Shown here: positions 1 through 64,000 of the stretch, piece by piece
Position numbering within the stretch: the first letter of the stretch is position 1
Layout of the letters: the number at the start of each line of letters is the position of its first letter
IMG/VR virus record: IMGVR_UViG_3300009370_001221
Span: 1 to 64,000 of that record
Strand: one strand, 5' to 3'
Length of the DNA: 64,000 nucleotides
The notes under the pieces: generated by a model
Database searches by the model: none
Told to the model about the DNA's origin: nothing
What the model saw: only the letters and a program-made list of their open reading frames with translations
Program-made: the position numbers and the translations under genes

Positions 1-266
1 ACATACATATCAATATGTGTGTCACCAGTATTGGTTAATCGTTGTCTAAAGGTTGCTCGTTCTGCATCTGTCCAAGTGTTAGACAAATACATTAAGGTTG
101 TATTAAACTTCTTTGACTGATCGTTAGTGAAAGGTCCTATCTTACCTAATAAAAAGGAAGACCTTACACCATGCAACGAGTGTATTTTATCGTATGCTTG
201 ACTGATACTAGGTACTAGTAATATACTAGAAAGTACCAGTGAAACCAAAAAAGATTTTGTTTTCAT
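1..266 (-). CDS. Partial secreted protein, tandem paralog of 226..1299 (runs off window start)
   Basis: Hand translation from ATG at 266: MKTKSFLVSLVLSSILLVPSISQAYDKIHSLHGVRSSFLL...GDTHIDMY. Matches AYDTNYSLHGHSASFLM...GDTHIYLY of the upstream gene; has a signal-peptide-like N-terminus. Confidence 0.75.
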   Translation of the reverse strand, partial: MKTKSFLVSLVLSSILLVPSISQAYDKIHSLHGVRSSFLLGKIGPFTNDQSKKFNTTLMYLSNTWTDAERATFRQRLTNTGDTHIDMY

Positions 267-1299
267 TAAAATCATCTGCTGTAGTATGGGATAATTCCAT
301 CTTAAAATTTAATGAATTATCATTTTTTTCAAACAAGTTAAATGTTTTCTGTGTGCCATATAGTTGATAATTGTCTGTTAAATCCATTTTCAATTCAAAA
401 TCATAGTTAGTATGCAAATAATATGCACCAACGGCGATTAAAGCAACACCAGCAACTGCCATTGCTGTTTCAGCATCTCTGTTTTTCTTTTTTGGCGGCT
501 CTTCTGCACCGCACAGTGTAATACTTCTACCGTTACCTGTACCTATTGCACCTGCCGCACACGCCGCATCACCTAATGCTCTAGCGTTCGCTGATCTACT
601 TTCAAATGAGTACTCGGACGCAACAACTGGTTTACCAGTTACTGCAATTGCATGAGCCACCATGGCCTTTACTTGTTCTGCTGTCTTACCAAAGCCGGTT
701 TGTAAAAATACATAATCAGCATTAGCAAAGTATGCCGGTTGAACACCTGGTGTCAAATGCACACCAACAGGTTTATTTGTTTTTGATTTTAAATGTGCTA
801 CTAGAGCCTGCACTTGAGCGGCACTCCAATATTCATCACATTCTAGGCAAGTAACATATCCTGTAACTTTGTCGTCAAACCTAGCAACCATATTACTAAA
901 GTGTGCCTTCTGGGCATCCATGGATTGATTTGTGATAGAAGGACTGTCATCAGGTGTCAACCATAAAACTGGTTTGAGTCCCATGTTGTTGAGTTCATCT
1001 AGTCTTGCTTCCCAATCTGGTTGGGGACTTATCTGTTCTAGATTGTAACCACCACCATTGTCACCACCATTTCTGGTGTAAAGATAGATGTGGGTATCGC
1101 CATTGGCCTTTGCGGCATTTCTCATACCGACTTTGTTGGCGTTAGGGTGAAGATAATTAAGTGTCATCCACTTATTATCTAACATCAAAAAACTTGCACT
1201 GTGTCCGTGTAGTGAATAATTTGTATCATATGCATAGATATTGGGCGAGCATATCATAGAAAACACCACTACAGCCAAAGTAGTTATATACTTTTTCAT
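226..1299 (-). CDS. Secreted/membrane-anchored protein, possibly glycoside-hydrolase-like TIM barrel
   Basis: Signal peptide, LECDEY and ASEYS acidic motifs at strand ends, hydrophobic helix near C-terminus; GAGG RBS. Confidence 0.45.
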   Translation of the reverse strand: MKKYITTLAVVVFSMICSPNIYAYDTNYSLHGHSASFLMLDNKWMTLNYLHPNANKVGMRNAAKANGDTHIYLYTRNGGDNGGGYNLEQISPQPDWEARLDELNNMGLKPVLWLTPDDSPSITNQSMDAQKAHFSNMVARFDDKVTGYVTCLECDEYWSAAQVQALVAHLKSKTNKPVGVHLTPGVQPAYFANADYVFLQTGFGKTAEQVKAMVAHAIAVTGKPVVASEYSFESRSANARALGDAACAAGAIGTGNGRSITLCGAEEPPKKKNRDAETAMAVAGVALIAVGAYYLHTNYDFELKMDLTDNYQLYGTQKTFNLFEKNDNSLNFKMELSHTTADDFNENKIFFGFTGTF

Positions 1300-1349
1300 A
1301 ATTAAATTACCTCAAGTATTAATTATCAAAAAATAATTTTAGGAGGTAA

Positions 1350-2240
1350 CTATTCGATAGTGCCAAATGTGGCCCATGTGCCAGGGTCACCTGATTCTAT
1401 ACAAACCCAACCAATTGGTTGGCCAATTGCTGGCTCTTGATTCCAAATAATCTCACTTCTATCATGCCAGCCTGGTTTTGGTTTAGAGTAGCCTGAGGAC
1501 ATTGTGACACCATCAAACTTAATATCACCACGTACTTCTAATGTAGCAGTGGGTTCGCGAGTGCCTATGCCAATATTACCATCAGTACAAACTGTCATAT
1601 GTACTGCTTTTTCACTTCCAAGCATATTAGTACCAAATACTAAATCAGTATTTCGAGCAGTACCAACATAACTTTTATCACCTACACCATCGACTACTAA
1701 TTCAGCACCACTGTCATTTTGTATATGTAGTGCGCCAACAGGTTCAGAAGTATTAATACCAACACGATTGGTTAATGAATTAACGTGGAAACTATATCCT
1801 GCATCTAGATTGCCAATTACAATCAACTTTTCTAAATGTCCCACTGTCCTTAAATTACTAAAGGCAATACCTGGACCTAATTCACTACGAGATAACACAG
1901 TATCATGTCCCATATGAATTAATCCTTGTTTACCTAAATGAATGCCATCTACTATCTCTTCTTGTGTAAATTTGTATTTGAGATTTTCTACAGTCATTGT
2001 ACCACTAACTGTAATATTAGTAACTTCTATATCATTACTAGTGATATTATCAACACTTAAACCATTATCATCTAGGTGTAAGGCAGGCTTGGTCGCTTCA
2101 TCTTTAATACCAGTACTGGAAAAATTCGTTATCGTACCACCATCTATATAGTCACCACTTAGATCATTGGCGTCAAAATTGATATGTTCTATTTTAATAG
2201 AACTTGGTGACATTAATGTTTCAAATGTTGCTATGCTCAT
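1350..2240 (-). CDS. Tail fiber-like virion structural protein
   Basis: RVGINTSEP / GNIGIGTREPTATLEVRG beta repeats typical of tail fibers; C-terminal GWVCIESGDPGTW. Confidence 0.6.
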   Translation of the reverse strand: MSIATFETLMSPSSIKIEHINFDANDLSGDYIDGGTITNFSSTGIKDEATKPALHLDDNGLSVDNITSNDIEVTNITVSGTMTVENLKYKFTQEEIVDGIHLGKQGLIHMGHDTVLSRSELGPGIAFSNLRTVGHLEKLIVIGNLDAGYSFHVNSLTNRVGINTSEPVGALHIQNDSGAELVVDGVGDKSYVGTARNTDLVFGTNMLGSEKAVHMTVCTDGNIGIGTREPTATLEVRGDIKFDGVTMSSGYSKPKPGWHDRSEIIWNQEPAIGQPIGWVCIESGDPGTWATFGTIE

Positions 2241-2248
2241 AATTTTTC

Positions 2249-3022
2249 CTATTGTGTCACTGATATAATATACTGACCACTATTACTATATATCGGTTTA
2301 TACAATAATTTTTTATGCACTGTAAAATTAGTCCAACCGGCTGAAGCAGTATGATATGCCAGTTGTTTAAAAAACATTGCTTGACGTTGTTGTGGTTCAA
2401 ATACTGTCATTTTTTTATTTGTTTGATCAATAGCATAAGAATAGTGCATCCACTTCTTTCTATCTTCCTGATCCCATTTTCTATAAGATACTAATATATA
2501 TTCTACTCCAGCAGTACTAATATAAAATGGTTCAGTAAACATTTTATTATTGAATTTAATATTCTTATAATCCATTAAAGATGTTAATAAAATACCTTCT
2601 GTATGTAATAAAGACAACGCATTATGTAAATTAGTTCTTTGTTGATCTTCACTATTAGCATATGTAAAATATTGATCCAATGCTAATACAGCATCATATG
2701 GTTCTTGTTTATCTTTATTCATATGATACTTAACACAAAATGCATCTAATGGCATATTGTGATTTTTAATTTTAACATCAAATTCCTTACACAAATTATT
2801 TACATATTTGACAAGTTTTTTATTCTCAGAAATATAACTTACATCTAAACCTTGTAAGGCAAAATCTACTAATATACTATGAAATTCAAGACTTATAATT
2901 CTTTCAGGCGCTTTATGTTTTTCTTCAAATGCTCTTTGAATTATTGACGCCTTTCGCTGAATTACTTTTTCAATTTTTTCTTTATCAATTAGAAGTGTAG
3001 CGAAATCGTAAAAATCGTTCAT
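2249..3022 (-). CDS. Degenerate SAM-methyltransferase-fold protein
   Basis: YDAVLALD...LLHTEGILL pattern of the class I MTase C-terminal half; no clear glycine motif I. Confidence 0.4.
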   Translation of the reverse strand: MNDFYDFATLLIDKEKIEKVIQRKASIIQRAFEEKHKAPERIISLEFHSILVDFALQGLDVSYISENKKLVKYVNNLCKEFDVKIKNHNMPLDAFCVKYHMNKDKQEPYDAVLALDQYFTYANSEDQQRTNLHNALSLLHTEGILLTSLMDYKNIKFNNKMFTEPFYISTAGVEYILVSYRKWDQEDRKKWMHYSYAIDQTNKKMTVFEPQQRQAMFFKQLAYHTASAGWTNFTVHKKLLYKPIYSNSGQYIISVTQ

Positions 3023-3097
3023 TAAACGTAGGTTGCTCCATTAAAGTAATATCTACCAGTATTTAGTTAAAATACCAATAATATTACTCGGAAAAAC

Positions 3098-3304
3098 CTA
3101 CGTTTTAGGTGGTTCGCCTGTTGATGTAAACTCTAAACCAGCATATCTACCATGATATACCTTAGCATCGGGAGTTTTTTTAAATAATTTTATAGGGGTA
3201 TCTGTGCCTACAATAGCAACTTCCAGCATTTTATCATTTTTATGTAAAATATCTGCTGGAGCAACTTGCCCATTATCTACACAATGTATTTCAGTTCTAT
3301 CCAT
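3098..3304 (-). CDS. Hypothetical phage protein
   Basis: ORF overlapping the stop of the upstream gene. Confidence 0.6.
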   Translation of the reverse strand: MDRTEIHCVDNGQVAPADILHKNDKMLEVAIVGTDTPIKLFKKTPDAKVYHGRYAGLEFTSTGEPPKT

Positions 3305-3761
3305 TGCCTACGTAATCGTCAAATAATCCATGTATAACATCTACAGCATTTTGAAAATCTTCAAATACCCAATTAACATTTGCCCTAATTAAAGGATGCT
3401 CTGTTAAGTACTCATCATCTGTTACTAATATAATAGGTTTCTTTAAACCAATTGCCCAACCAATCTCAATAGTTGTACCATAAGATGGCCGACGTTGGTT
3501 TAATTCACGTGGCATATATGCAAGAATTAAATCACACTTTTCTGTGTCATACCAATTCTTTGCCGCTATTGCTCCGGGGGAATTGTAACGTGGGTCGTTA
3601 CCTGGGCCGTATGTTTCTCCTTCCATAGGCTCACAACGTAGTGGGGAAATTCCAATTATGTTTGTGTGTAATTTATCACGAACATAACTGCGCCAGTCGT
3701 TTGCTTCCTGATAATTGCATTGCGCTATCGGGCCAGCAAGGTAAATATATTTTTTAGTCAT
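3297..3761 (-). CDS. Nucleoside 2-deoxyribosyltransferase family protein
   Basis: IYLAGPI, CDLILAY and SYGTTIEIGWA motifs. Confidence 0.85.
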   Translation of the reverse strand: MTKKYIYLAGPIAQCNYQEANDWRSYVRDKLHTNIIGISPLRCEPMEGETYGPGNDPRYNSPGAIAAKNWYDTEKCDLILAYMPRELNQRRPSYGTTIEIGWAIGLKKPIILVTDDEYLTEHPLIRANVNWVFEDFQNAVDVIHGLFDDYVGNG

Positions 3762-3767
3762 GCTATG

Positions 3768-3796
3768 ATTCTATAGCAAATCGTGTAAAATGTCAA
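3768..3796 (-). promoter_or_regulatory. Sigma70-type promoter, predicted leaderless transcript
   Basis: TTGACA-17nt-TAGAAT-6nt-ATG(3761). Confidence 0.75.
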
Positions 3797-3797
3797 G

Positions 3798-4070
3798 TTA
3801 TTTGTATTTCTCGTCGTTCCAGTTATCTAACTCTTTCCAGCCTTCCCAATTTGGGATAGATCTACGGATATTATTAGTATTACGTACAATTAATTTTGCT
3901 AATCCAAATCCAGCATATACAAATGGAAAAAATGCGTGAACAAATGACATTATTGACAAATAACCCAATAAAGCACCTGCTCTACATGCTATCCATGCGT
4001 GATAGCAGTAATAAGAAAAATTACATTTACGATTCGCCGCGATCGCGGCATTTTTTAAGTGTCCAGCCAT
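3798..4070 (-). CDS. Small membrane protein (DUF6356-like)
   Basis: SY..H...A...VHAFFPF pattern. Confidence 0.5.
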   Translation of the reverse strand: MAGHLKNAAIAANRKCNFSYYCYHAWIACRAGALLGYLSIMSFVHAFFPFVYAGFGLAKLIVRNTNNIRRSIPNWEGWKELDNWNDEKYK

Positions 4071-4100
4071 TAACCATCTCCCTTAATTAATGTTATTGAG

Positions 4101-4535
4101 TTATACTGACTCTGCTAAACCACGACCAGGATGACCTTGTAAGAAAGCATCTACTTCAGATGGTCTAATTTGATGTACACTCCCATGTTCATCATATACA
4201 AGTTCTGTTTTTTCATCAGCAGTATCAATACCTGCGGCTTGTAGAAACATTTCTTTATTAAAGCGAGGATTATCCTTCTCAAACATTGCTACTAAACGAC
4301 TCGCATAGTCATCACGAGTATCATTATCACTAATACTTTTTAACATATCAGCAAATAATTCAAAATGTTGCTTGGTAAATGCTTCGTCTAATTGCTGGCC
4401 AGGCAACAATTCTCCATCTTCATCTAACTTAAGAGTTTGTTCTATTTCACCCTCTTCTAATATTGTTTCAGGATCAATTTTTTCTTTCGTAAGTAACTCT
4501 AACGTTGTTAGAATATCTTTCATCTGTGTGCTCAT
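4101..4535 (-). CDS. Hypothetical acidic protein
   Basis: ORF track; FTKQHFE...DNPRFNKEMFLQA segment. Confidence 0.55.
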   Translation of the reverse strand: MSTQMKDILTTLELLTKEKIDPETILEEGEIEQTLKLDEDGELLPGQQLDEAFTKQHFELFADMLKSISDNDTRDDYASRLVAMFEKDNPRFNKEMFLQAAGIDTADEKTELVYDEHGSVHQIRPSEVDAFLQGHPGRGLAESV

Positions 4536-4574
4536 AATAATGTTTCCATTTATATGTATTTATTAAATATTAAT

Positions 4575-5498
4575 ATGAAGTTAGATTTAACCAAACAATA
4601 TATTGACTTAGAAACTGTTAATAAATTTATTGAATACAATTCTGATTTTTCTGACGTAAGACCTATACCAAATCCACATTTAGACGTAGTGTTTATGAGT
4701 TATAATGAGAAAGATGCTGATAAACATTATAAATTATTAAAAAAACGTGTACCTAACGCTAAACGTGTAAATGGTGTTAAAGGAATACTTAATGCGTATA
4801 ATGCGTGTAGGGAAATAACAGAAACTCCATACTACTTTATAGTTGAAGGAGATTCTATGGTATGTAAGGATTTTAACTTTAAACCACCGCAAAAATGGAC
4901 TAAACACTTAACCACATTAACTAATGACGAAATTAGTTATGAATATGTTAAAAGAAAACATAATATTAATTGGAATTCATTAAATCCGGTAAATGGTGAG
5001 ATACTTAATCATAGTCCTGTGGCTTTAGTTTGTAAAAGCACAAACAATTATAACTTATTTGAAAAATTCAAACTGCCTAATAATTATGACATCGATAATA
5101 CATATGAAATATTTGATGAAACTATAATTGAGGAAGATTATTGGAAAATGTGGGGTTCATGGCAAGAAAATAACATAGCAAGCATAAGTTTTTTTAATAC
5201 CTCGCCATATGACTCATGGAAAACAGGATTTAGAATTGGAAATAGACTAACTTATAAACTTCTTAATGAGACAAATAAACAAAACCATAATGATTATACT
5301 ATAAGATTAGATAAATGGTCTAGTGTAGGATATGAGCAAAAAAATGGTAAATACTGTATAGAAGGAGTGACATACGGCATAAAATGTGCTAAAATATGTA
5401 ATAATTGGATAGAGGAATACAGAAATACTTCAGACAATTATGATTGGTTAAGAGAAACTTTTGAGAAAGAATATGGAACACAACATAATACTAACTGA
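4575..5498 (+). CDS. Glycosyltransferase-like protein (GT-A fold), paralog of 12812..13549
   Basis: DVVFMSYNE...AKRVNGVKGI...FIVEGD motifs shared with 12812..13549; start reassigned to the ATG 5 nt after TAAATA. Confidence 0.6.
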   Translation: MKLDLTKQYIDLETVNKFIEYNSDFSDVRPIPNPHLDVVFMSYNEKDADKHYKLLKKRVPNAKRVNGVKGILNAYNACREITETPYYFIVEGDSMVCKDFNFKPPQKWTKHLTTLTNDEISYEYVKRKHNINWNSLNPVNGEILNHSPVALVCKSTNNYNLFEKFKLPNNYDIDNTYEIFDETIIEEDYWKMWGSWQENNIASISFFNTSPYDSWKTGFRIGNRLTYKLLNETNKQNHNDYTIRLDKWSSVGYEQKNGKYCIEGVTYGIKCAKICNNWIEEYRNTSDNYDWLRETFEKEYGTQHNTN

Positions 5499-5802
5499 AA
5501 CAGCAAAAAAACAGTTACTAACAGTTGCTACTAAAAATGACGTACCATACGTCCGCTATTCACTTGATGGCGGCGGGTGCTCAGGCTTAATTGGCAAATG
5601 GGAAAATTCTGACGAGTTAGAAGATGGTGATATTACTTTTGATTTAGGTGAGAGTAAACAATTCCTCATTGATAAATTTACAATTACACATATGACTGGT
5701 GCAACAATTGATTATACTGGTGATTTTATGCCAGCATTTAAAGTTACCATCCCAGATACTGCATCTTGTGGGTGTGGTGAATCCTTTATGATGAAGGGTT
5801 AG
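5473..5802 (+). CDS. iscA: A-type Fe-S cluster carrier (IscA/SufA/HesB family)
   Basis: GGGCSG and SCGCGESF signature motifs. Confidence 0.92.
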   Translation: MEHNIILTETAKKQLLTVATKNDVPYVRYSLDGGGCSGLIGKWENSDELEDGDITFDLGESKQFLIDKFTITHMTGATIDYTGDFMPAFKVTIPDTASCGCGESFMMKG

Positions 5803-6433
5803 TAATAAAGTTGTAAATATCTTTCCAATTTTTAGCAACTAAAGCAGGGCCTGGATAATCCATATTATGACCATGTTCCATTAGTATACCACGCAACCCC
5901 ATTTTTTCGCCAGTATCTACATTTTTCATTTTATCTTCTATCCACCAGCATCCTGAGTCCCTATAAGGTTCTAATGCGTCATCTTTATCAACGCCAGTAT
6001 CTAAACAAACTACTTTTTCAAATGCGGTTTCACCAAACAATTTGGCTAAATTCTGTTCTCTTAAACGTATCGCGTGTCTATTCAAACTTAATGATGTAAT
6101 TGCGTGAAATGCGTAACCATGTTGCTCATGTAATTTTTTTACATAAAACATAGCATCTCGTAATGGGGGGAGGAAACCTATTGAAGCACTCTCATTAAAA
6201 AACTCTGTTAATTTTTTAGCATTTGTACCAGTTATACCAAAACGCTTTGCTACGCTATAAACTAGTTTATGCCCATCTTCTGCTGTGTGTCCGTGCTCTT
6301 CCATCCACGTATGAAACGCGAATTCCCAGTCTAGCAAGACACCATCAACATCGGTTAATATGATTCTATCTTTCTTCATTGTTGAGTGACTTGTGAGTAG
6401 TGTTGCCAAAGAATTTACTTCTAAGGTAACCAT
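5786..6433 (-). CDS. HAD-superfamily hydrolase (5'-nucleotidase-like, T4 30.2-like)
   Basis: DVDGVLLD motif I and WIEDK motif; may start at MKKDRI (6379). Confidence 0.8.
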   Translation of the reverse strand: MVTLEVNSLATLLTSHSTMKKDRIILTDVDGVLLDWEFAFHTWMEEHGHTAEDGHKLVYSVAKRFGITGTNAKKLTEFFNESASIGFLPPLRDAMFYVKKLHEQHGYAFHAITSLSLNRHAIRLREQNLAKLFGETAFEKVVCLDTGVDKDDALEPYRDSGCWWIEDKMKNVDTGEKMGLRGILMEHGHNMDYPGPALVAKNWKDIYNFITNPSS

Positions 6434-6444
6434 TATATTCGTAT

Positions 6445-6651
6445 TTACGAGTCATTGCTAGAAGGTTTAGTGGTGTTTTTATACCAACCATCTCCTTTTA
6501 AAATAAATGATGATAATGAGGGTACTCTTTTAAATGTTTTCTCGCCACAATTTGGGCAAAATTCTATTGGCTCATCCTTAATGGATTGTGTTATTTCTAG
6601 GGTATGTTCGCAATTATCGTCTTCACATTTGTATTCATAAGTTGGCATCAA
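6445..6651 (-). CDS. FmdB-family zinc-ribbon protein
   Basis: MPTYEYKC...CPNCG...FILKGDGWY. Confidence 0.88.
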   Translation of the reverse strand: MMPTYEYKCEDDNCEHTLEITQSIKDEPIEFCPNCGEKTFKRVPSLSSFILKGDGWYKNTTKPSSNDS

Positions 6652-6941
6652 TCATCCTCTCGAATAATTACTCTATGTTTAATTACTGGGTCTGCTAATT
6701 GTATCATTGTTACTTCTTTTAATGAACCTGCATAAATTTTAGTATCACCTTCAAACTTTCTCATAACACGTTCTAACCATATCACTTGATTAGAGTGTTC
6801 TAACATTTGTACTTCTTTCTGTGTTCTATGGGATTTTCTTGGATTTAATTTCCACATGCGTATTGGACGCCACGCAAACCATTCATGCCATTGGCTCAGT
6901 CTAATTGCTCGTTCTTCTCTTGTTTCTCGTGTCCAGCGCAT
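6648..6941 (-). CDS. Hypothetical phage protein
   Basis: WHEWFAWRPI...WLERV motif; stop/start overlap with the neighbour. Confidence 0.55.
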   Translation of the reverse strand: MRWTRETREERAIRLSQWHEWFAWRPIRMWKLNPRKSHRTQKEVQMLEHSNQVIWLERVMRKFEGDTKIYAGSLKEVTMIQLADPVIKHRVIIREDD

Positions 6942-6954
6942 AAACTATTTAGTT

Positions 6955-7767
6955 TCATAAAAATGCTGTGCTTGTAATAGGAACGGGATTGTAATAATTC
7001 TCAATTAGTTCGCAGTCATCATCAAATCTAACATCTGCTGTAGGACTGTATTCCATAACTAATATTTTGCAAGGGAGTTTTGTTTCGTTATATATACGGT
7101 GAAATTGTCCTGATGGAACATAAAAATGCATATACTTTGTTAATGAGCGGGTTTTTAGTTTATTAACATCTTCTGGCCAAGCATATTCTACTTGACAATC
7201 ACCTTTAGCAACAAACCAAAATTCACTTTTCTTCTTATGACGTTCCATTTGCATTGTTGCGCCGGGATCTAAATGTACTTCCTTTACACGACATGTTGTG
7301 TCATTGTACAATACATTATAATAACCAAATTCCTCATACGACATACCAAATTTATAATTCTTAATTAAGTCACTTGAGGAGTTTTTCTTGTCATCACCGC
7401 CAATACTAAACACAAATTCTACACCCTCTACTTCTTGTTCTGGAACATTATCTTTACCACGATCTCCACCATTAGCAAATACAATTGTGTCATCAGGGTA
7501 ATGTCTTTTAACTTTGTTTAATGCATCTATAGCAGTATTGTCATTATCATTAAACGAGAAAACTTCATCCACCATTTGTAAATTGCGTACAATAAGGCGT
7601 CTTTCCTCAAATAACATAAAAGACCTGCCTTTTTTGCGTTGAAGCCACTTATCACTGTTTAACGCCACTACGAGTTTATCTCCTAGTGCTTTGGCTGAAT
7701 TAAATAAAGCGATATGTCCTTTGTGAATAGGATCGAAACCGCCTGAGACTACTATAATCTTTGACAT
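6955..7767 (-). CDS. Cytidylyl/adenylyltransferase (RfaE/TagD-like) fused to a cupin (type II phosphomannose isomerase-like)
   Basis: SGGFDPIHKGH (HxGH), FANGGDR, NSSS; C-terminal cupin with RHKKKSEFW and HRIYN. Confidence 0.85.
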   Translation of the reverse strand: MSKIIVVSGGFDPIHKGHIALFNSAKALGDKLVVALNSDKWLQRKKGRSFMLFEERRLIVRNLQMVDEVFSFNDNDNTAIDALNKVKRHYPDDTIVFANGGDRGKDNVPEQEVEGVEFVFSIGGDDKKNSSSDLIKNYKFGMSYEEFGYYNVLYNDTTCRVKEVHLDPGATMQMERHKKKSEFWFVAKGDCQVEYAWPEDVNKLKTRSLTKYMHFYVPSGQFHRIYNETKLPCKILVMEYSPTADVRFDDDCELIENYYNPVPITSTAFL

Positions 7768-7848
7768 GTTAATATTTAACTATAAATATACTTAACATAT
7801 ACTATTATATTATATTTCAATGATATTGTCAAGGAAAGAGGAATAATA

Positions 7849-8148
7849 ATGCCACACACAGTCAAATATAAAATAACATCTCTATTAGATGCAGAAAAAG
7901 TTTACAGTTCAACTACTGATTTTTGGAATGATCATAGCGAATATTTAGATGATGTATCTTCTAAAAGAGAAGAATATGAAACTGACAGAGTAATATCTAA
8001 AAGTCAAGAATTAGCAGAAGATGGATTATCAGTTATAACTACAAGAGAATTTGTAGATGAAGCAAAATATAATGAATATATGTCTCTGGTTATGGGAATA
8101 ACACCATCTAAAGATACTACACTAAAGTTTGAGAAAATTTCTTTATAA
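7849..8148 (+). CDS. Hypothetical protein
   Basis: GAGG RBS; first gene of a plus-strand operon. Confidence 0.6.
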   Translation: MPHTVKYKITSLLDAEKVYSSTTDFWNDHSEYLDDVSSKREEYETDRVISKSQELAEDGLSVITTREFVDEAKYNEYMSLVMGITPSKDTTLKFEKISL

Positions 8149-8165
8149 ATTTACATTATAAACGT

Positions 8166-8804
8166 ATGAATGATGATGATAAAGCACTTTTACGATTATA
8201 TTCTATGGTTGATTGGATTGAACTGAATAGATTTAACCATAAAAAGTTATTAAAAGAATTAGAAATATTCAAACTTAACTGGAAACGTTATAACCCTAGT
8301 AAACCAAATAACAGATGGGGATTAAGTGTGACCAGCATTGATGGTGGTCTTCACGGTGTCCCTGATTTAACAAGTTTAAGAGATTATGAAATAGAAACAG
8401 GGCAAGTAATACATAATCATGATATTAACGTAACAACCCCTGTATATGATCATTGCGAGGAATTACAAAATCTTTTAGAACCATGGAAACCATGGTTAGG
8501 TCGATGTCATTTTCTTCGTATGGATACAGGAAGTTTTTTTCCAGACCATTTTGATATTAATAAAGAAGATTATACTTACGAAGAAATTAGACTAGTTGGC
8601 TTTGTTAATACTAACGAATATCAATTCAAATGGATATATGATGATAAAATCATAAAAGGCAGAAACGGCAGTATTTGGTATTTTAATGGTAACAAAAGAC
8701 ACAGTGTTCACTCAGTAGCAGATAATATGATGTTATTAGTTATTTGTTTAAAATTTGATAAACATTTATTTCAAAAAGTATTAGATCTTGGTCATGTACA
8801 GTGA
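8166..8804 (+). CDS. Asp/Asn beta-hydroxylase-like 2OG-Fe(II) oxygenase
   Basis: PDHFD (HxD) and distal HSVH metal-binding triad. Confidence 0.7.
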   Translation: MNDDDKALLRLYSMVDWIELNRFNHKKLLKELEIFKLNWKRYNPSKPNNRWGLSVTSIDGGLHGVPDLTSLRDYEIETGQVIHNHDINVTTPVYDHCEELQNLLEPWKPWLGRCHFLRMDTGSFFPDHFDINKEDYTYEEIRLVGFVNTNEYQFKWIYDDKIIKGRNGSIWYFNGNKRHSVHSVADNMMLLVICLKFDKHLFQKVLDLGHVQ

Positions 8805-10087
8805 TTCTATTATTGTGGTCTTTATTTGGCATAGCAAGTGGAATAATTTTTGGAATCATTCCCGGCGCTGGTCCATTTTTAGCAATAGCAACAGTTTATG
8901 CTATATTAGCAAACACAGAGCCAATTAATATTTTAGCATTTTATATAGCACTCATAATAACATCAAATTATACAAACAGTGTTACTGCTATACTTTATGG
9001 AATTCCTGGTGACGCGACAGCAGTTACCACTGCAAGAATTGGTCATAAATTATTTACAAAAGGAGTTGGCCATCTTGCTGTAAGTAGCAACGCAATAGCA
9101 AGCAGTATAGGTTCTATATTTGCCGTAGGAGTATTTCTACTATTTTTCCCACAAATATTACATATTTTTAAATTTTACAATAGTACTATTCAATTAATTG
9201 TTATTGGTTTAGCAATTATATTAATAACATTATACACAAAACAACAAATATATAAAACATTACTTCTTTTTATATTAGGGGGTGTGCTTGCCAAAATTGG
9301 ATTTAATAATACTACATATGAAACATGGGGCACATTTGGTATAGATTACTTAACTTTGGGCATACCTTTTAGTAGTGTAATGATAGGCTTGTATATTATT
9401 CCTGAAATATTAAAATTTAAAAATTTAACTATCAGTACACCTAAAAAAATAACTAAATTTGCTATAGGAAAAAATACGTTACCTGCAACAATGTTAGGAA
9501 GTGTTGTTGGATTCTGGTGCGGACTTATACCTGGCATTACTAATATTCTAGGAAGTTTTGTTAGTGCGAATTTAGTAAAAAAATTCTTTAGAATGCCAAA
9601 CTTAAAAAGTATTTCAGCGGCCGAGGCGGCAAATAACAGTGGAGCATTGAGTAGTTTATTACCATTACTGATACTTGGCATACCAATTGTAGGAAGTGAG
9701 GTACTAATATACTATTTGATGATGTCTCAAGGTTATATATTCAATTTAGAGACAATTAAATCAGAATTTTTCTCTATACTTTATTGTATTCCAGTTATAA
9801 TACTAATTTGTCTATTATTATCATGGACAGGTTTTAACATGTTAGGTAAAATAGCATATCTTTATAAAGAACACAAAAATATAGTGAGCATTGGTATTGT
9901 AAGCATAATATGTATAATGAGTATTCAAATTTATCCAGTAGCAGAGTGGATGCTTATTTGTTTAATAGTATTAACTATACTAGGATATTATATGAGAAAT
10001 TTAGATACATTTCCAGTAATATATGGGTTCTTTTTAACTGACTTATTTTGGGATAACGCAATAAGAATAATAATAATATATCAATGA
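8801..10087 (+). CDS. Tripartite tricarboxylate transporter TctA-family permease
   Basis: GIIPGAG, AILYGIPGD, GLIPG and AAEAANNS...LLILGIP motifs; highly hydrophobic. Confidence 0.88.
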   Translation: MILLLWSLFGIASGIIFGIIPGAGPFLAIATVYAILANTEPINILAFYIALIITSNYTNSVTAILYGIPGDATAVTTARIGHKLFTKGVGHLAVSSNAIASSIGSIFAVGVFLLFFPQILHIFKFYNSTIQLIVIGLAIILITLYTKQQIYKTLLLFILGGVLAKIGFNNTTYETWGTFGIDYLTLGIPFSSVMIGLYIIPEILKFKNLTISTPKKITKFAIGKNTLPATMLGSVVGFWCGLIPGITNILGSFVSANLVKKFFRMPNLKSISAAEAANNSGALSSLLPLLILGIPIVGSEVLIYYLMMSQGYIFNLETIKSEFFSILYCIPVIILICLLLSWTGFNMLGKIAYLYKEHKNIVSIGIVSIICIMSIQIYPVAEWMLICLIVLTILGYYMRNLDTFPVIYGFFLTDLFWDNAIRIIIIYQ

Positions 10088-10734
10088 AATTAACAAACGA
10101 TAAACATTTTTATATACCAGAAGAAGATCATTGTGGTTGGCGTTGGAGTGCTAATTACGAATTTAATCCTTACTTATCTACAATAAAACAAATTGTTAAT
10201 AAGAATATAGCTTTAGATATTGGTGCTCATGTAGGCATTTGGTCCAAAAGACTTGCCTATGAATTTACAAAAGTGATAGCATTTGAACCAATACCACAAC
10301 ATATAGAATGTTGGGAAACAAATGTATTAGAAAAGAATGCAAGTTTAAACAAAGTGGCAATTTCTGACAGGGCAGGCACAGCAACTATGAAATATATAAA
10401 TTATTTCACTGGTATGTCTACCTTACACTATAATGCTGAAGAAATGGAAATAGAATTTAAAAAACTTACAAAGAAAAAAGTTATACAGACTCCAAAAGAT
10501 ATATCTGTTAACACTAAAACAATAGATAGTTATGATTTTCATAATGTGGATTTTATTAAAATGGATGTGGAAAGTCACGAATTAGAGGCATTAAAAGGTG
10601 CAGAGAAAACAATAAGAAAATTTAAACCACCAATTTACATTGAGATAGTAAATAAGGATGCCTACATTTTTTTAACAGAATTAGGATATAGACAAAAGGA
10701 AGATTTTGGTAACGATCATTATCTATTTAACTAA
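10084..10734 (+). CDS. FkbM-family methyltransferase
   Basis: LDIGAHVG, AFEP and FIKMDVESHELEALKGA motifs. Confidence 0.9.
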   Translation: MKLTNDKHFYIPEEDHCGWRWSANYEFNPYLSTIKQIVNKNIALDIGAHVGIWSKRLAYEFTKVIAFEPIPQHIECWETNVLEKNASLNKVAISDRAGTATMKYINYFTGMSTLHYNAEEMEIEFKKLTKKKVIQTPKDISVNTKTIDSYDFHNVDFIKMDVESHELEALKGAEKTIRKFKPPIYIEIVNKDAYIFLTELGYRQKEDFGNDHYLFN

Positions 10735-10812
10735 TACCAAGAATTGGTACCATATATCAATAATAAAGTAAATAAAATTAGTTGATATCAATTACAACAA
10801 GGAGTTAAATCA

Positions 10813-11583
10813 ATGAAAAAAGTTATAGTAGCACTATCTATGCTTTTAACTTCTTTTTCAGCTACAGCAGATGACAGTTATACAATCGTAAATGCTGGTA
10901 GCGACTCAGGAGATTTTAAAGCAGTATTGTCAATGATTGGCAATCAAGTTGATAGTAAATTTATACAGGCCAATAATCCTGTAGTTGCGGCCAGTCATTT
11001 TAATAATAAAAATGTACTTACTATGTGGAGTACAGAGTGGCCAGGCGATTCATCTATGCCATCAGTAGAAATGAATGAAAATACAATTATCGGTATTATG
11101 ACATATGAAACAATAATGTGTTCTCGCACTTTTACTTCAATGTCAGACATGTCTGGTAAAACAATTAAAATAGCAACATGGGGGAAATCACCCCCTGTTA
11201 AAAAATTCCTTGATAGGGTAGGAAAAGACAATAATATAAATTTTGTTATTGTTCCTTATGACGGAAGTGGTGCAACTACCAGAGGTTATCTAGGAAACGA
11301 CACTGATACTATTTTTACAACTCAAACTAAACAAGCTAAAGTAGAAGCGGATGGTAAATGCTTTGCATTTAGTGCAAATGGAGATTTAGATTTTGCATTT
11401 GTTGATGTTATTGTATCTATCAACGCATCTAAAACTGCCGTAAACAATGCTCGAAGTGTTGTTGCTAAACTAGTACAATCAGAAGCATGGGAAACTGCAT
11501 TTGGTGGAACTATGACATATATAATTAATAGTGGTGCTATAACTTCTAAAGTTAATAGTGCTATTAGTAATTTTTCAAATTAA
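10813..11583 (+). CDS. Periplasmic substrate-binding protein (TctC/Bug-like)
   Basis: Signal peptide; IVPYDGSGATTRGYLGNDTD resembles the TctC VPYxGxxxAxxxxLGGxxD motif; same operon as TctA. Confidence 0.65.
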   Translation: MKKVIVALSMLLTSFSATADDSYTIVNAGSDSGDFKAVLSMIGNQVDSKFIQANNPVVAASHFNNKNVLTMWSTEWPGDSSMPSVEMNENTIIGIMTYETIMCSRTFTSMSDMSGKTIKIATWGKSPPVKKFLDRVGKDNNINFVIVPYDGSGATTRGYLGNDTDTIFTTQTKQAKVEADGKCFAFSANGDLDFAFVDVIVSINASKTAVNNARSVVAKLVQSEAWETAFGGTMTYIINSGAITSKVNSAISNFSN

Positions 11584-12815
11584 TTTTCATATATAATACA
11601 CGCCTGTAACTGTTCTGAAATGGATCTATGTTTACTATCTAAACTAGATCCATTTTTTTCATCTGTTGACAACATAATCTCAATCCCTTTTGGTATATAC
11701 ATATTTTCAGGCAACGTATAACCAGGTTTTAATTGATGCAAACTTGTATCTCTTATATAAGGTTTTAAATGAGATATATCACTAATACTTTTAATTTTTC
11801 CTGGTTTTATATTAGCAATAGTCCATAGAAAATGTTTCCTTAAAGGAATAAACTTATCTTGTAATATAGATGAAAACAATTCATTATCATGTATTTGATC
11901 CATAAAAGATATACCACCACCAGGACGAGGATTTAAATCAATTATTTTTATATTACCATCATACATATAAAAGTCTGGGCCAGAAAATATCATATCTTTT
12001 ATTTCTAATGAAGTAACAAATGTACTTAAAAAATGTTTAGCAATTTCTACTAATTTAATAGGTACTTCATTTTCATTAATACTACGATGCGAAATAACTT
12101 GATTATCTTCTAACTTTATTGATAACCAAAATATTATTTCAGGAATACCTTTTTTCGTAATACGAGTATAAAGTCCAAACACTTGTGTACTAATCGATAA
12201 ACATTCTTGTGCCATTAAATGATATCTTATATTATTGAAATCTGGATGGGCAAATCCTTGTTTATTATCTTTAAAAAATGTTGGCCCTAACTCTTTCATA
12301 AAACTATTTTTATTTTTAAAACTTGTATATTCATAATCTTTATAAGGAGTTAAACATCTCATACCTGATCCAACAGTAGGTTTAACAAATATTCCTTTAT
12401 CTTTAAATATATCTAAATCTTCATGACATACAGGTATAACACTATCTGGTATAAGTTCTCCAAACCCTATTTCTTTACAATGATTATCAAACTTTTGTTT
12501 ATCAGACAACACTTGTGCTGTTTCATAATATAAATTACTTAACCCATAATATTGCTCAAGTTTGCATTGTAATGGCAACAGATCTTCAGTAAGACTGTAA
12601 ACTACATCTACTTCTTTTACATCTAATAGAATTTGTTTAATATCATATGTCGAGTTTATAAACAACTCCGCCCTATATATTTCAAAACTTTCAATTTGAT
12701 CTGGCCAATAATGATCTGACACAAGAAATACTCTATGATTTAAAAGTTTTAACCCTTTAATCATACCAGTACATTTATTCCAACCTCTACTATGGCACAA
12801 TAATAATATGTTCAT
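11580..12815 (-). CDS. ATP-grasp fold ligase
   Basis: DKQKF, FVKPTVGSG and IDLNPRPGG motifs. Confidence 0.8.
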   Translation of the reverse strand: MNILLLCHSRGWNKCTGMIKGLKLLNHRVFLVSDHYWPDQIESFEIYRAELFINSTYDIKQILLDVKEVDVVYSLTEDLLPLQCKLEQYYGLSNLYYETAQVLSDKQKFDNHCKEIGFGELIPDSVIPVCHEDLDIFKDKGIFVKPTVGSGMRCLTPYKDYEYTSFKNKNSFMKELGPTFFKDNKQGFAHPDFNNIRYHLMAQECLSISTQVFGLYTRITKKGIPEIIFWLSIKLEDNQVISHRSINENEVPIKLVEIAKHFLSTFVTSLEIKDMIFSGPDFYMYDGNIKIIDLNPRPGGGISFMDQIHDNELFSSILQDKFIPLRKHFLWTIANIKPGKIKSISDISHLKPYIRDTSLHQLKPGYTLPENMYIPKGIEIMLSTDEKNGSSLDSKHRSISEQLQACIIYEN

Positions 12816-13549
12816 ATAGTAATTTTTATTTTATACTGTTTTTGATATAATTTTTCTTTTAATTCATTAGTTACATCTATATAGTTTTCAATATTAGAAT
12901 TTGTAAATAACTCTTCTAAAAATTTAAAATCATTAACGTCTTGAAGACTAATTTTATTATCTATAGCATATAAAAAGCCAAGTCTTGCTCCAAACGCACA
13001 AGATTTTCCATTTTTTACTTCTCGTTTTATACACCATGAAAGTGTATAATTTATTCTAGGTTCACCAAACAACGAATGTGTTTTAAATGCTTCTCTAAAC
13101 CCTGCACAAAATGCTTGATATGTAGAACTATTAATGACAGTTTCACCAACACAAACATTTCCATCAGTTTGTTCAATATTATCACATCTATACCATTCTA
13201 AATTTTTATTAAAGTTATCTTTTGTTATATAGTTAAATGTATTTTTAGTCCAACATTTTATAGATCCACTTGCATCTGTAGCACCTAATATACTATTTTT
13301 TGTAGGATATCTAATTAATTGATTATCATTAGTAAAATTAAACTCTATATCTTTTAAATTATCCCAAACCACTGTATCACCATCTACAGTAATAAAGCAA
13401 TCAGACTCATTTAATTTAGATGCTTTATAATATGCCTCATAAATCCCTCTTACTCCATGAACCCTTTTAGCATGAGGAAATTTACTTAACAAATCTTGAT
13501 AATTTACTTCAGCATTGGGTTCTTTATAAGAAATGAAAATAATATCCAA
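12812..13549 (-). CDS. Glycosyltransferase-like protein (GT-A fold)
   Basis: DIIFISYKEPNA...AKRVHGVRGI...TVDGD (DxD) and AGFREA. Confidence 0.65.
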   Translation of the reverse strand: MDIIFISYKEPNAEVNYQDLLSKFPHAKRVHGVRGIYEAYYKASKLNESDCFITVDGDTVVWDNLKDIEFNFTNDNQLIRYPTKNSILGATDASGSIKCWTKNTFNYITKDNFNKNLEWYRCDNIEQTDGNVCVGETVINSSTYQAFCAGFREAFKTHSLFGEPRINYTLSWCIKREVKNGKSCAFGARLGFLYAIDNKISLQDVNDFKFLEELFTNSNIENYIDVTNELKEKLYQKQYKIKITI

Positions 13550-13550
13550 T

Positions 13551-14159
13551 TCATTTTCTACCTATTAACATATAACGAGTATATCCTGCAACATTAATAT
13601 CCAACTCCCCACCGTATAAGAGATTACTTATATAACATTGTTGTTTAAATTCCTCTAAACTATCAACACAATTAACATGTTCTTCTAATTCATTAAAATT
13701 ATTACTTTGCAATACTAATAATTTGTTATCTGGAATATTATCATACCAATCACTAAAGTTTTTTATATGTTCACAGGATGTATTAATAATAGTATCACAC
13801 TTATTGTAGTCTAAATTATGTATATCTTCTGTTATTGCCATAAACCTATTAACGTATTTGAAAGAATTCATATCATTTGCTATTTGGGTGCAAAATGAAT
13901 CTATGTCATACGAATAAATTCTAATAATAGGAAGTTTACTAATAAACAGCATAGAAGCCAATTGGCCATACCAACCACCACATATATACACAATGCCTAA
14001 ATCCACATCCCAGTGTAGTAATTTATCAACAAGCCATGATTTACTTTCTAACTGTCCTTTACTAAAAACATTTTCCCAATTAGCATTTGGATACTTGCTT
14101 GTTAATTTATCTATACTATGCGATCGTAGCGTATTTGTCAAGGTTTCGTTCGAATTCAT
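13551..14159 (-). CDS. SAM-dependent methyltransferase-like protein
   Basis: ICGGWYG motif I, SYDID and INTSCEH. Confidence 0.7.
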   Translation of the reverse strand: MNSNETLTNTLRSHSIDKLTSKYPNANWENVFSKGQLESKSWLVDKLLHWDVDLGIVYICGGWYGQLASMLFISKLPIIRIYSYDIDSFCTQIANDMNSFKYVNRFMAITEDIHNLDYNKCDTIINTSCEHIKNFSDWYDNIPDNKLLVLQSNNFNELEEHVNCVDSLEEFKQQCYISNLLYGGELDINVAGYTRYMLIGRK

Positions 14160-15150
14160 GCAAACGTTTCCATATGCTTCTTAGTTCTGTAATTGTAGTC
14201 CAGTTATGTAAGAACAATGCAAATCCACCATGTACTTTCTGGAATGCATTAGATACTTGTACTACTACACCTAACAATATTGCACCAGTAAACAAACCCG
14301 GGCCTACTATTAAGTATGGAACAATAATCATAAATTGATCATACATAATCATCCACGTATCAAAATATCCATAATGAAGATATAGTCTCTGATAGTTAAA
14401 ACGTATGCCAGTAAATAAACTCCACAGTGTTTCTGGCTGTGCATAATTTACTTTGTCATCCTCACCTAATACAAGGTCTTTTCTAAATGCCGCTTCTACT
14501 TTTTGGTTATTGTATTCAAGTCCAGGCAGTTTCCAACCCACAAACCATGAAATAATTATACCACCAACCGATACTGTTAACGCAGTCCAAACTAATGAGC
14601 CGGGTATATCACTAAAGAATGGAATAGCAACGTGCTCACTTAATCCCCACAATACTGGAATAAATGCTACAAGTGTCATAATTGCTCTTACTACTTGGAG
14701 TCCCAATGATTCTACAATTCGTGCAAACCGGTTGCAGTCTTCTTGAATACGTTGAGACGCACCTTCTATTTCTTCTTTAACTGTGCGCCAACGCGGAATA
14801 TAATCAAATGTCATTGCTTGTCGCCAACGCAATCCATATATACGGGTAAACCATCCAGTTAGCACCGCCAAAATAACATATGGGAACGCTAAAACTGCGA
14901 ATGACGGCTCGCCTTCAAAGCCATTAAGCCAATAATCAAAACTGAGTAACTTGTCGTAAAATAGTGCAATACCTTCTGCTGAGTTGTCTTTGTATGTACC
15001 CGATGTTTGTAGTAAGTTATAAAAGCCACCGTACCATTTGTTTATTGCTACAGTTATTTGTACTTGTACCCACAATGATAAAACTAATAATCCCCCACCA
15101 CCATATGCCCATAAGGCCCATTTTTTACTTCTAAAAAATGCCTTAATCAT
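14116..15150 (-). CDS. sbmA: SbmA/BacA-family peptide transporter
   Basis: INKWYGGFYNLLQ, WRQAM, IEGASQRIQED, NQKVEAAFRKDLVLGEDD and WTTITELRSIWKRLHEFE. Confidence 0.92.
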   Translation of the reverse strand: MIKAFFRSKKWALWAYGGGGLLVLSLWVQVQITVAINKWYGGFYNLLQTSGTYKDNSAEGIALFYDKLLSFDYWLNGFEGEPSFAVLAFPYVILAVLTGWFTRIYGLRWRQAMTFDYIPRWRTVKEEIEGASQRIQEDCNRFARIVESLGLQVVRAIMTLVAFIPVLWGLSEHVAIPFFSDIPGSLVWTALTVSVGGIIISWFVGWKLPGLEYNNQKVEAAFRKDLVLGEDDKVNYAQPETLWSLFTGIRFNYQRLYLHYGYFDTWMIMYDQFMIIVPYLIVGPGLFTGAILLGVVVQVSNAFQKVHGGFALFLHNWTTITELRSIWKRLHEFERNLDKYATIA

Positions 15151-15418
15151 GCTTTTTATCCTTGTATCGATATATTAGTGTATCTATTAATTGAAGTATA
15201 ATTGTTAAGTCATGGTTGAAATCATTATTTGTAGTATCGATACCGTGCTCATCTAATAAAGCTAACGTATCCCACAACCAAACTTCGGATATTACGCGAG
15301 TTGTTTCATCATTGAAAATGTCATCTCCTTTGCCGTGAAAGTCAGTTTCAATAATTTCCTTTAACGGAATTCTGTCTGCTTTCTTCCCTTCAAAGTCAAT
15401 AACATTATCGTCACTCAT
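15143..15418 (-). CDS. Hypothetical protein
   Basis: Likely start MSDDNVIDF overlapping the upstream stop. Confidence 0.5.
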   Translation of the reverse strand: MSDDNVIDFEGKKADRIPLKEIIETDFHGKGDDIFNDETTRVISEVWLWDTLALLDEHGIDTTNNDFNHDLTIILQLIDTLIYRYKDKKHD

Positions 15419-15764
15419 CAGGCCAATCTCTGAATAATGCGTGTTGTATATTGTCTGCAACATGCTGATTAAAGGCATGATGCTTTGTTTTAAGTTGACT
15501 TTCTATTTCGTCTAATGCATGATGTTCTACTTTAGCGACTCTCTGAAAAGCATTTTCTAATTGAGACATGTCTTTTGTTTCAATCATAATATGCCATTCA
15601 GGCAAATCTTGTATACTACGAAAGCCTAATTTACACCGAGTAATACGATAAGACTCGATTTTGTGTTCTTCTTTGAGTGATTTTAAAAATTCTCGAAGGT
15701 TATGTGCCCATTCTTTATCGGTAATATCACCTTCGATATCACACCAAACATGATAGATATCCAT
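15411..15764 (-). CDS. Conserved hypothetical protein (DUF6614-like)
   Basis: YRITRCKLGF...PEWHIMIE...ALFRDWPD. Confidence 0.6.
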   Translation of the reverse strand: MDIYHVWCDIEGDITDKEWAHNLREFLKSLKEEHKIESYRITRCKLGFRSIQDLPEWHIMIETKDMSQLENAFQRVAKVEHHALDEIESQLKTKHHAFNQHVADNIQHALFRDWPDE

Positions 15765-15790
15765 ATAGATATTTAGTGTAGGATTTAGTC

Positions 15791-16243
15791 TTATGGTTGG
15801 TTTTGTGGTATGGGACCGAGATTAAAACTTTCGCAGTGGCCGACCGCTTCACAGTCTATTATGCTAATATCTGCTTTTAATTTAGCACGTTCTAGCATTT
15901 CATACCAATGTTCTTCACTTTGATAACCTGCCCAACGTACTAGTTCGCGTTTATTAACTTCATCCCATATAATAAACGTAGGAACAGCATATAATCTCTT
16001 TATATTGCCTTCCCAATAATGCTCTAAATATTCTTGATTTGCAATAATACCATTAGTGATGTCTATTTTTATCATTGGTAAATCAATATCATCATAAAAC
16101 TCTGGAATTTCGTCTATCCAACGAGCACAAACAGGGCACCAGTTAGCAGTAACTACTAACAATTCCAATGCTTGTGCGGGCATAGCCACTAATAATAGCA
16201 ATACAAATAGGAACTTTTTCATATCAATTTGATTTAACTTCAA
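15791..16243 (-). CDS. Exported thioredoxin-fold protein
   Basis: Signal peptide, WCPVC (CxxC) and VPTFII. Confidence 0.75.
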   Translation of the reverse strand: MKLNQIDMKKFLFVLLLLVAMPAQALELLVVTANWCPVCARWIDEIPEFYDDIDLPMIKIDITNGIIANQEYLEHYWEGNIKRLYAVPTFIIWDEVNKRELVRWAGYQSEEHWYEMLERAKLKADISIIDCEAVGHCESFNLGPIPQNQP

Positions 16244-16595
16244 TTGCGTTCATTTGTTCACGCAGATTAACTTCTTCACTTACTTGTTTATAAATTTTAA
16301 TATTTTCTTGAATTTCTTTTAATTCGTTCTCTAGATGATTTAATCTCATATTCTGTTCAGCATCATCAGGTAATGAACCCAATTCACCACGAGGCCATTT
16401 AACACGAAATTCATTATTTGCTTTAACATGGACATCTTGAATTGCTAGATTATGCTCTAAAAACGTAATACGTCCTGTTACATTAAAATAACCAGTAATA
16501 GCAAGACCTACAAAGACGAACAATGCTATCAAATTACGAACTGGGATAGTTATCATTGATGAATCACTAACTGTCATACTTGTTTGTTTACTCAT
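16224..16595 (-). CDS. Membrane protein with coiled coil
   Basis: One TM helix then coiled coil; TAAATA-N5-ATG. Confidence 0.6.
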   Translation of the reverse strand: MSKQTSMTVSDSSMITIPVRNLIALFVFVGLAITGYFNVTGRITFLEHNLAIQDVHVKANNEFRVKWPRGELGSLPDDAEQNMRLNHLENELKEIQENIKIYKQVSEEVNLREQMNAIEVKSN

Positions 16596-16640
16596 GCCAA
16601 TATTTAAAGTGATGTTTTAATGATTAAAGCACTACTATAT

Positions 16641-17306
16641 TACTGCTGTAAATTATCCACTATTATTTCATATTAGCTTGTTCATTTTCTAAAACTATTG
16701 GATTACCATCTTTATCGGTTTTAGCGTACATAATATAAAGACTTAATCTTTTATAATTACATTTGGGAACCGAATGAACAATTCTTGGTTCAAGATAATT
16801 ATGATTAATATAACCCCTATTTAAACCATATTTTATTATTTTGTCTGAACCATCCATTTTAAATATAGTTCCAAAATTATCATTATCATTTAAATAAATT
16901 TGTATTGCAAGATGAACTTTATAATTATCAACATGATTACTCATAGAGAATCCTGGTTCATCCTTCCACAAAAAGGCATTATTAATAATAACAGGGTGAT
17001 CAACTGCGGTTTTTATAACAGAATCACAAAATTTCTCAATATCTTGTTTAACATCTAAATCCCAAAGATCTAATTTTTTACGAATACCACTCGCAACAGA
17101 ATAATTTATATCCACAAATTCATTATTGTTTGCAATCGATAAGATTTTATCAAGAATTTCTTGAGGAAAGAAATCTTTTACTTCAGTAACACGCATAAAT
17201 CGTCCTCCATTATTAATAAAATGGTAGTCGATTATGATTAATATATAGCTATGTTACCGCCATGTCAATATTTAACGTAATACTGCTATAAGTTATCCAC
17301 TATTAT
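16641..17306. repeat. 26-bp direct repeat pair (16641-16666, 17281-17306) flanking one gene
   Basis: TACTGCTGTAAATTATCCACTATTAT vs TACTGCTATAAGTTATCCACTATTAT, 2 mismatches. Confidence 0.8.
16663..17196 (-). CDS. 2OG-Fe(II) oxygenase
   Basis: HVD...IYLN...HSV...RLS motif set; GGAGG RBS. Confidence 0.75.
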   Translation of the reverse strand: MRVTEVKDFFPQEILDKILSIANNNEFVDINYSVASGIRKKLDLWDLDVKQDIEKFCDSVIKTAVDHPVIINNAFLWKDEPGFSMSNHVDNYKVHLAIQIYLNDNDNFGTIFKMDGSDKIIKYGLNRGYINHNYLEPRIVHSVPKCNYKRLSLYIMYAKTDKDGNPIVLENEQANMK

Positions 17307-17323
17307 AAATAGAACTTTACAGG

Positions 17324-17905
17324 TTGCTACCTAAATTGAATAACTTTTTCATTGACCCTGATATTTGCTTTGACGTGAGCAAATTACAGGATGCATTGCG
17401 CGAAGTTGATTCGCGAGTCGCAAGACAATCTCCTTTAGGCAAAAGAGACATCAATGCTATTTGTCTGACACAAATTCCCGGTGATCCAAACTCTATCACA
17501 GGTGGTAATGTAAGAGGATTATTTTGGACACGCCCAACAAGCAGTGGTGAAGAGGTCCAACGAGAAAATCCAATAGACGAATCCCAATATACTGAGTTTG
17601 TTAAACTATTTGAAGATACTTACTTCAAAGAAGTATACGATACACTTATTCCCAATTATAAATTAGGCAGAGTAAGATTGCTTTGGAAAATGCCACGCAC
17701 AACATTGAGTTGGCACAGGGATCCTGAACGCAGATTACACATACCTATCGTAACCAACCCAGGCGCACTAATGATTATTGATGATGAAGTAAAACATATG
17801 CCCGCAGATGGCAAAGTATGGATTACTGATAATACAAAATATCATAATGCGTTTAACGGAGGCGAGGAAGATCGCGTCCATTTAGTTGCTACAGTTATAG
17901 AATAA
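17324..17905 (+). CDS. Asp/Asn beta-hydroxylase-like oxygenase
   Basis: WHRD, RLHIPIVTN and HNAFNGGEEDRVHLV. Confidence 0.8.
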   Translation: MLPKLNNFFIDPDICFDVSKLQDALREVDSRVARQSPLGKRDINAICLTQIPGDPNSITGGNVRGLFWTRPTSSGEEVQRENPIDESQYTEFVKLFEDTYFKEVYDTLIPNYKLGRVRLLWKMPRTTLSWHRDPERRLHIPIVTNPGALMIIDDEVKHMPADGKVWITDNTKYHNAFNGGEEDRVHLVATVIE

Positions 17906-17936
17906 GGAAAGGCCCTAAACGGGCCCTTCCAAAAAA
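17906..17936. terminator. GC hairpin between the convergent oxygenase and tmRNA units
   Basis: GGAAAGGCCC-TAAAC-GGGCCCTTCC followed by A6. Confidence 0.55.
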
Positions 17937-18114
17937 GCAGATTGGGTAACAAGGTATGCTCTATACCCCGGAATACTGCCGTGATTAAGCGGCTAATGCG
18001 TATTCGTAATAATCGTCGTTTGCAATTATTTTAGTTTGCTGTTTTTTAACATGGAACTGCTCCCATGTGTCGTCCGTATATCGTCCTCACCCTGTCGAAG
18101 CCATGTCACCCCCG

Positions 18115-18258
18115 TCAAAAAAAGATTAAGTATACTATACCACCAATAATAATTATGTCGGCACAGATACTCCATGCGACATATATTTTAAACATATATT
18201 CTATAGCTTTCCTGAAAGGCCTTGGTAATGTTTTTATCTTGTTCCGGAGGAATCGCAT
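18115..18258 (-). CDS. 47-aa basic/transmembrane peptide inside the tmRNA intervening segment
   Basis: AGGAGG-8nt-ATG; MRFLRNKIKTLPRPFRKAIEYMFKIYVAWSICADIIIIGGIVYLIFF*; stop codon ends 1 nt before tmRNA G1. Confidence 0.65.
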   Translation of the reverse strand: MRFLRNKIKTLPRPFRKAIEYMFKIYVAWSICADIIIIGGIVYLIFF

Positions 18259-18292
18259 CGTCGCTTCCTCCTATCAATGTATTATAGTTCAT
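18188..18292 (-). CDS. Possible 34-aa ORF in the tmRNA intervening segment
   Basis: AAGGAGA RBS right after CCA; MNYNTLIGGSDDAIPPEQDKNITKAFQESYRIYV*; overlaps the 47-aa ORF out of frame. Confidence 0.35.
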   Translation of the reverse strand: MNYNTLIGGSDDAIPPEQDKNITKAFQESYRIYV

Positions 18293-18372
18293 TTTAATCT
18301 CCTTTTGGTGGAGGTGGTGGGGATCGAACCCACGTCCAGAATGCATATTGTCTACATCATACGACAATAAAG

Positions 18373-18546
18373 TTACTTACTTATTTTCTTTTCTTCATAT
18401 AAAACATGTTTGCGTACAACTGGGTCATACTTTTTTAATTTAAGTTTATTGCCACCCATCTTTCTTTTATTAACGGTTGTGGTATAATAATGCCCGGTAC
18501 CAGCAGTTGATACTAATTTAATAATTGTAATATTTTTACTTGCCAT
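18373..18546 (-). CDS. rpmG: 50S ribosomal protein bL33 (zinc-independent form)
   Basis: Hand translation: [57 protein letters not shown], with IKLVSxAGTGHxYTT and [10 protein letters not shown] signatures; TAATG overlap with the upstream gene; absent from ORF track (57 aa). Confidence 0.95.
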
Positions 18547-18890
18547 TACCATGCATCCTTAAATTGTGGTTTAGCGAAATTATCATTTTCTATAACATGT
18601 TCTTTTACTTCTTCTTTATCACCATAAGATATATTTTGCGGTGGCACATCTACAGAACTTCCTGTAGTATAAAATCTTGATGCTGTTTGTACATCATCAA
18701 AACTTTGTGATTTTTGTCCCATTGCTTTATCGAAAATGTCTTTATAGTCATTATAAATTTCCATATAGCTAGAAGGACCATATTTTTTCTCGGCCTCATC
18801 TGTGACAAACTTAACATACTCTGATGCTAAAGTCAAATCACCACCTGCTAATTTAAGACATTCTAATCTTATATGTGTTGAATCAATCAT
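18546..18890 (-). CDS. Hypothetical protein
   Basis: [10 protein letters not shown]-terminal motif; translationally coupled on both sides. Confidence 0.6.
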
Positions 18891-19048
18891 TCTTCGCCTT
18901 TAAATAGTGTCCATGCACCATAAATTATTGCGCCCCAGGCCGCCCACTTAACCAGTGGTGAAAATAAGAGGCATACTACACCAACAGCGACTAATACGCC
19001 GCCATCCCATGATGATCTTTCTGCCCATCGTGCTTTTAAATAGTCCAT
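18887..19048 (-). CDS. 53-aa two-helix membrane protein
   Basis: AGGAGA RBS; [53 protein letters not shown]; ATGA overlap; not in ORF track. Confidence 0.7.
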   Translation of the reverse strand: MDYLKARWAERSSWDGGVLVAVGVVCLLFSPLVKWAAWGAIIYGAWTLFKGEE

Positions 19049-19083
19049 ATTGTTATTCTCCTATGGTTTATATTTATAAAATA

Positions 19084-19386
19084 TTAATTATCTGCTTCTA
19101 TTTTTACTTGTAACGGGTAATTATTGTTACGAGATAGTACAGTGGTTTCAATACCTTTTTGTTCTGCTATTTCATACGGCAATACTGCTACTATAGCAAA
19201 CCCTTCTTGATGTATTTTATGTGTCAAATCTTGTGCGGCATCAATGGCATGCATAAAAATAGACATTAAACAATTTACAACAAAATCCATTGGTGTAACA
19301 TCATCATTAATAAAAACTACCTTATACAAAGGTGGTTCTTTTAACTTTAAATTTTCTTCTATTTTAGTTGCAGTATCTGACATCAT
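19084..19386 (-). CDS. clpS: ATP-dependent Clp protease adaptor ClpS
   Basis: PPLYKVVFINDDVTPMDFVV...IHQEG...YEIAEQK...YPLQ. Confidence 0.95.
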   Translation of the reverse strand: MMSDTATKIEENLKLKEPPLYKVVFINDDVTPMDFVVNCLMSIFMHAIDAAQDLTHKIHQEGFAIVAVLPYEIAEQKGIETTVLSRNNNYPLQVKIEADN

Positions 19387-20033
19387 TGTTGCTCATAATT
19401 CTTTTTTGGCCCTTCCATTAAGTCACGTAAATTATATACTATAAATTTTCCTGGATTACGTTGCCCTGCTCGTCCTTTATGTTTAGCGGCTCTCTTCCAT
19501 TCTAAGACCATTGGATTACCTTGTTCTCGTGCTTCTTTTGCTTGCTTTAACTTTTTCTGCAATTTTTTAGTATACGGTAATTTATATAATCGAGTATCTG
19601 TTTTACCTAAATGTTTAACCCATAATTCAATAACTTTACCTTGTCTTTGGCCGTCCATTACAATTACTTTTCCAACAGGAATCGTAGGATAAGCATACCC
19701 TAGAACGTCATTTAACTTATCCATTGTACTATATAATAAGAAAAAAAGCAAGGGAATTGTTAAGAATTTGATGTAAAGTTTCGCAGGAGTACGTATTAAT
19801 ATATAACTAACAAGAATAATTAACAACACCGCAGTAATAAACTCAATATTAAACGCATATAGTATATCATACCAAGCATTCCATTCAAGTTTCTCATCAC
19901 CTGCTATTGTGGAAAAATCTATTGCTTTTTCTTGTGCTGTTGCCATAATATTTGCCTCTGCATTGTTTTGATGATGACTTGCGTCTGTAATGTTTTGAGT
20001 TTCTTGTTGTTCATCAATCATCAATATCCCCAT
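19383..20033 (-). CDS. Membrane protein, third gene of the MotA/ExbB-like cassette
   Basis: Two TM helices then GYAYP...IELWV...RLYKLPYTKKL; start uncertain. Confidence 0.55.
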   Translation of the reverse strand: MGILMIDEQQETQNITDASHHQNNAEANIMATAQEKAIDFSTIAGDEKLEWNAWYDILYAFNIEFITAVLLIILVSYILIRTPAKLYIKFLTIPLLFFLLYSTMDKLNDVLGYAYPTIPVGKVIVMDGQRQGKVIELWVKHLGKTDTRLYKLPYTKKLQKKLKQAKEAREQGNPMVLEWKRAAKHKGRAGQRNPGKFIVYNLRDLMEGPKKNYEQQ

Positions 20034-20845
20034 AAGTGTAAAAATTCTTCTTTAATACCAGCAAAATTGCCAGCAGGATCAGGGGGCACTGGTGACTCAG
20101 GTGTTTGGTCTCCATGTGTACGTTCAATTAAATTTCCGTCAGGGCCTTCATGATATGTTGATTGCCACCTTTGGTCATATACAAATGGTGTCATATATGT
20201 ATTAACATCTGTTATATGATAAATCTTTTCTTCAGTTAGTTCTCCACCTTTTCGTTTAGTATATGTTTCTTCTACTACAGTAAAATTAAACGCTGTTTTT
20301 TCTTGCCCTGGTTTAACCAAATCAAATTTAATTAAACCTTTAGATTTATATGGATTAATTCTAATTAATTCCACTGTGACAGGTGCAGTTATTTCTTCTT
20401 GTGGTACATCTGCAGTAGAGCCTTGCCTATACGCATAATAATGAATATTAACAGTCCATTCGCCTGGAAGGAAACCACGTATTGTAACAATCTCTTGATT
20501 CATATCACTTGTTACATAACGACCATCTGCTAATTGAACAGTGTCATTACTAGTACCTAGATCATCTCGATCCAAATGCATCAGTCCTCTATCCCTGCCT
20601 CTAAAACTAACAATTTGTCCTAATGGATCTCTAACCCACATGTCAATATCTTTAGACGATCCTTCAGGCCAAGTTAATATGAGCAATATCTCTGCCTTTG
20701 GATCTATTTTTTTATCTGTGGGGACAGGAGGTGCTATAAGCAAGAATGCTATAACAAAAAGGAACACAAAACCGATTAAAGTATTAAACAATAAATCAGT
20801 AAATCCTAATCCTGATAGATATCTGTTACGCTTTCCTGTGGTCAT
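20021..20845 (-). CDS. MotB/ExbD-like TM helix plus periplasmic beta domain protein
   Basis: FTDLLFN TM helix with a conserved Asp; LTWP...DIDMWVRDP...LDRDDLG...NIHYY. Confidence 0.6.
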   Translation of the reverse strand: MTTGKRNRYLSGLGFTDLLFNTLIGFVFLFVIAFLLIAPPVPTDKKIDPKAEILLILTWPEGSSKDIDMWVRDPLGQIVSFRGRDRGLMHLDRDDLGTSNDTVQLADGRYVTSDMNQEIVTIRGFLPGEWTVNIHYYAYRQGSTADVPQEEITAPVTVELIRINPYKSKGLIKFDLVKPGQEKTAFNFTVVEETYTKRKGGELTEEKIYHITDVNTYMTPFVYDQRWQSTYHEGPDGNLIERTHGDQTPESPVPPDPAGNFAGIKEEFLHLWGY

Positions 20846-21296
20846 ATTCTAAGTTCATCAATTGTAATTTGGTAATAATTGAGCACACAAGGCCTACCAA
20901 TGTAGTTGTTAACGCGGTACTCATTCCCGCGGCCATATCTCGTATAACTTCCTTGGCTTGTCCTATATTAGTTAAATCTAAGTCAGCAAAAGCGCCACCT
21001 AGCATTATGATAAAACCTGTTACTGTACCAATTAACCCCAAAGTTATCATTGATTCAGCAAAGAACCATGATACTTCTATTGTGCGGAAATTTAAAGGTC
21101 GGCTTTTATAGAGTTTGTATGATTGATGTCCTAAATGGGCAGTTAAACCATAAAACAGTATTAATATACCAAAGCTTATCTTGGTTTGGTCTAAATGCCA
21201 GAGGGTGACCCACATATCGAAATAATGTACTACTGCCGTTGAGGCAAGTACAGCACATGTTATTAGCCACCACTTGAGAAAGCAATTTGATCGCAT
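20826..21296 (-). CDS. MotA/TolQ/ExbB proton channel family protein
   Basis: LGLIGTVTGFI...GMSTALTTTLVGL. Confidence 0.88.
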   Translation of the reverse strand: MRSNCFLKWWLITCAVLASTAVVHYFDMWVTLWHLDQTKISFGILILFYGLTAHLGHQSYKLYKSRPLNFRTIEVSWFFAESMITLGLIGTVTGFIIMLGGAFADLDLTNIGQAKEVIRDMAAGMSTALTTTLVGLVCSIITKLQLMNLEYDHRKA

Positions 21297-21347
21297 TCGT
21301 CGCTCCTAATCCGTCTTCAGTATTTAGCGCAATCTATAAATATTGGA

Positions 21348-22427
21348 ATGAATCCAAATCATAAATTCTTCTGCATAGAACCATATGTTAGTATGTCAAT
21401 AACAGAACCTGGCAAGGTATTTTGTTGTTGTTTACATGAAGGAGGTAAAGTAACTACTCCTGACGATGTATGGAATGATCCTTACCTTAAAGATATTAGA
21501 GCAAAATTTGACCGGGGAGAAATACCAGAAGAATGTGAAGGTTGCGTCGAAAACGAAAAACATAGTGACGGACGCTCGAGTAGAAGACTAGACGTTAACA
21601 GAAATTGGTTAAAACTACATAATAATTATGAAGATTACATCGATTCTGATGCTCCATATAGATTTGATTTTTGGGTAGGTAATTTATGTAATTTAGCATG
21701 TAATACATGTACATCTTATTATAGTTCAACATGGAATACGTTACTACAAAGACCGGCTGGCCATGATAGAAATCACAGAAACAGCATTGATATAAAAGAA
21801 TGGAAACCTATTACTGAAGATCCTCCAAACATTGATTATAAAAATTTAGAATGGATACATTTTAATGGTGGAGAACCATTACTCACAGCTACTCATCTTA
21901 AAACTTTAGAAAAAATACCAAAAGAACAACGAAGTTCAGTACGAGTAGAATATAATACTAATGGTACAGTAAAAGTAGATACTAATAGTGAAAAATACAA
22001 AATCTTTAAAGAATTTAGATCAGTTACCATGACATACAGCATAGATGGCATAGATGATGTTTTTGAAGAAATTCGTTGGCCGGCAAAATGGAATAAAGTA
22101 AGAGATAATATAGATAATTGGGTTGATCAAGTATGTGCAACTAAAGTAAGTGACAATTGGTTTTTTATGATAGGATTCAATTTAACAAAATCAGCATATA
22201 ATTACGATTCAATTAATGAAACAATAGACTACATCAAAGAAAGATGGACTGAACCTGTAAAAAATTATCTCATTCCGGAATACAAAAATTGGAACTATTA
22301 TGATATGATATTCTTATGCAACGATCACAGATCTATGAATTTTACCGATAAAGATTTTGAAGAATTTACACAAACCAAAGAGTTCATACGTGAAAAAGAG
22401 TTAATTGATCGGTTAAGAAAACGATAA
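21348..22427 (+). CDS. Radical SAM protein with N-terminal SPASM/twitch-like domain
   Basis: CNLACNTC (CxxxCxxC), GGEPLL, YNTNGT and SIDG; extra N-terminal Cys cluster. Confidence 0.88.
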   Translation: MNPNHKFFCIEPYVSMSITEPGKVFCCCLHEGGKVTTPDDVWNDPYLKDIRAKFDRGEIPEECEGCVENEKHSDGRSSRRLDVNRNWLKLHNNYEDYIDSDAPYRFDFWVGNLCNLACNTCTSYYSSTWNTLLQRPAGHDRNHRNSIDIKEWKPITEDPPNIDYKNLEWIHFNGGEPLLTATHLKTLEKIPKEQRSSVRVEYNTNGTVKVDTNSEKYKIFKEFRSVTMTYSIDGIDDVFEEIRWPAKWNKVRDNIDNWVDQVCATKVSDNWFFMIGFNLTKSAYNYDSINETIDYIKERWTEPVKNYLIPEYKNWNYYDMIFLCNDHRSMNFTDKDFEEFTQTKEFIREKELIDRLRKR

Positions 22428-22432
22428 ATATA

Positions 22433-22461
22433 TTGACATATCATAGTAATGGTGCTATAAT
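22433..22461 (+). promoter_or_regulatory. Consensus sigma70 promoter of hsp20
   Basis: TTGACA-17nt-TATAAT; AAGGAGG RBS downstream. Confidence 0.75.
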
Positions 22462-22526
22462 ATGTATATGAGTGCTCAATTTGGAGGCTCATAAACTTAC
22501 TCGCTTAACATAAGGAGGAACTTAAA

Positions 22527-22958
22527 ATGACTGAGTATAGAATCACTGCGGGAAATCTTATCCCCACACTTAACCGACACATGGTCGGATTCGATCGCTT
22601 ATTTGGCGATATGGACAGGCTTTTTACACATCAAGCACCGTCCTACCCACCCTACAATATTGAACGCATCAGCGACTCTGAGTATGTAATTACCATTGCC
22701 GTTGCTGGGTTTTCTCAGGGTGATCTTTCAGTAACTGTTGATAATGGACAATTGACTGTCGCTGGTCACAAAGAGGACTCAGACGAACAGAATTGGCTAC
22801 ACAAGGGCATCGCAACACGCGACTTCAGACGCTCTTGGAACTTGGCAGAATATGTCGAAGTTGTATCGGCAGTATGCAAGGACGGAATGTTAAAGGTTAG
22901 TCTTAAACAGGAAGTACCTGAAGCACTGAAGCCAAAGGAGATCGAAATTAAGTTCTAA
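22527..22958 (+). CDS. ibpA: Small heat shock protein Hsp20 (IbpA-like)
   Basis: GFDRLF, SYPPYNI, AVAGF, HKGIATRDF and DGML. Confidence 0.95.
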   Translation: MTEYRITAGNLIPTLNRHMVGFDRLFGDMDRLFTHQAPSYPPYNIERISDSEYVITIAVAGFSQGDLSVTVDNGQLTVAGHKEDSDEQNWLHKGIATRDFRRSWNLAEYVEVVSAVCKDGMLKVSLKQEVPEALKPKEIEIKF

Positions 22959-22980
22959 GTTTCGCTAACCCAAAGAGGAG

Positions 22981-23005
22981 AGGGGGGCATTGTGCCCCCC
23001 TTTTT
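22981..23005 (+). terminator. Rho-independent terminator after hsp20
   Basis: AGGGGGGCA-TTG-TGCCCCCCT followed by a T run. Confidence 0.85.
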
Positions 23006-23020
23006 CTTCACACGGCAGGG

Positions 23021-23341
23021 TTAATATTTTCGTTTACGATGGATGGAATTTTCAGCAACTTCTTTTAAATGTCGCTTACGGGCAATGTCTTTAGCACGTT
23101 TTCTTGCAATACTAGGTTTTTCATATTGTTCACGAGCTTTTAAATCTTGTAATTTACCGGAATTGGCTACTTTCTTTTTAAATTTGCGTAAGGCTTTATC
23201 CACATCACCATTTTGCACCCAAACTTTAAGTCCAGATATTTTTACTGGACTAACTTTATAATCTATTGGTTTTCTATAAGGTTTCTTTCCACCTCTATTT
23301 TTATCCCAACTTGTATTTTTATTATTCCAATCCCGTGCCAT
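23021..23341 (-). CDS. rpsU: 30S ribosomal protein bS21 with N-terminal extension
   Basis: VQNGDVDKALRKFKKKV...REQYEKPSIARKR. Confidence 0.92.
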   Translation of the reverse strand: MARDWNNKNTSWDKNRGGKKPYRKPIDYKVSPVKISGLKVWVQNGDVDKALRKFKKKVANSGKLQDLKAREQYEKPSIARKRAKDIARKRHLKEVAENSIHRKRKY

Positions 23342-23733
23342 TATTCCTCCAATTGTTTTATAGGCTCTATAATACTTTCTATTCTATTTGTGTTAAATAA
23401 TCCTACTAGTTTAGCAGTTTTATCATCACACTTATAATAACAATTACTCTTACTTAATAACCAACCAAAGCATATTGCATCTCTCTCTACTTTTGCCCAT
23501 TTAAGATTAAATATTATTATACTACATCTTAGAGCTGTGTCAAGCATCCATTCTGTATCTCTCTCGGGAGTCATATCATTTATTGCTAAACAGCACTCTG
23601 CATCTATATTATCAAGTACTAATATTAATTCACTTTGTTCGTCTTTACTAAAACCTGATATTAATATGTTTACATCAGCACCATAATATCTATCTGGTGG
23701 TGTTATTATTGTTAATTTATCCGCCGAGGACAT
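23341..23733 (-). CDS. Hypothetical protein
   Basis: IITPPD N-terminal motif; coupled to neighbours. Confidence 0.6.
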   Translation of the reverse strand: MSSADKLTIITPPDRYYGADVNILISGFSKDEQSELILVLDNIDAECCLAINDMTPERDTEWMLDTALRCSIIIFNLKWAKVERDAICFGWLLSKSNCYYKCDDKTAKLVGLFNTNRIESIIEPIKQLEE

Positions 23734-25723
23734 CTTGTCTGCTTAAATAATTTTGTAAGAACTCTTGTTCCTCATCTGTAAACTCTTCTATGTTTACACC
23801 ACTATTTAAGCGAGTAAGTAAATTATCTACCTGTTCCTGATTAAAATTAGCAGTATTTTCAGCACCAGTTAGTTTAGTTTTTAATTGTGCTATTTCTTTT
23901 TCTAACTTTTTAACTTTTTTCTTATCCTCTTTTAATACTACTATGGGAGTGCCTTCTAATTGCTCTGTTTCTACTACAGTTTTTTCTACTATTTTTTCAA
24001 CTTCTACCGGAACTTCCTTAATTACTTCTACTTCCTTAATTACTTCTACAGGAACTTCCTTCTCTACTATTTTCTCAACTTCTACAATTTTTTCTACAAT
24101 CTTTTCAACAGGAACTTCTACCTCTTTAATAACTTCTTTAATAACTTCTACTGGCACTTCTTTTTCTACAATTTTTTCAACAATTTTCTCTACTTCTACT
24201 TCTTTAATTACTTCTACTGGAACTTCCTTCTCTACTATTTTCTCAACAATAACTTCTTTCTCAACAGGAACTTTTACTTCTTTAATGATTTCTTTAATTA
24301 CTTCTACAGGAACTTCTTTTTCAACAACTACTTCCTTTTCAACAACAACTTCCTCTATTCTCACTGTTTCTTCCTGGTTAGAATCCTGCTTCGGCCCAGC
24401 GTGGATCGGTCTTTTTTTTTCGGAAGGATCTCTAAAACGTTTTAATGTCATATTACCAGCAACAACTAATAATACTGCAAGTGGATCAAATACAAATATA
24501 ATTGTAATAATTACCCAACGTACTGCTTCTTCTAATAAATCACGTGTAACATTAGATCCGTATACTAAACCAGCAATGTATTTAATAGGCCCTACTTCTA
24601 CTTCTAACTGGCGTACTTCTGTAGCAAGTACAAAACGTTGCTCTTTAAGTGTATCTATCTGTGTATAGTAATCTTCTATTACTACTTCTAATTCATTTAC
24701 TTTTGTTTCTACTTCATCTGCTTTCATACCCATTTGTTCTTGAAGTTGTTTAATTTCAGCATTAGCTTCATCAATTTCTGATTGGGTATTTTCACGCAAT
24801 TGTGCTATTTTATTTTGATGTGGTCGAATAGCAACTGCTAATGCTTCGCGCAATGCAGTAATTTCTGTTTGCACTTCATTTGAGATGGCAAGTTCATCCT
24901 GCCTTATACCATCTATCTCTTGCTCAATCTCTCTAATTTTAAATGCCAAGGCCTCTCGCTCGGGTTTTTGTTTTTCACGCAATTCTTTACCACGCTTAAT
25001 CCAATCAATCGGTTGTCCCCATGTCCGCTTCTCTACGCCTTTATCTACATATGCTTGAACTTCTTTATCTAATTGTGCTAATTGTTGATTTATACGGTCT
25101 ATTGCTTGTTGTTTAACAGCAACATCATCACGCACACGATCTATAGCATTAGACACTCGTTGTTCTTGTATAGCAATATCTTTTTCTAATTGCGCTCTTA
25201 ATGCTGTTATTTGTTGATTCTCTTGGCTAATACTACTGCTGACTCTACCCCAAGCACCATCACGTATTTCTTCTTGTTGTTCAATAGCTGAGGCAATATT
25301 TGTATTATGCTGACCGTGATCTTTACTTTGCAACCGCTCTATTTTCTCTTTAGTAACATTTACTCGCCCAGTAAATCGATTAATCTTTTCATTAATACGC
25401 TCTACTTTTGCTTCTGCTTGTGTTGTATTACTTGTTTGCTCTACGTGTGCTTTGGATAAAAAGCCAAAGATACCCATAGACGTAATGAACATTAAGACAA
25501 CAACTGCTATAGTAAGATAATACTTTAGAAATTTTGGTATGCGAGCCCAAAACTGGTAGAGCCACGAGGCAGTTACTAACTTACCTATCTCTAATACTAC
25601 ACCCATAATTGCTATAGGCACAGCGGCCGCGGCAAATATTGCCATTAAGCCAATAATACTATAATATGCGGCAACGGCGCTGATCGACAGCGCCGTCAAC
25701 AGAACAAATATTCCAAACTTCAT
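23717..25723 (-). CDS. Membrane-anchored long coiled-coil protein with C-terminal V/E/K/I/P repeats
   Basis: N-terminal TM helices, long heptad region, GPIKYIA...VFDPLAV TM, repeated EKIVEKEVPVEVIKE. Confidence 0.75.
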   Translation of the reverse strand: MKFGIFVLLTALSISAVAAYYSIIGLMAIFAAAAVPIAIMGVVLEIGKLVTASWLYQFWARIPKFLKYYLTIAVVVLMFITSMGIFGFLSKAHVEQTSNTTQAEAKVERINEKINRFTGRVNVTKEKIERLQSKDHGQHNTNIASAIEQQEEIRDGAWGRVSSSISQENQQITALRAQLEKDIAIQEQRVSNAIDRVRDDVAVKQQAIDRINQQLAQLDKEVQAYVDKGVEKRTWGQPIDWIKRGKELREKQKPEREALAFKIREIEQEIDGIRQDELAISNEVQTEITALREALAVAIRPHQNKIAQLRENTQSEIDEANAEIKQLQEQMGMKADEVETKVNELEVVIEDYYTQIDTLKEQRFVLATEVRQLEVEVGPIKYIAGLVYGSNVTRDLLEEAVRWVIITIIFVFDPLAVLLVVAGNMTLKRFRDPSEKKRPIHAGPKQDSNQEETVRIEEVVVEKEVVVEKEVPVEVIKEIIKEVKVPVEKEVIVEKIVEKEVPVEVIKEVEVEKIVEKIVEKEVPVEVIKEVIKEVEVPVEKIVEKIVEVEKIVEKEVPVEVIKEVEVIKEVPVEVEKIVEKTVVETEQLEGTPIVVLKEDKKKVKKLEKEIAQLKTKLTGAENTANFNQEQVDNLLTRLNSGVNIEEFTDEEQEFLQNYLSRQDVLGG
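23965..24360 (-). repeat. Coding tandem repeats (EKIVEKEVPVEVIKEV-like)
   Basis: Multiple imperfect copies visible in DNA and protein. Confidence 0.85.
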
Positions 25724-25758
25724 AATACATATTTATGCTATTTCCAAGCATAAATAAT

Positions 25759-25845
25759 TGGCTCCGGGGGTTGGGATCGAACCAACATTGCCCATTGGGC
25801 ACCCTATAAACGGTAGGGCCTGTATACCTATTCCAGCACCCCGGA
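25759..25845 (-). tRNA. Atypical tRNA, anticodon GUU (Asn), long variable arm, encoded CCA
   Basis: TCCGGGG/CCCCGGA acceptor, G73, CCA; D arm CTG-GAATAGGTATA-CAG; anticodon arm CCCTA-CCGTTTA-TAGGG; variable arm TGCCC-AAT-GGGCA; T arm GTTGG-TTCGATC-CCAAC; 87 nt. Confidence 0.9.
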
Positions 25846-25852
25846 TCATTTT

Positions 25853-26710
25853 TTATCGGTGCATATTTGCTACTATACCACGCAACTTATATTGTTCCAT
25901 CGCATGAATAAAACGTGTCATGCCTATTCCACCACCTACTCTTGGAATAAAATCTAATTGTAAAAAGTCATCTAGTTCTTTTGTTACACGATCTTTACCA
26001 AATGTTCCAAACAATAAATCTGCATACATACCATCACTAATTGTATGAAACATTTCTCGCATTTCAGTAGTGTCACTACTGCGCTCTGCTGAACCAATAG
26101 TTTCCATGCCCGCTATAATTACATCAATTTTTGCGGCCGTTCCGTCACCATTTTGTTTCATGTTCCAAAAAGGACTTGTGTAATTAGGGAAGTTTTTAAT
26201 CATGCAAACTCTACCTTGCCAATTCTTACACATTGCGTCTTCGTGCTCATGCTCGAGTTCTTGAACACCAAAATCCTCGCACCATGCAAGATAATCCTTT
26301 GCAACAACTCCACCCTTAGAACACCAACCTAAGTATTCCATAAGTTCTTTTTCCATTTTTTCTAAATCATTCATGTCACCTGGCATTTCAAATTCAAACA
26401 TTGGGAAAATTAAATCATGTCTACCTTCTACAACATTAGGTTCTTGCCTATAGGATGTTGAAACACAAAAAAACCCCGGGACATGGGGTTTAGTTAAAAG
26501 CTCGTACTCGAGCCACATTTGGCCAGTTTGTGGAAGTGGCCAAACTTCTCCGGCATAGTTATATGTTGCTACAGTTGTTGGATCTTCACACGCGGCTAAT
26601 ATTGATAATCTATTTTGAGTATGTACCTCTTCAAATCCTTTAGCCATAAAAAAAGACCTTAATAGGCCTGTGGCTTCAGTAAACTGTTGAGGGTTAATTA
26701 ATTGCGTCAT
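25853..26710 (-). CDS. Class IIb aminoacyl-tRNA synthetase catalytic-core protein (AsnRS/AspRS-like, no anticodon-binding domain)
   Basis: Motif 1-like LRSFFMAKGFEEVHT, LPQTGQMWLE, motif 2 SYRQEP...RHDLIFPMFEFE, ETIGSAER, motif 3 GGGIGMTR; 285 aa from the GGAG-preceded ATG at 26710. Confidence 0.85.
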   Translation of the reverse strand: MTQLINPQQFTEATGLLRSFFMAKGFEEVHTQNRLSILAACEDPTTVATYNYAGEVWPLPQTGQMWLEYELLTKPHVPGFFCVSTSYRQEPNVVEGRHDLIFPMFEFEMPGDMNDLEKMEKELMEYLGWCSKGGVVAKDYLAWCEDFGVQELEHEHEDAMCKNWQGRVCMIKNFPNYTSPFWNMKQNGDGTAAKIDVIIAGMETIGSAERSSDTTEMREMFHTISDGMYADLLFGTFGKDRVTKELDDFLQLDFIPRVGGGIGMTRFIHAMEQYKLRGIVANMHR

Positions 26711-26839
26711 TCTTATTCTCCAGTCAAATTTTTTTAGGCGCAAGACAAGCCGCCTAAACTGTTTTTATTTATACCTTTTCTTTATTATAGTACAATTAAG
26801 TCAAGTTATTATTATATCAGAAACCACTTTAAATATTAT

Positions 26840-27202
26840 ATGTTACCTACATTCTTAACAATACGAAAAAAGAAAGGCGTTTTTGTCCTATGCGCCGCAG
26901 AAGATATACCACATAGAAGATTTGTCGGAATAACTTCAGTTACTCATCCTCACATTCATGTGGGGCAAGGTCGCGGCCATGCTGGCGAGGGTTCTTTAAT
27001 AACTACAGAATTAGGTGCATTTTTAACAACATCAGACAACCCCAACTGCTCACTGCGAGAAATGATGTTATCAGGTGGTTATGATTGGGGACTACGGTAT
27101 GAAGAAGCATGGTGCTTACATTTATCTATTAACCGACCACTTAAAAAAGGTGAGATATTAACTGTACGATCTTTAACGGAAGGTGATAAAACTATTGATT
27201 AG
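26840..27202 (+). CDS. Degenerate SET-domain-like protein
   Basis: AAEDIP...LGAFLTTSDNPNC...RPLKKGEILTV follows the SET layout but lacks NHS and the terminal Tyr. Confidence 0.55.
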   Translation: MLPTFLTIRKKKGVFVLCAAEDIPHRRFVGITSVTHPHIHVGQGRGHAGEGSLITTELGAFLTTSDNPNCSLREMMLSGGYDWGLRYEEAWCLHLSINRPLKKGEILTVRSLTEGDKTID

Positions 27203-27205
27203 ATT

Positions 27206-27760
27206 TTAATCTTCGTCTTGAAACTCTGCAGGATTTTCTTTATCATAATCCCACTTCATTTTATCTTTATCTAATTTTTTTATTGCTCGTTTTTTATATG
27301 CATCAAGTACACCAAGTTCTTTAGCACGAACAATAATTGCTTTTGCTATTTCTACTTCTTGTCTTGATGGTGGATTTGTTTTTGACCTGCCATTAAATGA
27401 CATTAATACATTTGCTATGTCATCATCCAATTGGCCAGGCACATCACGTAGCATATGTAATGCTATTGCCATATCACCTGCTTCGGCAGCTATTAAATTT
27501 GTACTTGTACCAACACCAAACTCGGCTGTTTTAATTCTTGACAACATATCATCATGACTAGATTGTCGAGCCGCTTGTTGTTTTTCTGCCTGGTAATCAG
27601 CAAAATCAGGAAAAGCCGTTACTAAACGATCAAGTTCTTTTTGTAATTTAGCAGGCGCCTTGCCAGTTTTTTCTTTAGCAATCTCTATTTCTTGATTGAG
27701 TTTTTCAATCTTTTTAGCAAGGCGATCTTTATTCTCAAGTATTACTTCATTAATTTTCAT
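27206..27760 (-). CDS. Hypothetical protein, possible internal head protein
   Basis: MKINEVILE N-terminal motif. Confidence 0.55.
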   Translation of the reverse strand: MKINEVILENKDRLAKKIEKLNQEIEIAKEKTGKAPAKLQKELDRLVTAFPDFADYQAEKQQAARQSSHDDMLSRIKTAEFGVGTSTNLIAAEAGDMAIALHMLRDVPGQLDDDIANVLMSFNGRSKTNPPSRQEVEIAKAIIVRAKELGVLDAYKKRAIKKLDKDKMKWDYDKENPAEFQDED

Positions 27761-28680
27761 TACTTATTAACGTTATCTTGATCAAATGCTTTAGGTTGTG
27801 TTGCATTTTTCTTCATCCACTTCAGTAAATTCGGCTTTGCTGTTTTAGTATTGCCTTTATTATACCATTCTGGACTATCATCACCTCTTTTTGGTGTGCC
27901 GCGGCCGATCAAGTTCCGGCCGCCGCCGATATCGCCACCGATAGGTTTTTCCATCTGTTGTCGGATCTTATCTAGCCAGTTCTGATCCATCGTCCCAGAG
28001 CCAATGCGTGTCGGCCGTTGTAAAATTCCTGGAGGAGGAGTGTTAGGCATTGCTTGTTTTCTATCCAACCCAGCATTCTTCATCATACTGTCCAATTGAT
28101 TTTGAAGTCCTGGACGAACGCCTTGTGCTGGTTTTGGTGTTGCATAACCTGGTGGAGGTGTGTTTGGACCACTTGCCACTTGTGTACCTGGTGGAGGAGT
28201 ATTTGGTAACTCCGCTACCTTTGTTCCTGGTGGAGGAGTATTTGGTAAATTACTTGGTTTTGGTGTTGCATAATTTCTACCTGGAGGGCCACTTGCTCCT
28301 GTACCTGCGGCTACTTGTTTAGGGGCATATCGTCCTGCTGGGCCATCTGCACCCGTGCCTGCGGCTACCTGTCTTGGTGCATAATTCCTTCCTGGAGGGC
28401 CACTTGCTCCTGTGCCTGCGGCTACCTGTCTTGGTGCATAATTCCTTCCTGGAGGGCCACTTGCTCCTGTGCCAGCGGCTGGTACCCTTGTCGGTGTCAT
28501 AATGCCAGCGGCGCCCATATTGCCGCCGCTTGGTCCTTCAGCGTCATGCTTAGGATCAAATTCACCACCACTTTGAAGATCTGGATCACCACCACCCAAT
28601 GCGGCTTTCTCGGCGCGCAATGCGGCAATTTGCTTATCAATTTCTTCAGCTCTACCTTCTAAAATTTGCTTAATTTTCAT
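27760..28680 (-). CDS. Gly/Pro-rich repeat protein, possible internal head protein
   Basis: MKIKQILEG N-terminus; four AAGTGASGPPGRNYAPRQV-like units and four PNTPPPG units. Confidence 0.65.
   Translation of the reverse strand: MKIKQILEGRAEEIDKQIAALRAEKAALGGGDPDLQSGGEFDPKHDAEGPSGGNMGAAGIMTPTRVPAAGTGASGPPGRNYAPRQVAAGTGASGPPGRNYAPRQVAAGTGADGPAGRYAPKQVAAGTGASGPPGRNYATPKPSNLPNTPPPGTKVAELPNTPPPGTQVASGPNTPPPGYATPKPAQGVRPGLQNQLDSMMKNAGLDRKQAMPNTPPPGILQRPTRIGSGTMDQNWLDKIRQQMEKPIGGDIGGGRNLIGRGTPKRGDDSPEWYNKGNTKTAKPNLLKWMKKNATQPKAFDQDNVNK
28260..28480 (-). repeat. About four coding tandem repeats (unit about 57 bp)
   Basis: CCTGGAGGGCCACTTGCTCCTGT..GCGGCTAC..G core repeated. Confidence 0.85.
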
Positions 28681-28709
28681 AATAATAAATCCAAGTATAT
28701 TTAATATAT

Positions 28710-29060
28710 TTATCTACTACCACCTGAATATTTAGTTGCAAAGCCATGTTCTACAAGGTAATTATTAAGATTTACTTCTTCTATCATAATTTCACCTAGT
28801 AATCTACCAAACTTACCTTTCTTATCCAAGTATGTTTTAATAACAACATTAGATCCTACTGGGCACATTTCTTGCACTTTTGCTTTAGCGGCGAGTCCTT
28901 TTTCTTTTTCTACTAAATCGCGTGTTCTACTTTCAGGGGCGTTGATACCTAATAAGCGAACTCGTTGCTTTTTAAGTATAATACTAAATCCTAAGTCAAT
29001 ATCAACATCTATTGTGTCACCATCTACAACACGATCTATTGTTGCAGGATACTCATACAT
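28710..29060 (-). CDS. Thermonuclease (SNase) family nuclease
   Basis: RVVDGDTID, RVRLLGINAPE and GKFGRLLG. Confidence 0.9.
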   Translation of the reverse strand: MYEYPATIDRVVDGDTIDVDIDLGFSIILKKQRVRLLGINAPESRTRDLVEKEKGLAAKAKVQEMCPVGSNVVIKTYLDKKGKFGRLLGEIMIEEVNLNNYLVEHGFATKYSGGSR

Positions 29061-29194
29061 TACTTTCCCTGCCCTCTATATTTTTTCCAACTGCGCTTTT
29101 TATGTTTGTTTGTTGGACGTGATCTTGTACTATTCCCTATAGATGTTTTCTTTTTAACATAGATTCTCTTTTGAAACCCTATACTTTTTGCCAT
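29060..29194 (-). CDS. 44-aa highly basic protein (KKYRGQG type seen in T4-like phages)
   Basis: Hand translation MAKSIGFQKRIYVKKKTSIGNSTRSRPTNKHKKRSWKKYRGQGK*; TAATG overlap. Confidence 0.7.
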   Translation of the reverse strand: MAKSIGFQKRIYVKKKTSIGNSTRSRPTNKHKKRSWKKYRGQGK

Positions 29195-29203
29195 GATTGA
29201 TTC

Positions 29204-30853
29204 CTAGTGTGGTCCTGGACGTGGAGATAACGTATTTGTCCCTGTTACGCCCGCTTTATTTTGTAATGCATCATCAAATACTTGACTATCTGCTAATGCT
29301 TTAGTAGCACCGGATAAACATTCTCCTAATGCTTTTTTAATTTCTGGATTTGCCATTTTAGATGACAATGAAGATGCAAACCCTGATAATGCACCTTGAC
29401 TTTGTATTTTTTTAGCCGCATCCGACATCGCTAAACTCATATCTTTCATCGTAGCATTTTCCTTTGTCATTATTGAAGTAATTTCACTAGCCGACGATTG
29501 CATAGCTGCACTGGCAGACGCGGCGGCCGCTTCAGCATCTGGTATTAATTTAGTTAATACTGCTTGTAAAGATGTTTGATCAGCTGCATCAGTTCCTAAT
29601 TCTACTTCAGCTGCTCCTGGCCCTGTTATTGTTTCACCAGTATCACTAGTTGATGTAACACTACTCCAATCTCCATTGCAGGCATTTGCTATATCTGAAA
29701 AAACTGTTGTACTAATGCCACTCATAGCACTTTTATAGTTCGTTAAAGCCGCATCCATTGGGCCATTTTTACCCATTACTGAACCCATGACATCTTTAAA
29801 CGTCTTTGCACCATTAGTTCCGCTACCACCACCAAATTGTGATGTTAAATTGGTAGCAGTTGCGGCAGTTACTTTTTCTGTTCCTGCTGGGAAATTAGGA
29901 TTTGCAGTGGCACTTAAATCTTTAACAACTGTTCCCATATCACTAGCAGTATTTAATTGTCCAAAATCATCACCAAAATCTTTAGTCATTGCTGAGAAGT
30001 TTTCTACTGCACCACCTGATGCTTTAGCATAATCCATAATATCACTACCTGATGTTAATGTAGCATCTGGTGTCTTTAATATTGTCTTTACTTCATCCAT
30101 TGCTTTAGAACTTTTAAGTGAAGAAAGAACAGATGTTGCTTGGGCAGATGTGATGCTATCTGTGTCTAAACTACCATGAGCCGCCATAAAAGCTGCTTTT
30201 GCTTCTACTGCATTACCTGCTATAAGTTTATCTACAACATCAACTGGATTTTGATCAAGTGGTAATTCTCCTAGTTTTGCTAAATTTGCTCCAGCCGTAG
30301 CACCACTAAATCCACCTTCAGGACCTCCTTCCATCATTGGGCCAAATTGTCCTGCTACTTTAGCAAGAGGAGAAGATACTGTTTCTGTAGCACCTACTAC
30401 AGCGGCATGCATTGCTTGAGCAGATTGTTCCATTGCTTGTTCCATTTGCCCAAAATTCTCAGCAAATTTTGATGGATCACCACCACCAAGTATTTTATCT
30501 GTATGTGCTTGAACTGAATCCATTAAAGTACCAGTATCTCCCAAACCACCGCCAGCAATTTTACTAGCTATTGATTTTAATTGGTCCGCTTGGGCGGATG
30601 GTATACCAAACATACCACCTTCTTGTCCGGTACATTCTAGATTAGCAATAGCATCTACCATATCTTTAGCGGCTTTCTGAATTGGCAATTCTTTAATAGA
30701 ATCTATTAATGCTTTGGTAGTTGTTGGCATAGCCAAACCATTACCTTCCATTAATTCTGCCAATGCTTCAGATTCTAAACATTTGTCTCCAACTTCGCAA
30801 CTGCCCTGGGCACCTACGCCGCCTTCTCCATAAATGCTTTCACCGCCTGCCAT
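29204..30853 (-). CDS. Ala/Ser/Gly-rich virion protein (baseplate/tail-associated)
   Basis: Composition and position directly after PAAR. Confidence 0.45.
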   Translation of the reverse strand: MAGGESIYGEGGVGAQGSCEVGDKCLESEALAELMEGNGLAMPTTTKALIDSIKELPIQKAAKDMVDAIANLECTGQEGGMFGIPSAQADQLKSIASKIAGGGLGDTGTLMDSVQAHTDKILGGGDPSKFAENFGQMEQAMEQSAQAMHAAVVGATETVSSPLAKVAGQFGPMMEGGPEGGFSGATAGANLAKLGELPLDQNPVDVVDKLIAGNAVEAKAAFMAAHGSLDTDSITSAQATSVLSSLKSSKAMDEVKTILKTPDATLTSGSDIMDYAKASGGAVENFSAMTKDFGDDFGQLNTASDMGTVVKDLSATANPNFPAGTEKVTAATATNLTSQFGGGSGTNGAKTFKDVMGSVMGKNGPMDAALTNYKSAMSGISTTVFSDIANACNGDWSSVTSTSDTGETITGPGAAEVELGTDAADQTSLQAVLTKLIPDAEAAAASASAAMQSSASEITSIMTKENATMKDMSLAMSDAAKKIQSQGALSGFASSLSSKMANPEIKKALGECLSGATKALADSQVFDDALQNKAGVTGTNTLSPRPGPH

Positions 30854-30856
30854 GTC

Positions 30857-31147
30857 CTATTCTCCTATAATAACGTCTTCACTGCCCACAGCACGTGGAT
30901 GGCCACAAGTATCTTTATCAATTTTAGTTCGCAATGCTGGCTTTCCTTCAATAATAACTGACTTACATGTTGATACAGTTTTAGCACTACAATGAGGTGG
31001 GGATGGTAATGGACAAGGTGCATGAGGAGTGACATCCATTTGAGGTATGCCTGCTTTTCGTCCATTAATTAAGACAGATTCAGCACCGCCTTGAGCGATG
31101 CCGCCTGCTGAATTAGGGTCTTTGTCCCGCTGTGCTTTCCATGCCAT
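30857..31147 (-). CDS. PAAR-domain baseplate spike-tip protein
   Basis: SVLINGRKA, VTPHAPC..PPH, SVIIEGKPALR..DKDTCGH..GSEDVIIG. Confidence 0.88.
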   Translation of the reverse strand: MAWKAQRDKDPNSAGGIAQGGAESVLINGRKAGIPQMDVTPHAPCPLPSPPHCSAKTVSTCKSVIIEGKPALRTKIDKDTCGHPRAVGSEDVIIGE

Positions 31148-31159
31148 ACTACTATTTAT

Positions 31160-31456
31160 TTAACTTGGCATGGCAAGACCAGTAGTTCCTTGGATATACT
31201 GGTCAGACATTTCTTTTCTTGTTGGTGCAATTACTATACAATTATGTTTAGAAAGAGTTACAGTGGTATCCATTTCCATTGTTAACATAAATTGACTAAT
31301 ACCTACACCTTGCGGTCCTACTTGTAGAGACATTGGCTTGTCTACTGTAATATGAGTATCTGTTTCTTCTTCAAATCTAGCAACTAATTCTTCACCAGTT
31401 ACTAACTTAATTGATATTACATCACCTTTTTTATGATTGATTTCGATTAACATCCA
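31160..31456 (-). CDS. Sm-like-fold small phage protein
   Basis: ISIKLVTGEELVAR...QYIQGTTGL. Confidence 0.55.
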   Translation of the reverse strand, partial: WMLIEINHKKGDVISIKLVTGEELVARFEEETDTHITVDKPMSLQVGPQGVGISQFMLTMEMDTTVTLSKHNCIVIAPTRKEMSDQYIQGTTGLAMPS

Positions 31457-32051
31457 TACTTTCCTTAAAAATTCTAATAGCACTATAACATATTAATAGG
31501 CCTATACCACCACCAATTACGACATCTGGTATATTGCTCTGCGTTAGTCCTACTAATATACCAGCAATAATAATACCAACACTTGATATGGCATCATTTC
31601 TACAACAAATATATGCACTCTTTAAATTAATGTCTTTATTTTTATAATATAACAATAACATAGCAGATGCTATATTACCTATTAATACAAAAACTCCTAC
31701 TAAAGTAATAGGCGTAGCATTAGGCACATATCCTGTTATTACATTTTGAATAACATACCATAACGCTAATATACCAAAACTTAACATTATTATTGCTTTT
31801 AATAATGCGACTTTTGCTTTTACTATCAGACTAGAACTCATAACAAATATACTGCCTAATAGGATTAAAGCATCACCTATATTATGAGCACTATCACCAA
31901 GTAAACTAGCAGAATGGGATATTACACCAAAATATAACTCAACAACAAACATCAACGCATTAATTAAAAAACATATAATTAAAGCATTGCGTTCACATGC
32001 GCCACATTCTTCTAAATCATGACAGTCATCGTCTAAACATATTCGAAACAT
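31431..32051 (-). CDS. Cation diffusion facilitator (CDF) metal transporter
   Basis: SASLLGDSAHNIGDA and DINLKSAYICCRND; Cys/His-rich N-terminus. Confidence 0.88.
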   Translation of the reverse strand: MFRICLDDDCHDLEECGACERNALIICFLINALMFVVELYFGVISHSASLLGDSAHNIGDALILLGSIFVMSSSLIVKAKVALLKAIIMLSFGILALWYVIQNVITGYVPNATPITLVGVFVLIGNIASAMLLLYYKNKDINLKSAYICCRNDAISSVGIIIAGILVGLTQSNIPDVVIGGGIGLLICYSAIRIFKESMDVNRNQS

Positions 32052-32284
32052 TATCCCAGTAGTAGAGTATCTGGTGTCTCCACTAGTCCATTAAATCCGC
32101 CTTCTACTAATCGATCATTGATATAAATTTGTGGAACGGTTCTATGACCTTGTTCCAAAATCCATTGGCGTGCTTCTAGATCTTGTTCGATATTTACCTC
32201 TTCATATGTTATATTTTTTGATTCTAGATACTGCTTTGCTCTTACGCAGAAAGCGCAAGAGTTCTTACTATAAATTTTGATCAT
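32051..32284 (-). CDS. Glutaredoxin
   Basis: CAFC, RTVPQIYI and GGF. Confidence 0.92.
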   Translation of the reverse strand: MIKIYSKNSCAFCVRAKQYLESKNITYEEVNIEQDLEARQWILEQGHRTVPQIYINDRLVEGGFNGLVETPDTLLLG

Positions 32285-32412
32285 ATTAAACCTTTCCAGT
32301 CTTTACTATGATCTACTTTGTGGCAATCACAGCCACAATCTTCACAGGTACAAATTCCTGTCTCATCGCATTTACAATCTGGATTAGTGCATCCACAATC
32401 CTTTTCTATCAT
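32281..32412 (-). CDS. 43-aa Cys-rich metallothionein-like protein
   Basis: Hand translation MIEKDCGCTNPDCKCDETGICTCEDCGCDCHKVDHSKDWKGLI*, 9 Cys in CxC motifs; ATGA overlaps with both nrdJ and glutaredoxin. Confidence 0.75.
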   Translation of the reverse strand: MIEKDCGCTNPDCKCDETGICTCEDCGCDCHKVDHSKDWKGLI

Positions 32413-34322
32413 ATTTCGCATCCTCCGGCTACACATGCTAATTCTTGACTGCTTGTAGTCATATCTTGTTGTTCATATTCGCTTAAAGTTTCCCAACTTA
32501 CATTTTTGGGCATACTTTGCATTGCTTGTTCATACTGTTCTTTAGTGCAATCTTGGTATGGTGCTTGCCGATACGTATGATCACTAAACGGTAAAAACGA
32601 TACACCAGACATTTGATCAAAGTGTTCATAAACCCACGCTCCGACCTCCAACCACTCGTGTTCTTTGACACTAATTGTTACTGAGGGTTTGTGTTCACAC
32701 CAATTATCTTGATAAATTTTCCATAATTCTAACTGTTCTATGGCTGTCATATCTTTTCTATAAACACCATATTGTGGCCCTTTCATTGGAAAGGAAAATA
32801 CTACAGTATGTTCTGGTTTTGTTACATCATCTTCTACAGGAAATCCTGCTTCTATCATCATTTTTGCTAATGGATCTTTTTTATCTGCTCTAACTGTTCG
32901 AATATAATATTGATTATGTCTTGCATGTATTCCACTTGCGCTATCTACTAATTGACTTACTGTACCTGATGGTTTTACACAAGTAATTGCAACAGATTGA
33001 TTAATACCAAGTCTCTTTGCCCAATCCTTATTAGTAGCAACAGCAACTTTTTTAAGTTCTGTGAGTAATTCCTCTAAACCTTTCTTTTTACCATTTGTTA
33101 ATGGATTATCCATAATACCTGTTAAAGAAACACCCAATAAACGCTCTTCATCACAATTCTGTAACCATCTCTTATTAAGATATCTAAAATTAGTAAGTGT
33201 TGATTGGAATGTGCCTAAAATAGTTGCATTAATAACTTTATCTTTTAATGTTTCAAAAGTATCGTTTGGACGAATTACTACTTCAGATAAATTACAAAAT
33301 TCTTCTGATCTTAAAATAATTTCACTGCAAGGGTTGGTGCCAAAATTATGATTTGGATCTCTACGTTCATTTTTGCCTGCTTGTTCTTTAGCGGCACGTC
33401 TGTTAAATATGCCACGCTCACCGGATTTGGACTCATAGAGAGATTTCCATTCTTCCATAAAAATACCAATATCAGGACGTTCAGTGTAACAAGCAGAATT
33501 ATTTGCTAATGCTCGTTGAGTTTGTGTTTCCCACCACTGTCCTGATTTTGCTAAACGCATTCTGTCGTCAGACAAATTTGACAAACTGATCAACGCAGAA
33601 CGCCTTACACCACCTACTACTACTATCTCCGCAATTTTACATGTAATATCATGACACTCTAAGGATGTTAGTCTACGTCCAGCGGCGCCTTTGAAAATAC
33701 CTACACAAAAATTAAATAAGTCTTCTAAAGGTTCTGGACCTGATGCTCTACCACCAAATGTTTTTAATGGAGAACCTGCGGCTCTAACTCGCGTCAAATC
33801 CCATACAGGAATTTGTCCGCCGTACAATAGATGAACTAATTCTTTGAGTGCTTTGGCCCAACCCAATTTAGAGTCACTTACTACAATAGTAGTTTCTGTT
33901 GGATAAAAATCATCAGCAACTCGGGGCATTTCATTAATCATTTGGCGTTCAACACTAAAGCCAACGCCCGTACCATTCATTAAGATATAAAGTATTTCGT
34001 CAAATGCACGTGGGTTATCAATTGCTACAAATGAACAATTATAACCCGCGACATTCTCGCGATGTAATGCCTCTCCAGCAGTCATAAGACAGCGCATAGA
34101 AGGCATTGTTTCTAAATTTAATACAGAATCTTGAAGTTTTTCTTTAAGATCTTTTGACAAATTATAACTACATGTCTCCTTTAAATGTTCTGCGAAGAAA
34201 GTAAAGTATCTGTCTACTGTTTCTTCCCATGTTTCTCGTCGATTGTCTTCATAACGGTAACGAGAGTATCTTGATAAATGAATGTATTGCTGGTATAGGG
34301 AGGGTAATTGATTATCTGCCAT
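32409..34322 (-). CDS. nrdJ: Class II (adenosylcobalamin-dependent) ribonucleotide reductase
   Basis: RETWEETVDRY, YNCSF, GGVRRSALISLS, TNPCSEI, CVKPSGTVS, C-terminal CVAGGC; no small subunit adjacent. Confidence 0.92.
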   Translation of the reverse strand: MADNQLPSLYQQYIHLSRYSRYRYEDNRRETWEETVDRYFTFFAEHLKETCSYNLSKDLKEKLQDSVLNLETMPSMRCLMTAGEALHRENVAGYNCSFVAIDNPRAFDEILYILMNGTGVGFSVERQMINEMPRVADDFYPTETTIVVSDSKLGWAKALKELVHLLYGGQIPVWDLTRVRAAGSPLKTFGGRASGPEPLEDLFNFCVGIFKGAAGRRLTSLECHDITCKIAEIVVVGGVRRSALISLSNLSDDRMRLAKSGQWWETQTQRALANNSACYTERPDIGIFMEEWKSLYESKSGERGIFNRRAAKEQAGKNERRDPNHNFGTNPCSEIILRSEEFCNLSEVVIRPNDTFETLKDKVINATILGTFQSTLTNFRYLNKRWLQNCDEERLLGVSLTGIMDNPLTNGKKKGLEELLTELKKVAVATNKDWAKRLGINQSVAITCVKPSGTVSQLVDSASGIHARHNQYYIRTVRADKKDPLAKMMIEAGFPVEDDVTKPEHTVVFSFPMKGPQYGVYRKDMTAIEQLELWKIYQDNWCEHKPSVTISVKEHEWLEVGAWVYEHFDQMSGVSFLPFSDHTYRQAPYQDCTKEQYEQAMQSMPKNVSWETLSEYEQQDMTTSSQELACVAGGCEI

Positions 34323-34481
34323 AGTTGAGATCCTTAATTATAATATCTATTATACAATAAAACGCTTTGATTGTCACGCCTTATATGTATATATCGAGAA
34401 AATGATATTTGAAGTATTTACCTGGTCTGTAACCAGATTATCCACGTGTTTAACATTTGCTAATATTAACTTCTAGGTATT

Positions 34482-36311
34482 TTAATTAATGATTTCTATT
34501 GCGTTTACAAACGAGGCCACGGTACCAGTGTTTGTAGTAGTATACTTCAACGTTGCAATACCACCACTATGAGTAACTGTAAACGAAACTCCAGTTGCGG
34601 CTGTTTCTTCATATTCATCACTAATACTTGATGCACCTGTTTTAATTGCTATATCTAAAGTACCTACTCTAGACTCTGAACCACGTGTAATTTTATAAGA
34701 AATTTTAACATCTTTTATTGAAGCTTCAGCAAAAGTAAGTCCAGTTGTAACAGCAGTTTGATTATCTGCCAATGTTATTGTTGTAGGAATACGTGCTTCA
34801 TGTTTACCCCATACTTGTTTTTCATTAGGTATATTGTAATAAACATCAGCATTATTTGTAGCAATTCTATCAAATGTTCCTACATCTCCATCTGGACGTT
34901 TAAAGTTATCTGAAATACTAGTACAATTAGATACATTTGAACTAGCATAGTTAATTACATCAGCAACAGCACTAGTAGTACCATCACCTGAGTTATTATT
35001 ACCTACATCATCAAATGTGTTGCCAACTGAATAAATGGCTGAACCATAGTCTACGTTAATGGCTTCATAATCTATATCACGAAATAAAGACCCCATTACT
35101 TTAAAACTTGTCGGGCCAGTTCCTGATGATGTTGATTCACCTAACCATATACCTCTGTTTGCAATGTCAAAATTACAATTTGTAAAATTAAAACCTTCAA
35201 TGGCGTCATTTGAATATACTCCAATTGGAACGCCCAAAAACTGACAATTGTTAAATGTAATATTTCGTGTTTTTAATGCATTTGTTTGTGTAACTTTTAC
35301 AGCAGCTGGTCTATCAGTACTATTTAAACCATCACCATTAGTATATGTGCCCATAAATGCCACATTTTCAAAATATGAATTAAGTGTTGAATCAATTTGA
35401 ATACAATCTTGTAGTAAATGTGTTGTATCTGTCGTTTTAATACATAGGTTGCTAACTACTAAACTCTGTGGTTGTATAGCACTGTTATTACCAATATTTG
35501 GTGCGATTTGATTTTTAGAATCTGATGTACGCATTACACAACTATCATGTCCTGCCGTTGTTGAAGAAGTAATAGTTACTGTAGCACTTGAATAACCTGA
35601 ACCACCATTTGTAACAGTAATTGCTGTAACTACTCCACCAACAATTGTTGCTGTTGCTGTTGCACTACTACCATCACCTGTAATTGTTACTACTGGAGCA
35701 GTTGTATAACCTGCACCACCAGCACTAACAGCAATACTCGCCACAGCACCTGAACTTAAAGTAGCGGTAGCAGTTGCATTAGTTTGTGTTTCATTATACT
35801 GTATAAGTGATTTACCTGGACCATCACCAAAAATAGTTGCCCAAGTTGGTATTTTTATTGGAGCAGTTACTTTATAAACACCTGCAGGGAAATATAAACT
35901 TCTACGTGCTTTTTGTGTAGTATCTTTAACAAACAATTCATACATTGCCCTATCAATTGCGGCGGTGTCATCTACTGAACCATTACCACTTGCACCAAAA
36001 TCCATTACACTAACATAATCATCTAACCTATCTTGCAATTTTCTAACAGTTGGTGCGCCTGCTGTGGCTCCTGTTTGAACTGTTGATGTTGCATTTCCCT
36101 CGTAAGTATAGTTTAACAATGACACAATATTACTGTGTTCTGTTAATACTTGTGTATTACCTACAATTGGCGCGCCGGCACTCGTTGGGCCGTTGCCAAT
36201 ATATAATTTACGAGAATCAGTAACCCAACCTAATTCTGCATGTGATAGTTGTGGAAGATTTGATTCCAATCCTCTACGATGTTGTATTCTTGAAATTTGT
36301 ACTATTGCCAT
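34482..36311 (-). CDS. Tail spike/fiber protein with beta-helix (pectate lyase 3-like) domain
   Basis: IQHRRG..LPQL..AELGW N-terminal module; SVMDFGASGNGSVDDTAAI and LYFPAGVY. Confidence 0.8.
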   Translation of the reverse strand: MAIVQISRIQHRRGLESNLPQLSHAELGWVTDSRKLYIGNGPTSAGAPIVGNTQVLTEHSNIVSLLNYTYEGNATSTVQTGATAGAPTVRKLQDRLDDYVSVMDFGASGNGSVDDTAAIDRAMYELFVKDTTQKARRSLYFPAGVYKVTAPIKIPTWATIFGDGPGKSLIQYNETQTNATATATLSSGAVASIAVSAGGAGYTTAPVVTITGDGSSATATATIVGGVVTAITVTNGGSGYSSATVTITSSTTAGHDSCVMRTSDSKNQIAPNIGNNSAIQPQSLVVSNLCIKTTDTTHLLQDCIQIDSTLNSYFENVAFMGTYTNGDGLNSTDRPAAVKVTQTNALKTRNITFNNCQFLGVPIGVYSNDAIEGFNFTNCNFDIANRGIWLGESTSSGTGPTSFKVMGSLFRDIDYEAINVDYGSAIYSVGNTFDDVGNNNSGDGTTSAVADVINYASSNVSNCTSISDNFKRPDGDVGTFDRIATNNADVYYNIPNEKQVWGKHEARIPTTITLADNQTAVTTGLTFAEASIKDVKISYKITRGSESRVGTLDIAIKTGASSISDEYEETAATGVSFTVTHSGGIATLKYTTTNTGTVASFVNAIEIIN

Positions 36312-36326
36312 ATCTATATTTATACT

Positions 36327-37607
36327 TTAACTGTAATTACAATTACTACAGGTTGAAGCACAAATATGTAAATTTCCATTTTTACTATTATATGGTGCAT
36401 TTACTGTTTGGAGAAATATATTTTCTGATGTATCTGGTTTCCAAGTTTGTTTGACAAGATTCATAAATCCACTATCAAATACTGCTTTAATACTTCCATG
36501 CTTTAATGCATCATTTACATCTTGTTGTAAGCCTGCGTATTTTAAAAGTTCTCGAGTATCATATGTATATTCATTTGCTATTCTTGTATGGTTCAATCCC
36601 ATCATGCAACATGGATATACATAACCATCTGCTGTAATAAAAATTCGTTGTAAATCAACTGCCATACAATCTATTTTACGATTCTCAATAAAACGAGCTT
36701 CTCCTCCACCACGTAAAATATTATTAATATCTACATTATCAAAATTATTAGTAATATTGGCATATCCACCTAAATAACCTTCAAGCCAAGATTTCTCTGT
36801 AATATCTTTCTCCCAAGACTTTTCTTGATTTAAATATTTTTTACTGACAATTTTACCAAATTCTATTGTTTGTTTCATATCAACAGTATGCCCATCAAGT
36901 GCATCTACATTAGTATTTTCTTTTAAATTTGTTGTAGCATTCATATAACCATATTCATCTATAGTTGAGTCTTCCAATTGTCCAACATATACTCCTTTGT
37001 TATCCATAACAGGAGTACCATTAGGACGATCTGATTTAATAACATCAATATTATTAAAATTATATGCTTTAGCTAATCTTTTTACTTCTTCTAATTGATG
37101 TTGATTATGCTTAAACAATATAAATTGCCAACATGCATTTCCTCCAGCATCAATAAATGCTGTTGCATTACTTAATACTTTAAGATAACTTGTATTACGC
37201 CTATAAAACGAATGCACTTCTTCTGTAGTGCCATCAATTGCCCATATTATTTTCATCCCTTTACCATACTTTGCAAACTCTGCCCAATAATGTTGCTCAT
37301 ACATTGAACCATTAGTATTGAGGGTTGCCCAAATCTCTGGATTAACACTAAACAAATATTCTACCATATCGTGCAAATAAGGATTCATTTGGGCATCACC
37401 CAGATTACCACAAAAACTTATATCGTTTAATTGTTGCAAAAATTCTTCGGGCAATAGTATTTTAAACTGCTCAAGTGTCATATTGCCTTTATATATACCG
37501 GGTTTTGCCCCATAACCAAAATAATTTCGCGGACAGGCAGGACAAGCGGCATTGCACCGCTCTGTTATTTCTATTTGAACACTTTTAATATCGTTGAGAT
37601 TATACAT
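36327..37607 (-). CDS. Radical SAM/SPASM-domain protein
   Basis: CNAACPAC, FCGNLGD, NTNGS, IDG and GYVYPCC; start reassigned to MYNL. Confidence 0.88.
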   Translation of the reverse strand: MYNLNDIKSVQIEITERCNAACPACPRNYFGYGAKPGIYKGNMTLEQFKILLPEEFLQQLNDISFCGNLGDAQMNPYLHDMVEYLFSVNPEIWATLNTNGSMYEQHYWAEFAKYGKGMKIIWAIDGTTEEVHSFYRRNTSYLKVLSNATAFIDAGGNACWQFILFKHNQHQLEEVKRLAKAYNFNNIDVIKSDRPNGTPVMDNKGVYVGQLEDSTIDEYGYMNATTNLKENTNVDALDGHTVDMKQTIEFGKIVSKKYLNQEKSWEKDITEKSWLEGYLGGYANITNNFDNVDINNILRGGGEARFIENRKIDCMAVDLQRIFITADGYVYPCCMMGLNHTRIANEYTYDTRELLKYAGLQQDVNDALKHGSIKAVFDSGFMNLVKQTWKPDTSENIFLQTVNAPYNSKNGNLHICASTCSNCNYS

Positions 37608-38280
37608 TATAATACTGGGCGACTTTATCATTCCAACCTTCAGCCACGGTGTCAAACTCCTCACCTTCAATAACAAATTCTTGATATGTTAAATCACGAC
37701 TGCACATTAGTATAACTCCAGTATTTATTTCTGTATCAAACATCTCATTATGAGCCTGAGCATAAGCAGTAAGTTGGCAAAAGTAATCATCAACCCATTC
37801 TCTTTTCTTTGGTTTATTTGTTTGCTTAAAATCTAAAATTGCTAACTTACCATTCCATAAACCAACACAATCTGTTGTGCCGGCATATAAACCACTGGCA
37901 TACAACGAAACTTCTGTGCCATATATCTCTGCTACTTGCCTAAAACCTTCCGCTATAATAACATTAGACATACTATATGCTTGCTGATGTATTTGATTAC
38001 TGCCTACTTTTCTCTTTTCACTGTTAATGTATAATTCTAAATTTTTATGCATTAACGTGCCAACATTAGCAGCTTCTGTAGTAATTTGCTGTGCTTGCTC
38101 TGTGCCAACACGCTTTCTCCAATTTGCTAATGCTTCTCTTTTTTCTTTTGATTTTGTTGCATCTAGTATAGTTGTAACACTAGGAACACTTGAGCCATCA
38201 GGTAACTTATAATGGCGTTTTCTGTCTATTGTTGTTACTCTGTCAATAGGAGAGTATTCGTATTTCTCTAATAATAGCAT
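37600..38280 (-). CDS. PD-(D/E)XK exonuclease (phage Cas4-like family)
   Basis: PSVTTIL, GTLMH, YAGTTDC, ILDFKQ and QLTAYA. Confidence 0.88.
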   Translation of the reverse strand: MLLLEKYEYSPIDRVTTIDRKRHYKLPDGSSVPSVTTILDATKSKEKREALANWRKRVGTEQAQQITTEAANVGTLMHKNLELYINSEKRKVGSNQIHQQAYSMSNVIIAEGFRQVAEIYGTEVSLYASGLYAGTTDCVGLWNGKLAILDFKQTNKPKKREWVDDYFCQLTAYAQAHNEMFDTEINTGVILMCSRDLTYQEFVIEGEEFDTVAEGWNDKVAQYYNV

Positions 38281-38286
38281 TGTTAT

Positions 38287-38315
38287 ATTATAGTTGATTT
38301 ATATTTAAATGTCAA
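38287..38315 (-). promoter_or_regulatory. Consensus sigma70 promoter, predicted leaderless transcript
   Basis: TTGACA-17nt-TATAAT-6nt-ATG(38280). Confidence 0.8.
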
Positions 38316-38319
38316 GTAT

Positions 38320-39639
38320 TTAAGACAAAGGTCTTGTATGCGGATTATTTGTAGGTTGGGTGAGCCGCCACTCATCCCATTCTTTGGCTGTCATTGTACC
38401 ACCAGGAACTGCATCACCTTTCGCTTTAAAGGCCGCTAACTGGTCCGCCATTGATGAGTGTTCTTTATCATCATCATAATTTGGGTGGAATGGCATATCC
38501 AGTGTATTACCTACAGGACCAAATGTCTCAGGATTCTCTGCAAAAAAGTCATTTAATTTTTCAATATATGGTTTATATTTGTCAAGAGCTTGTTTATTTT
38601 GTTTGCCTAATGCTTCTATTGGCTCTATATTATTCATATCCATCTCTGGATCATATTCTGCAGATATATGAGACTCTCCATGTTTATCACGCAAACTATA
38701 AATTAAATGGCCGCCGGGTGATTCTCCAGTTTCTATATCAGCATCGGCTTCTATAATCCGGTGTGCCATCCAATCAAGTGCTTCTTCATCACTCATCTCT
38801 ACTACTAGATCTGCACCTATCTCTTCCTCCCACGGATCTACGCGGTCCAATTTATCCTCTATATAATCTTGAATGGAGCCGTTATCTTCTATCCAGTTTT
38901 CGAGGAACTCATAAACATTATCGTCAGTATGGTCTACTGGATCGTATTCGGCAGCAAATTCATTTCTTAATCCAAACGTTGGATCCATGGCTTCCTCTTG
39001 ACCAACTGGACAATAACCACTAATGCAATTTTGCATCATTTCGCCTTCGCGTTCCATTTCTTGTTTTGAGTCTAAACGCACCCACATAAAACCATTATCA
39101 AATCTCATTATAATTGGTGCTTCAGTTTCTAAACGTTGCCTTTCTACTTTATCATGTTTCCATTTTTGAGCACCTAATTGAGTCATAACATTCAGTGCTT
39201 TTTTTATGCCTTGGAAATCATATTTTCCTTGTTGATAAGCATTTTTAATAGGAGCAAGTTTATTTTTAATATCTATGTCAGTGTCCGGATCAGATAACTT
39301 TTCATGAAATTTGGAAAAGTTTGCGTTGTAAAGTGCCATTAAATCAACATGCAATTGATTTAAATCTTTTTCTTCAATTGTATATACTTGGTCTGTAGCG
39401 TTTTGAATATAATCTGGATCTTTTTCTGTTGGTGTGTAAGTTGTTAGCGCATACTCTACGTAGTTGCCATTAATAATATCCTTTCTCATTCTTTTTAAGA
39501 AAGCGTTGTGATTGATATCCATATCCAAATTTGACAAGTCAACACTTAAATCACGTATGAACTTGTCAAGACGTGCTAAACCCTGTGGCTCAACGTTTGC
39601 TTCAATTAGTATTGGATTAAAAAATTCGGCTAATAGCAT
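38320..39639 (-). CDS. PcfJ-like domain protein
   Basis: WVRL...EGEMMQNCISGY and IYSLRD...HISAE...GKQN motifs separated by an acidic insert. Confidence 0.55.
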   Translation of the reverse strand: MLLAEFFNPILIEANVEPQGLARLDKFIRDLSVDLSNLDMDINHNAFLKRMRKDIINGNYVEYALTTYTPTEKDPDYIQNATDQVYTIEEKDLNQLHVDLMALYNANFSKFHEKLSDPDTDIDIKNKLAPIKNAYQQGKYDFQGIKKALNVMTQLGAQKWKHDKVERQRLETEAPIIMRFDNGFMWVRLDSKQEMEREGEMMQNCISGYCPVGQEEAMDPTFGLRNEFAAEYDPVDHTDDNVYEFLENWIEDNGSIQDYIEDKLDRVDPWEEEIGADLVVEMSDEEALDWMAHRIIEADADIETGESPGGHLIYSLRDKHGESHISAEYDPEMDMNNIEPIEALGKQNKQALDKYKPYIEKLNDFFAENPETFGPVGNTLDMPFHPNYDDDKEHSSMADQLAAFKAKGDAVPGGTMTAKEWDEWRLTQPTNNPHTRPLS

Positions 39640-39658
39640 ATAACATATTTATTCCGCA

Positions 39659-41017
39659 TTAACCTCTACGTGTGGCTGGATTATCCACTGTAAAAGAAGT
39701 ATCACCAATTGAAACCCTTACTGCTGGTTCATACCCAGCACCTGGTTTTGGAAAACGGTATGTTCCACGATTGCCATTTGTAAATCCAGAAAAACTGCCA
39801 GTATCACCACCTACAATAACAGTTGTTTGGGCATATTTGGAAGGCAACAATACAACAAGATTGCCATCACCTTCAGATATTGGTTTCCAAACTGCTCCAG
39901 TTCCCAAAGCACCGAATGAAGTAATCCCTGAAAAAGTTGTAATAGATCCGCCACCGCCACCGCTGCCATGTGTGGTACTACTACCACCAGGATGTTCAGG
40001 AGTGCCAGAATCACCTGGCCGGCCAGCATTACCAGTTTCTGGTTTTCCTGCTGGATTATATGTATTATAATGATCTAAATCTTGTGTTACACCATCTCCT
40101 GTGTTTACTTTACCGGCTTGCAAGGCAAAATCGGACCCCACTTCACTACGTAATAAACCAGTCTGCGTCATGTGTCCAAAAGAAGTATCTAATGCACCAA
40201 TTAGTCCATTAACAACACCCATTACTTGTGCTATAGCAGCTCCTGCCGATGTTTCACTACTTCCACCCACATTAAATGCAGAACCATCACCAATATCAGC
40301 AGTTGCTTTAACTGCTGTATCATTTTTTGTACCGGCGGCCGCGGGACGCATAACTGTTTGCCCAGTACCTTTATTGCCTAAGCCATAAAATTCTATTTTT
40401 GTTTGATGATGTATTGGTTCAATTAATCCTGCAACGGGATGAACTTGTAATCCTGACGGCATGAGAGCCGAAGGATCTGCTGTTTTAGCACCAACTGGTG
40501 CTAGTTGATCTGGCTTGCCAATAACCAAAGTATCATCTATAACCGTTACATGATCAAATACAGTATTATTCCAGTTAAGAACCCATTTAATTTTATTTGT
40601 TGTTGTAGCATCAAACCAATTGCCTGGATGTATTTGATAACCAAACTTTCTAAAATGAGATAATACTGCGTTAATACGTTTATGATTAACAAATATATTT
40701 GGATCTATCTCTTTTATTGCCGCTTGTACTTCTTTCATGGTCATTTCTGTAATACCAGGAATACGTTGAACAGAAGTAAAATCTGTTCGTCCTTTCCACC
40801 CAGCACCGTACATATAAACTTCTTCCAATAACCACCAATCACCATAATTGTAAGCACCGGCCATACCGGCACCGGTAGAAATAACTGTTTTTACTTTGCC
40901 TGCATCAGAAGCATCTTCAATAGCATCATTGATAAACTCAATTTCTGCTTTTACTACTGAATCGCCTAGAATTACTTTGCCGCGCACATCGGCGGCTGAT
41001 TTAGTATGACTTGCCAT
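39659..41017 (-). CDS. Virion protein; N-terminal domain paralogous to 41248..41613
   Basis: Shared motifs (see findings); TATAAATA-N5-ATG. Confidence 0.55.
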   Translation of the reverse strand: MASHTKSAADVRGKVILGDSVVKAEIEFINDAIEDASDAGKVKTVISTGAGMAGAYNYGDWWLLEEVYMYGAGWKGRTDFTSVQRIPGITEMTMKEVQAAIKEIDPNIFVNHKRINAVLSHFRKFGYQIHPGNWFDATTTNKIKWVLNWNNTVFDHVTVIDDTLVIGKPDQLAPVGAKTADPSALMPSGLQVHPVAGLIEPIHHQTKIEFYGLGNKGTGQTVMRPAAAGTKNDTAVKATADIGDGSAFNVGGSSETSAGAAIAQVMGVVNGLIGALDTSFGHMTQTGLLRSEVGSDFALQAGKVNTGDGVTQDLDHYNTYNPAGKPETGNAGRPGDSGTPEHPGGSSTTHGSGGGGGSITTFSGITSFGALGTGAVWKPISEGDGNLVVLLPSKYAQTTVIVGGDTGSFSGFTNGNRGTYRFPKPGAGYEPAVRVSIGDTSFTVDNPATRRG

Positions 41018-41038
41018 ACTATTATTTATATGGGATTA

Positions 41039-41251
41039 TTATTGGGACTTCTGTTTTATCTTTTCTTTAACTGCTTTATCTACTTCAACTGCGTGATTAG
41101 CAGTTAGTGGGGTTGGGCGTTCTTGTTCTGTGCCGAGAGGACTAAACTTACCGTCAGGACTTTTAATATCAGAATCTACATCTGGGTTGGGATTTATGCC
41201 TGCTTGCGTTAAGACTGTGTCTTTAGGCGCGGTGAATTCTTTTAGTCTCAC
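41039..41251 (-). CDS. Hypothetical protein
   Basis: MRLKEF N-terminal motif; GTGA overlap. Confidence 0.5.
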   Translation of the reverse strand: MRLKEFTAPKDTVLTQAGINPNPDVDSDIKSPDGKFSPLGTEQERPTPLTANHAVEVDKAVKEKIKQKSQ

Positions 41252-41613
41252 CAGCTTATTTCCCAGTAAAAAGTATCGTTAGTTGTGGTGTTTTTCTTTC
41301 TAACAATAGTATATTTTTTACTGGTAAAGTGGGACATTACTTCGCTCATCTGTTCTGTTTTTAATGTGCTAGTAGAAGTACCTTTCCAAACTTTATAATA
41401 AGATTCTCCAGTAGCATCGTTTTTTGTCATTGGACTACCAGTAATTGTTGTGCCTGCGATTGTAACAGTTGTTGTATCTGTTGAAGTGGTTGTTAATGCG
41501 TTAGCTGCAATTGCCGCTAATACACGCAATTCTAATATTGAGATTTCTTGAGCAATTAGACTATTATCTTGTCCACGTTCTCTTGCTAATGTTGCTGTAG
41601 GGAAATATGCCAT
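41248..41613 (-). CDS. Hypothetical virion protein
   Basis: Thr-rich; ends YWEISW; in the late gene run. Confidence 0.55.
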   Translation of the reverse strand: MAYFPTATLARERGQDNSLIAQEISILELRVLAAIAANALTTTSTDTTTVTIAGTTITGSPMTKNDATGESYYKVWKGTSTSTLKTEQMSEVMSHFTSKKYTIVRKKNTTTNDTFYWEISW

Positions 41614-42000
41614 TTAAATTCTCTTTTTCATTGCTCGTTTAGCCATGTCATCTACTGTATTCTGACTTGGCTCATCTATATTCTCTGGATCTGAAAAACT
41701 TATTTCTTCTCCTGAATCGGTATTAAGTACAATTTCTTGGTCATTATGATCACGAATTAAATTTTCAAATGCACCTGGATCCATATCTTTTAATTGCAAA
41801 AATGCTTCATAATCCATAGGTATACCTGTTACATTATACACTTCTGCAGACAATACAGAAAAAGGCACTACTGCATCATTTGGATTTGTTGAGGATTCAG
41901 CTGAACTTAATTCATTAACCAAAATAGTAAGCAATGCATCCTGCTGTTCTTTAGCTCCTGAATCTTCAGTAACTTTATTAATGACCTCAACAATTCGCAT
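41614..42000 (-). CDS. Hypothetical protein
   Basis: MRIVEV N-terminus; VDDMAKRAMKKR C-terminus. Confidence 0.6.
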   Translation of the reverse strand: MRIVEVINKVTEDSGAKEQQDALLTILVNELSSAESSTNPNDAVVPFSVLSAEVYNVTGIPMDYEAFLQLKDMDPGAFENLIRDHNDQEIVLNTDSGEEISFSDPENIDEPSQNTVDDMAKRAMKKRI

Positions 42001-42001
42001 G

Positions 42002-43132
42002 TTACTCGCGCTCTGCTCTGCCTATTTCTTCTTCCGCACCAGCTGCTACATCAGCAGTTTCAAAATCTTCTTCTGGCATTGGTTCTGCATCCATAGGCAC
42101 TTCTTCAACTGGTGCTTCTACACCCATTGCTTGTGGTACTTGCTCTTCACCAGTAAGTATTCTGCTTGCTTGTGAAAGTGTTTCACGTGCTGTGCCATTA
42201 GCTGCAACTAGTTCATCTAATGTTGGAATAACAATGTTAGCATATGCTGTACTAATTTCTGCACCAACTTCATCACGCATTGCATCTAGCAATGGTGGGA
42301 GATCTTCGTTGCGTAATTTACTTAAATCATCAACTGCTTTTTGTACTCTATCTACAACATCTTTTGATGCTAGTAATAGTTCTGCTTGGTCTTCTTGACT
42401 TTCATATAAGCCACGTAATCTATCTGATATTTCTTCTTTACTTTCGTCAACACCCAACTGTTTCCTTGCACGTTTTGTAAGATTATTAAGCATTTGAACG
42501 TTTGCCATTCCACTCATCATAATATCATCTAGCATGTCTATCAATGGAAGAAATGATTTTACAAACATTGCTGGTACTGCTTTACCATCATGGGCCATTT
42601 CAATTGCCCTTTTAGCTCGCATCATATTTGCTGAGCCAACTAATTTACGTAGTGCTACAAATCCTTTTGGATCAAAAACAAAATGTCCTTTATCTTCATC
42701 AAGTTTTTCTTCATCAACCTTTTTATTTTTTTCGTCAACTTGAGCTGCTACTTTTTCCCATTTAGTACCGGCCGGCTTTATTTTCTTACCTGCGCCAAAT
42801 CCACCTTTGCTTGAACCACCTTGGCCTGGAATTGGTTGTGCATCTGCGGCGGCAGTATTTTCTTTGTTAAATTCATTAAGTTTAAGTTCAGCAATGTGCT
42901 TTTCTAAATTTTCTTTGATGAAAATTTTAGCCAAATAAGATTTTGTTTTATGTAAGTTGTGTCTATCTTCTGATAAACGTTGCTTCTGTATTTCTTCGTT
43001 AACAGAAAGTAGTAGTTGTGCTGACTTATCTAAGTCTAGTTTACTAATATCTACTTTCACACCAAACGTATTTTGCATACTATTTGCAAATTGGTTCGCT
43101 GTTTGCGTTGGTTTAATATCAGTTAAATTCAT
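42002..43132 (-). CDS. Helical virion protein, possibly head core/scaffold
   Basis: Acidic helical protein with several (L/I)xE sites, in the late cluster. Confidence 0.45.
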   Translation of the reverse strand: MNLTDIKPTQTANQFANSMQNTFGVKVDISKLDLDKSAQLLLSVNEEIQKQRLSEDRHNLHKTKSYLAKIFIKENLEKHIAELKLNEFNKENTAAADAQPIPGQGGSSKGGFGAGKKIKPAGTKWEKVAAQVDEKNKKVDEEKLDEDKGHFVFDPKGFVALRKLVGSANMMRAKRAIEMAHDGKAVPAMFVKSFLPLIDMLDDIMMSGMANVQMLNNLTKRARKQLGVDESKEEISDRLRGLYESQEDQAELLLASKDVVDRVQKAVDDLSKLRNEDLPPLLDAMRDEVGAEISTAYANIVIPTLDELVAANGTARETLSQASRILTGEEQVPQAMGVEAPVEEVPMDAEPMPEEDFETADVAAGAEEEIGRAERE

Positions 43133-43174
43133 AGTTGTGTATCCAAATATTGTAAAATAAGTTATATGTATTTA

Positions 43175-43657
43175 TTAAAAAACATGATTAAAATACATCG
43201 TGTTTAATTGTTTTAGAGCATATCTAGCCTTATACATGTATGTTTTCAGTCTATCTTCAAACAAATTGACTTTGAACCAATCTCCTTCATCTGCATATTG
43301 CCTCATTCTTTCCTTTGCAAATTTTAATTTTTCAATGTTTATTGAAAACTGCTCATCCAATTCTTTCACTTCTTTATACAACACACTATTTTGATTATTA
43401 TAAAAAATTGACAGCATAATTGCTGATTTTTTGTGTACAATATCTTTCTCTATTATAGAAAATCCACGATTAAACCCTTTCTTTAAAATATAGCCAGACT
43501 TGTTTTTTTGTATACGAATATCACCTACTTTAATACCTTTGTTTATTTTTTTAACTTTTAAATAATGAAGACGCTTCTCTTTCTTTAACTTATCAATTAA
43601 AGAATCGTATACATCAACGAATTTTTTATCAATTTTTTTCTTTGATTGCTGTTGCAT
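43175..43657 (-). CDS. Hypothetical basic protein
   Basis: ORF; TAAATA-N5-ATG. Confidence 0.6.
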   Translation of the reverse strand: MQQQSKKKIDKKFVDVYDSLIDKLKKEKRLHYLKVKKINKGIKVGDIRIQKNKSGYILKKGFNRGFSIIEKDIVHKKSAIMLSIFYNNQNSVLYKEVKELDEQFSINIEKLKFAKERMRQYADEGDWFKVNLFEDRLKTYMYKARYALKQLNTMYFNHVF

Positions 43658-43699
43658 AGTATTATTTAATTATAATTTAATAATTAGATTAATTACTGA

Positions 43700-44536
43700 T
43701 TAAGCATCAAAGGCTGGATTTGGATCGGTACCGTATTTTTTATACCACTCTACTGTGCCATATTTAGGTTTAGATACTTGTGCCACTGGCTCATCTCGCC
43801 GAGGTTCAGGTGCGTCTACACCTTGTGTTTTTTGTTTTGGTATTGGTGTAGCATAGTCTTGTTTTTGTTTGTATAACTCCATTTTATCAATGATATCTTG
43901 TTGATATTGTAATCCAGCATCTCCTTTAGGAGTTGGACCAGCATTATACATTCGTGATGCTTGATCATCTGTTTTTGCACCATATTTTTCTTTTTGTAAT
44001 TTCCAATATACTCCAGCAACTCTTATATTATCTTCAGGATCATGTAAATCTACTTTTCGACCAAGATACTTTTCTACATCTTTTCTTGCTAATTCTCTAA
44101 TTTGTCCTATACCAATTGCAGTACCTTTATCACCTGTAAGTGTTTTTCCAGTTTTATCATCTGTATGATTAAAACTTGATTCTTGATGTAAATGAGCAGC
44201 TAATCTCGCATATGGAATACCAAGTTCTTTTGCAATTTTAGCAATGCGTTCTTTATATATTTTATATGACCTAGGAATTTCTGAAGATTCAGTTAAAGGC
44301 ATTCTAACTTTTATATTAGATTCATTTATTTGGGTATTACGAACAAAAGCAATTTCACCTTCTCTTTTAACACGCTTAAATACAGACTTATTAACCAACC
44401 CATTAGCAGTATGAACTTCTCGTTCTGTTAAATCTTTTTTGTATATCGGCTCATTGGAATAAGAAAGTAAAAACTCACTTTCCACAAGACTAATATAAAC
44501 TAATGCTGTTAAACCTGCTACTTGTGCAAATCTCAT
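43700..44536 (-). CDS. Lytic transglycosylase (SLT) domain protein
   Basis: HQESSF, AIGIGQI, DPEDNIRVAGVY and YNAGP. Confidence 0.85.
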   Translation of the reverse strand: MRFAQVAGLTALVYISLVESEFLLSYSNEPIYKKDLTEREVHTANGLVNKSVFKRVKREGEIAFVRNTQINESNIKVRMPLTESSEIPRSYKIYKERIAKIAKELGIPYARLAAHLHQESSFNHTDDKTGKTLTGDKGTAIGIGQIRELARKDVEKYLGRKVDLHDPEDNIRVAGVYWKLQKEKYGAKTDDQASRMYNAGPTPKGDAGLQYQQDIIDKMELYKQKQDYATPIPKQKTQGVDAPEPRRDEPVAQVSKPKYGTVEWYKKYGTDPNPAFDA

Positions 44537-45051
44537 CGTATGTCCAGTGGAATCCCTTGCCGTTTCATTTTTCTTACAAGTTGTGCCTGCTCTGCTGGAC
44601 TACGCTCTATTTCAAGTGCAATGCCATTAGGACTCATAGTCACAAAATAATCTTTCCAACTTATTATTTTAGGACGTTTTGCTATATTATTTGGATCTGA
44701 AACATATAACCGGCCACTTCTTATTAAATTAGCTTGCGATTGTGCTATCCCTAATTGTAATAATTGTTCATCAGGTGTTATAATATATATTGTAGGATTT
44801 GCAGGCCATGGTTGCTCACGTATAGATATAGGATTACCAATTTGTCCTATTAAACCTAATGCTAATTTTGCTTCATCTGCTTCGGAAGGTTCAGTTGTCA
44901 TTTCACCAGTATCTGGATCAATACGCATATCACGCCCAGTACTATCTAAATCAACAGAAGTATCAACACCAGGTTGACCATGCAATTCAATATCATGTCC
45001 TGATACGCCTTTAATACTTAATGGTGCTTCAAATAATTCTGCTAATTTCAT
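44533..45051 (-). CDS. Hypothetical protein
   Basis: MKLAELFEA N-terminus. Confidence 0.6.
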   Translation of the reverse strand: MKLAELFEAPLSIKGVSGHDIELHGQPGVDTSVDLDSTGRDMRIDPDTGEMTTEPSEADEAKLALGLIGQIGNPISIREQPWPANPTIYIITPDEQLLQLGIAQSQANLIRSGRLYVSDPNNIAKRPKIISWKDYFVTMSPNGIALEIERSPAEQAQLVRKMKRQGIPLDIR

Positions 45052-45323
45052 CGTTTGCCAGCCTTATTTAATTTTTGTTTCATTATACTTGCTGGATTAG
45101 TTCTTTTTGTTCTCTTTGATTTTCGAGCAATTTTTGCACCAATCTTTGCTTTAAGCATTTTTAATTTAAAACGCTTTTTAATATCTGGTGCCGCAAAACA
45201 CTGTGCTGGCTTCGCAACAATCCTTCCTTTACGTCGGCCAGAAGTACACCGGTACTTACGAACGAGTTTTTTACCCGCCCTATGCCAAGCCATTTTTACT
45301 TCAAAGAGTTCTTCCAAATACAT
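45048..45323 (-). CDS. Basic protein, possible DNA-binding head protein
   Basis: MYLEELFE then K/R-rich; YRCTSGRRKGRIV..PAQC. Confidence 0.6.
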   Translation of the reverse strand: MYLEELFEVKMAWHRAGKKLVRKYRCTSGRRKGRIVAKPAQCFAAPDIKKRFKLKMLKAKIGAKIARKSKRTKRTNPASIMKQKLNKAGKR

Positions 45324-45342
45324 TGTATATGTATTTATTGAT

Positions 45343-45591
45343 TTATGCTATAGTTAATAGATAGATGACTGCTGAAAATAGAGCAGTAATGATGGAACCA
45401 CTTAAAATGTACATAGATTTATACTTATTTTTTTCGTTGACTAGTAGATTATGTCTAATTTCATCGAGTTGCTGTTCAATGACCGTTAAACGACTTTCAA
45501 TTCGTTCCATATTCTCCTCCAAGTAACCGTAGCGTTCACTGCAGATTTCTACGTGTGCCTCGAGGCTCTGTTTTTCAATCTCTGATGGCAT
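45343..45591 (-). CDS. Coiled-coil protein with C-terminal TM helix (XhlA/holin-like topology)
   Basis: LEAHVEICSERY coiled coil followed by a hydrophobic tail. Confidence 0.55.
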   Translation of the reverse strand: MPSEIEKQSLEAHVEICSERYGYLEENMERIESRLTVIEQQLDEIRHNLLVNEKNKYKSMYILSGSIITALFSAVIYLLTIA

Positions 45592-45619
45592 AATAATCCT
45601 TTAATGTCATACAAAAAAT

Positions 45620-45695
45620 GCCTACCGCCCGCCCTTTAATTTGTGCCTTTACAAATGCCTATCATTTCGCCTAAAATGAGCCTAAGTCTCTGCCT
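45620..45695 (-). repeat. Periodic AGGC motif array in the leader of 45343..45591
   Basis: GCCT (plus strand) at 45620, 45645, 45657, 45669, 45680 and 45692, plus GCCC at 45631. Confidence 0.7.
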
Positions 45696-45720
45696 AGTAC
45701 GAGTATTTATGAAGGGTGGG

Positions 45721-46278
45721 TTATAGATTAAAAGGTATTTTTTCGTTTAAAACAAAATATATATTTTTATTACGAGGATTACTAGCATCCCAAATGGGGG
45801 TTTTTAGTTTAATTGATTCTGTTAAATTAGCAATTACAGGAACATTAGTGAAATCATTTATCAGGCCTGATAATAGTTGATCTTCTTGTCCACGCTCGGT
45901 ATAAAGTCCAACTTGCTCTACACTAAAAGAAGTAGACCAAAATATATGTTTTCCTTTATATGAGGAACCAAAATTTAATTGCTTAATATCATCTACTGTA
46001 TATTTCCGTGGAAGTTCAATATACATAGGGTTTCCACGTAAACTAATAGTTTGTATAAATGTTTCACAATTGCTTTGTTGGTTTCTACTTTTATTCCAAG
46101 ACTGTTCATTATTGACTACTTGTTTTGCATCATCAATAAATGCAGAAATGTCTGCTCTGTAAGGTGACACCACGCCTGTTTGTGTAATATCTACTAGGGT
46201 ATATACAGTAATAAACTCACCAACGCCACTTCCAAACTTGCCTTCGCCAGCAATACCATGTGCTCTTTCTTTTGCCAT
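45721..46278 (-). CDS. Hypothetical virion protein
   Basis: YTLVDITQTG...RNQQSN...ISLRGNP...NIYF. Confidence 0.6.
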   Translation of the reverse strand: MAKERAHGIAGEGKFGSGVGEFITVYTLVDITQTGVVSPYRADISAFIDDAKQVVNNEQSWNKSRNQQSNCETFIQTISLRGNPMYIELPRKYTVDDIKQLNFGSSYKGKHIFWSTSFSVEQVGLYTERGQEDQLLSGLINDFTNVPVIANLTESIKLKTPIWDASNPRNKNIYFVLNEKIPFNL

Positions 46279-46318
46279 AACTTACCTATAATATGCTATT
46301 ATAATATTTAGTGTAGGC

Positions 46319-46347
46319 AAAAAAAAGCGGAGCATTTATGCTCCGCT
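46319..46347 (-). terminator. Rho-independent terminator
   Basis: AGCGGAGCAT-TT-ATGCTCCGCT preceded by an A run (U tract on the minus strand). Confidence 0.85.
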
Positions 46348-46405
46348 CTTTAAATCTACTAGTCTTTAGAAATTTCTAAAAACTGGGTGATTTTACGCTA
46401 GTATC

Positions 46406-46699
46406 TTATTCAAAGAAACATGCTACAGCTGCCGCTGTTACACCTGTTGCGCCACCATAGTTAGCACCTACTGCTGGGACTGGGCCTTCTACTAGTACGT
46501 GAACAACATCTGTTTCAGCTGTATTAAAACCGCCTGCTGTGTCATCACCAATACCTACAATAGTTGCTGTTGTCTGTATGTGTTGAGAACATTTATCAAG
46601 TTCTGCTTGAGTAATGTTTGTCTTTGATAGTGTGATCAAAGTTACCATTTTGCCTGCATAAACTACGCCGGCTTTTGCGGGGTTTGTTAAACTCGCCAT
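46406..46699 (-). CDS. Small, probably abundant virion protein (decoration-like)
   Basis: AAGGAGA RBS, TAAATA upstream, own terminator; Ala/Thr/Gly-rich. Confidence 0.5.
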   Translation of the reverse strand: MASLTNPAKAGVVYAGKMVTLITLSKTNITQAELDKCSQHIQTTATIVGIGDDTAGGFNTAETDVVHVLVEGPVPAVGANYGGATGVTAAAVACFFE

Positions 46700-46785
46700 T
46701 TTAAATCTCCTTTATCTTGTAGTGTGTAAACTAATTTACACCGTTAATATTATTTATCCCAAAAATAAGAAATTATTGGCTAATA

Positions 46786-47514
46786 TTAATATTTTTCGTA
46801 ATCATCAGCGTGTCCTTTTAAAGGACCGCCTGTAATTTTTCGAGCAATGCCTTTACCAATAAGGGCACCAGCACCAAACGCAGCCAAAGCACCCCAGGCA
46901 CCACCACCTGCACGAACTTTTTCAGGATTATCAACACCCTTAATCTCATAACCACCCTTACGAACAAATGATTCATATGGACTACGCAAATCACTACGAG
47001 CAGACTTTGCTTTCATTGCTTGTAATAAACGAGTTGCGCCAAGTTTACGTTCACTACCATATAATCTATTCCAATCACTCAATAATCTTCGTGTTGCACT
47101 ATATTGAGAATTGCGAATACCTAAATTTCTTTCAAGAGTCATCAAAAATTGTTTATCAAAGTTTGGATTTACTTTACCACTTGCAACTTGTCGTAAATAA
47201 TTTTTAAATTGCAATGTAGGCATACTCGCTCGTCCCATTGGTCCAATTTTATCCGCATAACGCTCTGGTTGGTTAAGTATAGCAACCCAATTATGCAAAT
47301 CAGTACCAGTAGTACGAATATTGTCGAATCCTGGATACGCTAATGTCTTTTTTGCGTATTCTTGGGCGAATTTCATAGAATTAGGATCATTCCTCATTGC
47401 TTGTAATGATAAAATATTCATAAACACCGATTCTGCTACTTCTTCTGCAGACATGTTTATTTGTTTAGAATTACGCAATGCTTTTGATTCAAAAATATTT
47501 TTAATAAATTCCAT
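46786..47514 (-). CDS. Hypothetical virion protein
   Basis: TAAATA-N5-ATG; Gly/Ala hydrophobic C-terminal segment. Confidence 0.55.
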   Translation of the reverse strand: MEFIKNIFESKALRNSKQINMSAEEVAESVFMNILSLQAMRNDPNSMKFAQEYAKKTLAYPGFDNIRTTGTDLHNWVAILNQPERYADKIGPMGRASMPTLQFKNYLRQVASGKVNPNFDKQFLMTLERNLGIRNSQYSATRRLLSDWNRLYGSERKLGATRLLQAMKAKSARSDLRSPYESFVRKGGYEIKGVDNPEKVRAGGGAWGALAAFGAGALIGKGIARKITGGPLKGHADDYEKY

Positions 47515-47522
47515 AATACTAT

Positions 47523-48788
47523 TTACCCACCTGCTAAAAAGTTACGTCGGGAAAATACTAATCTATCAATTAATTTTACGGCGCCGCCAACATGATCTAT
47601 TGCTACAAACCCTTCTGGGCCGGCAACTTCATAACCATTATCTGTTTTATAAAATGCTTGTATGCCTTCTATCTCATTAAGTTTTTTAAGCAGAATATTC
47701 TTAACTTGTATAATTTGTTTATAAACTGCCAATATTGACAACAATGTATTGCTATTATCTTCAATAAATTCTCTGGTTGCGTTTATTTTAGCAATCCGTG
47801 CTTCGGCAGCCGGACTCCATCCAGATTGTGTTTTGTCAGAAACACCACCGTCTTTAAGTTTATCTATTTCTGCTTGCTTTTTACTATCATAATAATCAAT
47901 AAACTCTTTCAAAAAAGCATTAGCATTTCCAACTTGTGGTAGGTCTGCTCTAATTTTACTATTAACAAATGGTTCAATATGCTCTCTAAACTCTTCATTT
48001 CTCATTAACGCATTAAATCTATTTGCATTTATTTTTTGTAAAATTACTTGTAATTTATCAAGTCCATTTGCTACTTGTGCTGTTTCACGTCCAGTCATTG
48101 TAGCACGACCAGTTAAATCTCTATAATCAGCATCTTGTGACCATACATTTTTATTTCCTACAGGGGCGGACGCACCAAATGATGCTGTAAGATCTGACAT
48201 TTCAGGGCCACCACTATATAATGTGTGCCATACAACACCAATCTCAGCCGCAAGTAATTCTTTTGCTAAGTCACTGTCCGCTGGAACAGCATATGCTATC
48301 TCATTTGGTTTAAAAACAACATATGACTCACCATCTATATCTTCGGTTGTTAAATCACCTTTAGTAAACATAATATCGCCTTGCAATATACCGTCAAAAT
48401 TAAGTTTACGCAAATGTTTCAATGCTATATTTAATTTATGTGCTAAACCTGGTATTTTACCATGATTTTTTCTAATATCTGCCGGGGTTTTGTTTAATAA
48501 TGGAGTAGCATTAAATACACTTTTTGTTCCTACAAAAAACTTACCATCTTTAGGATCATTACCAGCAATTACAGCAGGCTTACCATCCCATTTTACAGAT
48601 ATTCTGCCCGCTTCGCTTGTTCCTGATAACATTTCTGCTGTTTGTGCAAGATGATTTATTGCTTTCTTTACACCTTGATAACCTTGATAAAATACTAAAT
48701 CCTCTATATGAGTCATATGAGTATTTTTACCGCCAGTATCTTCAACAATCATCCATTTACTTTCGCCTTGGACTTCAAATAGTTTCAT
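47523..48788 (-). CDS. Conserved large-phage protein (DUF6267-like)
   Basis: HMTHIED, VKWDGKPA, GILQGDIMF, PEGFVA and VKLIDRLVFSRRNF. Confidence 0.65.
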   Translation of the reverse strand: MKLFEVQGESKWMIVEDTGGKNTHMTHIEDLVFYQGYQGVKKAINHLAQTAEMLSGTSEAGRISVKWDGKPAVIAGNDPKDGKFFVGTKSVFNATPLLNKTPADIRKNHGKIPGLAHKLNIALKHLRKLNFDGILQGDIMFTKGDLTTEDIDGESYVVFKPNEIAYAVPADSDLAKELLAAEIGVVWHTLYSGGPEMSDLTASFGASAPVGNKNVWSQDADYRDLTGRATMTGRETAQVANGLDKLQVILQKINANRFNALMRNEEFREHIEPFVNSKIRADLPQVGNANAFLKEFIDYYDSKKQAEIDKLKDGGVSDKTQSGWSPAAEARIAKINATREFIEDNSNTLLSILAVYKQIIQVKNILLKKLNEIEGIQAFYKTDNGYEVAGPEGFVAIDHVGGAVKLIDRLVFSRRNFLAGG

Positions 48789-49294
48789 TCTTTTTTACCA
48801 TTAGTACTAAATCGTGATGTTCGTCCTTTAGACCGATCTACTGTACGATCAGATGATCTACTAGGTCTGTTGCCTACTCTAGGAGTTGGGGTAACGTAAT
48901 TTTGTTCATCATTATCATCTGATTGAACTAAACTATCTAAATGTTCTTTTCGTTTTTTTTCTTGGGCAGTCCAGTGCCGCAACGCGGCTTCTTGTGCTGT
49001 TTCACCATCATCCCCAGTCCATTCAGGATTCCATTGAGGGTCGCCATTATCATCAATAATAACTTGGGGTATTGCTTTATAATGCCTATGTTGCCAATCT
49101 TCTAGTTCTTCTGGAGTTACTTCCATACCAAGAGTCTGTTTTAAAGCAAGCCATTTATCAAATAAAAAATTGTTTATTTTTTGAGCGGCTCCTGATTCCC
49201 ATGAATCAGGTGATACTGCCCAAGCTCTGCCCTTATCATCAAACGGTTTCCAGCGAATACCACTTTCCTCTTTTAAAAAATCTCTTGCTCTCAT
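48785..49294 (-). CDS. Hypothetical protein
   Basis: MRARDFLKEE N-terminus. Confidence 0.55.
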   Translation of the reverse strand: MRARDFLKEESGIRWKPFDDKGRAWAVSPDSWESGAAQKINNFLFDKWLALKQTLGMEVTPEELEDWQHRHYKAIPQVIIDDNGDPQWNPEWTGDDGETAQEAALRHWTAQEKKRKEHLDSLVQSDDNDEQNYVTPTPRVGNRPSRSSDRTVDRSKGRTSRFSTNGKKE

Positions 49295-49536
49295 ACTTCT
49301 TCGCTCTGAATAATCTCTAAAAGTTCTGTAATTGCATTACTAAAACGCTCTTTGGATTCAGGATTAATATCTTTCCAATCAACTTTAACCCATCTATCCA
49401 CAATATGTTCTAATTCTTCCGACATTCTATCCACAGTACCACTTTCACCACCATGTACGTGTGGATATTTTGGTTGTGGTCTATCTACGTGTATGTCGGG
49501 AGTATCTGAGAAATCAGATATTTCAATTAGTCTCAT
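49291..49536 (-). CDS. Hypothetical protein
   Basis: Likely start MRLIEIS overlapping the upstream gene end. Confidence 0.5.
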   Translation of the reverse strand: MRLIEISDFSDTPDIHVDRPQPKYPHVHGGESGTVDRMSEELEHIVDRWVKVDWKDINPESKERFSNAITELLEIIQSEEV

Positions 49537-49792
49537 TATCGCCAGCCTTACGTATGCTACGGATAAACTTTTTATTATCCTGGCCACGTATGCTGTTAAG
49601 GAGACGGCGCTCTAATTCAGAAGCAATTTCATGATCATAGTGTTCATATATAGTATTCACTAAATTAATTGCACTATCAATAATATGAATAGCACGACTT
49701 TCTATAATCGCACTTTTATTGTGATCCTTATATAAGGAATTCAATTCTTCTAGTATTGTCCTAGTCTTACGTTTCATTGTCATACATGTCAC
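49523..49792 (-). CDS. Conserved hypothetical phage protein
   Basis: MKRKTRTILEELN...IESRAIHII.SAINL...LERRLLNSIR. Confidence 0.6.
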   Translation of the reverse strand: MTCMTMKRKTRTILEELNSLYKDHNKSAIIESRAIHIIDSAINLVNTIYEHYDHEIASELERRLLNSIRGQDNKKFIRSIRKAGDNETN

Positions 49793-49827
49793 ATAGTGTT
49801 TATTATATTTAGTTAAAATGTGACTCT

Positions 49828-50316
49828 TTAATTATCAAAAACTGATGGTTTTCGTATGGCCCACCTACCAAAAGGGCGTACTGCCCAAAAGCAAGAAAAT
49901 ATTTTCCAATCTGGAATGTTAGGATCTGCATCATCCATGCCCTTCCTAAATACATTATCTGCTTGAGATCGTAATACTTTAACAGTTTGTGGATGCAATC
50001 CCTTTACTACTAAAACTTTACGTAAAGCACCATATAACACATCATGTATTACTGCCGCTCTCGCAACATCCCAGGGTGAAATAATATTCCATGTAATACG
50101 TGGTATAGATGCTAAATCTGTTTCATAACCAACTGGTGCTGTGATTAAAAGAGTACTTGGTGTAGATTTCATATCTACATTTAAATTTGTCCAACTAGAA
50201 ACCCATCTATCCATTTCAAGACTTCTACTTTTTTCTATCTCATATGTAAGAGGTTCAGTAAGTACCCAATGCTTTGCGCCGTGAAATTCTGCTTTCAATA
50301 AACCATGCCATGCCAT
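49828..50316 (-). CDS. DUF1353-family protein
   Basis: GYETDLASIPR, AAVIHDVLY, ADNVF and AVRPFG. Confidence 0.85.
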   Translation of the reverse strand: MAWHGLLKAEFHGAKHWVLTEPLTYEIEKSRSLEMDRWVSSWTNLNVDMKSTPSTLLITAPVGYETDLASIPRITWNIISPWDVARAAVIHDVLYGALRKVLVVKGLHPQTVKVLRSQADNVFRKGMDDADPNIPDWKIFSCFWAVRPFGRWAIRKPSVFDN

Positions 50317-50345
50317 TATTGATGCTCCTTTTAATATATGTATAT

Positions 50346-51761
50346 TTATATTTCATCAGGAGTATTCATGTTGCGTAATAATGATCTTATCTTACTTCCA
50401 CTTGCTTCAGCAGTTACTTTTGGAGTATCCTCGTTAGGTTGCACTGTAGCACTTCTGTTTATTCTATCAAATATGTTAGTTGATTGTGTTTGTGTTGCTG
50501 TATAAGAAGTATCTTCCTCTTGTTGCCCTTCTTCTCCCAAATCTCTTATACGCAAACTGCTTATATCAAATTCTAAATCTACTTTTGAGCCAACCCCACT
50601 ACTGCTTCTTGTTTTCATAAACTGCACTTGATAACGTCCACGTTCACGCATTGCCCTACTCGTAAAAATACCAATAACATTATCTGCTGTATTAATTTTA
50701 CTAATACCACCTGCAATGTGACTATGATCAAACTCTATTTCATCAACTGCACTTCTGTTTAACTGCGATGCTGTAACAAATACAACATCTAACTCTTTAG
50801 ATAAGTTACGCAATTCTTCTGCAACATATTTGTCTTTAACATATAAATCACTTGGTGCAACTTTTGTGCTAATTGGCATACACAAATCTAAATAATCTAC
50901 TAACACCACATCTGCTTTCATACCTTTTTGCACATTTAATTCTTTAACATAACTTCTAAAATCATTAATATTACTTTGTGCTGGCATATATTTTATTTGT
51001 AAATTGCCTGCTTTTTTACTTACAAGTTTAATTTTCATTTCAACAGTATCCAAATCTTTAAATATTTCCTTTGTAGAAATATTGGACACCATACTATCAA
51101 TTCTCATTGCAGTTAATTCCTCACTCAACTCCAATGTAAAATATAATACATTGAGTCCTGCAAGCACCCAATTAACTGCTAAATTTTGCATAAACAAACT
51201 TTTACCACTACCACTACCACCTGCAAATATTTGTAACTCACCTCTATTAAATCCACCAAACAATTTTCTATCAAACATTTCCCAACCAGTGCTAACTTGC
51301 CCATTACTTGTTTTTAATGTCATTAAACGTTCGCGTGGATTGTCCCAATAATCAGTTCCCATGTCTTTTGTAAGACCAACCTGTACAGCATCTTTAATTT
51401 TGGCCTCTACTAAACCATAATCACCTTTCTCTAACAAATCCGCACTGTCTAATATTGCACGTTCTAGTTCTTTATGCCTACTAAACTGTTCAAACTCATC
51501 TAATAACCAATTACTGTGTTCTTCTAACTGCTCAGTCACAACATCTTGTAATTTGGAACCTGTTTTGCTGTTTATTTGATTTACTTCTGGCAATGTTTTG
51601 TATTGATCTACATAATTTAATACAAATGTTGCTATTGGCCGCAAACTTCTATCAAAATTCTGCGGATTGAATATATTTTGCACTCTAACAAATGCTTCTG
51701 GATTGCTTACTAGCATTTCCAAATATAATTTCTGCAATTCTACGTTATATTCTTTATTCAT
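50346..51761 (-). CDS. DnaB-like replicative helicase (T4 gp41-like)
   Basis: GGSGSGKS Walker A, TLELSE, VDYLDL, TASQLNR and KTRSSSGVG. Confidence 0.93.
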   Translation of the reverse strand: MNKEYNVELQKLYLEMLVSNPEAFVRVQNIFNPQNFDRSLRPIATFVLNYVDQYKTLPEVNQINSKTGSKLQDVVTEQLEEHSNWLLDEFEQFSRHKELERAILDSADLLEKGDYGLVEAKIKDAVQVGLTKDMGTDYWDNPRERLMTLKTSNGQVSTGWEMFDRKLFGGFNRGELQIFAGGSGSGKSLFMQNLAVNWVLAGLNVLYFTLELSEELTAMRIDSMVSNISTKEIFKDLDTVEMKIKLVSKKAGNLQIKYMPAQSNINDFRSYVKELNVQKGMKADVVLVDYLDLCMPISTKVAPSDLYVKDKYVAEELRNLSKELDVVFVTASQLNRSAVDEIEFDHSHIAGGISKINTADNVIGIFTSRAMRERGRYQVQFMKTRSSSGVGSKVDLEFDISSLRIRDLGEEGQQEEDTSYTATQTQSTNIFDRINRSATVQPNEDTPKVTAEASGSKIRSLLRNMNTPDEI

Positions 51762-51774
51762 ATACTGTAATTAT

Positions 51775-52746
51775 CTATGTTTGTAAACGTTTTTGGTGTA
51801 ATTGAATTTTTAACCGTGTGGACTGAACATTATCCAATATATTCTTTAATGTAAACATTTTGCCGTAATTTAATACTGCTTCATTTATATCTTTGCAAGT
51901 ATCATACCAAGTTGGGAAACTAACATCCCAATTGTACTTCATTGCTTGTGTTATAAGTTTATTACCAGCACTATCATTATCTGGCACCATTATTACTTGC
52001 CTATTTAGACTTTCTATCAAGTCTACTTGTGCATCACCAATATCACTACCTAATATTGCAACTCCATCTATAGCAATTGCATCAAATGGGCCTTCTGTCA
52101 CAATAACAAACTTACGATCTTCAGTTTGCCTGTCCATATTAAACACATAACCCGCAGGCGTACTAGTAAAATATTTTGGATTACCACGAACTGCTAATCG
52201 TGCCGTGTATCCTACTATTTCATCTTGCCAAAAGAATGGAATTATTACTCGTCTATCAAATTTTGTCTCTGTAATTGGTGTCCAGTAATATGGATAATCA
52301 TTTTCATCCAATCCACGCTTATGTAAATATTCTAATATAAGTTTATTATCAGATGCTAATGGACTACTTTGTTCCGGAAAATCTTTCTTCTCAAAAGTAA
52401 ATTCAATTTCCTCTGGAATTAAGTTTTGCTCAATTGCTGTCTCTTTTAATTGTATAGCAGTTAATACAAGACGCTTTATGTCAGATTCCGGAGTACCAAG
52501 CCAATCCATAAATTGTCGCAGTTTACGACTTAATGGCCTACCTGGTTGCCACCCTGTTTTATATCCACAATTAAAACAATTATACGATATTGCCTCTCCA
52601 TTAAGTATAATACCGCCTCTACCACGTTTGTCTTGCGTTTCTCCGTTATGAACACAACATGGAGCATTAAAGGACTGCCAGCCACTGGAACTTTTCTTTA
52701 CCTTTCCTGGTAAATTACTCATAATGACTGACTGTATTTGATTCAT
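51775..52746 (-). CDS. DNA primase (T4 gp61-like; zinc finger plus TOPRIM)
   Basis: CC..H / CFNC zinc finger, VTEGPFDA, PDND and KDINEA. Confidence 0.9.
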   Translation of the reverse strand: MNQIQSVIMSNLPGKVKKSSSGWQSFNAPCCVHNGETQDKRGRGGIILNGEAISYNCFNCGYKTGWQPGRPLSRKLRQFMDWLGTPESDIKRLVLTAIQLKETAIEQNLIPEEIEFTFEKKDFPEQSSPLASDNKLILEYLHKRGLDENDYPYYWTPITETKFDRRVIIPFFWQDEIVGYTARLAVRGNPKYFTSTPAGYVFNMDRQTEDRKFVIVTEGPFDAIAIDGVAILGSDIGDAQVDLIESLNRQVIMVPDNDSAGNKLITQAMKYNWDVSFPTWYDTCKDINEAVLNYGKMFTLKNILDNVQSTRLKIQLHQKRLQT

Positions 52747-52752
52747 ACAGTT

Positions 52753-52781
52753 ATTATATAGGAGTTACTGCTAAAAGTCAA
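52753..52781 (-). promoter_or_regulatory. Sigma70-type promoter, predicted leaderless transcript
   Basis: TTGACT-17nt-TATAAT-6nt-ATG(52746). Confidence 0.75.
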
Positions 52782-53557
52782 GGACGATAAAGTACTTTTG
52801 CTAATCCGCCTGAAGATGGAGTACATTTAATACGAATTCTACTATGAACACCGTTCCAATTTGTATAACCAACACCAGTTTCATTAGTTAGATTTAATGT
52901 CTTAATATCAAAATAATCATCATCTGCTAATGAAATATTATCATTCAATGTACCTTGTATTACAATAGTACCAGTATATGTACCTGAAAAATAAAAAGCC
53001 GCAGTTTGCAACGCAGAGTTTTGATTAAGTTTAGAATCTGCTACTAGTGGATTACTTGTATGAGTTGAACCTGATATAGTAAAGTCTGCTGTGTTCAATA
53101 CTTTACTATCTGTAAGTGTTGGGAAAACACCATCTGCAATTTGTAATTGTCCTAATACATCATATGCACCATCTACATAACCAATACTTGTATTCGCTTC
53201 ACCATCAACTACTTTTACTGAATAATTAAGATATTGAGAGTCTAAATCTAGTAAATCATTTTCTGTTATAATAACTTTTGCCGTTCCTTTTATTCCATCT
53301 ACTATTGTGGCCGTTTTACTTAATATCACGCCAGTATCACCAACATTATCTAAAATGTTAAATGTAATTGTTTTATCAGTAATTGTTAACGACTTTTGAT
53401 TATCGTTCTTTAGTGACAATTGTATGGTATTGTCAATACCCTTGTATACCTTTATAGGATGATTATACATTTCATACCCCCAATGCTCCTTATCAGTGTC
53501 CGCCTTTATTTTCAGATTAACATTTTGGTTATATAAATAGACCGTAGTAACTAACAT
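52778..53557 (-). CDS. Beta-rich virion structural protein
   Basis: IKVYKGIDN, YTGTIVIQGTL and KVLYR; beta-strand rich. Confidence 0.5.
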   Translation of the reverse strand: MLVTTVYLYNQNVNLKIKADTDKEHWGYEMYNHPIKVYKGIDNTIQLSLKNDNQKSLTITDKTITFNILDNVGDTGVILSKTATIVDGIKGTAKVIITENDLLDLDSQYLNYSVKVVDGEANTSIGYVDGAYDVLGQLQIADGVFPTLTDSKVLNTADFTISGSTHTSNPLVADSKLNQNSALQTAAFYFSGTYTGTIVIQGTLNDNISLADDDYFDIKTLNLTNETGVGYTNWNGVHSRIRIKCTPSSGGLAKVLYRP

Positions 53558-53583
53558 ATTTTAAGACCTTTTACTATATTTAT

Positions 53584-53958
53584 ATGCCGAACATATATGA
53601 AGAGTTAACAGAAAAGTACCCTTTCATCAGTTATATCAAATATGCTGATAGGGAGATAGTAGGTATTATCCTCAATAAAGATGCAACCATTGTAAGCATT
53701 TACGACTTTAATGAGTTGCCGAACACAGAAGCAAAACAAAAATTTCTAGATCTGGGAGAAACATGGTGGTGGGAATCAAATAGAATGTTTCCTATAAACA
53801 TATTTCTTAAACAAGAATTTGCTATCTTCAAACCATTTATCAAAACATTTATGGCTAAAGATGTTGAAATAGTTCATGGTCCATATGTTAGTATGAATGA
53901 ATTAGCACAACGCCGGACCAAACGCAGGAATATACAACTAGTCCAAAAAGTTAAGTAA
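53584..53958 (+). CDS. Conserved hypothetical phage protein
   Basis: KYPFIS...VGII.N...WWWESNRMFPINIFL. Confidence 0.65.
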   Translation: MPNIYEELTEKYPFISYIKYADREIVGIILNKDATIVSIYDFNELPNTEAKQKFLDLGETWWWESNRMFPINIFLKQEFAIFKPFIKTFMAKDVEIVHGPYVSMNELAQRRTKRRNIQLVQKVK

Positions 53959-54516
53959 ATGATAGATACCTCTGCTGTAGTTAAAAGAGAAAATATATCC
54001 ACTAGAATATCGTGTCAAACCAAAAATTTTAGTTTTCATTATGAATATTATGTCTATCCAAAACTTCGTATCTATTATTGTAATATACCAAAATGTGCTT
54101 CTACTGCTTTAATGAAGTTCATTAGCAACAAAAATACAATACAAAAAAATCCACGATATTTCACAGTAGTTCGTGAGCCATTGAGTAGATTTAAATCATC
54201 TTTAAATTATCTTGATATGTTTTTTAGCGACTACGTAAAAAATAATTATAGTGGAGGTGTGAAAGACCAAATGGCACATCGGCTTCTGCATTTAATGCCA
54301 CAATCTTTTTTCATTAAATACTTTCCTTATACTATTAAAGAATTTTTTCATATGGGAAATGTTGATAAGATATTTAATGAAGAAGTTATCAGAAAGAATG
54401 CTAACGAATATAGTGATAAATTCAATATTGACTTTGATAATACGCTTAAAAATTATAAAAATTGGTTCGAGGACGTATATCAAAAAGATATAGAATTATA
54501 CAATAAGGTTAAGTAA
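53959..54516 (+). CDS. Sulfotransferase family 2-like protein
   Basis: IPKCAST and VVREPLSRFKS PAPS-binding motifs; HLMPQ. Confidence 0.75.
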   Translation: MIDTSAVVKRENISTRISCQTKNFSFHYEYYVYPKLRIYYCNIPKCASTALMKFISNKNTIQKNPRYFTVVREPLSRFKSSLNYLDMFFSDYVKNNYSGGVKDQMAHRLLHLMPQSFFIKYFPYTIKEFFHMGNVDKIFNEEVIRKNANEYSDKFNIDFDNTLKNYKNWFEDVYQKDIELYNKVK

Positions 54517-55068
54517 ATTCATATGCACAACTACTAAATGTGCATAAGCAACCGCGTGTGACTTCTTAAAATAATATCCTTCATCAGGCTTCTCCCACAC
54601 TTGCTCACCAATCTCTTTCCATGTTTTACCAATCAAATAACGCTTTGCTGGACGAATTACAGACAGAAACATTGCCATCCGCGGAATAGTATCTGGCTTC
54701 ATTTTTTTAATAAGATCATATTGATTGCCTACATGAATTAATTGCTCACAATATTCTTTTTCTAATAATCTTTCCCATGGTGGTTCTGTAAACATTAAAT
54801 CAATTAAATGTGCTTCACTTTTAACTTGACTATACACGTTTACATTAAGCAAATCTAATTTAAAATAACCACGGTCTTCCGCATCTTTATGATCAAGAGA
54901 ACAAATTCCTTTTACTGGATCAGTTGGAACATCGGTAAAGTATACTCCAGTATTATGTTTCACTAATTCATTTCCCCTAATAATAGTCGCAGGAATATGA
55001 TGCTTTACTTTTTCCAGCACAGCAGTTCTATCTGCAAAATCTATATCAATATCAAACTTAAGGCTCAT
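54496..55068 (-). CDS. Miniature DNA polymerase III alpha (DnaE)-like protein
   Basis: DIDIDF, KHNTGVY, FKLDLL, IRP and YYFKKSHAVAYA motifs in 190 aa. Confidence 0.8.
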   Translation of the reverse strand: MSLKFDIDIDFADRTAVLEKVKHHIPATIIRGNELVKHNTGVYFTDVPTDPVKGICSLDHKDAEDRGYFKLDLLNVNVYSQVKSEAHLIDLMFTEPPWERLLEKEYCEQLIHVGNQYDLIKKMKPDTIPRMAMFLSVIRPAKRYLIGKTWKEIGEQVWEKPDEGYYFKKSHAVAYAHLVVVHMNLLNLIV

Positions 55069-55765
55069 ATTGGTGTCTTGCCCTTGGTACAATCGGTAAT
55101 GCTAAAAATCCTAAACGTGGCATTGGCAAATTTCCACCAGCATCGTCAAATGCTTCTATATATACATAACCATGTTTAAAATATGTTTTTTTATAATAAC
55201 TTGAATCTTCCCACCACACTATTAATTCTTTATGCTTATCTATCGGATCTGGATTGGATCGTAAGTGTACTTCTATAATATTATCATCAATACACTCTAC
55301 ATTTATACTACTTACATCTTTTAGTTCATCAAACCAGTCTGGAAGTTTAATAAACCTATTTCTCTTAACCCATTTACTCCATCTCCACAACTTTTCTTCT
55401 CCTGTTTCCCTAAAACCTTCCCAACAATTTAATTGTCGCCAACCTTTTGCATAACGAGGAGTTCTTAATGGAACTTCCCATTCTTCTTCCCATATGAAAT
55501 CATATGAGAAATGCCTCCCTTCAAACTTTTCACACCAAAAATGGCCCGGCGGCAGAGTAGTATATTCATCTGGGTCCATCTCTACAGTTTCAGCACCTAC
55601 GCCCATACCTTCTAAATTCATAATAGGACGTACAATGTATTCTTCTTTAAGTAATACATTTACACCAGCCGGGCCACATCTATAGCCTAATTTTTCACTT
55701 AACCATAACTTGTTATACCATTTATGGTGATGTGGATATTTGTCATAGGCAACTGCGTCATCCAA
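55058..55765 (-). CDS. Conserved marine-phage protein, possibly ATP-grasp-like
   Basis: NKLWLS..LGYRCGP, IVRPIMNL.GMG, FWCEKFEG and IIEVHLR. Confidence 0.5.
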   Translation of the reverse strand: MDDAVAYDKYPHHHKWYNKLWLSEKLGYRCGPAGVNVLLKEEYIVRPIMNLEGMGVGAETVEMDPDEYTTLPPGHFWCEKFEGRHFSYDFIWEEEWEVPLRTPRYAKGWRQLNCWEGFRETGEEKLWRWSKWVKRNRFIKLPDWFDELKDVSSINVECIDDNIIEVHLRSNPDPIDKHKELIVWWEDSSYYKKTYFKHGYVYIEAFDDAGGNLPMPRLGFLALPIVPRARHQYEP

Positions 55766-55955
55766 ATTTCTGTTCCATAAACATTATTTTATCTTTAAGC
55801 CACAATTTTTCTTTTTTCAGTTCCATTATTTTCATATGTACTTCGCCAACGTCTTGTTCCTTTTCCTCAATTTCCCATATCATCTTATCCAACTCTCTGT
55901 GTCTAATTTTCAATTTTTCCAAATCAAGGTTGTATACTACGCTTTCGTCTGTCAT
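55758..55955 (-). CDS. DUF465/YdcH-like small coiled-coil protein
   Basis: HRELDKMI...LKKEKLWLKDKI. Confidence 0.75.
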   Translation of the reverse strand: MTDESVVYNLDLEKLKIRHRELDKMIWEIEEKEQDVGEVHMKIMELKKEKLWLKDKIMFMEQKFG

Positions 55956-55966
55956 TAAATGTCTCC

Positions 55967-56668
55967 TTACATTTTTGCGTCACTTAAAATATGCTTAACC
56001 CATTCTACATCGCTTACAAACGCTTCAAAACGTTTGCTCCAATATATTGGGTCTATAAAATCGTTAATCAATCCTAATTGTTCATCAGTCATTTTCTCTA
56101 ACATCTCCATACCTGTTTTACAATTATAGATTGTCCATGGACTTATTTTTCCATTTCTAATTAATGATACTGCTTTATTGAAACTTACAAACTTAAAGAA
56201 ATGATTGAATTGGGCATTATTGTCTGTTGCCCATTTTTCCATAGTTATAATACTGCGTTCTAATGCATCACGAACATTTTCAGTTTTAATATATGGCAAC
56301 AAATACTCTTCATATATTGCATCTTTACACCAATGATCCAATTTTTTATTTGCTTTTATAACATAGTCTATAAAATAGTCTGGATTTATTACGTTAATAT
56401 TAATAATGTGATTACCAAATTTTACAAAAGCATTATAATATTGACTTTGTGCAAAGTGCTCATATGTTTTAAAATTTGAACTCCCTTGTGTTAACTCATA
56501 GAACCGTTTATAAGCAATGTACGCAATTTGCACATGCTTTTCATCTCTTTGTTGATGCCTACGCTTGGGCTCACATACGTGCGCCGCTAGTGTTTTCTCT
56601 CTTGTAAAACTCCTTTTACAAAATTGGCACTCATAGTTTTTCTCTGATTGACTTATCGTCGTATCCAT
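55967..56668 (-). CDS. Zinc-finger-containing phage replication-region protein
   Basis: CQFC..F.....L..H.C N-terminus; GKISPW. Confidence 0.6.
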   Translation of the reverse strand: MDTTISQSEKNYECQFCKRSFTREKTLAAHVCEPKRRHQQRDEKHVQIAYIAYKRFYELTQGSSNFKTYEHFAQSQYYNAFVKFGNHIININVINPDYFIDYVIKANKKLDHWCKDAIYEEYLLPYIKTENVRDALERSIITMEKWATDNNAQFNHFFKFVSFNKAVSLIRNGKISPWTIYNCKTGMEMLEKMTDEQLGLINDFIDPIYWSKRFEAFVSDVEWVKHILSDAKM

Positions 56669-57101
56669 GTTCTATCGCTAACTGTTTGAGTTCTTTCTTA
56701 TCACACATCTCAGCATATGCTTCGATGTCACTTAATTTCCAAGTTGGATATAATTCCCTTAGAAACTTTGTCTTTTTATTATCTTTTACATTTTTTTTCA
56801 TTGGCAGATACTTGCGATTAAAACTGCCAATCTTGGGATTAATGGCACATAAAAGCATCCATACTAACTTTGGATGCTTACTAATTTCCCAGAAATCTTT
56901 ATTAAGTTCTTCATTTGTGGAGCGTATCATATATTCTTGCATGTCACTACTGCCTGTAGCACTTGCATTATATTTTAACTGCAAATAAGAACTAAATGCT
57001 TTTTGTTTTTCTTTTCCGATCCGCCCATAAAACCAATAATCTTTTTTATCTAATGCATTAAAGACCTCTTTAAGAGGCAATATTGGTTTTTTACTTGGCA
57101 T
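56631..57101 (-). CDS. Clamp-loader small subunit-like protein (T4 gp62-like)
   Basis: Size, context, KAFSSY..., HPKLVW and FLRELYP similar to gp62-type proteins. Confidence 0.5.
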   Translation of the reverse strand: MPSKKPILPLKEVFNALDKKDYWFYGRIGKEKQKAFSSYLQLKYNASATGSSDMQEYMIRSTNEELNKDFWEISKHPKLVWMLLCAINPKIGSFNRKYLPMKKNVKDNKKTKFLRELYPTWKLSDIEAYAEMCDKKELKQLAIEHGYDDKSIREKL

Positions 57102-57720
57102 TTCTTTCTCTAACGTGCATATGAAAATTATTTGTGAATACTTCTGATATGTATTCTTCTATTTTAACATGTTTCATGTATTTGTCAAGTTCAAACGGAA
57201 TATCATCAGCAATGCGTCTAATAAGTCCTATAGGATATTTCTCATTAAACCGATTACTAATCGCTTTTAAATTAAATGCATCCACAATATACCCACTCGC
57301 TGGCCTTGCTTCTGGCATATAACTAGGTGAGTTTTTATATACGTTATTAGTTAAACCATCTGGTGAGCCTAGATCAAACCCTATTAAATCTATTTCACAG
57401 TGATCCCGCATTGCTATTTGTAATGCCATACATCCAGCACTCATCATTGGCTCATACTCAGGCATATCCTCTACAAAATAAACATGCTTTGGCATACCAT
57501 AAAATGTTCTACCTTCAGGTATATTTGTAGTACGTCCTTTAAGATGAGTATTATACTCAAACTCTGTACGCATTGCTTCATCAATTATAACTAAATGATC
57601 CGCGGAAAAATCCCTATATAGTCCATTACAACCATATATTTCCCACTTGTCACGTCTAAATAAATTTAAACCAATTCGTTTACGACTCTCGCCGTTTCCT
57701 ACTACTAATGCTTTCTTCAT
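57091..57720 (-). CDS. DUF115/MAF-like Rossmann protein (sialyltransferase-like)
   Basis: VVGNGESR, YGCNGLYRD, SAG and IDLIGFD. Confidence 0.6.
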   Translation of the reverse strand: MKKALVVGNGESRKRIGLNLFRRDKWEIYGCNGLYRDFSADHLVIIDEAMRTEFEYNTHLKGRTTNIPEGRTFYGMPKHVYFVEDMPEYEPMMSAGCMALQIAMRDHCEIDLIGFDLGSPDGLTNNVYKNSPSYMPEARPASGYIVDAFNLKAISNRFNEKYPIGLIRRIADDIPFELDKYMKHVKIEEYISEVFTNNFHMHVRERNAK

Positions 57721-58220
57721 TACATTACTTGGTTAACATCTATTACCTCTGATTGTTTATTAATTTCGCTTACAAAATATGCACATTGGGGTTTTGGATT
57801 ATCGTTTAATGGTATTGCTAATAATTGTCCTGTTTTAAGTTTTGGAAAATACCATTTAACTTCTGTATAGATATCTACAATATCAATTTCTCTATACTCA
57901 TGCATATATCCACTCAAACAATTATATAAAAATGCTTCAAAACCTCTATCATTTACACTTGTTAAGGGCAAAACTTCCAAATCACCCACTTCAGGACTTC
58001 CCACTACAATATGCCAATCAACTGGCATCATTATTTTATCTTTCCCCAATTGAATTACTAGTGCTGGCGCATTAAAACTCTCTAAAAATATTAAGGGAAT
58101 AAAAAAGTAATCTGGGTCCTGTGGATTACTATTGTCCAATATACAAAAACGAACATCATCTACCTTTTCAGGCATTTCGTTCATAGCAAACGACTTATTA
58201 TCTAATGTTAAAATTCTCAA
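57720..58220 (-). CDS. Conserved hypothetical phage protein
   Basis: DYFFIPLIFLESF and KWYFPKLK; beta-rich. Confidence 0.6.
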   Translation of the reverse strand: MRILTLDNKSFAMNEMPEKVDDVRFCILDNSNPQDPDYFFIPLIFLESFNAPALVIQLGKDKIMMPVDWHIVVGSPEVGDLEVLPLTSVNDRGFEAFLYNCLSGYMHEYREIDIVDIYTEVKWYFPKLKTGQLLAIPLNDNPKPQCAYFVSEINKQSEVIDVNQVM

Positions 58221-58242
58221 TTGATTTCCTTTTGTTAATTGA

Positions 58243-58851
58243 TTAAAAAGGTGGGATTTGCTCTCCTGTCCCTTCGTCTTCTTTAAGATCGTCAGGTTTA
58301 GTCATAACATCTTTCCCCTTTTGTTTAGCATCACCGGGATTTACATATTTGGGATTTCGTACAATACCTTTAGCAGAATCATTAATCCAATAAGGTTCTT
58401 TTTTTGGATCTGCTGGCGTACCTGTTGACGTATTATTACTATCTACACTTCCAGCACTTTTAACTGTAGTATTTGCTCTCGGTGCTATACCTGGTGCAAC
58501 TGTTCCGGTTGCATAACTAGTGCCAGGTGGACTGCCTGGTGGCACTGGTTTAGGTGTAGCGTATGGCATTGGTGGTGGTACCGATACTGCTGGTCCAGTT
58601 TTAACATTTGCTTTCGCATCTTGTTCGTCTTTTTGATCTTTTAACTTTTGAGCAAGGTTTAAAGTATCAACTATTTTTTCTAATGATGCAATTTGCTTCA
58701 CTAATAAAATAATCTCAGACTGTAATCCCTTGTTCTCGGCTTTGGCCTTATCCAACTCTTCCGTAAGGTCCTTAATAGATTCTTGAATAGATTTGATGTC
58801 TTTGGACACTTCGTGATGTTTCTTATAAAGATCACTCACTTGTGTACTCAT
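58243..58851 (-). CDS. Coiled-coil and Pro-rich protein
   Basis: Start reassigned to the ATG 5 nt after TAAATA. Confidence 0.55.
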   Translation of the reverse strand: MSTQVSDLYKKHHEVSKDIKSIQESIKDLTEELDKAKAENKGLQSEIILLVKQIASLEKIVDTLNLAQKLKDQKDEQDAKANVKTGPAVSVPPPMPYATPKPVPPGSPPGTSYATGTVAPGIAPRANTTVKSAGSVDSNNTSTGTPADPKKEPYWINDSAKGIVRNPKYVNPGDAKQKGKDVMTKPDDLKEDEGTGEQIPPF

Positions 58852-58865
58852 GCCAATATTTAGCA

Positions 58866-60314
58866 CTACTGCCAGTTAATTTTATCTACTGTAAATGGAT
58901 ATTCTGCCTCCCTATAAAATCTTTTCCTTTTTGTTAAGTGGCGTTTTGCAAACTTACAAGTACTCGTTATATCCCATATTTGTACAAAGTCCTTATCTTC
59001 TGCTTTACGGACGCCACGCCCGATGCTCTGTATAACCCGCACAAAACTCTTACCTGGTTCTATTAACACAAGATTGAATATTCGTGGGATGTTAATTCCA
59101 ACTGCCGCAACACCATACGTTGCTATAATAATTTTTGCTTCTGCTGTACGTATTTCATCATAATGCTCTTTACGCTCATCTGCTTTTGTAGCACCACTAA
59201 TGAATACACTATCCTTTAATTTTAATTGTATTGCTTTGCCAGCACTAATTCTATCTACGAGTATAAGTGTATTGCCACTCTCTTTAACATCGTTTAAAAA
59301 CTCGCCTATATACGATACTCTATCCTCGTTGGTGAGCAAATACTTTAACTCGCTTTGATAGTTATTATACTCACCATAATCCTGTAACTGCACGATATTC
59401 ACGTGACAGTTTGCCAGAACGCCCTTCTCCTGCAAATCGACAGCGGCCACCCTATTGACTACTTCCCCTATGCTAACACGCAGTGACATCCATTCGAATT
59501 GCTCCTTAGGTATAGTTCCAGTTAATCCCCAACGTATAGGCACGTGGGACAACTGCTGAGTCAATAACTGCTTGAGCACGTCTGCCTTACTCTGATGTAC
59601 CTCATCCACTATCACACAGCAAACGTCCTCTATAAAGTCTCCAAACGTTATATCCACTTGAGCATTGCGAGTACGCTTCATCAGTATGTTAAGGGATTGC
59701 CAAGTACAAATAGTATGAGTGCGACCAAACTCTTTTCTATCTCCATAGAACACGCCCACATCTAATCCCAGATTAATGTAGTCTTCTTCTGTTTGCGTCA
59801 CTAAACTTTTATTAGGTACTATAACTATAGTCCGGCCATATACTTCACACTTATGGCTGAGTATTGCTGTAACAAGTGTCTTACCAGCACCTGTAGCAAC
59901 TTCTTGTATAGCATGTGGGGATTGTAAAAAGTTATTAATAACTTCTACTTGATAATCTCGCAATACAATAGGTTGCCCTTCATGCGTATGCTTTTTTGGC
60001 CACTTGACATGACTGTAACTAACTTCAGTTACTGGTTCAAATGCTAAATCAACTGGCTTGCGATAATCTATTAAATCAATTTTATAATTAGAAATGTCAT
60101 CTAATATATCTGGCAAGAGGTTGATAAACGTGCTACCACCTAATTGAAAGAAACTTACTTTGCCATCCCAACGCCCTAAACGAACCGCTGGCATAAATCG
60201 CGCATGTGGGATATCGAATTTAAACTTATTAGATAACTTTCGTCTATCTGTTAAATCTAAACCCTCAAATTTGCAATTTACTTCATCTTTTAAATATAAT
60301 TTACACTTTGGCAT
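58866..60314 (-). CDS. uvsW: UvsW-like SF2 DNA helicase
   Basis: LRDYQ, ATGAGKT, VDEVH, GLTGT and QSIGRGVR; GRWDGKVSFF N-terminus. Confidence 0.9.
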   Translation of the reverse strand: MPKCKLYLKDEVNCKFEGLDLTDRRKLSNKFKFDIPHARFMPAVRLGRWDGKVSFFQLGGSTFINLLPDILDDISNYKIDLIDYRKPVDLAFEPVTEVSYSHVKWPKKHTHEGQPIVLRDYQVEVINNFLQSPHAIQEVATGAGKTLVTAILSHKCEVYGRTIVIVPNKSLVTQTEEDYINLGLDVGVFYGDRKEFGRTHTICTWQSLNILMKRTRNAQVDITFGDFIEDVCCVIVDEVHQSKADVLKQLLTQQLSHVPIRWGLTGTIPKEQFEWMSLRVSIGEVVNRVAAVDLQEKGVLANCHVNIVQLQDYGEYNNYQSELKYLLTNEDRVSYIGEFLNDVKESGNTLILVDRISAGKAIQLKLKDSVFISGATKADERKEHYDEIRTAEAKIIIATYGVAAVGINIPRIFNLVLIEPGKSFVRVIQSIGRGVRKAEDKDFVQIWDITSTCKFAKRHLTKRKRFYREAEYPFTVDKINWQ

Positions 60315-61251
60315 AGTAATTCTGACCAGGCCCAACCATTCCTTCCTTTGATTTTATATTACTATAATAACATACTTTGGGTATTTGGTCAATTAAAATG
60401 TTAAAACTATTCTCATTTACCATTCGTGTAAAGAATATCAATTGTGGTTTAATGTTACTCTGTATCAATGTTTGTATTGAATAACTGTAGTAAACATCAC
60501 AATTAGACTTCATTTTGTGGTTAGGTGGTACTAATACTACACCAATTTTACTTTTGTCTATTAATCTATTAACTACTTTGGTTACTAATTCACTATAGTG
60601 TCCTAAATTAGGATCTTGACTATTATCTGGCTTGTAGAATACTATAGGTGTTCTCTTATACTTTAAGGCATATTGTATAATTTGCTCAAGTTTAGAGCGT
60701 TCATTTTTACTGCCAGTAAACAATGTCACATATTGATTATTGAGCATTGTATGCTCTACTGAATCATTTAACAAGTTTAAAACGTTACTACTTAATCCAT
60801 AACATAACTCGATAGATTTGTCTATTAATTGCCATACATTAATAATTTCATTTTGTTTAAGATATTCTATCAATTCATCACTGGCATTTTTCATAATTGG
60901 TTTGCCATTAACAAAATCTAACTGAATAAGATGATTGTGAATTTCTGATTGTACTTTTTCTATCTCATCTAAATAATAATAAACATCATCATCAAAAATA
61001 ACATCTTCTTGCATATCATTATTACGCAAATAATTAGCAATAAAAAGTAAATTGAGTTCGCTTAAACTAAAAATCCATGAATTTTCTGCTGAATCATAAT
61101 AAACATTTTGTGCCGCTTCTTTAACATGATCAAAAAATTGCTGTGATATTTTTTGAACATACGCAGTACCCCATTGCTCTAAATCGAACTCAGGTATCTT
61201 CACATGAATACTATCGTTTTCTATAGAAACTTTCCAGCAATTATAATTCAT
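60301..61251 (-). CDS. Hypothetical protein
   Basis: Long ORF; start placed downstream of the terminator. Confidence 0.55.
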   Translation of the reverse strand: MNYNCWKVSIENDSIHVKIPEFDLEQWGTAYVQKISQQFFDHVKEAAQNVYYDSAENSWIFSLSELNLLFIANYLRNNDMQEDVIFDDDVYYYLDEIEKVQSEIHNHLIQLDFVNGKPIMKNASDELIEYLKQNEIINVWQLIDKSIELCYGLSSNVLNLLNDSVEHTMLNNQYVTLFTGSKNERSKLEQIIQYALKYKRTPIVFYKPDNSQDPNLGHYSELVTKVVNRLIDKSKIGVVLVPPNHKMKSNCDVYYSYSIQTLIQSNIKPQLIFFTRMVNENSFNILIDQIPKVCYYSNIKSKEGMVGPGQNYYAKV

Positions 61252-61257
61252 ATCAAT

Positions 61258-61283
61258 AAAAAAGGAGGCCCGGTTAGGCCTCC
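61258..61283 (-). terminator. Rho-independent terminator after the AAA ATPase
   Basis: GGAGGCC-CGGTTA-GGCCTCC with an A run (U tract on the minus strand). Confidence 0.8.
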
Positions 61284-61347
61284 CCAAGCTTATAGATACT
61301 TATAGTTGGAGCGAGACTAAAGTATCTTTTAGGAAATTTTTATTATT

Positions 61348-62412
61348 CTAATTAGCCGACGCCTGCTTGTTGACGCGGGTCATAACCGTTGTCTCGGCTA
61401 GGCGCTTCCAGTTGTCTTTCGACATTTTACGCAGGTCACCAATCTTCAGTGCCATACGCAGGCTCATTTCCCGAAGCCTGTCCTTGTTTTCTTCCATAAA
61501 GTCCAAAATCTCATCTTGGACGGAAGATTTAAATCCGTACCCTGCGAACAGTTCACCGTTCTTGGCAATGTCCTTAATACGGAGTATTTTGTCGCGCATT
61601 GTGTCGAGCGTCAAATCCAGGTAATGGCAACGTGACTGAAGTGCGTCCAAGTGATCTTTCACCTTTTTGCTCCGGACGTTCTCAAACTTCACGTTCGTGA
61701 TAAAGATCGCTGAGCCATTAAAGTCGAAGTGATTTGGAATCCCTTCTGCTCTCAGTTTGGCACTATCAGCATTCCAGTGGATTCGGCGTCTCTTACCTGA
61801 GTCCAATGCCGCTTTCAGTATGTTGAGTGACAAGTCATCAAACAATACTGTGTCACAGTCATCAAACACCAGCACATTGTTGGCATCACTGTACTCATAC
61901 AGTTTGGCGTAAAGTCCAAGGGCAGTCATCGCGCCTTTGACTACGTCATAACGTATCTTCTTACCAGCAATCTTGTCGAACAATACGGCTTTCTCAAGAG
62001 TGGTTTCCACAATGTAGGACTTACCAACCCCTGGAGGGCCTGTTACGATCATTGCTCGGACATCACCGTCAATTGTGGCTTGGGTCATACTGCCCAAGAT
62101 CTCAAATCGTTCCGAAATGCGAGACATTACTTCGTCATCACTCTCACCCGCTTCAACAGGGTTGCCAACCATCTTGGCGGCCGCGTCTTCCGCTACTGAC
62201 TCACCCACACGCTCATAATGAAGTGGGGAATCGACCTTTACACGGATATTCCGCTGAGGGTAGGCAGGGTTGCCAGTTCCATCAACTGTGATGTACCCAC
62301 CTTTTTTGCCCACTTTATAATCGCGGACCAATGGGAATACTACATCTTCAACTATCCCACCGGGTGCATCTGCGTGGTATCCCTTCGTGACTGAAACATA
62401 TTCTTGTGACAT
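61348..62412 (-). CDS. Phage AAA+ ATPase
   Basis: GPPGVGKS Walker A, VFDDCD Walker B, FITN sensor and ALQSR; GGAG RBS. Confidence 0.85.
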   Translation of the reverse strand: MSQEYVSVTKGYHADAPGGIVEDVVFPLVRDYKVGKKGGYITVDGTGNPAYPQRNIRVKVDSPLHYERVGESVAEDAAAKMVGNPVEAGESDDEVMSRISERFEILGSMTQATIDGDVRAMIVTGPPGVGKSYIVETTLEKAVLFDKIAGKKIRYDVVKGAMTALGLYAKLYEYSDANNVLVFDDCDTVLFDDLSLNILKAALDSGKRRRIHWNADSAKLRAEGIPNHFDFNGSAIFITNVKFENVRSKKVKDHLDALQSRCHYLDLTLDTMRDKILRIKDIAKNGELFAGYGFKSSVQDEILDFMEENKDRLREMSLRMALKIGDLRKMSKDNWKRLAETTVMTRVNKQASAN

Positions 62413-62435
62413 AATTCGCTCCTGCGTGTCGTTGG

Positions 62436-62819
62436 TTAAACTAATTCGTAGGGTTTACTGTAGTTCCCTACTTCGAGGTTGAAGTAAAAAGCGGTGTGGA
62501 AATAATCCACCATCGCATCACTTTCATCGAACCATTCCCGGCCACCTTCTGCTTTTCCGGGAGCCTTCTTGATAACATCAACAATGTCATCAAAGAGGTT
62601 AGCATGTTTACCATACTGGTAAGTATGATACTGATTGATTTGGGCATAGCCATTATCACCTTCGCGCATTATATCGGAAAAATCGACATTGCCTTTCTTG
62701 ATGGTGACTTTGACTGAGGAATAATGTTCCTTCTTTACTCCAAATTTCAAATCGGGTCCAAACTCTTCTTTGAGAGCATTTCGAATCTCTCGAACTTCTG
62801 CTGTGGTAATATAAGCCAT
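62436..62819 (-). CDS. Early-type hypothetical protein
   Basis: IRNALKEEF..KFGV...WFDESDAMVDYFHTAFY. Confidence 0.65.
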   Translation of the reverse strand: MAYITTAEVREIRNALKEEFGPDLKFGVKKEHYSSVKVTIKKGNVDFSDIMREGDNGYAQINQYHTYQYGKHANLFDDIVDVIKKAPGKAEGGREWFDESDAMVDYFHTAFYFNLEVGNYSKPYELV

Positions 62820-62825
62820 TGTGCC

Positions 62826-63080
62826 TTATCTCTGTGAGTGGTGGTTGGTTTCAACTGTGCATCTTGGGACGCCATAACGGCCATCCATGTTCCAGCGATG
62901 CGTCAGTTTGCCTTCGATCCCATACCGTTCAACAGTAAGGGGTGTATCAAACCCGCCCTTGAGCAGGTTAAATTCCGCAACCGCATCCATTAGGGTGGCA
63001 GTACTGGCGGATGTAAAAACCCGAGCACCGCCCATTATGGGTTCGCGGTATAAAATTTTAAAACAGCCTTGATCTAACAC
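62826..63080 (-). CDS. Hypothetical early protein
   Basis: First ORF after the putative early promoter. Confidence 0.5.
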   Translation of the reverse strand: MLDQGCFKILYREPIMGGARVFTSASTATLMDAVAEFNLLKGGFDTPLTVERYGIEGKLTHRWNMDGRYGVPRCTVETNHHSQR

Positions 63081-63156
63081 TTGGGTAACTCTCTGTTTCT
63101 TAACTTACAATACTACTCTAACATATTACTCAGATTTGTCACTCTTTTCGTGCCTG

Positions 63157-63252
63157 TAAGTGCTTGATTTCATTGAAGAATCACAAATTTCTGATATTCT
63201 GATAAGTGGTTGAAATCATTGAAGAAAAAAAGTCAATGAAATCAATGACTTA
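63157..63252. repeat. Direct and inverted repeats containing IHF-consensus sites
   Basis: TAAGTGCTTGATTTCATTGAAGAA (63157-63180), TAAGTGGTTGAAATCATTGAAGAA (63203-63226), inverted TCAATGAAATCAATGACTTA (63233-63252). Confidence 0.75.
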
Positions 63253-63335
63253 CTGAAATCACTGATTTTTTATAAAATTTATATATAATTAACCCTATAT
63301 TTTGTAGGGTATTTGGGGTATTCATAAATATTCAT

Positions 63336-63914
63336 ATGAATCTCACTGAATCCCAAATCACGCAGAAATCCCAAGAATGCTTTGATTTTTGGTTTAGGGA
63401 TGTTGGGGTAGAAGGGCACAATCACGGATACATGTCTAAATCTTGTTTTATGTTTGAACACGTATTACACGGAATGCTAAAACCTGCCTACGGGAAATAT
63501 ATGCAAATGGGCACTAATTTTGGCATTAGTTTTGACATATTGTATAGGCAATATGGCGATCGCTGTATTGGGATAGATTTATGGAATCCTCTCAATCATC
63601 CAAATATTATTGAAAAGGACATATATGATTTAGAAAATATGAATCTTGGATTCTGCAATGTTGATGCAGGAGATTTTAGATGGACTCCCGAGTTAAGAAT
63701 GTTCTCTATAGACTACGCAATGCGTAATGTTGTACTACAAGGCGGAATAATATTTACTGCTGGTGGAGATTTTGTTAATGAATGTTTAGGATTAAACTTA
63801 TACGAATATCTCGAGGATCATGGATTTACAATAGCAAATTATCATGATTTTACCGATAAAGAACCATTACCTAACATAGGTATTGAAAACGAACTAATTG
63901 CTATTTCTTCTTAG
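63336..63914 (+). CDS. SAM-methyltransferase-fold protein
   Basis: MQMGTNFGISF, IGIDL and GGII; TAAATA-N5-ATG. Confidence 0.55.
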   Translation: MNLTESQITQKSQECFDFWFRDVGVEGHNHGYMSKSCFMFEHVLHGMLKPAYGKYMQMGTNFGISFDILYRQYGDRCIGIDLWNPLNHPNIIEKDIYDLENMNLGFCNVDAGDFRWTPELRMFSIDYAMRNVVLQGGIIFTAGGDFVNECLGLNLYEYLEDHGFTIANYHDFTDKEPLPNIGIENELIAISS

Positions 63915-64000
63915 TTTTTTTCTTGGCTTTCTTTTTAGTTTTCTTCTTCGTAGTTTTCTTAAGAGTTTTCCACTTATCATTGACGCCTTTAACCTTTTTT
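63901..64000 (-). CDS. Partial CDS: Lys-rich C-terminal tail
   Basis: ...WKTLKKTTKKKTKKKAKKKTKKK* in frame to the window end. Confidence 0.5.
   Translation of the reverse strand, partial: KKVKGVNDKWKTLKKTTKKKTKKKAKKKTKKK

Follow-up and report, generated by a model that had tools for sequence, protein, structure and literature searches.

A conserved membrane-peptide gene in the intervening segment of a permuted tmRNA gene of marine T4-like phages

The intervening segment (IVS) of the permuted tmRNA gene in the window (the whole stretch of DNA analysed, 64,000 nucleotides) harbors a 47-codon gene, ORF47, which is, judging from its pattern of substitutions, a real gene under purifying selection. 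Comparison with its homologs shows that the predicted product is a conserved single-helix membrane peptide belonging to a large phage family, the members of which are usually encoded at exactly the same site of the tmRNA gene.

The window belongs to a T4-like marine myovirus. Its gene content includes a class II RNR, DnaB and a DUF6267 protein; among the matches listed for the latter, Phage C48C1 is the best (41.6%), followed by the Methylophilales phage Melnitz (40%) and next by cyanomyoviruses and HTVC008M. The genes for bL33 and ClpS are located just upstream of the tmRNA, and a hydroxylase gene is also a neighbour. BLASTN searches with the tmRNA locus, and with the tmRNA of the distant T4-like TARA phage L129, returned no match among GenBank phages. 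One of the matching IMG/VR contigs is 235 kb long.

Research on two-piece tmRNA genes goes back to 2000; the intervening segment has been regarded as disposable. Such genes are reportedly found in Alpha- and Betaproteobacteria, cyanobacteria and marine myophages, as described by Keiler in 2000 and by Sharkady and Williams in 2004. Permuted tmRNAs are already known in Melnitz (PMC9004378) and in pelagimyophages. The Melnitz paper describes phage two-piece tmRNAs; the word "intervening" is absent from it, and the IVS is not discussed. Among two-piece tmRNA IVSs, one with a tRNA-Ala gene and one with a repeat element have been documented in the paper on the 2025 tmRNA database (PMC11915505), the only such contents mentioned there; that database lists 11,946 permuted tmRNAs. 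A full-text literature search found nothing on ORFs within IVSs.

The tmRNA locus of the window is recognized on the minus strand by two Rfam models: RF04321 (tmRNA_permuted; 119.7 bits at 18366-17985, threshold 47), which identifies a permuted two-piece tmRNA, and RF01850 (beta_tmRNA; 99.6 bits at 18417-17903, threshold 84). As in other two-piece tmRNAs, the acceptor piece lies on the 5' side of the coding piece (the permuted order), the CCA is encoded, and the precursor would be cut at G1 and after the CCA, the IVS being discarded. ARAGORN also calls a permuted tmRNA at this locus, but the tag it selects is wrong. Applied to the relatives L126 and L128, the same program yields a tag, which in L126 is identical to that of the window. 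This tag possesses a hydrophobic degron ending of the ALAA type. A second ARAGORN "tmRNA", at 18306-18845, is a false call that overlaps the bL33 gene and a 114-aa gene. The parts of the tmRNA gene are the following:

18306-18366, minus strand: tmRNA acceptor piece (3' half of the tRNA-like domain, with T-arm and acceptor 3' strand), from the Rfam RF04321/RF01850 alignment
18308-18306, minus strand: encoded CCA, from the minus-strand reading
18305-18114, minus strand: IVS, 192 nt between the CCA and G1, from sequence reading
18114-18117, minus strand: UGAC leader tetranucleotide, opposite ACCA, which supplies the ORF47 stop, from comparison of IVS ends
18113, minus strand: G1 of the tmRNA coding piece, from sequence reading
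17903-18113, minus strand: tmRNA coding piece (G1, acceptor 5' strand, tag frame and 3' domain), from Rfam and sequence reading
18023-17985, minus strand: tag frame, ANDDYYEYALAA followed by a stop codon, from Rfam and sequence reading
17930-17906, minus strand: terminator hairpin of the coding piece, within 17903-18113

RNase P is expected to cut after 18114 and, by analogy with other two-piece tmRNAs, the IVS is expected to be absent from the mature molecule. Among the 41 distinct IVSs counted, the 3' tetranucleotide is UGAU in 31, UGAC in nine and UUGA in one. The UGAU/UGAC motif also precedes G1 in plain hairpin IVSs, in Melnitz, and in the non-coding IVS of L167. Since it is common to non-coding IVSs, the stop codon of ORF47 reuses an existing leader motif, and the single nucleotide between this stop and G1 need not reflect coupling.

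The gene carried by the IVS comprises:

18258-18115, minus strand: ORF47, gene for the 47-aa peptide, which is basic at its N-terminus and ends in a transmembrane helix, from codon-position bias, dN/dS and family profile
18265-18271, minus strand: ORF47 SD sequence GGAGGAA, 6 nt upstream of the ATG and also the 5' arm of a hairpin, from the fold
18117-18115, minus strand: ORF47 TGA stop, followed by a single C before G1, from sequence reading

A preliminary description of the window had proposed that the spacer is protein-coding and that it contains a 47-aa ORF with an SD sequence, a basic N-terminus and one transmembrane helix, the stop of which lies 1 nt before the RNase P site. Each of these points is borne out. 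The TGA at 18117-18115 is indeed separated from G1 by one nucleotide. The peptide has a net charge of +7 in its N-terminal half, and residues ~25-47 (the C-terminal 23) are hydrophobic. Its AlphaFold model displays helices at residues 3-10 and 13-46, with pLDDT values above 90 in the membrane part, and the features are conserved in the family; ORF47 is thus predicted as a small hydrophobic single-helix membrane peptide.

That ORF47 is coding is established by its relatives. Of 5000 dinucleotide-shuffled versions of the IVS, only 47 contain an ATG-initiated ORF of 47 codons or more; the conservation of ORF47 rules out a chance ORF. An identical IVS is found in seven IMG/VR contigs, and a word-based protein search yielded two diverged homologs. 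Homolog contigs together with a degenerate DNA scan of metagenomes provided nine distinct IVS variants of the window's clade (the diverged copies being L126-L128 and L136-L143) as well as that of L129. Within the clade, 14 of the 144 sites of ORF47 vary, fewer in proportion than in the mature tmRNA coding piece (23/131); the acceptor piece varies at 3 of 61 sites. Eight of the nine isolated SNPs in ORF47 fall at codon position 3 (binomial estimate ~0.001), and the other changes include an F15A/A18F swap. The phage L129, whose tmRNA scores as alpha-type, possesses a 159-nt IVS with a 39-aa homolog that again stops 1 nt before G1. Conservation and dN/dS across related IVSs had been proposed as a check; the gene is conserved, and the dN/dS value against L129 is 0.12. 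Over the C-terminal 26 codons, this comparison reveals nine synonymous changes and four conservative replacements, the synonymous changes including an AGT/TCA serine switch that alters all three bases, and all frames other than that of ORF47, on both strands, carry stops. A 101-aa antisense ORF (18065-18370, plus strand) was rejected, as it contains stops in relatives. The internal Met22 was likewise rejected as the only start: codons 7-13 change synonymously only, which indicates that the full 47 residues are under selection.

A profile search against 1.84 billion representatives returned 53 protein clusters at E≤1e-3, and relatives of ORF47 are encoded in 209 viral (IMG/VR) contigs. The family peptides are 26-60 residues long and share the core [ML]F[KR]xY[IV]xWS[IV]CAD...G[GS]GI.YLIFF. 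Y26 and D34 are invariant, and S30, A33 and G40 nearly so; Y26, S30 and D34 (i, i+4, i+8) occupy the same helix face. Several of the gene calls of the family (P0005, P0006, P0015, P0025 and P0049) extend into what is clearly the 5' end of the tmRNA. Single-protein locus searches returned identical copies only. TBLASTN searches with the 47-aa peptide, which had also been suggested as a check, and with an alpha-clade peptide returned no match among GenBank phages, a result possibly caused by the short hydrophobic queries and the low-complexity filter. Neither ORF47 nor the 34-aa ORF described below belongs to a Pfam or PHROGs family (the best hit of ORF47 being DUF2542, E=0.011, below its threshold) or to a named cluster of the ESM Atlas, and ORF47 could not be assigned to a known toxin family in these three resources. 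In contigs of bacteria and archaea (one genome per species), a single exact peptide pattern gave three matches, all in MAG contigs: one phage IVS form, one free-standing gene and one dubious 24-residue match. With that pattern, the peptide was not found in tmRNA genes of the scanned bacterial and archaeal species genomes.

The gene lies within a permuted-tmRNA IVS, 157-304 nt long, in ~68 of the 83 loci examined, and in nearly all of these ~68 it stops 1 nt before G1. About 10-11 of the 83 loci carry free-standing peptide genes, which have ordinary 3' contexts and are still conserved, and in one locus, L167, the gene is found immediately upstream of the whole tmRNA. Comparison of L152 with its sister contig L153 reveals that exactly the 56-nt acceptor piece is gone from the former, where the tmRNA 5' end has decayed to a remnant while the leader, hairpin and peptide are kept. 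Retention of the peptide without the tmRNA argues that it is selected for its own sake. Together with the free-standing homologs, it indicates that the peptide is independent of a tmRNA in cis and that placement in the IVS is not required. Because the peptide works alone, a functional coupling to tmRNA maturation is a hypothesis.

Upstream of ORF47, a second ORF of 34 codons begins just behind the CCA:

18188-18292, minus strand: leader uORF (34-aa ORF), overlapping the ORF47 start in another frame, from its conserved start and frame

Its SD sequence, GGAG (18302-18299, minus strand), occupies nt 4-7 after the CCA. Of 43 distinct IVSs, 32 contain, at nt 11-16 downstream of the CCA and behind a GGAG, an ATG or GTG whose ORF extends beyond the start of the peptide, with the relative frame unchanged; most of the remaining IVSs also have a start codon there, and six have a second GTG in that frame. 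The leader start and the peptide ATG are separated by 25-49 nt, a spacing that equals 1 mod 3 in every case. Descent could account in part for this conservation of frame, although the indel pattern speaks against that. As a conserved protein, the 34-aa ORF is to be rejected. Nowhere is the locus more variable than in its non-overlapping stretch, where 13 of 34 sites differ and a 3-nt indel occurs. The SNPs that leave the ORF47 product unchanged fall on the first codon position of the 34-aa ORF, and one of them creates a TAG (the L136 nonsense variant). By these comparisons, it behaves as a regulatory leader, whose position and frame are kept and whose sequence is not. The 34-aa ORF of the preliminary description thus stands as a conserved upstream overlapping feature, acting as a leader and not as a conserved protein. 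The ribosome-binding site that had been placed directly after the CCA is present as GGAG; it is at the same time one strand of the helix that closes the IVS.

Folding of the IVS (z-score about -2.6) predicts two structures, each involving an SD sequence:

18294-18305, minus strand: closing-stem 5' strand, AAAGGAGAUUAA, containing the leader SD GGAG, from MFE and centroid folds
18118-18129, minus strand: closing-stem 3' strand, UUAAUCUUUUUU, doubling as the C-terminal L-I-F-F codons, from MFE and centroid folds
18246-18252, minus strand: anti-SD UUCCUCC (codons 3-5 of ORF47), 3' arm of the hairpin, from the fold

The predicted closing stem of 12 bp pairs nt 1-12 of the IVS with nt 177-188, leaving the UGAC unpaired opposite ACCA. 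The same fold is predicted for the L129 IVS. Pairs 2-11 are held in 28-30 of 30 distinct end combinations, and compensatory changes are found at pair 9 (U-A, U-G, C-G) and pair 12 (A-U, G-C); the stem is conserved across tmRNAs scoring as alpha-type and as beta-type. As the last four codons of ORF47 are also constrained by this stem, their conservation is partly at the RNA level. In the second structure, GGAGGAA would pair with UUCCUCC, masking the SD sequence and placing the ORF47 start codon in the loop. Of 49 distinct contexts, free-standing genes included, 44 are predicted to form this hairpin, and its arms covary (e.g., GGGGGUA/UACCUCC and UAGAGGG/CCCUCUA). An internal T4-type late promoter within the hairpin was considered and rejected, a by-eye reading of the clade alignment revealing that it is not conserved. 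Sigma-70-type TTGACA/TATAAT elements were observed by eye just upstream of the acceptor piece in L129, L153 and L167.

The RNA evidence consists of assembled metatranscriptome contigs, not of reads or read ends. In run X4, which covers only the tmRNA locus of the window, a 151-nt contig (depth 20) spans 17967-18113 and ends exactly at G1. A second contig of 201 nt (depth 4.2, 18369-18169) comprises the acceptor piece, the CCA and 137 nt of the IVS, thus including the ORF47 start without the IVS 3' end. In X6, a contig carrying a V42I variant bridges G1. The contigs agree with RNase P cutting where predicted and with an acceptor-plus-IVS intermediate of longer lifetime. Excision of the IVS, taken as established in the preliminary description, is consistent with the contig end at G1; contigs running across the CCA and, in X6, across G1 are observed as well.

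Other IVSs carry different cargo. A SNase-family nuclease of 146 residues, unrelated to ORF47, is found in those of L048, L066 and L075, and its SNase domain was identified in L048 and L075; ORF47 possesses no nuclease domain and is therefore not a homing endonuclease. Unrelated small hydrophobic peptides ending 1 nt before G1 are encoded in L027/L117 and in L072/L089/L102. In the L044 class, a conserved IVS ORF (86 protein clusters) has no stop before G1 and reads into the tmRNA body, and the IVS ORF of Melnitz also lacks a stop before G1. IVSs shorter than ~90 nt are plain hairpins.

The reading that we favor, with somewhat better than even confidence, is that the IVS contains a self-contained cassette, a leader plus the gene for a tail-anchored peptide of 47 residues in the inner membrane. 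Two locks at the RNA level would control it, expression would be coupled to the leader, and the peptide would have a membrane role of its own. The cassette would be transcribed within the tmRNA precursor, where pairing of the IVS ends would form the closing helix, extend the acceptor stem and bury the leader SD, while the second hairpin would bury the peptide SD against codons 3-5. Ribosome loading would take place mainly during transcription, as long as the closing stem still lacks its 3' strand. By reading through the hairpin, ribosomes on the leader would open it and let a small amount of peptide be made in a burst, comparable to the action of mok on hok. RNase P, cutting one nucleotide past the stop, followed by 3' maturation at the CCA, would then free a mini-mRNA from both tmRNA pieces. 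The peptide would act alone in the host membrane via the polar stripe Y26-S30-D34 on one helix face. The gating is suggested by structure and covariation, and the leader-coupling and the co-transcriptional window by the architecture of the locus. According to this reading, what ties the peptide to the tmRNA is that both share one transcript and one helix. The peptide probably targets the host early, as a toxin-like or exclusion-like effector that must be kept at a low dose; as it matches no characterised family, its membrane role is a guess.

A functional coupling to trans-translation, by which the IVS would be a sensor or timer tying tmRNA maturation to peptide dose, seems rather unlikely. 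The message cut by RNase P would end 1 nt past the UGA, with only 4 nt downstream of the P site. Terminating ribosomes would become substrates for the phage tmRNA-SmpB, in competition with RF2, and 3' exonucleases would soon strip the stop codon, so that stable peptide would come only from unprocessed precursor or under saturated trans-translation. In the other direction, translation of the precursor to the end of ORF47 would unwind both the closing and the acceptor helix and hold maturation back. The single nucleotide between stop and G1, found in ~60 diverse loci as well as for the unrelated IVS peptides of L027/L117 and L072/L089/L102, agrees with such a coupling, as do the X4 acceptor-plus-IVS RNA without the IVS 3' end, the neighbouring ClpS and bL33 genes, and the L044-class and Melnitz ORFs, from which cleavage would produce a true non-stop mRNA. 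Trans-translation remains efficient when as many as 9 nt follow the P site (PMC8012679). However, UGAU precedes G1 in non-coding IVSs as well, and the spacing may be inherited geometry; free-standing homologs are conserved with ordinary 3' contexts, and the L167 gene lies upstream of the entire tmRNA. The shared motif and the free-standing homologs thus weaken the case for coupling.

The same free-standing and upstream copies would be expected if the IVS were a permissive, well-transcribed, intron-like slot for passive cargo, its overlaps reflecting compaction without any mechanistic tie. The slot also accommodates the SNase-family nuclease and at least three other small hydrophobic peptides, and a tRNA gene and a repeat element have been reported in bacterial IVSs (PMC11915505). 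Yet the closing helix, which combines the leader SD strand with the C-terminal codon strand, displays compensatory changes and occurs in tmRNAs scoring as alpha- and as beta-type, pointing to long co-evolution more than to recent insertion, and the strong excess of IVS locations (~80%) would need explaining; we regard the passive slot as unlikely. Conservation of the IVS as a mere processing or folding scaffold of the precursor, with ORFs as by-products and no peptide made, would account for the conserved closing stem and hairpin and for the fold z-score. It is highly improbable in view of the codon-periodic synonymous substitutions (the three-base serine switch among them), the stops in the alternative and antisense frames of relatives, the peptide retained where the tmRNA is lost (L152), and the i, i+4, i+8 spacing of the invariant residues.

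Among known systems, the favored cassette resembles hok/mok/sok. In the latter, mok is needed to open the masked SD of hok, and a fold-back keeps the full-length RNA translationally inert. Structure prediction and covariation point to the same combination here, namely a ~50-aa single-TM peptide, an overlapping leader ORF, a masked SD and a 5'-3' fold-back and, by analogy, RNA processing may alter translatability in both. In contrast with hok, ORF47 exhibits no similarity to Hok or to any Pfam toxin family, its predicted topology is reversed (basic N-terminus inside, TM helix C-terminal), and its RNA ends would come from tRNA-processing enzymes. It does not resemble a holin or lysis cassette either, given its neighbours (bL33, ClpS and the hydroxylase) and its C-terminus, LIFF, which lacks a charged tail. 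In T4, hairpins occlude the SD of e, soc and I-TevI on early transcripts by nearby pairing, so that the gene is silent on one transcript class. The ORF47 hairpin would mask its SD similarly; unlike those, it has no conserved internal late promoter, and activation is proposed to occur via leader translation. The locus also recalls tRNA punctuation (mitochondrial transcripts; tyrT-tpr), where an mRNA bounded by tRNA-like structures is freed by RNase P and 3' processing and its stop codon abuts the 5' end of a tRNA-like element. Here, however, both flanks are halves of one permuted tRNA-like domain and pair across the mRNA. Homing-endonuclease genes within group I introns of tmRNA genes (PMC11915505) also constitute protein-coding cargo in a segment removed from the mature tmRNA. 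ORF47 differs from them in encoding a 47-aa membrane peptide, within a segment that would be removed by tRNA-type processing and not by self-splicing; the SNase-bearing IVSs (L048, L066, L075) are a closer analogue.

Whereas the IVS of published two-piece tmRNAs is treated as a spacer, here it is a conserved protein-coding cassette. IVSs of marine T4-like phages commonly encode conserved small proteins, making them a recurrent small-gene site within a structural RNA gene. Besides the widespread membrane-peptide family, the cargo comprises a nuclease, no fewer than three additional small hydrophobic peptides and a conserved ORF running into the tmRNA body. These genes add an overlooked class of small genes to abundant ocean phages. 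Because tmRNA annotation pipelines mask the region as RNA, such genes are systematically missed. It is conceivable, if doubtful, that long phage IVSs are dedicated mini-cistrons wired to trans-translation: the RNase P cut would yield a message with its stop codon at the very 3' end or with none, the phage tmRNA would tag or release the membrane peptide of its own spacer, and ribosome traffic would gate the folding and maturation of the tmRNA. Such IVSs would sense or time, within the locus itself, how much ribosome rescue is available in the infected cell. In this locus, a single RNA helix serves as tRNA-processing scaffold, ribosome-binding-site mask and coding sequence. It offers a testable system for the competition of translation with structured-RNA maturation, and for asking if a virus may couple a membrane effector to ribosome rescue.

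The permuted two-piece tmRNA of the window, encoded on the minus strand, is accompanied by a set of genes:

18373-18552, 18546-18890, 18887-19048 and 19084-19386, minus strand: gene cluster adjoining the tmRNA

This cluster includes a phage ribosomal protein bL33 (PF00471, 1.7e-14), a ClpS (PF02617, 2.5e-24), and two proteins without assigned function, one of 114 residues and a hydrophobic one of 53 residues. The same gene order is found in locus L126, a relative from the window clade. Together, the tmRNA and the genes of bL33, ClpS, and the 114- and 53-residue proteins form a translation/proteolysis quality-control module.

Three automated or candidate calls in this region were rejected. The second "tmRNA" reported by ARAGORN (18306-18845, minus strand), with a 33-residue "tag", is a false positive overlapping the bL33 and 114-residue protein genes. 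The tag ARAGORN assigned to the true permuted tmRNA is wrong, the correct one being called on L126 and on L128, another relative of the same clade. Finally, an antisense ORF of 101 residues (18065-18370, plus strand) spans the acceptor piece and the whole intervening segment (IVS), but it is not conserved, since the homologous antisense frames of L129, a distant T4-like phage, contain stops.

The end of ORF47, the membrane-peptide gene carried by the window IVS, displays a possible shift site:

18120-18087, minus strand: 3' end of ORF47 and 5' end of the tmRNA

ORF47 terminates with seven U followed by UGA-C, an arrangement that resembles the CUU-UGA-C +1 shift site of RF2 (prfB). In the +1 frame, the sequence reads GAC-GGG-GGU and onwards to a UGA at 18089-18087, beyond which the frame is open as far as the tag stop. 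The database gene call behind cluster sequence P0006 is exactly this fusion of ORF47 with the +1 frame, terminating in ANDDYYEYALAA; a homopolymer error could explain this call, as could gene prediction under an alternative code.

Other elements are observed beside phage tmRNAs. Immediately downstream of the tmRNA, two loci, including L167, in which the peptide gene lies upstream of the whole tmRNA, carry the manA RNA motif (RF01745):

L167:1813-1987, manA RNA motif, 72 bits
L156:3307-3515, manA RNA motif, 66 bits

In the Methylophilales phage Melnitz, a glutamine riboswitch is reported on the 3' side of the tmRNA (PMC9004378). Downstream of the window tmRNA, neither a manA-type nor a riboswitch element is present. 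By eye, the tmRNA of L153 is followed at 3400-3520 by a gene whose N-terminal sequence suggests a cold-shock protein (CspA-like), and a MazG-like gene comes after the free-standing peptide gene, located outside any IVS, in L151 and L154. Early genes related to RNA or nucleotides are frequent neighbours of the peptide gene.

Other phage IVSs carry ORFs of other kinds:

L027, L117, L072, L089, L102, L064 and L119: unrelated small hydrophobic ORFs, 26-41 residues
L048:3266-3706, L066:2905-3345 and L075:1581-2021, minus strand: SNase-family nuclease ORF, 146 residues (PF00565, phrog_452)
L227:2126-2302: IVS ORF of phage Melnitz (MZ577097.1; tmRNA at locus 2026-2478)
L044:6456-6757, also L010, L011, L012, L073, L090 and L095: open frame across the IVS (proteins P0056-P0141)

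The hydrophobic ORFs start 11-12 nt past the CCA. In L027 and L117 (IVS of 138 nt), L072 (92 nt), and L089 and L102 (95 nt), they end with a TGA 1 nt ahead of G1, the first tmRNA nucleotide after the IVS; the ORF is retained in both L027 and L117 despite differences between them at 45 of the 138 positions. The nuclease ORF fills IVSs of 454-455 nt, with a Shine-Dalgarno sequence ~5 nt past the CCA and a stop 1-2 nt ahead of G1, and the protein is conserved among diverged copies. Separately, the 237-nt IVS of L060 holds a second T-arm and acceptor-like element (GGTTCGAATCCACC...CTCCACCA), which could represent either a nested tRNA or the duplication of a tRNA-like piece.

The ~140-nt IVS of Melnitz, a phage in culture, has a closing stem of its own and harbors an unannotated basic-peptide ORF with a Shine-Dalgarno sequence (54 residues from the first ATG, 58 as listed), unrelated to ORF47, that crosses G1 and enters the tmRNA body. 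In the L044 class, a separate clade of phage permuted tmRNAs, a single frame stays open over the whole acceptor piece and the IVS and continues 57-75 nt inside the coding piece, with no stop before G1 and, in some copies, no obvious start. IVS lengths are 101, 125, 140, and 170 nt, each 2 modulo 3. The IVS-encoded part is conserved at the amino-acid level (..YYTPxEWSRSIGWGTVPDERN..), and the protein matches 86 protein clusters. Once cut by RNase P, the IVS message of this class would be a natural non-stop mRNA.

What the first reader, a model, noticed from the sequence alone, without database searches (positions are those of the whole stretch)
18373..18546. Unannotated ribosomal protein bL33 directly upstream of the tmRNA
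Seen: a 57-aa bL33 below the ORF-track cutoff, lacking Zn-binding Cys, translationally coupled to the upstream gene and ending a few nt before the tmRNA acceptor piece. Established: bS21 is the commonest phage ribosomal protein and bL33 is less often reported; bL33 sits near the E site. Inference: one transcript delivers both a 50S protein and the rescue RNA.
Basis: partly seen in the sequence, partly recalled or inferred. Interest (0 to 1): 0.6.

Follow-up and report, generated by a model that had tools for sequence, protein, structure and literature searches.

The report
Phage bL33 gene fused to tmRNA
A large marine phage carries a real ribosomal protein bL33 gene that runs, with only six bases between, into a two-piece ribosome-rescue RNA (tmRNA) gene, and that RNA gene also hides a small membrane-protein gene in the part that is cut out.

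Summary
On the minus strand, 18546..18373 encodes a 57-aa, cysteine-free bL33 (TIGR01023 70 bits; Pfam 54 bits). Its ATG overlaps the stop of the upstream 114-aa ORF (TAATG). Its stop lies 6 nt before a permuted (two-piece) tmRNA gene (RF04321, 120 bits; tag ANDDYYEYALAA).

The window is the start of a 235-kb IMG/VR phage record. The string ClpS, 53-aa ORF, 114-aa ORF, bL33, tmRNA recurs in at least nine diverged phage lineages. Their bL33 genes form one clade under purifying selection (dN/dS 0.07-0.35).

No terminator separates the genes. A poly(A)-tailed metatranscriptome contig from a ~97% identical relative runs from the 114-aa ORF through bL33 and the acceptor piece, ending at the CCA. 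Co-transcription is therefore supported, though not proven for single molecules.

Phage bL33 and phage two-piece tmRNAs are each already published. The fusion into one unit is new.

An unexpected extra: the 192-nt intervening segment of the tmRNA gene holds a conserved 47-aa membrane-protein ORF (18258..18115). In 65 of 80 related viral loci its homologue sits in the same nested position, its stop usually 1 nt before the coding piece. I found no report of this in the papers searched.

The parts
18373..18546 (-). rpmG: ribosomal protein bL33, 57 aa, cysteine-free (C-minus) form
   Evidence: Pfam 54.4 bits. TIGR01023 70.1 bits. PDB bL33 chains 62 bits. dN/dS 0.07-0.35 among 8 phage orthologues.
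18546..18890 (-). 114-aa ORF of unknown function. Its stop overlaps the bL33 start (TAATG).
   Evidence: It is conserved upstream of bL33 in all relatives. Only 19 database relatives, no Pfam or PHROG family. RNA contig 18610..18789.
18887..19048 (-). 53-aa hydrophobic small ORF, first gene after the TATAAATA motif
   Evidence: Syntenic 55-59-aa ORFs occur in relatives. An RNA contig covers 18894..19218.
19071..19078 (-). TATAAATA motif 22 nt before the 53-aa ORF start; candidate promoter of the 53aa-114aa-bL33-tmRNA unit (inferred)
   Evidence: It is conserved in L013, L016, L019 and L027 amid variable flanks, and absent in L006 and L035. Other copies lie just upstream of start codons.
19084..19386 (-). 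ClpS-like Clp protease adaptor, 100 aa
   Evidence: Pfam ClpS 85.3 bits against a cut-off of 23. phrog_27368. Below the NCBIfam equivalog cut-offs.
18306..18366 (-). tmRNA acceptor piece: 5' strand of the long helix, T arm, 3' acceptor strand, encoded CCA ending at 18306
   Evidence: RF04321 alignment. RNA contig 18369..18169. Poly(A) tail at 18306-18303 in the X17 contig.
18114..18305 (-). 192-nt intervening segment of the permuted tmRNA gene (9-10 nt in relatives L006, L022 and L035)
   Evidence: It is present in RNA contigs contiguous with either piece: 18369..18169 and 18231..17966.
18188..18292 (-). ORF A, 34 aa, directly after the CCA with an AAGGAG ribosome-binding site. It stays open but is poorly conserved; possibly a leader ORF.
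18115..18258 (-). ORF B, 47 aa, with a basic N-terminus and a C-terminal transmembrane helix. Its stop lies 1 nt before the first base of the coding piece. Its ribosome-binding site and AUG sit in a hairpin.
   Evidence: Family of 168 viral stretches and 155 proteins. pN/pS 0.21 and codon-position entropy 3>1>2. 65 of 80 loci are nested in a tmRNA gene. Hairpins. Hydropathy.
17903..18113 (-). tmRNA coding piece: 5' acceptor strand from G at 18113, tag frame 18023..17985 (ANDDYYEYALAA, stop), 3' helices
   Evidence: RNA contigs 18113..17967 (depth 20) and 18231..17966.
17906..17930 (-). Terminator-like hairpin (10 pairs, 7 G-C, then a T-rich tail) that ends the minus-strand unit. The plus-strand Asp/Arg-hydroxylase-like gene (17324..17905) converges on it.

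Best explanation
The window belongs to a large marine phage: a 235-kb record, about two thirds complete. The phage carries a block of translation and protein-quality-control genes. Within this block a tightly packed minus-strand gene string reads: MotA/ExbB-like, two unknown genes, ClpS, a 53-aa ORF, a 114-aa ORF, bL33. The string runs without a terminator into a circularly permuted tmRNA gene and ends at a hairpin terminator at 17930..17906.

Shown: bL33 is a genuine gene under purifying selection. It was acquired once by the ancestor of this phage clade from a gammaproteobacterial-type source. Its start overlaps the stop of the gene before it. The tmRNA has all sequence hallmarks of a working alanine-accepting two-piece tmRNA. 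RNA covering the bL33/tmRNA junction exists in the sea.

Inferred: RNA polymerase reads through bL33 into the tmRNA gene, probably starting from the conserved TATAAATA motif at 19078 and from further upstream. The precursor is then cut at the CCA end of the acceptor piece and at the first G of the coding piece, by the host's tRNA-processing enzymes. One primary transcript thus yields bL33 mRNA, both tmRNA pieces, and a short released segment that is itself an mRNA for a 47-aa membrane protein.

Also inferred: the phage bL33 (with phage bS21 at 23021..23341) enters host ribosomes as an exchangeable surface protein. The phage tmRNA works with host SmpB to free stalled ribosomes and tag their products. 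ClpS adjusts which substrates the host Clp proteases take.
For: Identity of bL33. Selection and single origin: dN/dS 0.07-0.35. The eight phage bL33 form one clade (SH-aLRT 98) among gammaproteobacterial-type sequences.

Identity of the tmRNA: RF04321 at 119.7 bits against 47, and RF01850 at 99.6 against 84. The acceptor strands GGGGGUG and CACCUCC give a G3-U70 pair. CCA is encoded. The tag ends in ALAA. The T stem and acceptor position 6 change in a compensating way across phage tmRNAs (sequence lists).

Phage context: the source is a virus record, with ribonucleotide reductase, baseplate-like protein and helicases nearby.

Conserved arrangement: bL33 is followed by a tmRNA on the same strand at 5, 6 or 9 nt (window, L013, L015, L016, L019, L026), 53 nt (L035), about 80 nt (L033), 115 nt (L022) or 732 nt (L006/L023). 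None of the 80 nearest bacterial rpmG loci has a tmRNA within 1.5 kb.

Co-transcription: there is no terminator between about 21300 and 17930, and no promoter-like site inside bL33. The X17 poly(A)-tailed RNA contig covers 18717..18303. Other RNA contigs join the intervening segment to each piece. The coding-piece contig ends within 4 nt of the predicted first G at 18113.
Against: The RNA evidence comes from assembled contigs, which cannot prove single molecules. The key contig comes from a ~97% identical relative, not the window's own strain.

One RNA contig begins at 18369, exactly at the bL33/tmRNA boundary. That could mark either a processing site or a transcription start.

In L033 and L035 a 12-13-bp hairpin and a TATAAATA-like motif lie between bL33 and the tmRNA. 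In more distant phages the tmRNA has its own TTGACA-17-TATAAATA promoter. So separate transcription is the likely ancestral state and cannot be excluded here.

No SmpB gene was found in the 235 kb held. The TATAAATA motif is not enriched over chance in the window as a whole, and no T4-type late-transcription factor was found. Nothing tests whether the protein enters ribosomes.
Confidence: 0.8

Rival explanations
1. The adjacency is only genome compaction. The tmRNA is made from its own weak promoter inside the 3' part of bL33, or right at the boundary. Read-through RNA from bL33 is then a by-product that does not feed tmRNA production.
For: More distant phage tmRNAs have their own strong promoter directly upstream of the acceptor piece. 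L033 and L035 keep a hairpin plus a TATAAATA-like motif between the genes. An RNA contig starts at 18369, at the boundary.
Against: No promoter-like site was found on the minus strand inside bL33. The last 50 nt of bL33 differ among close relatives, with no conserved -10-like hexamer (sequence lists). The poly(A)-tailed contig was already cut at the CCA while still joined to bL33, so read-through RNA does enter 3' processing.
Confidence: 0.15
2. The phage bL33 does not act as a ribosomal protein. It acts as a small RNA-binding helper for the neighbouring tmRNA or its precursor, or as a decoy that alters host ribosome assembly.
For: The linkage to the tmRNA is conserved over deep divergence in this clade, and no such linkage occurs in bacteria. 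bL33 is dispensable in E. coli (cited in PMC6375957).
Against: The protein is full length and about 69% identical to bL33 in solved ribosomes. It passes the equivalog model well above threshold, with no extra domain or obvious change. The simplest reading is the ordinary role. No paper linking bL33 to tmRNA was found.
Confidence: 0.05
3. The bL33 and tmRNA are host DNA: an assembly chimera, or a recently captured fragment without a role in the phage.
For: The nearest cellular bL33 are 64-79% identical. The few bL33 hits among GenBank 'phage' records look like bacterial contigs.
Against: The same gene string occurs in many independent assemblies from different samples and studies, flanked by phage genes. 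G+C of bL33 is 29%, below the phage's 36%. The phage bL33 form their own clade under purifying selection. No bacterial rpmG locus has this arrangement.
Confidence: 0.01

Closest known systems
Virus-encoded bL33 in aquatic viral contigs (Mizuno et al. 2019, PMC6375957)
   Same: A bacterial-type bL33 gene on uncultivated aquatic phage contigs. The paper reports it in more than 10 contigs, almost only aquatic, with at least two independent host-to-virus transfers. It argues that exchangeable surface proteins (bS21, bL12, bL9, bL31, bL33) are the ones phages carry. The window's phage also has bS21.
   Different: That paper's main text does not mention tmRNA at all (0 occurrences). Here bL33 is the last coding gene of a unit that continues into a tmRNA gene, and RNA evidence covers the junction.
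Two-piece tmRNA of marine phages, e.g. Methylophilales phage Melnitz and pelagimyophages (Buchholz et al. 2022, PMC9004378)
   Same: A circularly permuted ssrA in marine phages; 53 of 133 distinct phage tmRNAs were two-piece, and 50 of those marine or aquatic. The window's tmRNA shares with the alpha-type phage tmRNAs the AAGGAGAU motif right after the CCA and the nested small ORF.
   Different: In Melnitz the tmRNA follows its own early promoter, is not next to bL33, and has a glutamine riboswitch 3' of the gene. Its 142-nt intervening segment has no intact ORF B. Rfam found no riboswitch in the window's segment.
Bacterial rpmB-rpmG (bL28-bL33) arrangement and C-plus/C-minus bL33 paralogues
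   Same: The protein is an ordinary cysteine-free bL33 of the type found in E. coli-like ribosomes.
   Different: No tmRNA lies next to rpmG in the 80 nearest bacterial loci. No bL28 partner was seen next to the phage gene; the neighbour is a clade-specific 114-aa protein. That rpmB-rpmG is the usual bacterial arrangement is from my own knowledge.
Cargo inside tmRNA genes (tmRNA database update 2025, PMC11915505)
   Same: Permuted tmRNA genes whose intervening sequence holds something extra are on record: one with a tRNA-Ala gene and one with a repetitive element. Group I introns occur in the T loop of other tmRNA genes.
   Different: That survey, which held only 79 phage sequences, does not mention a protein-coding gene in the intervening sequence. 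Here a conserved ORF under purifying selection sits there in at least 65 viral loci.
Huge phages carrying tmRNAs and ribosomal proteins (Al-Shayeb et al. 2020, PMC7162821)
   Same: A phage of more than 200 kb with several translation-related genes, including tmRNA and ribosomal proteins.
   Different: The term L33 does not occur in that paper. No physical fusion of a ribosomal protein gene with a tmRNA gene is described in the papers I could search.

Membership tests
Ribosomal protein bL33 (PF00471 / TIGR01023) | Profile score above the curated cut-offs over the full length | tested here: met
   PF00471: 54.4 bits against 25, profile positions 2-47 of 47. TIGR01023 equivalog: 70.1 against 23.95, positions 1-55 of 56. 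NF001860: 64.7 against 50.
Ribosomal protein bL33 (PF00471 / TIGR01023) | Close similarity to bL33 chains seen inside solved ribosomes | tested here: met
   41 PDB sequences at E<=1e-5. The best is 62.1 bits, about 33 of 48 aligned residues identical.
Ribosomal protein bL33 (PF00471 / TIGR01023) | Four zinc-binding cysteines (this defines the C-plus subclass only, not the family) | tested here: not met
   No Cys in the window protein or in 7 phage orthologues. It therefore belongs to the C-minus form, like its nearest gammaproteobacterial relatives.
Ribosomal protein bL33 (PF00471 / TIGR01023) | Physical presence in the 50S subunit | not testable with these tools
   Needs ribosome purification from cells expressing the phage protein.
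Permuted (two-piece) tmRNA (RF04321; RF01850/RF01849) | Covariance-model score above gathering threshold, with gene order acceptor piece, intervening segment, coding piece | tested here: met
   RF04321: 119.7 bits against 47, model 1-213 complete. RF01850: 99.6 against 84. Relatives score 79-122 bits.
Permuted (two-piece) tmRNA (RF04321; RF01850/RF01849) | Alanine-tRNA-like acceptor stem with a G3-U70 pair, a T arm and a 3' CCA | tested here: met
   Read from the sequence and the Rfam alignment. The U of CCUCC is kept in all 23 phage tmRNAs listed, and the T stem varies in a compensating way (one search lists).
Permuted (two-piece) tmRNA (RF04321; RF01850/RF01849) | Tag reading frame with an alanine resume codon, a hydrophobic C-terminal degradation signal and a stop codon | tested here: met
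   GCA resume codon and ANDDYYEYALAA followed by a stop codon at 18023..17985. Relatives carry close variants ending in ALAA or AMAA.
Permuted (two-piece) tmRNA (RF04321; RF01850/RF01849) | Processing of one precursor into two RNA pieces | tested here: inconclusive
   RNA contigs join the intervening segment to each piece, which shows that a precursor exists. One contig ends with a poly(A) tail at the CCA. One ends within 4 nt of the first G of the coding piece, at five-fold higher depth. Contigs cannot define ends rigorously.
Permuted (two-piece) tmRNA (RF04321; RF01850/RF01849) | SmpB partner protein available | tested here: not met
   No SmpB (PF01668) in the 235-kb phage record, which is about 67% complete. 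The host's SmpB would have to serve; this is inferred.
Single transcription unit rpmG-ssrA | No terminator or promoter between the genes, and RNA that spans the junction | tested here: met
   Scan. The X17 contig 18717..18303 spans 18373/18366, with 345 and 64 nt on the two sides. Single-molecule proof is lacking.

The most novel reading that the evidence does not exclude
The tmRNA precursor may be a dual-purpose transcript. The segment that tRNA-type processing removes between the two tmRNA pieces would itself be a small messenger RNA. It starts with a ribosome-binding site right after the CCA and carries a short leader ORF. It then carries a hairpin-masked start for a conserved ~47-aa membrane protein, and it ends 1 nt after that protein's stop codon, where RNase P would cut. 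This nested gene is a shared feature of a widespread lineage of marine-phage permuted tmRNAs. In the window's clade the same precursor also carries bL33. On any one molecule, translation of the nested gene and folding of the tmRNA would exclude each other, which gives the phage a built-in switch between the two products.
Probability: 0.45. Interest if true: 0.8.

Novelty: new variant of a known kind. Interest (0 to 1): 0.6.

Why it matters
Phage-borne ribosomal proteins and phage tmRNAs are usually reported as isolated curiosities. Here both sit in one conserved, expressed unit beside ClpS, with bS21, Hsp20, a tRNA and a synthetase-like gene nearby. That points to a coordinated phage programme for keeping host translation and protein turnover running during infection. 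It also gives a compact piece of DNA (about 1.3 kb, 19100..17880) with which that programme can be tested in the laboratory.

The nested small gene would be, as far as I could find, the first protein-coding gene described inside the excised part of a tmRNA gene. It matters for annotation, because gene callers either skip it or call a wrong longer frame across the acceptor piece. It also matters for understanding how two-piece tmRNAs are matured.

Tried and rejected
1. ARAGORN's second call, a one-piece tmRNA at 18306..18845, and both of its tag peptides are rejected. That call overlaps two real coding genes, and the Rfam alignment gives a canonical tag instead.

2. The idea that the long intervening segment holds a glutamine riboswitch, as reported near the Melnitz ssrA, is rejected. 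Rfam found none in the window at E<=1, nor in 20 related loci at the gathering threshold. In Melnitz the riboswitch lies 3' of the tmRNA.

3. L026's 684-nt tmRNA span contains a run of N (a scaffold gap) and was ignored.

4. Single-sequence nhmmer for the tmRNA pieces was too insensitive. I used sequence patterns instead, cross-checked by ARAGORN and Rfam.

5. My spliced tmRNA alignment was misregistered for four rows by a loose pattern. Its consensus fold is not used; only the printed stem sequences are.

6. The 11-mer of the tmRNA 3' end recurs at 28150..28160, but there it is part of a proline-rich coding repeat.

7. Structure prediction of the 114-aa upstream protein gave pLDDT 58.8: three N-terminal helices, the rest unconfident. 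No fold search was run on it.

8. The Atlas search for ORF B gave only unnamed clusters below 0.9. tblastn of ORF B against GenBank phages found nothing, and BLAST's low-complexity filter may be one reason.

9. tblastn with Melnitz late-transcription coactivator and helicase loader found nothing in the phage record. The T4-type reading of TATAAATA therefore stays an inference.

10. Host inference from bL33 resolves only to gammaproteobacterial-type. The tmRNA type is not informative for the host: it scores best with the beta model here and with the alpha model in L035, and it shares the nested ORF with alpha-type phage tmRNAs.

11. Complex prediction and the large representative protein search were not used, because no claim here rests on them.

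Full report
**What is at the coordinates.** The finding's interval is the coding sequence of a minus-strand ORF, 18546..18373 including the stop. The 57-aa product matches Ribosomal_L33 over the whole Pfam profile (54.4 bits, cut-off 25). It matches NCBI's rpmG equivalog model over positions 1-55 of 56 (70.1 bits, cut-off 23.95). It matches bL33 chains of solved bacterial ribosomes at 62 bits, about 69% identity over 48 residues. It has no cysteine. The stop codon of the upstream 114-aa ORF (18890..18546) shares its last A with the bL33 ATG (TAATG). The bL33 stop is at 18375..18373.

**The tmRNA.** Six bases further on, at 18366, begins a complete match to Rfam's permuted tmRNA model (RF04321, 18366..17985, 119.7 bits against a gathering score of 47). 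The betaproteobacterial two-piece model also matches (RF01850, 99.6 against 84). Reading that alignment against the sequence gives the following layout:
- The acceptor piece ends in an encoded CCA at 18306.
- The coding piece starts with G at 18113.
- Its 5' strand GGGGGUG pairs with CACCUCC, giving the G3-U70 pair that marks alanine acceptors.
- The tag frame is GCA...UAA at 18023..17985 and encodes ANDDYYEYALAA.

ARAGORN recognises a permuted tmRNA here, but both of its tag calls, and a second overlapping one-piece call, are wrong.

**Where it sits.** The window is the first 64 kb of a 235,363-bp IMG/VR virus record that CheckV rates 67% complete. The window holds ribonucleotide reductase, a baseplate-like structural protein and two helicases. 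Around bL33 lies a cluster of translation and protein-quality genes:
- ClpS at 19386..19084 (Pfam 85 bits).
- Hsp20 at 22527..22958 and a radical SAM protein at 21348..22427.
- bS21 at 23341..23021.
- tRNA-Asn at 25845..25759.
- Beside the tRNA, a 296-aa protein with only the catalytic core of a class II Asn/Asp-type synthetase.

No SmpB was found in the record. The minus-strand genes from 21296 down to bL33 overlap or nearly touch. The only sizeable gap is 35 nt between ClpS and the 53-aa ORF, and it holds a TATAAATA motif at 19078..19071.

**Relatives.** Searches with bL33 and with the 114-aa protein brought in viral and metagenome contigs with the same string: MotA/ExbB-like, two unknowns, ClpS, a small ORF, the 114-aa homologue, then bL33. 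In every one that extends far enough, a permuted tmRNA follows bL33 on the same strand:

| Gap between bL33 and tmRNA | Loci |
|---|---|
| 5, 6 or 9 nt | window, L013, L015, L016, L019, L026 |
| 53 nt | L035 |
| about 80 nt | L033 |
| 115 nt | L022 |
| 732 nt, with a 238-aa ORF inserted | L006, L023 |

The upstream protein falls to 32% identity across this set, so the linkage is old. A second, distant type of phage bL33 (47% identical; L007-L012) has no tmRNA within 4 kb. None of the 80 nearest bacterial rpmG loci has a tmRNA within 1.5 kb.

The eight phage bL33 genes show dN/dS of 0.07-0.35, with synonymous sites saturated between the deeper pairs. They form one clade (SH-aLRT 98) in an otherwise unresolved set of mostly gammaproteobacterial bL33. 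The G+C of bL33 is 29%, against 36% for the phage. This fits one old capture followed by vertical descent under selection. It does not identify the host more precisely than 'gammaproteobacterial-type source'.

**Is it one transcript?** The consensus scan finds no terminator-like site on the minus strand between about 21300 and the hairpin at 17930..17906. That hairpin closes the tmRNA gene. The scan also finds no promoter-like site inside bL33. The last 50 nt of bL33 vary among close relatives without a conserved -10-like element.

The TATAAATA upstream of the 53-aa ORF is conserved in L013, L016, L019 and L027 amid variable flanks. Other copies in the genome lie just before start codons. I take it as a candidate promoter. 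The motif is not enriched overall, and I found no T4-type late factors.

Public metatranscriptomes hold the region. Laid on 17300..21400, they give the following:
- A 433-nt contig from a poly(A)-selected library has 11 mismatches in 415 nt, so it comes from a close relative. It covers 18717..18303: part of the 114-aa ORF, all of bL33, the 6-nt gap and the whole acceptor piece. It is followed by 18 A that the genome does not encode. The tail begins at the CCA or within the three A after it.
- A contig at 18369..18169 joins the acceptor piece to the intervening segment.
- A contig at 18231..17966 joins the intervening segment to the coding piece.
- A contig at 18113..17967 covers the coding piece alone, at about five times the depth. 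Its upper end is within 4 nt of the predicted first G.
- Contigs over the 114-aa ORF, the 53-aa ORF and ClpS come from the study that also yielded the DNA.

The pattern looks like RNA rather than DNA carry-over: high depth on the tmRNA pieces only, and an untemplated tail. It shows that RNA crossing the bL33/tmRNA junction exists and that such RNA is cut at the CCA. Contigs cannot prove single molecules or exact ends. The recurring lower end at 17966/17967 may simply be a fork between strains.

In L033 and L035 a 12-13-bp hairpin (z about -3) and a TATAAATA-like motif lie between bL33 and the tmRNA. In distant phages the tmRNA has its own TTGACA-17-TATAAATA promoter. Separate transcription is therefore probably the older state, and the window's lineage has collapsed the spacer. 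I put co-transcription in the window's lineage at roughly 0.8.

**An unexpected gene inside the tmRNA gene.** In the window the segment between the CCA and the coding piece is 192 nt. In L006, L022 and L035 it is 9-10 nt. The long form starts with AAGGAGAU and an ATG (ORF A, 18292..18188, 34 aa). In another frame it holds a 47-aa ORF (ORF B, 18258..18115). ORF B's stop lies 1 nt before the first G of the coding piece.

Evidence that ORF B is a real coding gene:
- It aligns across the window's relatives with conservative replacements and in-frame length changes of 6 and 9 nt.
- A profile of it finds 168 stretches in viral contigs and 155 database proteins of 35-50 aa. These are almost all metagenomic, with no contig longer than 163 kb.
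- Over 42 distinct core sequences, pN/pS is 0.21, and variability follows the coding pattern: third codon position highest, then first, then second.
- Eleven of the 80 loci carry the ORF free-standing or beside, not inside, a tmRNA gene. So it is a gene in its own right.
- The protein has a basic N-terminal half and a hydrophobic C-terminal helix, and no known family.

Evidence that the nested position is conserved:
- In 65 of the 80 fetched viral loci the ORF lies between a tmRNA CCA end and a coding-piece start. The stop is exactly 1 nt before the GGGG in 56 of them.
- ARAGORN finds a permuted tmRNA around the ORF in 48 loci.
- Rfam finds one in 17 of the 20 loci sampled. In 16 of these it spans the ORF; in L140 the ORF lies just upstream of the tmRNA gene.

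In four diverged examples the ribosome-binding site and AUG of ORF B sit in a hairpin whose stem sequence differs between lineages. ORF A stays open but is poorly conserved, as expected of a leader ORF whose translation could open that hairpin. This last point is inference.

The family was not found in 401 sampled alphaproteobacterial genomes, whereas the same search finds it in the phage record. The cultured phage Melnitz has a 142-nt segment without an intact copy. The 2025 tmRNA database paper mentions only a tRNA-Ala gene and a repeat element inside intervening sequences. My literature searches found no report of a coding gene there.

**How it most likely works.** Shown: the identities of the parts, their conservation, selection on bL33 and ORF B, and the presence of junction-spanning and precursor RNA.

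Inferred: transcription from upstream promoters reads through bL33 into the tmRNA gene. Host RNase P would cut at the first G of the coding piece, and 3' tRNA-processing enzymes would cut at the CCA, as in bacterial two-piece tmRNAs (established for Caulobacter, Keiler et al. 2000, cited). The released middle segment, or the uncut precursor, is translated to give ORF B.

From general knowledge, bL33 and bS21 are loosely bound, exchangeable ribosomal proteins (also argued in PMC6375957). ClpS blocks ClpAP from degrading ssrA-tagged proteins and redirects it to N-degron and aggregated substrates (Dougan et al. 2002, recalled from memory, not checked). A plausible common purpose is to keep ribosomes supplied and unjammed, and to steer proteolysis, while host gene expression collapses. 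I found no published mechanistic link between bL33 and tmRNA, so the pairing may reflect shared timing rather than direct interaction.

**Comparison with what is known, and novelty.** Phage bL33 is already known from aquatic viral contigs (PMC6375957). Two-piece tmRNAs are known to be common among marine phage tmRNAs (PMC9004378). Huge phages are known to carry tmRNAs and ribosomal proteins (PMC7162821). PHROGs has no bL33 family. The only bL33 hits among 50,697 GenBank phage records look like bacterial sequence, so cultured examples are lacking.

Three things are new here. The first is the physical and transcriptional fusion of rpmG with ssrA, conserved in one phage clade and absent from the nearest bacterial loci. 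The second is its place in a ClpS-containing string. The third is the nested coding gene in the tmRNA's excised segment. I rate the finding as a new variant of known kinds, of moderate to good interest. The nested gene is the most surprising element.

**Limits.** RNA evidence is contig-level only. The structure prediction of the 114-aa partner protein was not confident. The promoter assignment is inferential.

Noticed in passing
window 18115-18258 (-), inside the tmRNA gene; L121-L200: A conserved 47-aa membrane-protein ORF lies in the intervening segment of the permuted tmRNA gene. Homologues occupy the same nested position in 65 of 80 viral loci, with the stop usually 1 nt before the coding piece. 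pN/pS is 0.21. Free-standing copies also exist (L125, L126, L128, L140). It was not found in 401 sampled alphaproteobacterial genomes.
   Followed up: yes
window 18188-18305 (-); L019 4239-4345; L033 599-705; L131 1148-1260: Right after the CCA comes a near-invariant AAGGAGAU and a short, poorly conserved ORF A. The ribosome-binding site and AUG of ORF B sit in a hairpin whose stem differs between lineages. This suggests leader-ORF coupling or a precursor-folding role. The GGAG could also pair with the CUCC of the acceptor strand.
   Followed up: partly
window 23021-23341 (-): A second ribosomal protein gene, bS21 (Pfam 57.5 bits, TIGR00030 60 bits). The longest frame is 106 aa, and the S21 domain starts at residue 40, so either there is an N-terminal extension or a later start is used.
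   Followed up: partly
window 25759-25845 (-) and 25853-26743 (-): tRNA-Asn lies directly downstream of a 296-aa protein that has only the catalytic core of a class II Asn/Asp-type synthetase or asparagine synthetase A (Pfam tRNA-synt_2 53 bits; phrog_29758 394 bits, function unknown).
   Followed up: partly
window 19071-19078 (-), 17304-17311 (+), 21335-21342 (+), 26766-26773 (-): TATAAATA motifs lie 5-25 nt upstream of start codons in the right orientation. The one before the 53-aa ORF is conserved in four relatives. This is a possible phage promoter element, although the motif is not enriched overall and no T4-type late factors were found.
   Followed up: partly
L006 4169-4885; L023 4184-4900; window 16663-17196 (-): In two relatives a 238-aa ORF is inserted between bL33 and the tmRNA. 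By eye it resembles the window's 177-aa ORF at 16663..17196, so this gene seems to have moved within the neighbourhood.
   Followed up: no
L035 3057-3255; L131, L141, L160 and others: Many phage permuted tmRNAs, including L035, have a T loop reading GGCAGUA/G or UGCAAUU instead of the usual GUUCGAU, while the T stem covaries.
   Followed up: no
L129 1507-1715; L140 1813-1987: A manA RNA motif (RF01745, 66-72 bits) lies just downstream of the tmRNA gene in two distant marine phage contigs.
   Followed up: no
window 27760-28680 (-): A 306-aa glycine/proline-rich protein with repeated PNTPPPG and AAGTGASGPPGRNYAP units. One repeat contains, by coincidence of coding for PPP, the same 11-mer as the tmRNA 3' end.
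   Followed up: partly
GenBank phage collection hits H8-H15: The only bL33 matches among 50,697 'phage' records are short unannotated records, Salmonella whole-genome contigs and similar. They look like bacterial sequence filed among phages rather than phage-borne bL33.
   Followed up: no
L019 4168-4350; L020 3309-3491: Automatic gene calls in public assemblies place a 60-aa ORF across the tmRNA acceptor piece and into the intervening segment. The tmRNA and the real small ORF are therefore mis-annotated there.
   Followed up: partly

Follow-up and report, generated by a model that had tools for sequence, protein, structure and literature searches.

Why does a marine phage carry a stripped-down enzyme resembling asparaginyl-tRNA synthetase (AsnRS), and why is this enzyme followed at once by a chimeric tRNA with the anticodon GUU? 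The locus lies in a window of 64,000 nucleotides, the whole stretch of DNA that was analysed (positions 1 to 64,000 of IMG/VR record IMGVR_UViG_3300009370_001221). A first-pass annotation, made from the sequence alone, described a synthetase core without an anticodon-binding domain (hereafter X) next to a hybrid tRNA, and proposed that X may charge, or amidate Asp on, this private tRNA using the acceptor stem and the variable arm, giving the phage a host-independent Asn supply or a non-ribosomal aminoacyl donor. We show herein that what it described at this locus is real, and that the pair is widespread in marine phages. Its interpretation, however, is only partly supported: the pairing itself holds up within one phage clade, whereas an asparagine supply for translation is not favored, as the bacterial relatives of X lack the tRNA and many of them sit among pyrimidine-synthesis genes.

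A synthetase core and a chimeric tRNA

The features of the locus are collected in the table. The conserved N-terminus of the family, MTQLI(N/D)P, fixes the start of X. Pfam tRNA-synt_2 covers residues 11-271 (E 3.4e-14), and neither an N-terminal OB domain nor any other domain was detected in the protein. The absence of an OB domain extends to the whole family, in which nearly all of the best 150 representatives listed are 265-300 aa. Nor did a separate gene for an anticodon-binding domain come to light, since the neighbors of X in the window gave no PHROG hit and a Pfam search of the neighbors in loci of candidate-phyla-radiation (CPR) bacteria showed no OB-fold domain. X itself matches PHROG 29758, "unknown function".

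Features of the X-tRNA locus (positions in the window; the hairpin is given without a strand)
Feature	Position	Strand	Description
Gene X	25853-26710	-	285-aa class IIb synthetase-like catalytic core without an anticodon-binding domain; starts at ATG (26710); coordinates include the stop codon
Stop codon of X	25853-25855	-	TAA
Spacer	25846-25852	-	7 nt (AAAATGA) between the stop codon and tRNA position 1
tRNA(GUU)	25759-25845	-	87 nt; called tRNA-Asn(GTT) by ARAGORN
Ribosome-binding site	26718-26721	-	GGAG, 7 nt upstream of the ATG of X
Hairpin	26735-26762	.	AGGCG...CGCCT, flanked by T and A runs, in the intergenic region upstream of X

X is closest to AsnRS. While a single-sequence search of the PDB found nothing, family profiles matched AsnRS (6.9e-12), AspRS (3.4e-9), LysRS (1e-4) and archaeal Asn synthetase (0.007). 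The predicted structure (AF2, pLDDT 87.7) had AsnRS as its top Foldseek hits (E about 1e-14; TM 0.65-0.71 over the query), the reference enzymes being those of Brugia malayi (2XGT/2XTI), P. horikoshii (1X54) and T. thermophilus (9SH8). Identity is only 18-20%, however, and the curated asnS models were far from satisfied (TIGR00457, 28.8 bits against a cut-off of 342.6; NF003037, 28.8 against 414). X forms a compact separate family of about 270 clusters at 50% identity. All three class II motifs are present and invariant across 36 phage and cellular members, including R88, E90, R97, H98, E203, R210 and R266. QMWLE (residues 64-68) and ETIGSAER (203-210), likewise invariant, align with QLYLE and EIVGGSMR of Brugia AsnRS and carry the Q-x-x-L-E and E-x-x-G-x-x-x-R pocket signatures, although on this alignment alone the same residues could serve an Asn analogue.

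Other class II cores were compared in turn. The archaeal asparagine synthetase AS-AR ("AsnRS2", PDB 3P8T) and bacterial AsnA are also stand-alone cores of about 290 aa without an anticodon domain that use adenylate chemistry on an Asp or Asn substrate without tRNA, and they provide a precedent for a tRNA-independent reaction of X. The sequence relation is much weaker than that to AsnRS, with 3P8T at only E 0.007, AsnA undetected at E up to 10, and the models for Asn-synthetase A scoring 13-24 bits against cut-offs of 322-389 (NF005055, 23.7 against 389; NF005053, 13 against 322). AS-AR and AsnA are not known to be paired with a tRNA or fused to PyrD or PyrF. EpmA/PoxA (GenX) is a class IIb core without an anticodon domain that transfers an activated amino acid to a non-tRNA acceptor, but it derives from LysRS; X scores 13.7 bits against the genX model (cut-off 286.9) and has no PDB-level sequence match to EpmA. 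HisZ, a HisRS paralogue without an anticodon domain partnered with the phosphoribosyltransferase HisG, is a synthetase core recruited into a nucleotide-type biosynthetic pathway next to a PRTase, and offers an analogy for the adjacency of X and PyrE. HisZ has degenerate catalytic residues and is regulatory; X keeps every catalytic motif invariant and is, on that basis, most likely an enzyme.

The tRNA is a hybrid of a tRNA-Asn-type acceptor end and anticodon on a tRNA-Leu-type body. It has U1-A72, G73, an encoded CCA, a 3-bp D stem with an 11-nt D loop, a 15-nt variable region with a 4-bp stem, and the anticodon loop CCGUUUA, which gives C33 and U37. In one phage contig (L057), positions 8-27 are identical between the special tRNA and the genuine tRNA-Leu(UAA), which is also the best-scoring non-member against the family covariance model (56.7 bits, compared with 91.7 bits for the window copy). 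The discriminator and anticodon are nonetheless not those of tRNA-Leu, as G73 (rather than A73) is present in every copy. Rfam's tRNA model (RF00005) does not reach its gathering score here, and the best clan hit is tRNA-Sec at 21 bits. Even so, the cloverleaf is supported by compensatory changes in 16 of 20 pairs across 30 homologues, in which U1-A72 is kept in 29 of 30 and G73 is invariant.

There is no room for a promoter between the two genes, so co-transcription is likely; the spacing in homologous loci is mostly about 8-35 nt, with a few wider gaps of up to about 160 nt. The hairpin upstream of X, which a simple terminator scan did not list, may insulate the X-tRNA unit from its neighbors, but this is inference only.

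Distribution of the pair and its anticodon loop

Whether homologues of X neighbor such a tRNA had been set beforehand as a test of the pairing, and within the marine-phage clade it is passed: 71 of 79 related IMG/VR loci have the tRNA, as do the Prochlorococcus phages P-SSM2, P-SSM5 and P-SSM7, whereas 0 of 72 cellular loci have it (Fisher p about 2e-34, viral against cellular loci). The relation also holds in reverse, since a search for the tRNA alone found X directly upstream in 76 of 76 assessable contigs. On the X tree the tRNA-linked proteins form one clade with a few secondary losses, one of which left a 20-nt acceptor minihelix remnant. The module is common in ocean viromes, with more than 599 IMG/VR loci and more than 8000 protein clusters hit. 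A megablast of 12 kb around the locus against 50,697 phage records found nothing, so the phage itself is new at the DNA level.

The first-pass annotation knew of no described system with this pairing, but the pair is not unseen in databases. P-SSM2 (X being gp198), P-SSM5 and P-SSM7 have carried it since 2005-2010, annotated as "tRNA ligase" plus tRNA-Asn; elsewhere X is labelled "amino acid--tRNA ligase-related protein", "unknown function" or even "transposase". Literature searches found no description of the pair or of a pyrimidine-linked synthetase paralogue, and Sullivan et al. 2010 (PMC3037559) only lists "tRNA ligase" (T4-GC 194) in a table.

The anticodon loop is odd. GUU is kept in 58 of 59 distinct copies, but U33 is kept in only 42 of 59 and a purine at 37 in only 9 of 59, with U at 37 in 49 of 59. 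All 29 ordinary tRNAs in the same loci keep both U33 and the purine at 37 (Fisher p 9e-4 and 1e-15, respectively). The loop therefore does not appear to be under decoding constraints, which argues against a host-independent Asn supply for translation.

This bears on the view that X and its tRNA form an orthogonal translational pair, in which X would recognize only the acceptor end (G73, U1-A72), perhaps with the elbow or variable arm, and charge the tRNA with Asn for decoding of AAC and AAU. Such a route would help an AT-rich phage, for example, in hosts that make Asn-tRNA only by transamidation or when host tRNA-Asn is attacked. The class II motifs, the AsnRS-like site, the conserved acceptor elements and CCA, and the dependence of the tRNA on X are compatible with this view, and conservation of GUU is what decoding would require. 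The phage is 35% G+C with Asn at 5.4% of codons, mostly AAU, and the module often sits among phage tRNA and tmRNA genes. Moreover, phage tRNAs can alter their anticodon loops to escape host anticodon nucleases. On the contrary, U33 is lost in 29% of copies and the purine at 37 in 85%, and with GUU and G73 intact, host AsnRS or AspRS should already recognize the tRNA, which would make X unnecessary. We consider this explanation unlikely, though less so than the other alternatives below.

The long variable arm, which was proposed to serve in recognition, is dispensable. It is about 13-38 nt in 57 of 59 copies, but two members have a short variable region of about 5-6 nt, its length varies within X subclades, and the catalytic core has no extra domain to read it. 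A role as the identity handle was rejected on these grounds. Covariation of the motif-2 loop of X with tRNA pairs 2-71 and 3-70 was also rejected, since, by eye, identical loops go with different base pairs; only 1-72 and 73 can be identity elements. Neither does phage X appear adapted to bind RNA: no clade-specific substitutions were found at conserved positions, and phage X is very acidic (mean net charge -19), more so than cellular X.

Cellular relatives and pyrimidine genes

X is older than the pairing and is not intrinsically tied to a private tRNA. Orthologues of 56-62% identity, with no group-specific change at conserved catalytic positions, occur in about 385 bacterial species genomes (CPR bacteria, Bacteroidota, Dependentiae and Proteobacteria) and lack the tRNA. 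Genomes that encode X include OZ246403.1 and Aureispira and Chitinophagales MAGs. The tRNA is also absent beside X in the huge phages LR756501 and LR756508 and in about 10% of marine-phage loci. The same function is expected for phage and cellular X. Bacteroidota are expected to carry an ordinary asnS, which weighs further against the translational pair.

Many cellular and unassigned members lie next to, or are fused with, PyrD, PyrE or PyrF, rather than translation genes. A PyrD-X fusion occurs on 7 contigs, next to a PyrE-PyrF fusion, and an X-PyrF fusion sits beside PyrE and PyrD. In Bacteroidota loci a PyrD-X operon occurs with divergent PyrE-PyrF; PyrD adjoins X in 7 of 9 and PyrE-PyrF in 8 of 9. 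PyrE-type PRTases lie next to X in Dependentiae, Alpha- and Gammaproteobacteria and two CPR genomes. PyrD scores 437 bits as class 1A dihydroorotate oxidase, and no PyrB, PyrC or CarAB appears in the three contexts read with up to 10-kb flanks. However, most CPR loci show Dus-X-DnaX rather than pyr genes, and no pyrD, pyrE or pyrF was found within reach in the window or the marine-phage loci, although P-SSM2 and P-SSM5 carry pyrE elsewhere in the genome.

These associations suggest a second alternative, in which X is a tRNA-independent metabolic gene (a dihydroorotate-forming ligase or an Asn-synthetase-type ligase) without a direct biochemical link to the tRNA. The tRNA-like gene might then be an RNase P/Z processing site that defines and stabilizes the 3' end of the X mRNA, or a decoy or backup for a host defense that targets tRNA-Asn. 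The occurrence of X without the tRNA, its strong pyrimidine gene association and its acidic, unchanged sequence relative to cellular forms favor this idea, and with 7-nt spacing RNase P cleavage would trim the mRNA right after the stop codon. A mere processing signal would not need the anticodon loop, yet C32, G34-U37 and A38 are well conserved, as are G73, U1-A72 and the encoded CCA. A decoy or backup would be useful without X, but among the 76 assessable contigs the tRNA was never found without it. In addition, two independent pointers to Asn, the enzyme pocket and the anticodon, sit side by side, which is unlikely to be coincidence. We regard this alternative as somewhat less likely than the translational pair.

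A possible carrier tRNA for a proposed pyrimidine enzyme

The analysis establishes a conserved two-gene phage module, very likely on one transcript: an AsnRS-derived, predicted adenylate-forming protein without an anticodon domain, and a dedicated tRNA, found only next to it, that keeps the Asn identity set (G34-U35-U36, G73, U1-A72, CCA) while the two hallmarks of a decoding anticodon loop, U33 and a purine at 37, are not maintained. It also establishes that X predates the pairing and that its bacterial orthologues lack the tRNA and associate with PyrD, PyrE and PyrF. Everything that concerns catalysis, charging of the tRNA and the biological role is inferred.

Our preferred but tentative reading is that X is an adenylating enzyme of the dihydroorotate-to-UMP pathway, whose phage versions recruited a non-decoding Asn-type carrier tRNA. 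X would bind an Asn-type substrate in an AsnRS-like pocket and use ATP to supply the ring precursor to PyrD; dihydroorotate equals Asn + CO2 - H2O, and it is also the cyclized form of N-carbamoyl-Asp. In phages, X would then be a nucleotide-supply gene. In the marine-phage clade the tRNA would be its RNA partner, a non-translational carrier of the Asn or Asp residue. Either host AsnRS or non-discriminating AspRS (with GatCAB) would load the tRNA through its anticodon, G73 and U1-A72 and hand the residue to X, or X itself would load it at the acceptor end. We favor the carrier-to-X direction, as it would explain why GUU is kept although X has no anticodon reader, and why X does not need the tRNA in cells that have free Asn. 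The alternative raised by the first-pass annotation, a non-ribosomal use of the charged tRNA, here taken to include a metabolic one, remains possible and fits better than its translational one.

Several points speak against this reading. The reaction (Asn + CO2, or carbamoyl-Asp cyclization) is inferred only from gene association, stoichiometry and pocket similarity, without biochemical data. An AsnRS-type pocket activates an alpha-carboxylate, while ring closure to dihydroorotate needs activation of the beta-carboxyl or of a carbamate. A long variable arm may hinder host class IIb enzymes, which approach from the variable-arm side, and this would hurt the version in which the host loads the tRNA. 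Phage X is very acidic and shows no adaptation for RNA binding, and the preference for U at position 37 is unexplained. In its boldest form, X would close the dihydroorotate ring from an asparagine residue plus CO2, using ATP, and so bypass carbamoyl-phosphate synthetase, aspartate transcarbamoylase and dihydroorotase; with asparagine delivered in marine phages on a dedicated, non-translating tRNA loaded by the host's own Asn-tRNA machinery, this would amount to tRNA-dependent pyrimidine biosynthesis. This would be a previously unrecognized entry into the pathway; it is possible but unlikely.

A further alternative, the least likely of those considered, is that X aminoacylates the tRNA with Asn, Asp or a ring analogue such as dihydroorotate (a cyclic Asn analogue with a free alpha-carboxylate that, by inference, an AsnRS-like site could adenylate), and that the product is a non-ribosomal acyl donor for another phage or host enzyme of the Fem/MprF, L/F-transferase, cyclodipeptide-synthase or PEARL type. 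The non-decoding loop, the strictly kept acceptor end and CCA, and the dependence of the tRNA on X are in its favor. However, no conserved third gene accompanies the module, as neighbors differ between P-SSM2, P-SSM7, the window and the metagenomic loci; GUU conservation is left unexplained; and fusion of X to PyrD and PyrF points to a step in UMP synthesis rather than a branch away from it.

Dedicated pairs and tRNA-dependent amino-acid transformations (PylRS-tRNAPyl, SepRS-tRNACys, ProRSx-tRNAProA of Streptomyces, ND-AspRS/GatCAB on tRNA-Asn, and Glu-tRNA in haem synthesis) likewise link an unusual tRNA genetically with a specialized enzyme. In some of them the tRNA acts as a scaffold or carrier for a metabolic conversion, and identity elements sit at U1-A72 and G73. 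In the X module, by contrast, the enzyme predates the tRNA and appears to work without it in cells, the tRNA has lost the U33 and R37 decoding features, the module is phage-borne, and the tRNA body is borrowed from tRNA-Leu. The module is a natural minimal case of a synthetase core that has lost anticodon reading coupled to a tRNA that has lost decoding features but kept its identity elements, which bears on how tRNA identity and new synthetase/tRNA pairs evolve and on the design of orthogonal pairs. Its presence in cultured cyanophages makes it amenable to testing in the Prochlorococcus NATL1A/NATL2A and P-SSM2 system. The unexpected tie to PyrD, PyrE and PyrF suggests an unrecognized enzyme of pyrimidine synthesis in CPR bacteria, Dependentiae, Bacteroidota and phages, and may link the translation machinery to nucleotide supply during infection. 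In two huge-phage loci (L004 and L005), however, no pyrimidine gene was seen near X, and only DNA polymerase B, a RimK-like ATP-grasp protein and an SNF2 helicase lie nearby.

The locus and its tRNA

A first-pass annotation of this locus had described a 285-aa class IIb synthetase core without an N-terminal OB anticodon-binding domain, which stops 7 nt before an 87-nt tRNA(GUU) with Asn-type features, a long variable arm and a Leu-like D arm, and this observation, including its coordinates, was confirmed. The protein, referred to here as X, starts at an ATG codon preceded 7 nt upstream by a GGAG, and the Pfam domain tRNA-synt_2, the class II D/K/N core, covers residues 11-271 (E 3.4e-14), with no other domain found. 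The curated asnS, aspS, lysS, genX and archaeal Asn-synthetase models are matched only locally, and far below their cut-offs. ARAGORN finds a single tRNA in the 64-kb window, tRNA-Asn(GTT), on the same strand as X and separated from it by 7 nt. This tRNA possesses U1-A72, G73 and an encoded CCA, a 3-bp D stem with an 11-nt loop, a 15-nt variable region with a 4-bp stem, and the anticodon loop CCGUUUA, such that positions 33 and 37 are C and U. The general tRNA model of Rfam does not reach its gathering score here, and the best clan hit is tRNA-Sec at 21 bits.

Coordinates of the features discussed in the text
Sequence	Coordinates	Strand	Feature
Window	26710-25853	-	Gene for X, 285 aa
Window	25853-25855	-	TAA stop codon of X
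Window	25759-25845	-	tRNA-Asn(GTT), 87 nt
Window	17903-18417	-	Permuted (two-piece) tmRNA gene
Window	23717-25723	-	Gene for a 668-aa protein immediately downstream of the tRNA
Window	27760-28680	-	Gene for a 306-aa Pro/Gly-rich protein
P-SSM2 (AY939844.2)	3813-3902		tRNA found by ARAGORN and the covariance model
P-SSM2 (AY939844.2)	5825-5910		Annotated position of tRNA-Asn feature PSSM2_199
Phage contig L086	3866-3885		20-nt tRNA remnant
Aureispira locus L293	5249-6205		Metallo-beta-lactamase-fold protein (Lactamase_B_2)

The window is a large phage that encodes ribonucleotide reductase, a DnaB helicase, virion proteins and a permuted tmRNA. It is identical over this locus to IMG/VR contigs of 158 and 235 kb, but has no close DNA relative among 50,697 phage records. 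At the protein level, tblastn finds X at about 61% identity in the Prochlorococcus phages P-SSM2, P-SSM5 and P-SSM7, where it is annotated as a "tRNA ligase" and is followed, 8-9 nt after the stop, by an 85-88-nt tRNA-Asn. In the GenBank record of P-SSM2, however, the tRNA-Asn feature is placed about 2 kb away, inside CDS PSSM2_205, while ARAGORN and the covariance model find the tRNA directly after PSSM2_198, where its locus-tag order says it belongs; the feature coordinates look stale. X is also present, at 42-49% identity, in two huge phages that have no such tRNA. The family is abundant, with at least 8000 hits in the protein search and at least 599 in the IMG/VR scan.

A covariance model built from 30 of the tRNAs finds the tRNA just downstream of X in 71 of the 79 IMG/VR loci that have downstream DNA. 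Conversely, a search of IMG/VR for the D-arm and anticodon pattern of the tRNA, made without reference to X, gave 80 contigs, and X lies directly upstream in all 76 that have upstream DNA. Therefore, the tRNA never appears without X, while X can occur without the tRNA. This exclusivity weighs against a model in which X is purely metabolic and the tRNA is merely a processing signal or a decoy, with no direct link between the two. That model is also hurt by conservation of the anticodon loop, and we consider it unlikely.

Across 30 sequences, 16 of 20 cloverleaf pairs show compensatory changes, with U1-A72 being kept in 29 of 30 and G73 in all. Among 59 distinct copies, position 1 is always U, 54 copies end in A72-G73-CCA, and the anticodon is GUU in 58. 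In contrast, U33 is present in only 42 of the 59 (A in 9, C in 6 and G in 2), and position 37 is a purine in only 9 (U in 49), while the 29 ordinary tRNAs encoded in the same loci all have U33 and a purine at 37 (Fisher p of 9e-4 and 1e-15, respectively). The elements that are strictly kept, G34-U35-U36, G73 and U1-A72, are those read by AsnRS, non-discriminating AspRS and GatCAB. The interpretation offered in the first-pass annotation, that X and the tRNA constitute an orthogonal pair, was only partly supported. As a translational pair, it would explain the strict acceptor end and the dependence of the tRNA on X, but it is hurt by the non-decoding loop and by redundancy with host AsnRS or AspRS recognition, and appears rather unlikely.

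The body of the tRNA is of the tRNA-Leu type. In phage contig L057, positions 8-27 of the special tRNA are identical to those of the phage's own tRNA-Leu(UAA), and that tRNA-Leu is also the best non-member hit to the covariance model. The variable arm ranges from a short region of about 5-6 nt (2 copies) through 13-19 nt to 27-38 nt, and thus cannot be a fixed identity handle. The longest class (L040, L045-L047, L053-L057, L066, L071, L076, L077 and L081-L084, where L numbers denote the loci compared) carries a conserved GCAAUAUAUUUA-like segment. ARAGORN miscalls several of these tRNAs as tRNA-Asp(atc), Ile(aat), Glu(ctc) or an undetermined type ("???") and misses others entirely, but the covariance model recovers them.

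The X family and its cellular orthologues

An AF2 model of X built from a 36-sequence alignment is confident (pLDDT 87.7, pTM 0.86). Foldseek ranks AsnRS structures first (E about 1e-14, TM 0.65-0.71), with AspRS and LysRS just behind. Likewise, the family profile searched against PDB sequences gives AsnRS at 6.9e-12, AspRS at 3.4e-9, LysRS at 1e-4 and archaeal asparagine synthetase (3P8T) at 0.007, while AsnA and EpmA give nothing. Motif 2 (SYRQE...GRH...FPMFEFE), motif 3 (GGGIGMTR), and the segments QMWLE and ETIGSAER are invariant or nearly so, and the last two align with QLYLE and EIVGGSMR of Brugia AsnRS. An exhaustive profile search of 1.84 billion representatives finds only 1052 proteins at E up to 1e-3 and 269 at E up to 1e-30, and nearly all of the best 150 listed are 265-300 aa. 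Thus, X is a compact, separate family that lacks the anticodon domain throughout. Databases call it "tRNA ligase", "amino acid--tRNA ligase-related protein", "unknown function" (PHROG 29758) or, wrongly, "transposase". The last name, given by NCBI to several cellular orthologues (the protein clusters of loci L131, L100, L154 and L140), is evidently an annotation error that has been propagated.

An unexpected feature of the family is its association with pyrimidine genes in cells. A scan of 185,579 species genomes found 385 loci, which, apart from a few marine MAG contigs that fall inside the phage clade, come from CPR/Patescibacteria, Dependentiae, Rickettsiales and other Alphaproteobacteria, Gammaproteobacteria, Bdellovibrionales, and Bacteroidota (Aureispira and Chitinophagales). 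Identity to the window protein is 56-62%, the proteins are again 275-298 aa, and none of 72 such loci has the tRNA. Two longer family members are fusions: PyrD-X (661 aa), seen on 7 contigs next to a PyrE-PyrF fusion, and X-PyrF (588 aa), next to PyrE and PyrD. In Bacteroidota, PyrD adjoins X in 7 of 9 loci and PyrE-PyrF in 8 of 9, and PyrD there scores 437 bits as class 1A dihydroorotate oxidase. PyrD lies directly upstream of X in most of these loci, but in one Aureispira locus (L293) a metallo-beta-lactamase-fold gene intervenes, whose product could be another member of the same pathway. PyrE-type phosphoribosyltransferases also adjoin X in Dependentiae, an alphaproteobacterium, a gammaproteobacterium and two CPR genomes. 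No PyrB, PyrC or CarAB appears in the three contexts read with up to 10-kb flanks. The existence of these tRNA-less, pyr-linked orthologues is a further difficulty for a translational pair.

Thirteen CPR loci (L110, L104 and 11 others) instead show X downstream of a DusB-type tRNA dihydrouridine synthase, and most of those also have DnaX after it. Dus is an FMN TIM-barrel homologous to dihydroorotate dehydrogenase, and this arrangement mirrors the PyrD-X order in Bacteroidota, a resemblance that may or may not be meaningful.

On a tree of 153 X proteins, the pyr-linked and huge-phage forms are basal, and the CPR forms and the marine-phage forms are sister clades. The tRNA-linked proteins form one clade (66 of 76 rows) with a few losses. 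In one such case, contig L086, whose X is 86% identical to that of the window, only a 20-nt acceptor minihelix remnant (TCCGGGGT + CCCCCGGAGCCA) is kept, being the two acceptor strands with the whole tRNA interior deleted; this is either a secondary loss or an assembly artefact. Phage and cellular X do not differ at any conserved catalytic position, and phage X is simply more acidic.

Inferred role of X and its tRNA

The analysis shows that X and an obligate partner tRNA form a phage module, that the ancestry and cellular role of X are tied to the dihydroorotate-to-UMP genes, and that the tRNA keeps its Asn identity elements but not its decoding-loop features. What follows, including any catalytic activity of X and any charging of the tRNA, is inferred. 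At 56-62% identity and with an unchanged active site, phage X probably does what cellular X does, and fusion to PyrD on one side and PyrF on the other places that role in the UMP pathway, most simply upstream of PyrD. Dihydroorotate is formally Asn + CO2 - H2O, and is the cyclised isomer of N-carbamoyl-Asp. An ATP-using enzyme with an AsnRS-like pocket is a plausible ring-closing ligase. BioD and TsaC are precedents for CO2 plus ATP ureido or carbamoyl-adenylate chemistry, and AsnA and AS-AR are precedents for beta-carboxyl activation in this fold. Nonetheless, the chemistry proposed is inferred from association and stoichiometry, and an AsnRS-type site normally activates the alpha-carboxylate, which is not what dihydroorotate ring closure needs. 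In this view, the tRNA makes most sense as a carrier of the Asn or Asp residue for X: GUU, G73 and U1-A72 would let host enzymes load it, loss of U33 and of the purine at 37 fits a molecule not meant for the ribosome, and it would be useless without X. We favor this reading, but only tentatively. A role of the charged tRNA as a non-ribosomal acyl donor lacks a conserved third gene, and appears least likely.

No paper that analyses the pair or the pyrimidine link was found in literature searches, and Sullivan et al. 2010 only tabulate "tRNA ligase". The module is real, widespread and experimentally tractable in P-SSM2 and Prochlorococcus, although mechanistically unexplained.

Other features of the phage loci

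The permuted tmRNA gene of the window lies 7.5 kb from the module (Rfam tmRNA_permuted 119.7 bits, beta_tmRNA 99.6 bits), and by our reading of the alignment its tag reading frame ends in ...YALAA. tmRNA genes also lie within 1-2 kb of X in several related phage loci (L041, L047, L066 and L071). In several phage lineages (L038, L045, L058, L065 and L076; columns 301-324 of the X alignment A2), X itself ends in ...LAA, ...ALAA or ...EAA, resembling the C-terminal end of the ssrA/tmRNA degradation tag, which may represent a built-in ClpXP degron. The window copy ends in ...ANMHR instead.

Two nearby genes of the window encode repeat-rich proteins, neither of which has a PHROG match. The 668-aa product of the gene immediately downstream of the tRNA has an N-terminal membrane segment, long coiled-coil-like stretches and many tandem VEKEVPVEVIKE-type repeats, while the 306-aa protein is of low complexity and carries repeated GTGASGPPGRNYAPRQVAA and NTPPPG motifs.
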